From positions 22,382,001 to 22,446,000 of the forward strand of contig NC_135759.1 of the NCBI RefSeq assembly GCF_052425735.1: a stretch of DNA of 64,000 nucleotides. Reading direction: 5' to 3'. Positions 1 through 64,000 of the stretch are shown one piece after another. Origin of the DNA: Oculina patagonica (lineage: Eukaryota). Both the position numbers and the translations under genes were made by a program. Positions within the stretch are counted from its first letter, which is position 1. Every line of letters starts with the position of its first letter. The notes under the pieces were generated by a model. That model was not told where the DNA came from. It saw only the letters and a program-made list of their open reading frames with translations, and did not search any database.

Positions 1-26983: not shown

Positions 26984-29900
26984 ATGGAGGTTTGCTTGTC
27001 CGGTAGTGTGTTCTCTTCGTTGGTTTACGAACTGGAAAATAGCGAAGGAGATGTGGTTAGTGGATCACTTTTGACTATTTCAATGATTTCTTGTGTCGAA
27101 TCTGATATATTTTTAACCCTGTTTTGTTAGGAGGGGCTTTTATTAGGCCAGATCAGTAGCCGTATTAGAAACACCATCACCGATTCACAATCTGAAAACT
27201 TGACACATGAGCGAGTGGCAAGTAAGTGTTCCATTTGCTTGCGTTGTTATTTCTTCTTTTACTTCTTGCACGGTGTGTGGTGTTAATAATTTGATATTTG
27301 TGCTCCGTTTACAGCAATTCAAGGATTCGTACCTTTTGGAAAAGTTCATAGGTAGGTGCGATTATGGATGCAGGAAGTGACGATTGATCAGAGAATTACA
27401 TACATAGTTCAAATAATGCAAGCAATATACTGGGTCTGGTTTATCAAAGGATGGATAACAATATAGATATCAGATAAATCACTATCCACTGAATATACTG
27501 TACTATACCTGCCCCGTCGGGGACCTCCCACTTCCGGACTGACTCCGAACGTCGAAGATGTCCGACTCGGAGACAGAGCAGATGTCCGACAATTCGGATC
27601 CGAAGATGTGACGATCCACGGCCAGGGGACCCACGAACATGCGAGATGATGTGATGAAATGGGGAGAGAACAGCAGAGCGGAGAACGGGGGGGAGACGAG
27701 GACGCAGGAGACCACGAATGCGGAGAGTTGGGGTCTACTGTACATATATTTTGTTTGTTAACTCTTTATATTCACTAGATTGTGATTATCTGGTGGATAT
27801 TTTTATCCATCCTTTTGAAGAACCGGTACCAAGTGTTACATTGACTATTATTACTATTAAAATTACGCTAGATATGCATATTACAAATTTAATAAATTAT
27901 TAAAACAAAAATGAATAATTAAATGATGGGGAAACAAATCCCAGTACTCTGATATGAACATCTTTCCTTAAATTTTTCCCAAAACAATCAACCATTAATG
28001 ACAAGGAATATTGGTCAAAATGACCCATGACAAACCGCTCAGAAAAAACACTACTGACAATTTTCCCTGTGTAAGCTTACTTGTGGAGGGGGACATGGGG
28101 CGGGAACCCAGGAGAAAAGGCGTGGGAAGCAGGAGGGGTGAGGGGAACTGGGAGAAAACAAATGAAATTTCTCAACATTTTGTTATATTTTGCAATATAT
28201 ATGTGACAAAGAGAAGAGAACGGCTATCGAAAGGGGCTGGAGGCAGGAGTAAAAAAGGCGGAAAGTGGGAGTAAGAGGCATGGGAGGCGGGAGGTTCAGA
28301 CCCCCCCCCCCCTGTCGCCCTCCACTTACTTAAATACATAGACCTTCGACAAGGCATGTTTTAAGAACGAGAAATATTCAGCCAAGTTCTTTTCCTATGA
28401 GGAATAATATTAGTTTTTGCATCTGTAAAGGGAGCACTTTTTTGGGGAAGGGAGGGGGGGCATTTTGTCTTGGGATTATTTTGTTGGGAGGTGGTGCAGT
28501 GCAAAAGCCATGTTTTGATCTTCACTCCCTCTCTTTAAGTGAAGTGCTGCGTGAGAATGTTAATGAGTAAATACCAAAAACCTGGATAGGGGAGGACTTA
28601 CATATCTGTGAGGAGGGCAGGGGAGAGAAGGGGATCTAAATGAATTAATTTTTCATGATTTATTTAAACTTAATTTTTCCACACAGTTTCTACACTGCTG
28701 TTGGCCATTTAGTTGGGGAAAGTCTTTCAGAGGAACTTAATAATGATAACGAAAAGGCCGAAGTAAGTAACAGATTTTTTAGTACTAGTAACCAACTATC
28801 CAAATTGTCAATTTATGCTTACATCATTATTTAATTTACACATCTTTTGGCTAGTTTTCTTGATTGTAGCCTAAGGCTAGTTAATTTGGCAGTAAATTGT
28901 TTGGGGGCATAGGGTCCATGTGATCTACTGGTACTGTGATCAGATATTAGTGTGATGAGTGTGGTTAAGTAGATTTTTGAAGTTTGTAGTCTTGAAGTTT
29001 TTAGTCTGAAGTCTTCTGAAGTTTGTAGAGTGAAGGCTAGGCAAGGATTCACACTTGCGATAAGCACAAATCCCCCAAAATCCTTCAATCATCCCTGTCA
29101 CTTGAAATCCCAAGTACCCCCTGGGGTTGCCATGCAAATTAACTAGCCATAATACAACAAATCCAACTAATATATAACCACCCAGTAGGAAAGTGACACT
29201 AATATGGCATCCCCCAAAATATGGCAACTTTTCCTTAGCCAACCAATGGCTAGAAGGAGAAGCCACGAGCCAAGCGGCCCACACTGCTGTAGCTTATCCC
29301 AGTTTCCGTAGCATTAAGCGGCTAGGAATATTTCTACTCCCCCCTGAATGGGATGCTAGTCCATCGCAGGGTTCCCCCCCAGTATTATGTCGCTGGTACC
29401 CATTTATACACCTGTGTGGAGAGAGGCACTATGAGAGTAAAGTGTCTTGCCCAAGAACACAACACAAGTGACCCCGGCCGGGGCTCGAACTCGGACCGCT
29501 CGGTCCGGAGTCCGGCGCTCTAACCATTAGGCCACCGCGCCTCCCACAAACCAATGGCTAGATTATTAATAAAATAGTTATATTAATTTTGTACTTATTA
29601 TTGTATCTGATTGATTCTTTATTTGTATCATGTTTGCAGAAAGTCATTGGCTGGTTTAAATTTCGTCGTAATACCCAAGGCCTGGTGTCCATGAGAGAAA
29701 GACTTATCCATCATAATCTCATTGAAAAGTTCAACTTTACCCCTGCCAAAGGTGTTTATAAAATAAGGCAACATCTCATCTTGTTGGATACAGTCAATTC
29801 AGATATCTTAAAATTATGTAAAAACCTGGTCTACTTATCTAGTGTGTTGTAAACACTTGTTGATACCTGTAGTCATAAAAATTCAACAACTCGAAATTCA

Positions 29901-31008
29901 TGTAAAGTTACTGCTACCTCTAGCCACTTGTAGATTTTACTAGCTCTTTTAGGAAGGAGGCAGCGTGGCCGAGTGGTTAGAGCGCCGGACTTGAAATCTG
30001 GAGGTCCCGGGTTCAAGTCCCGTTCTGACCACTATCTGGATTTGTTCTTGGTTGCCCCGAGCTCAAATCCTCGGACATGCTTGTAAATAGCCAACTGGTC
30101 TGCCTCCTGCCAGTTTGGATTTTTAACCATGTTATGTTTATTTAATATATTATATTTGTTTCATATACACAGCCCCACAAGCTTCTAGCTTTAAACACAA
30201 ACCGTGTATAAATAAAGTTGCTTTTAATTACCTTTTTTTTTTACCTTTTTAACTTGGGTAATTGGGAGGGGTGGGTGGGTCCACAAATTTGATCACTCAC
30301 CTTGGGGCAAGTTTCTTCTTATTAGGTGGTAAAATTACTTTGTATTACAGCCTAGAACATCTGTGACTACAACAGAGATGTAAGCCACCACAGCTACTGT
30401 TACTTGTTCAGAAAACTGGCCTTTATCGGTTGTGTTTAAAAAACAGAGATTTTGTGTCACAAAATCCTCAATCATTCTTAGCGTTTCTTTATTATTTCAA
30501 GTTGTGCAAGCTTGTATGAAATGATGGGTTACCGAAGAGAAGTAAGTCTTGCTGCTGTCAGCTTGGTATAGCCCCCAGTGCTGTGTGAGAATATGATTAT
30601 ATTGAATAGACAAGGCATGTAATTTTATTTTATTTTTTTAAGAATTCATCTTGGCAGTCTTCACAGCACACATGTCTAGAGATATGTCGACTCACAAGTT
30701 TGATTACAGCTTTTGTCGTTCTACACACAGAGCAGGGTATGTTTTTGGTGTTTTGTAATAATTGCGATTTGTTTAATCATCATTACTAAGTAAAATCTTC
30801 TGTAGATCCACAAGGCAGAGTTTGTTAAGGATATGTGCATTTTATTTGCTGTGCCATCATTGTCTTTTTGCTGATGGACAACACTAACATATGGGCTGCC
30901 ATGTTTGCAGAGCAAAATTCAGGTTTAAAAATGACAGAAAATCACTTCTGCGATGAAACTAGATCTTCCTAAGGAAAACGTGGGTTCCTCAGTGGCACAT
31001 ACACTTTA

Positions 31009-31041
<33 letters not shown>

Positions 31042-34000
31042 AAGGCTAGTAAAAATGCAGTTTTGGCTAGTAGCTTTTGGCCTTTCACTAGCCAAAATCG
31101 CTAGTGAAAAAATCAGGCATTAGTGGCAAGAAACCGCATTTATTAAAATCGTCCCAGAGAATAATTATAACTAACAAGTAAACTGTTGACATTATAGAAT
31201 GTGAAGCTTTAAACAAAATTCTAGTTGACAAAAACGCATGTACATGTACAATTTTTTATAGTGAAGAACAAAGCCCAATTTTTGAGGAAAAAAAAAACGT
31301 GAAGATTTAAGGAACATTTTACGCTTAAAGGTTTAAACATTTTCGGACATTGTTTTCCCCCCCCCCCCCCCCTAAAAGAAGAACCATGCTTAAAATTGTG
31401 GCTAGTAGAAAATACGTTTTGGCTAGTGAAATCAAAGCTGTCACTAGCCACTTGGCTAGTTAGCCAAAAAGTTAGTCTCGAGCCCTGCTTTATAAATAAT
31501 GTTACACTAGTCATATGATTGAGATAACCAGTATAAAACAGTGGAAACAAGTATTCGTGATTTGCATCTTAAGTAACCATGCTGTAACAATGTGTCAACG
31601 TACTGGTTAATGTACTGAATAATCCAAGCTTCCGTCTTTTGACAAAGTGTAAGAGGTTTCAGCAATTCCCAGCTTTCTTTATAAAGACAGTTAAAATTTC
31701 CAAAGGAGTTCACTTAGGAGATATGTCTGTTTATGGGAGATTAAAAATGCAGGGTTTGAATGTGGCTGTTACCATAAGTGCCTTGACCCTCTCTCACTCT
31801 AAAAATCATTCAACAAGGAAGCAAACTGATGTTGTATTCTTAATTTATGTCAGGCATTTTGAGCCAGTTCAAGTACAGATCCTGAACCTTGGAGATACAT
31901 CACATTCTGAGTACAGACTTAACTGTCACTCTGCACAGGCCACATCTAGTCTGTTTCATGAAGTAATTGACACTTACAGGTAATGGCAGTGACACATAAC
32001 CTAAAAATTAATACACTGTTAACCACTGCCTCGTGAATATGGAGGATGGGTGCCTGGGATACCCGGGAGGGCCTCCACTGAGGTCAGCCGGCCCTCCCCA
32101 GATAGAATAAAGCTGCCAAGGCTGGCAATCCCAACAAAACAGCCATGAGCCCCCACACACAGACACCCGTCACACTGATTAAATCAGTGGAAAAATGAAT
32201 TTATAACTAATAAAAAGTAGTAGGAAAGGGAGGGAGGGAGGGGAAAAACTCGCAAAACATCCCTGAAAACCCTCCATGGAACGAAGACCTGACACCACGC
32301 TGTCATGTCCGAGAAGGCAACGCACTGAGCCTGACAAGAGCTAGTAACCGCTGACCACCAGGACAGCGGACTACCCACTTGTTGTGGTTAACTTGGTTAA
32401 ATTGCTTTATTTAACTTGGTTAAATCGCATTTAACCTCATTAAAATTCTGAAAATTTCAGATACAGCATCCTGACCATCTAAAATCTAACCCAAAAAATT
32501 TTTGAAATGCAAATTTCCATCTGAAAATAAGCCCCCTGTCCCCAATTTATAAGTGGAGGGGGACAGGGGGGCGGGAGCCCGGGAGAAAAGGGGCGGGAAG
32601 CAGGAGGAGAGAGGGCGGGAAGCGGGATTCTTAAGGTGGCGGGAACCGGGAGAAAACAAGTGAAATTTCGTAACATTTCATTATATTTCGCAATGGAATG
32701 GAACAAACAGGGGAGAACAGCTATAGAAAGGGGCGGGAGGCGGGAGTAAAAGGTACGGGAAGCGGGAGTAAAAGGTACGGGAGGCGGAAGGTTCAGACCC
32801 CCTTGTCCCCCCCTCCCCCCCATTTATAAGCCCTCCCCCCAAAAAAGCCCGCCTTAAAGGGACATTGAGCAGTCTTGTTTTAGGAATTTTATGGTATAGT
32901 ATGGACTGGATTTATGGCTCTATAGGAAACTTGTTTATTGGATTTTGGTCTTCAAACCATCACTGTTTTATTTATTGAAGTTTCAGTGGATTAACATACA
33001 GTGTGAATGTTTGCCTTGTAGGAATGACTTTGTGGACAACCAAGGATGTTTAAAACAGTCTTCTCACATGCATGGAATGTATATTACCATGATGAAGAAA
33101 TTACAGGTGTGCATTGCTGATAAACAGTATATTTATTTTATTCCTGGGGGACTCGTAAATGAAAGTGACGGGGATGCTCATCGTCTTGCTTAGGGGTGTA
33201 AATTTCAGATTTTTGGTCTTGCTTAGTGTGTTCCGAGCAAAATGCCAATATTTTTAGCCATAATGGTCTCGTTTAGGGTTACTCACGAAGAAATATACAA
33301 AATTAATATAAATTCTATTCTTAATTTTTTGGTATCCTTTAGGGGTCAAGAAAAGCTTGAGCCACAGCCAGATTGGTCCCTTTTAGGGGTTCTTTTCAAA
33401 ATTTCTGACGAGCATCCCCGTCCGTTTCATATAGGAGTCCCCCCCCCAACCCCCCCGAGATTTTATCTTTCAACCTATTGAATAATGCTTCTTAAGTTCT
33501 GAGGTTACAAGGTTACAAGTTGAATCATCAAGTTAACAGTCAAATTTGAATTAATAATTACTGGTATTTAAGTTCATTTTTGAACAGTCCACAGTCCATT
33601 GACATGGCTTTCAGTAAGACCCGGCACCCACCTGAGATCTGGCGGGTAATCTTTTGTTAATTACCAATAAAATTTGTGCAGCTTCTGATAAGCATTTTTG
33701 TTTGAGTGATGGAATAGTTCCAATGCTGTGGGATGCCATTTTTGATATTAAAACCTAGAAGTTTCGGAACTTTTTAGGTTTTAATATTTCAGACTGTTAC
33801 TGTTTATGTAATTAACGGATGGAAATGGCACTAACTATGAAACGAAATGAATGGCCCGGTGAACAGTTAAATATGCACGCAAGCATGTGAATGTCTGAAC
33901 AAACACACCAAGCAGATGAGGGTTGAGAGCATCGCCCAATTTGAATGCATTGTAAAGCAGACTGAGGGAGATGAGAATAAATACTGAAGTAAAAAATAAT

Positions 34001-35154
34001 TACGATATGTTCTTCCTATTATTTGTATAACATGTTTGTTCATTAATTTGTTATTTTAATTTATTTTTGTCCTTTAGGAACTGGCTGATATAGTAAAAAA
34101 AAGTGAAACAACAGTATCATCATTAACAGAGGAAGTAGAAAGTAGAAGAGTACAGCTGGAGGAATGTCGACTGCAACTTGCCAACAAAAATGGTGACTTA
34201 CCTACAGATACACTTGTTTTACATAATATGATAGGATGTGCAATGTGGTTGAAATAATAGAGAGGTTTTCACATTAGTATCCAAAGAAATTCTGGCTGTC
34301 ATTACAATGCTTGTTGATTGGTTTGAAAATCTCGCTCAACGTTTTTGTCCAATCAGTAGTAAAACCAAAACCAGTTGTTACTTGTTTGTACACATTTTTC
34401 TGTGCTTCACACCAGCTACATGTACCCGGTATTTGCTTCGAGTTTTGATTGGCTCACTGAATTGTCTGTGTCCTTTGTGATTGGTCAGAGTGTTTACTTT
34501 AGTTTTCTTTGGTGAGTACTAAATTGAAAACCAATCGAATAATCTACAATTGTATAAGATTTTGTGTCATCAAAACAAAAGCTAACAATAGGAAGATGTA
34601 CTTGTCCCAGAGGAGCCACTGGCTTCTGTGATCCCTAAGATTGGAACAGAGATCTACTTTAATATAGTCATGTACTAGATGTTAATTTGTTGCTGTCTTG
34701 TATTGTTACAGCTCCATGTGAAGTCGATGAAAAGCGACCTCTACAGCCTAATTCTGTAACAAACGAAGCCAGCCATGAGACAGAAGAGGATTGTAAAACT
34801 GTTAATCAATCAGGATCAGAAATGCCAGTCAAGGTTAACACAAATACAGATGCGACCGTATTCACTGATAATAACCAAATGGAGACAAATGACCAAGACA
34901 TTCCCGTAAAGGAAAACGAAGATGTCTCAATGGAGGGAAAACCATCTACGAACTTATTGCGAACCTCAAGACGGAAACAAAAGACTCCTGCTAAAGTCGC
35001 GCATTATATAAAAACTGAAAATGATGACGACATAACAGATGATGAAACTCAAACATATTCTATAGACGACAACATAACTAGAGAAAATGGACCAGACTAT
35101 GAAGATAAATTTTCCAAGAGTCTTGCTATGGAAACATCTTCTCCAGTTTTCTAG
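26984..35154 (+). CDS. ABRAXAS1: Abraxas (FAM175) BRCA1-A/BRISC scaffold subunit, MPN- domain, 10 exons
   Basis: Exons ~26984-27055, 27131-27221, 27315-27351, 28687-28762, 29640-29751, 30643-30736, 31854-31979, 33022-33106, 34078-34192, 34712-35154. Peptides LSGSVFSSL, EGLLLG..ITDSQ, VIGWFKFRRNT..SMRERLIH, STHKFDY, ILNLG, then a coiled coil and terminal SSPVF*. Confidence 0.88.
28084..28325. mobile_element. GC-rich MITE (gtggagggg...ccctccac)
   Basis: Terminal inverted repeat. A second copy lies at ~32553-32822. Confidence 0.65.
29255..29548 (-). mobile_element. tRNA-derived SINE, near full length
   Basis: A box (tggcctaatgg) and B box (gttcgagcc) on the minus strand; 14-bp TSD AACCAATGGCTAGA. 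Confidence 0.85.
29955..30250 (+). mobile_element. tRNA-derived SINE, second family
   Basis: tggccgagtggttagagc (A box) ... ggttcaagtcc (B box), followed by a non-tRNA body and an A/T-rich tail. Confidence 0.75.
31009..31487. mobile_element. Non-autonomous DNA transposon, CAGG termini, 5-bp TSD
   Basis: 17-bp TIR CAGGGCTCGAGACTAAC, TSD CTTTA, internal ctagcc repeats. Confidence 0.85.
32553..32822. mobile_element. Copy of the 28084 MITE
   Basis: Direct similarity including gggagaaaacaa.tgaaattt and ggttcagacccc. Confidence 0.65.
33142..33460. mobile_element. CCC/GGG-terminal MITE
   Basis: cctgggggactc..gacgggg ... ccccgtc..gagtcccccc, with approximate flanking repeat attttat. Confidence 0.55.
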
Positions 35155-35509
35155 TACTGAACAGGACAATTTTAAAGTACAGCTGTTGTTTTAAGGTTCC
35201 AGTGATTTAATACAGCATGGTTGTCGTTCTTAAGTTCAAGTGCAGAACTGGGCTTGATTGTACAAATAATTACGAGAAATGAATCGAACCCCAGCAAGTT
35301 AACCTAGTTTGGGATTAGTCGACCTCCCGAGAAACAAAAATTACCAGACACTGTATGGATTTTTGAGCTATCATCCTAGAACTAGTAAGAACTCGACATT
35401 AGACAGTGTAAAAATACAGTATGGTTTAAGCATTTTGTGCTTGTGCCACAGCAGTCATAGATTTGAGTCCTGCTGAAGCCTCTGGGCTTCCTTTACAACA
35501 AGCAAATAT

Positions 35510-35800
35510 GAGCAGTTTTCAATTGAGTGTCGTAAAACCAATACCAAAGTAATCCCTCCAGCCAATCACAAAGAACACAGACAATCCAGTTAACCAATCA
35601 AAACTCAAAGCAAATACACTAACCGGCACGAAGCCCCCGCGGGAAAGCGTGTGTGAGCGAGTCACGATTGGTTTTACTTTTTCTTCTGATTGGCTGAGAA
35701 AGTGGCGCGAGAGTTTTAAACCAATCACTGAGTGTAGTAATACAAAACCAATGCAAATGCAAATTACTTTCGACACTTATATAATAAGTGAACCGCTCTA
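35510..35800. repeat. Common interspersed repeat (ccaatca-rich MITE)
   Basis: agcagttttcaattgagtgtcgtaaaacc ... aaccgctcta. Degenerate relatives at ~5090-5400, ~8875 and ~34260-34535. Confidence 0.6.
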
Positions 35801-36776
35801 ACTTCATAACAAGAATGGATACACTTGATGAACTTACTAAAGGAAATATTCATGTGATCTTTTTTATGATGCAGTCCATTTCTTTATTGAAAGAATGGCT
35901 ATTGATAGCCTCTGAGTTGTCCAATTTCATTTTGCAATCAAGAGAAAATTTTAAAGTTTTGTACACAGTAGTTTTGTATGGACAGTAGCTTTCCCTGTAA
36001 ATACCATTTACCACAAGCTCACTTATTTACAAAATCATGATACATTGATTGTAGTATTAAAACAAAGCTGAATTATATTATCTTAACAAAGTTAGTTCAA
36101 GTTGTTAAATTTGATTTAAAAACCAACATGTGTTGTGTCTTCACTTGTAGAATTCGTTGTTTTGCGTTTTTTGGTTGCTTTTGGTTGAAGGATGAAAGTA
36201 GTATGGCAGTTTACTGAACTTAAGTGAGCATGATCCAAATGAGAGATAGCCTGCTTGGTTTCAATTCAGAGTGTGCAATCTTTACTTAACTAGACTTGCC
36301 AACAGTGCATAAGAGTTTCAGGACAAACAAAAGCAAGAGCATGAATTCTTATCAACTATTATTGGGATGGGGGGGGGGGGGGAGGAGGGGAACCAGTGGG
36401 GGGGGGGGAGAGTGAGAAGATTACCATATGAGTGATGGGGTTTTAATTTGAGTGACACTGTGCAGCCGAGAGAAAATCCAAGACAAAACAGATTGTCAAA
36501 TGGCAAGTTCCTTTCTTGACAACTTGTTCTGTTAATTAGCTCTGTGTCTTCATTACAAATGTACCCTTAGAGCTGCCATTGAGGAGGAACATCCCCATCT
36601 GGCCATATAGAGAGACCCCCCATTGTGAAATGTATGACAGGAAACCTTATTCCACAAAATAAAGCAAACAAGAAACCAGTCAAGTAGACCAAATATGTAG
36701 CACAATGGATCAATATTTGATTTTATTTACAAGTTAGAACAGTGATACAAGCTTAAAAAAATCACTCAAATTACTG

Positions 36777-39700
36777 CTAGAACAACTTTGGGTCTTCATG
36801 GTATTCAAGGTACTTCATTGTCACTGGCATAAAACCTGAAAAGAACCGTACAAGAAAAGGAAACAGCGGTGATCAGAGTGGAACCACTGCAACAACAACA
36901 ACAAAAGAAGAATCGAGTAGACTACTAGTTATGTGACGCTTTGGTGGTATACTATGGAATATCCCAGTGGGGAAAGCAAAAAAAAAAAAAGGGAAAGAAG
37001 AGAAGGAAAGGGGATGACTGTATTAAATACCCATAGCTCTTGCTCTCCGGATAGCTCTTGTTATTTCTTTTTGCTTTTTATCACATAAACCTGCCAGGAA
37101 AAAAATTTTGCAGTTTGTAAGCTGTTTGAATTGCCAACAGGTGATATGGGAGATTCAAAGTGTTTCAGAATTATTGTCATAAAGTCATACATAAGGATAT
37201 TTAAGCAAAGCCTTGGATTTTTTCCTCCACTGCTGTTATAAACAAACAGTTGTTATGCCTTTTGTGGCTGTAAAGGATACCATGCAGCAGTACTGGCAGG
37301 TAGGGCAGGAAATACCCAGGTCTGACTGCCTGGAGCAAGTACGGTAAGTGTTGCTCTTGAAGGTGGGCGTTAAGGTTTGTATAATTTTTTTACCGGTTTT
37401 CTAGACTTAGTGGTTTGTGGAAATCTTTGGTTAAATTCGATGCGGTATTGCTGCAGTTTTTGTAAGTTTTTCTGCACGTTTTTTTGGTTATCGTACCCCC
37501 TTTACACCCCCCTCCTCTTGGGCAAGTGGAAATAAACGTTTGGTGACTCGATGAGCAAATGAAACTACAGGCTCAGTAGACGTGTGAGTCTAAGTGATGG
37601 CAAGAAATTTTTAAGTGGGGGCAAGTGAAAACTGAAATTTACTGATCCACTAGGCAAGTGCGTTTGCATATTTTTTGCCTGCCCTTTAATCACCTGTAGA
37701 TTTTCAAGTTTACCTACACCCTAACCACACCATAACCGCGTTGGCCTAATGGTTAGTGCACTGGACTGCAGATTGAGCGGTCCGGGTTCAAGGCATGGCC
37801 GGGTCATTGTGTTGTGTTCTTGGGCAAGACACTTTACTCTCATAGTGCCTCTCTCCACCCAGGTGTATAATTGGGTACCAGCGATAAAATGCTGGGGGTA
37901 CCCTGCAATGGACCAGCATCCCATTCAGGGGGAAATAGAAATATCCCCAGCCGTTTATTGCTACAGAATTCCGGGATAAGCTCCAGCAAGTATGGGCCAC
38001 TTGGCTTGAGGCTTCGTATTTTTTATAACCATGAAAAAAAGCACCACAACTTGAAGAAAAAATAACAACACCAACACTGACCTGTCAGAGTACGTCCATA
38101 CATTCTTCCAGTGTGAGGTGAAACAAACTGCGACAGCAAACGGACATTCTGTATGTACAAAGTGAAAGGACAAAATAAACAGTTATGCCATGACTACATG
38201 TCAAAAAGAGGTCTGTACTCTGGTGGCCAATAAGGCTGTAGTAGAGTTTTTAAAAGATAATGTGACTACTTGCTAACAATTCCTGGGTGAAATGAGGAAA
38301 ATAGATTTACTTACGTGTTTTGTTCAAGAACTATAAATGTGAAGCAAGTGGCCAGGCTTTACCTCTTTTTTTCTCTTCAATACATTAACCATATACCCTG
38401 CTCCCAGAGGTTTTTCTACCTTCTTTCTTTAACTGATGCGAAAGAGCTGTCATGGCAGCCGAAGACAAAAGGCTCAAATTGGATTGAGAGACATGGAAAA
38501 AATCTCTGGAACCAGGGAAGAGAACTAAAGGCTCAGTGGAGATGCCTTCCAAGGGGGGTAGCCGTGTCGTTTCTGAGAACCCATGTCGCCTAGCTAACAG
38601 TGGTAAATGTCGCTGTCGTTTTTTACCCCATTGTTTTGCTGTCGCTTCGTGTCGCTGTCGCATTTCAGTGCTGTAATGATGTCGCTTGTCGCTTTTAAAA
38701 TGTTCCATGTCGCCAGTTTTCAGGGTCATGTCGCTTGTCGCTTTTACCCCTTGGAAGGCCTCAGTGGACATGCTTAATTTTTTGTATTTTGTCAAGCAAA
38801 TTGGAAAACTTACTTTATAGTCAATTTCCACATCACCTCTCATAGGGCATAGTAAACAGCCTGTCGGTCTGTCTTCTTCATCTAATCGCTAGTGGAGGGA
38901 AACAAACATGTTATTGACTTATACCCTGGGTGGCTATTGATTGGTTGTTGCTGAGCAACAATTCAAGACAGTATGAGGTGTGGTTCGTATGTTATCTTGG
39001 ATGAATTTAGCCTATGTGGCTGGTGTTCAAAGGGGGGAGGGGGGGGGGAGTTTGAGCACAAAGTGCAAGGCAGAAAGCGTGAAGCGCGATCAGGGGGAAG
39101 GGGCGTGAGAAGAATGGGAGCCCCCTCCCCCCAATTGTGCTGCCTGTTCAAACTCCCCTTCTCTCTCCTCTTTGAATGTCGACCTCATAGACTAGGATGA
39201 ATTGTGAAAAGATTTTTTGTGGGCAGTACTGAGAGAGGTTGCTCTGATAAAGTAGAATTATACATAAATATACAGATACAAGAAGTGAACATATAAAGAA
39301 CATTTGGGTTATCTGTTTTGCTACGTACTTCAAGTTTTGCTTGCAATTGGTCTAATTTAAACCGGCGAAGTTTCTTCTTTCTAGCAGTGTTATGATATCT
39401 TCCATCCACTGCAAAATAGGACGAGCAATAATTCATAAGGAATAATTCATTATGAACTGTATAAAGCAACTTAAAGGTGATCGGACAACATTTATCAATA
39501 AAAGGAGTTCAGCTACTGAATCATCAGTGAGAAATCCTGTGATGGAACGGATGTGAGGTATGAAAATCAGGACCTAAACTCAGGAATCATGACCTGATGA
39601 TGGTATGGTAAAAGATCAAACCATAGCACGATATAGACGACTAGAATCGTCACTGATAATTGATAAGCTGAAACAACTACTGATATCTCCGTACATGTTA

Positions 39701-39877
39701 ACGAAGTTACAAGACATTTCTTGTGTTACCTGGTGAGCTCAGGTGAAATTTATGACTACAGATTGTTGGTAAGGCACTCAAAGGCGCTAAAAAGTTTTTT
39801 CCTGTGTTTGCTAATGTTAATGAAACCGATGAGATTCTACCTAAACCAAGAACATTTGAGAATCTCGTGGCCGCCAT
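36777..39877 (-). CDS. MRPS18C: Mitochondrial ribosomal protein S18C (bS18m), 6 exons, ~162 aa
   Basis: Exons 39877-39730, 39408-39329, 38888-38814, 38148-38082, 37090-37031 and 36835-36777 join in frame. N-terminal transit-like peptide, then CLLC..[52 protein letters not shown]...DPKLF*. Confidence 0.93.
37735..38010 (+). mobile_element. tRNA-derived SINE (same family as 29255)
   Basis: tggcctaatggttagtgc ... gggttcaagg ... gggcaagacactttactctcatagtgcctctctccacccagg. Confidence 0.8.
38541..38762. mobile_element. MITE with tgtcgc internal repeats
   Basis: TIR GA(T/G)GCCTTCCAAGGGG; flanking direct repeat AGTGGA. Confidence 0.7.
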
Positions 39878-40030
39878 CTTTCTTTTTTAATTAAACAGCT
39901 GAAAATCGCGGGCTCGTACTTGTATTGGTTGTCTTTATACGAGCTTTTTCATTGGTTCATCTGGAAGTAACCAATCGAGGCTGCTGAACTATTGCAGTTC
40001 CTAGCCCTGGAAAGGAACGCCTGTGAGTAA
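39870..40030. promoter_or_regulatory. Bidirectional promoter between MRPS18C and GATD3
   Basis: Divergent ATGs about 150 bp apart; three CCAAT/ATTGG boxes; YY1-like AAGATGGCGGC overlapping the MRPS18C start. Confidence 0.7.
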
Positions 40031-43000
40031 ATGGCTGCTTTTGGGTCTGCAGTTCGTCTTTTTACAAGGCGCGGGATTTCCCAAGCTTCTCGAGCCTTTA
40101 GGTTAGGTTCTACGTCTCGCACTTCAGTTGCTGTGGTTAGTACAACAGTTGTTTGGCAACAAATGTTGCGCAAACCGAATTGCATGCACACTGGCGATGG
40201 GAATGGTGTGGTTTATTTGCTTTTGGTTTGGATTTTTTCAAATTAGTTTGATTTCTGTTTTCCTTTGTGTGATATTCATTATCATCATCTGAAACAAAGT
40301 AGAACAAAAATCAAACTGGTTTGAAGAAGTTCCGGCAACAAACAAATTTAACCCTAAACTTTATAGAAGGTCATAGAAAACTGGGGGAGGAAGGGGGGTG
40401 GGGGGAGGGTGTTTGAAGGTGGGACCCACATGTAAAAAGAGAGGAGTACTTGAAAATTTTTTAGAGGAGTACTCTTTCTGAGGATTGACATGCAGGTTGT
40501 CTAACTAAGTTTATTTCTGAAATGTATCATAATACCGGTAATTGCAACCTCGTTCCCAGCGTCTCTCATCTTCCGCTCTTGGGAGCGGGAAGACGAGAGA
40601 AGTGGGAACGAGGTTGTGGTAATTGTAGACTTACTTTTGGGTAACCAATCAGGATCCAGACATTTTTTGATTATAATATTGGGGAAGTTTACTCTTTTTT
40701 GCTAAATGTATAAAAATGTGTTTATTAACAGCTGTAGCTTTATTTCTAGGTATTATCTGGAAATGGCGTTTTTGATGGTACAGAAGTTCATGAAGCTTCA
40801 TCGTAAGTTCTCTTGGGTCTTAAAAGTAATGTTGGAGAGTAAATAATAACAACAGTAATAGTGTAAGGCTTTGTAAAAAAATTATTTTTTTACTGTACAT
40901 GAAACTGCATGTTTTTTGAGTTTATTGACAACTTGTGCTTGTTCTAAAGGGTTTTTGTTCACTTGTGTCGTGCTGGATGTGATGTGAGTATTTATGCACC
41001 AGATATTCCACAGATGCATGTTTTAAATCATGCCACAGGAGAAGTTGCAGAGGGTGAGACAAGGTAAGATGCAACATGATTCTTAACAATATAAAATAAC
41101 TTAACATGCACATGTCATGATTTGGTAGATTGCTGATTCATAAGAATCACACAACAGCACTTTACATCAACAACTCCAACAATGACTATGACATACAACA
41201 GAAGACATACAAAAAAAAAGGAATGGTGCCAACATGCTATAATCTTGACCAAGCTTGCGTATTTAATAAATAATTGTCACTAGATAATAATATATTAGGT
41301 TTTTGCTAAAAGAGGAAATGATGAAATTAGAGCTATTTGATAAAAGCCCAGGGGGGTACTCCGGCTTGTCAATGACGGGGATAATCGAAGGATTTTTTTG
41401 GGTTTAAAGTTTTCGATTCCGGGATTTTTTTGGGTTGGAAAATTTGGCAAGTTTTTTTTTTGGGGTGACTTGATTTAGATAGGGGATTTTCTTAGGTATT
41501 AAAACGAACGAAAACGAACTAAAGTGCCTTGGCGCGGCCTTGGCGAATTTATGGTATGATGAATAAACAAAACGAGCGTTCTCTGTGTTATGTTATTGCC
41601 CCTCCTGGCAATTTAGGGGTAATTTGACAAGGGATTTTTTGGGGGGTTATTTTTGGTCCAGGGATTTTTTTGGGGTAATGTCGGAAGACTTTGGGATATT
41701 TTTGGGTCCTGAGTTTTGCCTCCATTCGATCATCCCCGTCATTTACAAGCCGGAGTACCCCCCCAGGGGATAAAAGGATTCTCCCCAATGCCTCCTCCCA
41801 CACATTCCACTTGGGTCATATGATATATATCAACCATATAAGAACAGATGTCTGCTCAGTTCAGTCACACAAGAATCTTGACTGGACACAGCCTTGCCTC
41901 TACAATAAGTTTTGAAGGCAGTGTGGCTGATTGGTTTTTACTCTGCGTAGCAGGTGCCTGTGTAGGTTTTGAGCACGCGATTGTGATTCATTTAATAGTT
42001 AACATTAAGTATTTTTCCAAGTTTTGTCTGAATAACTCAGCATGTCCTTAATACCTAGGAATGTTCTTGCTGAGTCAGCCAGAATAGCTCGTGGAAAGAT
42101 CTCTCCTCTTACTGCCCTTGACGCAGCTTCCCATGATGCCATTGTTTTCCCAGGTGGATTTGGAGTGGCAAAGAATTTGTGAGTGTTAAACTAATCGCTT
42201 ACTTTTTTTATACCAGTTATGGAAAATATGCTTTTTGTATCACAACATTTGGTTGATAAGGTGTAAAAAAGTCAAATTTAATTTATCTGTTTGTTGCAAA
42301 AAAGAAATCTACAATGCAGATGTAGAACCCTTCCAAGTTGAAAGAACTTTGAATCATATTGTATCAAACATCTTTAGTTAATGTTGAAAATTAAATCATA
42401 GCCTTGGTGTGCCACATGAAGAAAACTTGAATTCTAGTTTGCCCTTCAAACAAGCACCTCTCAAATTTTACTTGCCCTCCAGGACAGTTGCATGCTTGCC
42501 TTTGTTTGCTATTTTTATGATTTTTGTTGGCAAACTTGTCTAGGACCTTGTCTATTGGTCAAGTTAGCCTGTGTAATTAAAGGCAATGTCACAGTATATT
42601 AAGTCATTCTTCTGATTCCTTTCAAATTGAAAGAAACCTCGTAATAATAGTTTTCTTACATAGAAAAACAACAAAGGAGTAAAAAGGCAAAAATAACCAA
42701 GAATGGCCGTTTTTATGCTTGAGACGTTAAAGCTGTCTTAGACGTTAAAGCTGTCTCGAGACGACATTAATGTCTAGTATAAAAACGGTAAATAAGACAG
42801 ACGCCTTTAACGTCTGATGGCTTTAACGTCTTTTCGTAAGAGCGTCTGAACAACGCTCTTATCGGACAGCTTTAACGTCTCAGATGTTAAAGCCGTCTAG
42901 TATAAAAACAGGACGTTGTTAACTAGTATAAAAACAGTAAATAAGACAGACGCCTTTAACGTCTGATGGCTTTAACGTCTTCGTGTCCAGTGTCCTCCGA

Positions 43001-46000
43001 GTGTAGAACCCAGTCTTTTTTTTATTTTTTTCTGAAAAACTGTCTACTAAATGCATCCCGTTTTGAAAAAAACTGCCATTTTTTTCGAAATGTGTTGTAG
43101 GTGACGTTGCTCCTTTAATCATTTCCTGCTTGTAAGAATGGTAAACACTCGAGCAGTACACATGTTTAAAAATACAGTTACTTTTTTTTTTTTTTTTTAA
43201 TTTATTTGCAACACACACAAAAAAAGCTTATTTACAAATCAATTGATACAGGTACTTACATCACTTACAGAAAAAAAGGCTACTTACAAAAAGATAACTT
43301 AAACTACTTACTTACACTACTTACATTACTAAAATACAAATATAATTGTTGAGTAGAAGAAGAAAACTGACACTATACTTACACTTAGTCTATAGAGAAA
43401 AAAAAAAGAAGAACAAGGGAAAAAATTACAATCACACGATGCGAGAAATACAAGAAGTCTAATTATGATTTCCGTCAAAATAATTATAAAATATTAACTC
43501 TACTGTTGAAAAACAGGGAGAAGCTCTTTCCATTTTTCGCTATGATTTTTTAGGTTTTTGTTTTGTTTAGCTATGGCAAGTTCTAAATTGTATGTTAATT
43601 TTTATCCTGGCTTTCAATAATGAAAGAGATGGCTTTATATTGAGGTTTCGACATTGAAAAATTACAGTTACTTGCTTGGGAGGAAAATCCACAGACAACC
43701 AGACAGGACTTTTCAAGCCCTGTGTGCGTGTCACATGACTGTAGTAACTGTTTTTTTTTATGGTGCTTTTTATATCTGTATGCAGGAGTTCATTTGCTGT
43801 AGAGGGTGTAGACTGCCAAGTTAACGAAGATGTAGCAAAGTCCATCAAGGCTTTTCATGCTGCCAAAAAACCTATTGGGTAAGAACACACAGTCTACTGA
43901 AATCTTAATTTTGGTCACTTAATGTCATGTGTCAGCAGTCTTCATGAAGGGACTATAATGCTTCTTTCCATGGAAGGGGTGCTAGTCTACTGCACGTTAT
44001 TTCCTGGGCAGCATTTTGTAATTTTGCCCTAACAGTTTGCTGGCAGAAGCACTATGAATGAGAGTTAAGTGTCTTCTTGCCAAAGGGTGCATTGCAGTGA
44101 CTTCAATCAGTTAGTAGCATTAATTTTTGGAACTCGGGAAATAAGTTAAGAATATGTACATTTCCCCAATAAAATATATTAAAAATAAGTTAAGAATAAT
44201 ATTTTTTTACCCACAGTCTATGTTGCATTGCTCCAGTGTTAGCAGCTAAGGTTGGTGGGAATTTATTTATTATTATTACTAGAAATTAGAATAATTATTA
44301 TTAGAAATTATTAAATTATTAAAAATTATTATCAGAAGCTTGCATTCATATGGTCTACATAATTATAAGCCTTGTAAGCATAATGTTGGGAGATGAGTTT
44401 TTGTGGGTTTTTCTAGCTCAATTGACCCAACCACTCTAATCTGGGTGTCATTGGAAAGACCATTTGCTCCTGCAGAGATTGAGTATAAGTGATGCCTTTT
44501 TGGTCAAAGATGATGACGTAGACTGTCCACGGCGTCTATTTTTCAATGCAAACAAATTGAGAAAATCGGCGAGCAAAGGGAGCGTGGGAGCGAAGCAGGG
44601 GGAGGGGGGAAGCAAATGAAGTGAGTTTTGCACTGGCGTCCAGTTCTCTCACCATTCCTACCAGGCTGCGCTAATCGAAAAAAAAAATACGAAAAATAGA
44701 GGGCTGTGAACAGTGTGTTGATGACTTCAGAAAGTGGAACAAGGGGCATGTTCGTCACGGGCAGATTTTTCTGGCATGGGAGCCATTGGGTTAAGTGAAA
44801 TCCTTTTGTTGTGACCTCCTGTGGCTTGACAAATTGGCTGGTCTCCTACTATATAGACGTTTTGACTGCCATCCATCAGTAATAATTTTATATCTTGGGT
44901 CATGCATACAACCTTTTCCAGCGCATCCACCTCTTGTAAGAAACCACCTCCCGTAAGTGAGAACTATTTTTCAAAGCAGCAAAATTTTGCTTGTCAAATC
45001 GTTATAGTCAAAAAGATAACCATGACCTCTTTCAGGGCCAATGGTTCGAAATTTTCTAGTGCTTTTAACTTGTAAGCAGCTACTTCACCTGATCTGATCT
45101 CACCATAGGTGCCAGTTGGGTATCAAGATGCCTAATTACCCTGATATGACAACAAAGTTTGTTATCATTAGAATATTTTATTTCAACAAGATACGATTGC
45201 AGGTTGTGCCTCAAAATCTAGACCCCCTATGGTCTGACCTTTTGTAAATGCCCACCCTGGAGGCTACCACATAGGCTTGTCATTTTAAAGTTTTCATAAG
45301 GGAAATTAGGATTGTATTCTAGTATCTGACTGGTTGAAGTAAATGGGTGATAATAGATCTCAACAAAGGCAATAGACTGTAAGGAAACTTCTAACAGATA
45401 ATGTGATTGGTTAGGAAGGCTTTTCTCCTCTTTGATTGGCTAAAGCATACTATGATTTTTCCACAGCTAATACCAAATCTTTTCATTGGAAATTGCATTT
45501 AGTTCTGGCTTTTTCAATGAATTTCAGCTCATTCCAGGTGTTCAGATAACTGTAGGACATGACAAAGATGATGGAACCTGCCGCTGGCCATATGCAGGCA
45601 CTGCTAGTGCTGTGGAACAGATGGGAGCTAAACATGTCAACAAAGATGTCCACATATCCTTTTAAAAAAATGTCAAAACGTTCCTTTTGAAAAAAATGTC
45701 AAAACGTTGTTTTTGACAAAAAAGGGAATAAGATCCAGAGTTGGTTATAGAGTTAAAATTTCACTTTAAAAAAAGACATCGCAATCACTGTGAAGTTGGC
45801 TTCGATTGATTTTCTTTAAAATCTTGGTACGTTGCCCCTTTCATAGAATTTTGTGTGGGCTGGATGGTCTAATGGGTAGTGTGTTGGTGCCATCAAGCAC
45901 AGCTCTTTCTTCTTCATAGCAGCTAATTAGTGTTTCCTTTTAAGAACCCACAGAGGTAATCTATTCCAAGAGAAAGTGTGCACAGACAAAGAAGAGGGAA

Positions 46001-46263
46001 ATATGAAGTATGCAATGGTCTAAGCGAACCTGTGCACCTTAACTTGATTGTGGCTGTTAGTTAAAAAAAGGTAAAAATGGCGTTGCTTAACTTTAGTGTA
46101 AATGCGTTGTTGAGTGTTTGGTTTCTTTGACTGTTGAAACGAAATACATGTGGACGAAGGGAACAAAGTTGTTACAACTCCGGCATTTATGTGTGAGACT
46201 AAACTCCATGAGATCCATGATGGCATTGGCAAGATGATAGAAGCGATAGTCAAAATGGCGTAG
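40031..46263 (+). CDS. GATD3: Glutamine amidotransferase-like class 1 domain protein 3 (ES1/C21orf33), mitochondrial, 8 exons
   Basis: Exons 40031-40135, 40750-40802, 40950-41063, 42059-42178, 43786-43878, 44217-44250, 45528-45653, 46141-46263. Peptides [69 protein letters not shown]. Confidence 0.93.
41347..41768. mobile_element. MITE, CCC...GGG termini, 8-bp TSD
   Basis: ~40-bp imperfect TIR (cccaggggggtactccggcttgt...), TSD GATAAAAG. Confidence 0.85.
42578..43118. mobile_element. TTAA-flanked MITE interrupted by a nested gacgttaaagc-repeat element (~42710-43012)
   Basis: Ends match the 4318 family. The interior has direct and inverted gacgttaaagc units and a duplicated ~60-bp block. Confidence 0.65.
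45654..46140 (+). other. U12-type AT-AC intron in GATD3
   Basis: 5' splice site ATATCCTTTT; branch-like TTCTTTGAC about 10 nt before the terminal AC. Splicing joins KDVH|EIHVD in frame. Confidence 0.9.
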
Positions 46264-46572
46264 AGATTTTGAGCTGTCTAAACTTCAGTTCACCTGACGG
46301 CATTTGTTTCTTCCCATAGCTGAATGACAGAAGGCTTACGTTTGTGGTGAAGAACTAGTAGATAAACACGTAAAGAAATAGCGTATTTTGTCCGCACATG
46401 ATGAAAAAACTACACTGTAGGCTCAGCTAAAAGAACGTACGTAAAGATATGATGACTCTTAAAGTAGTTGAACAAAAGAACATTTGGGTGTAACTGCCTT
46501 TTCATCATTAAAAAATTGTTATTAAATAGATTTAGCCAAGCCTAAAGGCGGAGCTCCCCGTTTCTTAACTTA

Positions 46573-46785
46573 GGCCGTGTTCACACTTAGTGCGAAGCAC
46601 TGGTACCTGGGCACCGGCAAAAAAAGCGTCGTGTTGACAAACAGAAAATCAAAGTACCAAAGTGCCCGAGTACAAGGTGGAGGCCTTATACTCCGTGGGC
46701 ACTTGAAAAAATAGTATGTTCACATTAGTTTCCAGCGAGAATCGTACTCGGGCACCATGCTCAGGCACCAAGTGTGAACACAGCC
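46573..46785. mobile_element. PIF/Harbinger-like MITE
   Basis: TIR GGC(C/T)GTGTTCACACTT, 3-bp TSD TTA. Confidence 0.75.
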
Positions 46786-47467
46786 TTAACCTTAACTAAC
46801 CTTTATTTAAATCTAAATTTACTGACCATAGACAGAAAAAAATTAAGACTTGTGCCCGCGATCCAATAGAAAATCATTACCAGATCAGTGGTCAAATTAA
46901 AAGAACACGTGAACTCAAAAAGCTCCACACCTGAGCCCGCGATATGGTCACGTGATAATGGTCAGTAGAAACCTTGTCTTGACAGCTGTCAATTGTTCAT
47001 GAAATGGATGTCCAATTTCAAAGATGTATGCTGACGTTAACCTTAAAAACCATGCAGCTAGCCATGATGACCATAAATGATTCTCCTATTCCCTGGCTAT
47101 TAGGCTCCGCTTTGCGGACCTTCATCGATCCAGGCCGCTGGGGCGCTCCGCTAATATTCAAGTAATAATTCATGATAATTGATACCGATCGATCACAGTC
47201 AATCTATTGATATTGCAAAATTGGCGGGTAAATGATGTTGTTATAAAAAAGATTGGCCAACGACAGGTACTTTGTATTAGAAATTAACTTTTAATTTTTA
47301 TTACTCTTTTGCGCAAGCCAGCATTTCCGTATGGATCCTGTGCATTACAAAAATTAAATTAAATTAGATTAAATTAAAAATTAAATCAGTTGTATCAATC
47401 GATTAATTGACTTCAATACCGAAAATTTTTAAATGTATTACTCCAAATTTTAAATTTTCAGACATTG

Positions 47468-50400
47468 TCAGCTGTGCTTATTACCGCGTAAAAACATGCG
47501 CATCCTCTTGAACCAACGAGCACGTTGCGTATTACTGAGTGAATGGTGACTATTAGCTGTGCTTGAGTGTTCTGCTCCAAGCAGATTCCGCCTGATGTCA
47601 ATCGCATGCTGTTTAGACTCATCAGCCGAAGTAAAGTCGCCTTGTGCATGTTGAGTGTCCCCGAGTGAATCGTAACAATCAGCTGTGCTTGAGTGTTCTT
47701 CTCCAAGCAGTTTCCTTACGATGTCAAGTGCACGCTGTTTAGACTGATTAGCTAAAGCGAGGTCGCCCTGTTCGTGTTGTATGATCCCCAGTAAATAGTA
47801 ACTGTCAGCTGTGCTTGAGTGTTCTTCTCCAAACAGTTTACGCCTGATGTCAAGCGCACGCTGTATAGACTGAATGGCTGAGGATAAGTCGCCTTGTGCA
47901 TGTTGTGTGGCCCCAAGCAAAAAGTAACTTTTGGCTGTTTTTGAGTGTTCTTGTCCAAACATCTCCAGTCTGATCTCAAGGGAACGCTGTTCAGCCTTGA
48001 GAGCTTCTGAATAGTTTTTCAACTTGTATTGAAAGTAGGCGTGGTCAAACAAGCAATTTGCTCGCAGTTCACGGTGAAGCGCATACCCGGTTTCGAAGAT
48101 ATTTTGTAATTGTTCGATTGCCTTCTCATGGTAGGTGTTATTTGCCGACGACAAATTAGCTGCCTCTTCAGGTTCGCCTAACACATTCTGTACTATTCTA
48201 GTGACGTTACGCTGGAAATTAAAAAACCCAAGTGAACTTTGTAGGAGCGGTTTTTCTATTTCTTCTACAATTTTTAGCACAGCGTTGCTTACAGATTGCT
48301 TTGTGTCAGTTTCGGGTAAATGTTTTGTTGCTTTGCTCACAAGGCAAAGAATTTCTAATGTTAGTGGAGAATTGTTTAAGGTGTCAGGGTCTCTTTGGAC
48401 CATTTCTCCTGCAATTTCCTCTCCTCTGTTTTCTATTGCAGGAATAATTAGTAGTTGTGGGTCTCCCACTGTTTTGCATTCCTGAAGTGCCTTGCCGTAG
48501 AACATTGACATTCTTGACGTGTTCTTTTTCAAGCGATAATAAGTGGCAAGGATCTGGAAAGCAGTAATTCTAAGAATCCTCTGCTCGGGGGTGCCATTCA
48601 TTAAGGAAAGAGCCTCTTCTAAGCATTGAACTCCTTCCTCTGTTTTGCCGGTAACTAGTTGATAGATGCCGCTACAACACAAGTGTTTCCCTTTATCACC
48701 AAAGGACACTGATGAACAGGACGCTTCACTCTTCTTTGCTTCTGAGAGCAGCGGCATTGTTCTACCTCGAGCACCCAAAGGTACTTCAGTTAAAGCCAAG
48801 GACACAAGTAACTGTCTGAAGAACACATTTTGCCCATCCGTCTTGGCTGCTGCAATTGCTGAATCGTAGATTTTGCCAATGTTTTCTCCCTCGCACCAAA
48901 ATAAGCTGTCCAGGAACAGTTCTGCTTTTGTCAAAGCACGAAAAACAGCGGCAGATGTCTTGCAATCTAAACAACCCTCTATTAGACTTTGAAGATAACT
49001 CTGCCTATCTTCATAGAATTCAATAAACGCCGTCATTGAATTTCCTGTTAAGAACTGCTCATTTAGCTTCTCGAATCGGGAGACGTAAAATGCACACAAG
49101 CGAGATTTAGCGTTGAGAACAGTTTCTTTTATCTCTTGTTCTCCCCTCTCGCCTGCAAACGACAGAAGTAGCTGATGCATTACGAATGACCCAGACTTAG
49201 AACTTGAATCGAGAAAAGATTTCCTTCGCAGGCTATGTAATACCTTCTTTGCCACAGGCATTTGTGATATACCCAGAACGGCTGCAGCAACCGTTATATC
49301 GAAACTCTCTGGAAGAACAGTCAAGGATACAAGAGCTTCCTTTTCTTGAGTAGCGAGCCTCTGAAAAGAAGAGTCAAATAAGTGTTTCAATCTCAGATTG
49401 GAGGGATAGTCTGGATTGTCTAAAATATCGACAATATTGTTACTTTCTAAAGACCTCATAAAGTCATCCATGACTTGACTCGGTTGAAGATCATCTTCAG
49501 AAATGGAGGAACACAATAACTTTATGGCCAAAGGTACTTGCCCGCATACTTGCGTAATTCGTATGCAGTCGGAAGGAGTCGCATTTGGGAGTAATTCTTT
49601 AATAAGGTTTTGAGAATAGGATTCATCTAATGGTCGTATTCTTACTGCATGGTGGCCTTGGAATTGCACATTCATAAACTCCAGGGATTCTCTAGTGGTA
49701 ATAACGAATGTCACCTTTTTGGTTCGTCTGAGTATTTCTTCAAGAAAATGCGTGAAATCCTCCTTCACTTTTGGCATTCCACTTTCGAATAACTCATCAG
49801 CATTATCAAGAATCAAAACAAAGCGATCCGAAATTTCGCTCAAAAGTTGGAAAAGCTCATCGTCAAGCGAAAGACGCCCAGGTTGTCGATCATTTGTGGT
49901 AGGTCGTCTGAAAAAGCTAAGAAGCTTTGATGTCAGATCGGCTTTAGATTGAACTCCTCGTAACGAGAGAAAGTAGACGGGCAATCCCTGAGAGTGAAGA
50001 TGATGTCCTACTGCAGTTGCTACGGACGTTTTTCCAAAACCTGGTGAGCCCCAGATCGACACGATTCGGATAGATTCGGAAGTCACGTGACCAGTGATCT
50101 CATCACATTCTCCCTGGCGGCCAGTAAAGTGTGGAACCGTTGGAGGAAGACAGGTTCTTGGGAGTGATGTCTTTGTATCTTTGAAAAGGCAAAATAAAAA
50201 CAATAATCATGGAAGGTATGTTTCAATATAAATCTTTTTTGCCTGTAAAAACTGGATATCTGGTGACGTCACGAGAAATGGTAATATGGCCGCCGAAGCT
50301 AGGCACACTATACATACTCTTTTTTGAGCTCTTTTTGTGGCCAAAAAGCGGACTTTTCACACAAGGTTTTTTCACACAATACAATAGAACAATATAGATT

Positions 50401-51426
50401 TGTTGAGTGGAGAAGAAAATGGCGTTTTGCGAAGCTTTCACGAGTTGCGAGGCCGAAACCTTACCAGTGAGCCAATCAGATTACTGGAAATCATATATCC
50501 AGTTCTGGTTATGAGCCGAACTGCTTAACAATCACTGAACTGTACTGAGTTCAAATTTTGTTTTGCAAATTAAGTATTATCTTCAGAAACAAGTGTTACA
50601 CGGTACATAAATTCCAGTATATACCTGACTCTTCTTGTAACAGTGCCTCTTTCAAATCATTGATCTTTTGCTCTAACATCATGGCGATGTCTTCTTTACT
50701 TGCAGTGCCTTCCACTTTTCCTTTTATTGCAGTTGACAACACTCTTAACTCGTCGATATCTGAATTTACGCCCTCGAGAAACTTGATATATGCCCGGGTC
50801 TCCTCTTTAATACCTTGTTCCAATTTGCGAACTTCTTTTGTGGGGAAGTCTGACTCAGTCAAACCACCAATGACATCAATAGGGTCTGTCTTGACTCCAA
50901 AAGCTTTGAATGCATCTTTAGCATGTTGTACGTATTGGTCAAATGTTGGTTTGTCAATCTCAGAACTGGATGAGTGGCAAAGCGAATTTCGTAACAGTCG
51001 AAGTTGATCAATCGCAAGTGCAAATGTTTCGGCCTTGTTTCCACCCGGACTCGCCACAGATGCATGGAACCTTCCAAGAGGTAATTTATGGGGCTTCACG
51101 TACAGATCATTGAGTGTCCTGTGATGACCTGTGCTGTCAGGCAAAGCGAAGGACCGCGCGTAAATAGTGGCTTGGAACAGGGCGGTACAATCCCATTCAT
51201 CATAGGAGAGGTGTGTGGGAACTTTAGTTTTCCCACCCTCTGCAGCGAGAAACAGATTTCTCACCACAATGGAGTCATCCCAGGGCTGGAAGGCAGGGAA
51301 ATGTCCAAAGTTGTTGTCCCACATGGATCTGAAAGTTTGACGTAAGGCTTTGGGAAATTCATTGAGTGCAATGGAAGCAAACTTGAAATAGTTCAACTGC
51401 TCGTCCTGAAACGGCTGCAGGGCCAT
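47468..51426 (-). CDS. NLR-like STAND protein: N-terminal HEPN-like domain, coiled coil, NB-ARC/AAA NTPase, TPR repeats (~1170 aa, 2 coding exons)
   Basis: Exon 51426-50625 (phase 1) splices to 50178-47468. Motifs: WDCTALF and LRLLRNSLCH (RxxxxH); FTGR; Walker A GSPGFGKT; Walker B LILDNAD; VITTR; CGQVPLAI; MHQLL; 42-aa TPRs (EHSSTADSY..LG..QH.QGD). Confidence 0.85.
47520..47955 (-). repeat. 126-bp coding tandem repeat (about 3.5 TPR units)
   Basis: cagctgtgcttgagtgttct recurs at 126-nt spacing. Confidence 0.85.
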
Positions 51427-51772
51427 CTTTCTTTAGCAGCAATTGTCAGCAATTATCATTGGACCTCCTGGACATTACCGACAACCTGAGAAACCTAAGA
51501 CAAGATACCTTGAATGTTGCATTGAATTGCTTAATAGTGACAAGGAAGTATTGGTAAAAAGGAATACTAAGCCTGGACTTTGATTTATTGATAAACAATG
51601 TAAAAAGGTACGGGTTCAGTCATCGTTTGATATTAGACAAAATGAAATCCGCTAAACTGCAACTAGAAAACAAACTGTGTCACGTTGCTTTATAACGTGA
51701 GGGTAAATTTGAAATGAGAAACTTTTGAGTGAGGCTGACATCGCCTACAGACCACTTTCGTGACTTTGCTAA

Positions 51773-52091
51773 GGCCTACTCTGGGACCCAAAGTAGCCGT
51801 AACTTTGGGCGACTTAAGGCGACTTTAGGCGATTTTAGCTTATTTTGTCCAAAATTACGGGCGATTTTGGGCGATTTAAGGCGATTTTGGGCGACTTTAG
51901 GCGATTTTGAGCGACGTTAGGCAATTTTAGGTGACCTTTTAGGCAATTTTAGGTGACCGACCTAAGTACAGTTGTGGTATACATGTACATGGGAATCATC
52001 ATGGTTCACCATAAAGCATTGTTACAGAAAATATCTGCGACTTTGGGCGACTTTAGGCGATTTGGGGCGATTTTGGGTCCCAGAGTAGGCC
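51773..52091. mobile_element. MITE with 10-bp ggcgatttt(a/g) internal repeats
   Basis: Perfect 20-bp TIR GGCCTACTCTGGGACCCAAA. Confidence 0.8.

Positions 52092-64000: not shown

What the first reader, a model, noticed from the sequence alone, without database searches (positions are those of the whole stretch)
47468..51426. NLR-like receptor with a putative HEPN ribonuclease effector (HEPN-STAND-TPR)
Seen: two ORFs that the track lists separately splice into one ~1170-aa protein. It has an N-terminal helical domain with an intact RNSLCH (RxxxxH) motif, a coiled coil, a complete STAND NTPase and C-terminal TPRs. Established: RxxxxH is the HEPN RNase catalytic motif (RNase L/Ire1 KEN, Cas13, toxins) and is usually activated by dimerisation; effector-STAND-TPR is the layout of bacterial Avs and fungal NLR immune proteins. 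Inference: a ligand-triggered, oligomerisation-activated RNase acting in animal innate immunity or cell death. The effector sits on its own exon, consistent with modular swapping. The architecture probably recurs in related genomes, but I know of no functional characterisation.
Basis: partly seen in the sequence, partly recalled or inferred. Interest (0 to 1): 0.8.

Follow-up and report, generated by a model that had tools for sequence, protein, structure and literature searches.

The report
Coral HEPN-STAND-TPR receptor-like gene
This is an intact, spliced stony-coral gene that joins a predicted RNA-cutting HEPN domain to a nucleotide-driven switch and a TPR repeat sensor; it belongs to a large class of invertebrate "HEPN-NLR" genes that is already catalogued but has never been tested at the bench.

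Summary
Two minus-strand ORFs (51426-50625 and 50178-47468) join through a GT..AG intron of 446 nt, in frame, to give 1170 aa. The exact junction appears in assembled contigs of three public runs, and the genome holds no copy of the joined form.

The first ~195 aa fold with high confidence (pLDDT 93) into a four-helix HEPN fold. The nearest structural and profile relatives are DZIP3/hRUL138-like HEPN domains. RNSLCH sits at the end of helix 3, where the HEPN active site lies, and is kept in 92-98% of family members. Next come a helical hairpin, a STAND NTPase (Walker A, Walker B, TTR, GxPLA) and 42-aa TPR units.

The domain is a divergent subfamily that scores below Pfam's cut-off. This genome holds about 48 such exons, and about 30 are followed by the cognate STAND exon. 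It also holds at least 150 canonical DZIP3-HEPN domains.

HEPN-NACHT/TPR proteins of cnidarians and molluscs are described in several papers, and none of those I found and read reports a biochemical test. The sensor-activated RNase model is therefore plausible but inferred.

The scan has flagged the same architecture on other DNA of this genome (s1-278841, s1-294015, s1-286770, s1-310731). Verdict: a real gene and a new member of a known kind, of modest interest.

The parts
50625..51426 (-). Exon 1: start codon at 51426; codes aa 1-267 plus the first base of codon 268 (HEPN domain and helical hairpin)
   Evidence: ORF and in-frame upstream stop; contigs cover it
50842..51426 (-). Divergent DZIP3-like HEPN domain, aa 1-195
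   Evidence: AF2 pLDDT 92.9; Foldseek hits to DZIP3-like HEPN entries; hhalign prob 95%, E 2e-8; HEPN chains among the top VIA hits
50974..50991 (-). RNSLCH, the Rx4H motif (aa 146-151), at the end of helix 131-150
   Evidence: conservation; position matches the description in PMC3710099
51064..51069 (-). Conserved Phe-His (aa 120-121) in the insert between HEPN helices 2 and 3
   Evidence: 42/42 in A1; 118/119 and 80/89 in larger sets; role not tested
50626..50841 (-). Helical hairpin / coiled-coil linker, aa 196-267
   Evidence: AF2 helices 196-237 and 242-273; matched only by coiled coils
50179..50624 (-). Intron, 446 nt, GT..AG, phase 1; holds a dispersed repeat at about 50250-50466
47468..50178 (-). 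Exon 2: aa 268-1170 and the stop codon (47468-47470)
   Evidence: contigs run on past the stop into the 3' flank
49487..50113 (-). STAND NTPase (NACHT 40.7 bits, NB-ARC 25.8 bits). Walker A GSPGFGKT at 50027-50050, Walker B VLILDNAD at 49796-49819, TTR at aa 425-430, GxPLA at 49526-49543
47981..48580 (-). Least conserved stretch between paralogues (aa 801-1000, 45-54% identity against 92-93% in the HEPN domain); candidate specificity region
47543..48064 (-). TPR array (TPR_12/TPR_10, kinesin-light-chain-like), including three 126-nt tandem units at 47538-47997

Best explanation
A functional two-exon gene of a scleractinian coral encodes a 1170-aa NLR-like protein. It has a divergent DZIP3/hRUL138-like HEPN domain (aa 1-195), a helical hairpin (196-267), a STAND NTPase of the NACHT/NB-ARC kind (about 290-510), a variable helical region and a TPR array (about 980-1150).

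Shown: the gene structure and splicing, the HEPN fold and its kinship, the intact and conserved R-N-x3-H motif at the end of helix 3, purifying selection on the HEPN domain, the complete NTPase motifs, and membership of a family of about 30-48 copies in this genome.

Inferred by analogy with Apaf-1/NLR/Avs STAND proteins and with RNase L, Ire1, Csm6 and Cas13 HEPN RNases: the TPR/variable region binds a trigger, nucleotide-dependent oligomerisation of the STAND module brings HEPN domains together, and paired HEPN domains form a metal-independent RNase site. That site would cut viral or host RNA and so give an antiviral or cell-suicide response.
For: Splicing and frame.
HEPN fold: the AF2 model has pLDDT 92.9 and pTM 0.88. 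AlphaFold-DB cluster hits named DZIP3-like HEPN have prob 1.00 and TM 0.5-0.6. Mouse and human DZIP3, residues 384-586, give prob 0.98 and 0.82. The top solved match is the Csm6 HEPN domain (Z 6.6), and AbiF, Cas13, AF_0298, sacsin, LsoA and Swt1 HEPN chains are also in the top 50.
Profile-profile comparison with canonical PF18738 exons of this genome gives prob 95% and E 2e-8, and places R-N-H on R-N-H. 22 of 42 family members hit PF18738.
Motif conservation: R146 119/119 and 86/89, N147 119/119 and 84/89, H151 117/119 and 82/89; 20/20 nearest paralogues keep it.
dN/dS of the HEPN domain is 0.11-0.25.
STAND and TPR.
The HEPN exon is paired with the cognate STAND exon at about 30 loci.
The class is described, and predicted to be RNases or RNA sensors in immunity, in PMC3710099, PMC8260672, PMC10236652, PMC9646362 and PMC8662601.
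Against: No RNase activity, ligand, oligomer or immune phenotype is known for any animal DZIP3-like HEPN-STAND protein in the papers I found and read.
The single sequence is below Pfam's gathering score (19.5 < 27 bits).
Structural matches to solved HEPN chains are all Z < 8, a range where helical bundles can match by chance. Foldseek against the PDB found nothing.
The homodimer prediction gave no verdict.
Human DZIP3, as I recall, is known as an RNA-binding E3 ligase and not as an RNase.
The runs that show the junction are only guessed to be RNA, and a poly-A raw-read run laid only 9 reads.
Confidence: 0.6

Rival explanations
1. The HEPN domain does not cut RNA. It binds or senses RNA, or recruits other proteins, and the protein signals through partners, much as human DZIP3 is (from my recollection) an RNA-binding ubiquitin ligase.
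For: The nearest named relative is DZIP3. PMC8662601 suggests HEPN-NLRs may be cytoplasmic RNA sensors. A sister family on contig C11 keeps R-N but has lost the His in the copy I read, so HEPN-like domains without a full site persist in this genome.
Against: R, N and H are all kept in 92-98% of members under purifying selection. PMC3710099 takes this as the mark of active HEPN RNases.
Confidence: 0.22
2. The protein is not an immune receptor. It is a housekeeping or scaffolding STAND-TPR protein (NPHP3- or TTC28-like), and its expansion reflects something other than host-pathogen conflict.
For: The TPRs resemble kinesin light chain and NPHP3 TPRs. A relative is named 'tetratricopeptide repeat protein 28-like'.
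Against: The family is expanded by lineage into tens of copies. The C-terminal region is variable (45-54% identity) beside a conserved N-domain (92-93%). Relatives are fused to the IIGP GTPase and the CHAT protease. Together these are the pattern of conflict genes (Kaur et al.).
Confidence: 0.1
3. This copy is a decaying or silent duplicate, and the junction contigs come from close paralogues or alleles.
For: Several exon-2 contigs differ from the window by 3-4%. Some paralogues carry stops. Almost no reads were laid from one poly-A library.
Against: The 1170-codon frame is uninterrupted and all motifs are intact. The junction contig in X1 is 99.3% identical over exon 1. dN/dS is well below 1.
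Confidence: 0.06

Closest known systems
DZIP3/hRUL138-like HEPN-NACHT (HEPN-NLR) proteins of cnidarians and molluscs (Anantharaman 2013, PMC3710099; Emery 2021, PMC8260672; Noel 2023, PMC10236652; Takeuchi 2022, PMC9646362)
   Same: N-terminal DZIP3-like HEPN domain with R-N-x-H, a central STAND NTPase, C-terminal TPRs, large lineage-specific expansions, and a predicted RNase or RNA-sensing role in immunity.
   Different: This HEPN domain belongs to a divergent subfamily that falls below Pfam PF18738's cut-off, so domain-count surveys probably miss it. It has Rx4H rather than the Rx5H of this genome's canonical copies, a long first helix, a larger helix-2/3 insert with a conserved Phe-His, and a helical hairpin before the NTPase.
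Human/mouse DZIP3 (hRUL138)
   Same: Best Swiss-Prot structural match: the HEPN region 384-586, prob 0.98/0.82.
   Different: In my recollection DZIP3 is a RING E3 ligase. It has no STAND module, and sequence identity is only about 12%.
Bacterial Avs and bNACHT STAND defence proteins
   Same: An effector - STAND - repeat-sensor layout. HEPN RNase domains are listed among bacterial NACHT effectors.
   Different: This is a eukaryotic, intron-containing gene. I made no test of direct descent, and the HEPN subfamily is an animal one. The trigger is unknown.
RNase L / Ire1 KEN domains, Csm6/Csx1, Cas13
   Same: A HEPN fold with Rx4-6H at the end of helix 3. Csm6 is the top solved structural match (Z 6.6).
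   Different: The activating modules differ (kinase-like/ankyrin, CARF, crRNA), and here the pairing would be driven by a STAND oligomer. This is inferred only.
Apaf-1 / NB-ARC and NPHP3-type STAND-TPR proteins
   Same: P-loop, hhhhD, TTR and GxPLA motifs, and kinesin-light-chain-like TPR_12 repeats.
   Different: No CARD, WD40 or LRR, and a HEPN domain at the effector position.

Membership tests
HEPN superfamily | Four-helix up-down core with an insert between helices 2 and 3 | tested here: met
   The AF2 model (pLDDT 92.9) has helices 8-40, 80-87, an insert, 131-150 and 159-176. HEPN chains (Csm6, AbiF, Cas13, AF_0298, sacsin, LsoA, Swt1) are among the top 50 VIA matches, though all at Z < 8. 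DZIP3-like HEPN models give prob 1.00.
HEPN superfamily | Rx4-6H motif at the end of helix 3, with a polar residue (N/D/H) after R | tested here: met
   R146-N147-S-L-C-H151 lies at the end of helix 131-150. It is conserved in 92-98% of members. The definition is from PMC3710099.
HEPN superfamily | Metal-independent RNase activity dependent on R and H | not testable with these tools
   Needs a biochemical assay.
Pfam HEPN_DZIP3 (PF18738) | Score at or above the gathering threshold (27 bits) | tested here: not met
   19.5 bits, E 9e-4, covering only aa 137-183. 22 of 42 relatives hit at E <= 0.01, best 6e-5.
Pfam HEPN_DZIP3 (PF18738) | Profile-level homology to canonical members | tested here: met
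   hhalign against 20 canonical PF18738 exons of this genome gives prob 94.8-95.4% and E 2-5e-8. With a permissive setting the alignment spans the whole domain and lines up WD.T.L, the aromatic-P-[DN]-E loop and RN..H.
STAND NTPase (NACHT / NB-ARC) | Walker A, Walker B, sensor TTR and GxP motifs; Pfam score over the cut-off | tested here: met
   NACHT 40.7 bits (cut-off 26.7) and NB-ARC 25.8 bits (cut-off 23.5). GSPGFGKT, VLILDNAD, FVITTR and GQVPLA are present.
Canonical animal NLR (NACHT-LRR) | C-terminal leucine-rich repeats | tested here: not met
   No LRR match; TPR_12 at 8.8e-31 instead. It is NLR-like by layout only.
Bacterial Avs | Prokaryotic STAND protein that senses a conserved phage protein and defends against phage | not tested
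   This is an animal gene with an intron. The analogy is one of layout only, and no phylogeny of the STAND module was made.

The most novel reading that the evidence does not exclude
This divergent HEPN subfamily is the enzymatic death or antiviral effector of an animal STAND receptor. On this reading, oligomerisation pairs the HEPN domains into an active RNase. The conserved His121, from the helix-2/3 insert, might contribute a second histidine to the site, as has been proposed for AbiV and AF0298-type HEPN domains. If so, it would be a biochemically tractable example of an animal NLR-like protein that carries its own nuclease, as bacterial Avs proteins do.
Probability: 0.35. Interest if true: 0.7.

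Novelty: new member of a known kind. Interest (0 to 1): 0.28.

Why it matters
HEPN-NLRs are among the commonest NLR-like architectures in corals and bivalves, yet none of the papers I found and read reports what they sense or whether the HEPN domain cuts RNA. This gene is a clean, intact, spliced example. It has a confidently modelled effector domain and a defined set of residues to mutate. It also shows that a whole subfamily (about 48 exons here, 288 clusters at 50% identity in public data) lies below Pfam's cut-off, so published counts of HEPN-NLRs in corals are probably too low. It does not change what is thought about these proteins.

Tried and rejected
- Foldseek against the PDB, with the 276-aa and the 200-aa models, found nothing at E <= 0.001.
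- VIA-align with the 276-aa model was swamped by coiled-coil matches to aa 196-276, so I refolded the globular part alone.
- A profile search of PDB sequences with the N-domain family gave only insignificant coiled-coil matches. NCBIfam had nothing for exon 1.
- Complex prediction for a homodimer of aa 1-200 scored 0.04 against a mark of 0.32. The tool's verdict is 'no answer', so I count it neither for nor against dimerisation.
- The raw poly-A reads of X22 laid only 9 reads, which is too few to judge expression or transcript ends.
- One STAND-exon paralogue (C13:8794267-8795460) seemed to lack the HEPN exon, which could have been a case of exon swapping. The upstream stretch is a run of N, so nothing can be said, and I did not try to fill it. 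The 'ORF' listed there lies in the Ns and is an artefact.
- I rejected the retrocopy explanation of the joint, because the joined 32-mer is absent from the assembly.
- I rejected frequent effector swapping within the subfamily, because HEPN-exon and STAND-exon identities co-vary across about 30 loci.
Full report
**The observation**

The window is part of contig C2 of a 529-Mb genome. Named relatives come from Orbicella, Stylophora and Montipora. A paralogue is annotated in Oculina patagonica on a contig whose length equals that of this genome's C12. The organism is therefore a scleractinian coral.

Two minus-strand ORFs are present as described: 50596..51426 (276 aa) and 47468..50203 (911 aa). 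The ATG at 51426 has an in-frame TAA two codons upstream. A GT follows 50625 and a pyrimidine tract plus AG precedes 50178. Joining 51426-50625 to 50178-47468 gives 3513 nt, 1170 codons and one terminal stop.

**Is the junction used?**

Read laying placed contigs of three public runs from three studies on the locus. Each run has one contig with a joint 50178<->50625 that skips exactly 446 nt, with GT..AG ends on the coding strand. The X1 contig differs from the window at 3 of 406 exon-1 positions.

- In X3 the intron bins have depth 1-5 against 15-20 in the exons.
- The intron signal in X1 and X4 is one 200-nt piece with 12 mismatches at a different depth, which points to a dispersed repeat.
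- The runs are only guessed to be RNA. However, the joined 32-mer is absent from the whole assembly at up to 3 mismatches, so a genomic retrocopy does not explain the joint.
- Independently, an NCBI gene model for the C12 paralogue (P0278, 1172 aa) aligns to the spliced product at 72% identity over 1159 aa and crosses the junction without a gap.
- Contigs continue collinearly past the stop codon, so I see no sign of a further coding exon.

**The N-terminal domain**

Pfam gives a single sub-threshold hit, HEPN_DZIP3 (PF18738), at 19.5 bits against a cut-off of 27, over aa 137-183. An exhaustive search found 288 clusters at 50% identity with E <= 1e-3, and the word-indexed search found 1876 clusters at 90% identity.

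With a 42-sequence alignment, AlphaFold2 gave pLDDT 91.3 for the 276-aa ORF and 92.9 (pTM 0.88) for aa 1-200. The model has helices 8-40, 53-62 and 80-87, an insert, helices 131-150 and 159-176, and then a long hairpin 196-273.

- Foldseek against AlphaFold-DB clusters returned two coral relatives, then a long list of entries named 'DZIP3-like HEPN domain-containing protein' or 'E3 ubiquitin-protein ligase DZIP3', with probability 1.00 and TM 0.5-0.6.
- In Swiss-Prot the only matches with high probability were mouse and human DZIP3, residues 384-586 (prob 0.98 and 0.82).
- Against about 48,000 solved chains the best match was the HEPN domain of Csm6 (4rgp, Z 6.6, 114 residues, rmsd 3.7). AbiF, two Cas13-type chains, AF_0298, sacsin, LsoA, Swt1 and a Thermus HEPN protein were also in the top 50. 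Each of these Z values is in the range where helical bundles match by chance. The recurrence of one superfamily is what counts.
- Foldseek against the PDB found nothing.

For a sequence-level test I took 20 canonical PF18738 exons from this same genome and compared profiles. hhalign gave probability 94.8-95.4% and E 2-5e-8, and aligned R146-N147...H151 to the canonical R-N-x4-H. With a permissive setting the alignment spans the whole canonical domain. It also lines up the [FW]-D-x-T-x-L motif of helix 2 and the aromatic...P...[DN]...E loop.

The motif lies at the end of helix 131-150 and the start of the following loop. This is where Anantharaman et al. place the Rx4-6H motif, and the Asn after Arg is the typical polar residue.

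I conclude that the domain is a divergent member of the DZIP3-like HEPN group. It fails Pfam's own threshold, which I record as a failed formal test.

**Conservation**

- In 119 clusters at 90% identity that cover the site, R146 and N147 are invariant and H151 is kept in 117.
- In 89 representatives at 50% identity, R is kept in 86, N in 84 and H in 82.
- All 20 nearest paralogues in this genome keep DQ[LI]RLLRNxxCH.
- Pairwise dN/dS of the HEPN domain against six paralogues is 0.11-0.25.
- A Phe-His pair at 120-121, in the helix-2/3 insert, is about as conserved as H151. Its role is untested. PMC3710099 notes that in some HEPN families a histidine from this insert may serve the active site.

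**The rest of the protein**

Exon 2 matches NACHT (2.9e-10), NB-ARC (7.8e-6), TPR_12 (8.8e-31) and TPR_10 (3.9e-18). It has GSPGFGKT, VLILDNAD, FVITTR and GQVPLA. The last two are, from my knowledge of the family, typical of the NB-ARC/Apaf-1 branch.

The TPRs resemble kinesin light chain and include three 126-nt tandem units. Against the C12 paralogue, identity is 92-93% in the HEPN domain, 74-84% in the NTPase and 45-54% at aa 801-1000. This is the pattern expected for a conserved effector joined to a diversifying sensor.

**The family in this genome**

The HEPN exon has about 48 strong matches, in clusters on C13, C5, C9, C4, C1, C7 and C14. The first 400 aa of exon 2 have a matching set. 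By coordinates, about 30 HEPN exons are followed within 0.2-3 kb, on the same strand, by the cognate STAND exon. The two identities fall together (90/86, 87/78, 68/60 and 55/44 %). A few copies carry stops.

The two exons have therefore been duplicated as a unit, and I see no swapping within the subfamily. This locus is a lone copy on C2.

Several lie in the same open frame as, or just upstream of, a STAND module 25-30% identical to this one, so the HEPN-STAND union predates the split of the subfamilies.

In other anthozoans the same N-domain is found in gene models with TPRs only, with an IIGP GTPase (Dendronephthya) and with TPR plus CHAT. This shows shuffling over longer times, if those models are right.

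**What is known**

- Anantharaman et al. 2013 list DZIP3/hRUL138 HEPN domains fused to TPR, NACHT, Death and LRR, with expansions in Nematostella and oyster.
- Emery et al. 2021 found this HEPN to be the commonest non-LRR partner of NACHT in many cnidarians.
- Noel et al. 2023 note many N-terminal DZIP3-like HEPN domains in coral NLRs, and that NB-ARC goes with TPRs.
- Takeuchi et al. 2022 describe more than 50 HEPN-NACHT genes in a pearl oyster, with Rx4H the commonest motif.
- Tassia et al. 2021 call them HEPN-NLRs and state that molecular studies are needed.
- Kibby et al. list HEPN among the effectors of bacterial NACHT proteins.

None of these papers reports a biochemical or genetic test of an animal HEPN-STAND protein. 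The scan itself has flagged the same architecture at four other places in this genome. One was followed up with the same conclusion.

**Mechanism**

The steps shown are the architecture, the fold, the motif, the selection and the splicing. The steps inferred are:

1. The variable region and TPRs bind a trigger.
2. The STAND module exchanges nucleotide and oligomerises.
3. HEPN domains are brought into pairs through the hairpin linker.
4. The paired Rx4H motifs cut RNA.

The inference rests on STAND proteins (Apaf-1, NLRs, Avs) and on HEPN RNases that need pairing (RNase L, Ire1, Csm6, Cas13). For the behaviour of those systems I rely on my own knowledge; PMC3710099 covers only the catalytic role of R and H. 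A homodimer prediction gave no verdict.

The main rival is a non-catalytic role in RNA binding or as an adaptor. Neither can be settled without an assay.

**Verdict**

This is a real, intact, spliced gene. It is one of many copies of a class already catalogued, so I rate it a new member of a known kind, of modest interest. Its value lies mainly in being a clean candidate for the first biochemical test, and in showing that a subfamily escapes Pfam-based counts.

Noticed in passing
window 51684-52235 (direct repeats 51787-52085): About 260 nt upstream of the start codon lies an array of 10-nt units (GGGCGAyTTT-like). It has very high summed contig depth in all three runs (500-11,000 against 10-30 in the gene), and many contigs break at 51771/51772. 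It is probably a widespread satellite or the end of a transposable element.
   Followed up: partly
window 50250-50466 (inside the intron): A roughly 200-nt piece is matched by contigs with 12 mismatches and a depth unlike that of the exons. I take it to be a dispersed repeat inside the intron.
   Followed up: no
L041 747-4490 (G000:C11:8401300-8406300) and the C11 8.0-8.7 Mb cluster: A sister family of single-exon genes (1247 aa in the copy I read). Its N-domain is 24% identical to this one over the whole domain. It lacks the 34-aa insert with the Phe-His pair and keeps R-N, but has no His at the motif. A weak P-loop match and 12 TPR_12 units follow. The HEPN domain may be inactive.
   Followed up: partly
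Large tandem arrays lie on C8 (26.6-27.1, 29.5-30.6 and 11.0-11.3 Mb) and C9 (12.4-13.5 Mb). Many are separate exons of about 240 aa, and others lie inside open frames of about 1500 aa.
   Followed up: partly
P0154 and P0161 (Dendronephthya gigantea gene models): The same N-terminal domain subfamily is joined to an interferon-inducible-GTPase (IIGP) domain in one octocoral protein, and to TPRs plus a CHAT protease domain in another.
   Followed up: partly
L042 about 3530-3900 (G000:C13:8792500-8798500): A run of N lies just upstream of the STAND exon of a 79%-identical paralogue, where its HEPN exon would be expected. The ORF listing reports spurious ORFs inside it. I left it unfilled.
   Followed up: no
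window 24289-25032 (+): An open frame of 247 aa with five C2H2 zinc fingers (zf-C2H2 3e-32).
   Followed up: no
window 12136-12951 (-): An open frame with a GDSL/SGNH lipase-like match (1.3e-7, at the Pfam cut-off). The scan has noted it separately (s1-271074).
   Followed up: no
window 54295-55164 (+): A 289-aa ATG-initiated open frame 3 kb upstream of the gene, with no Pfam match.
   Followed up: no
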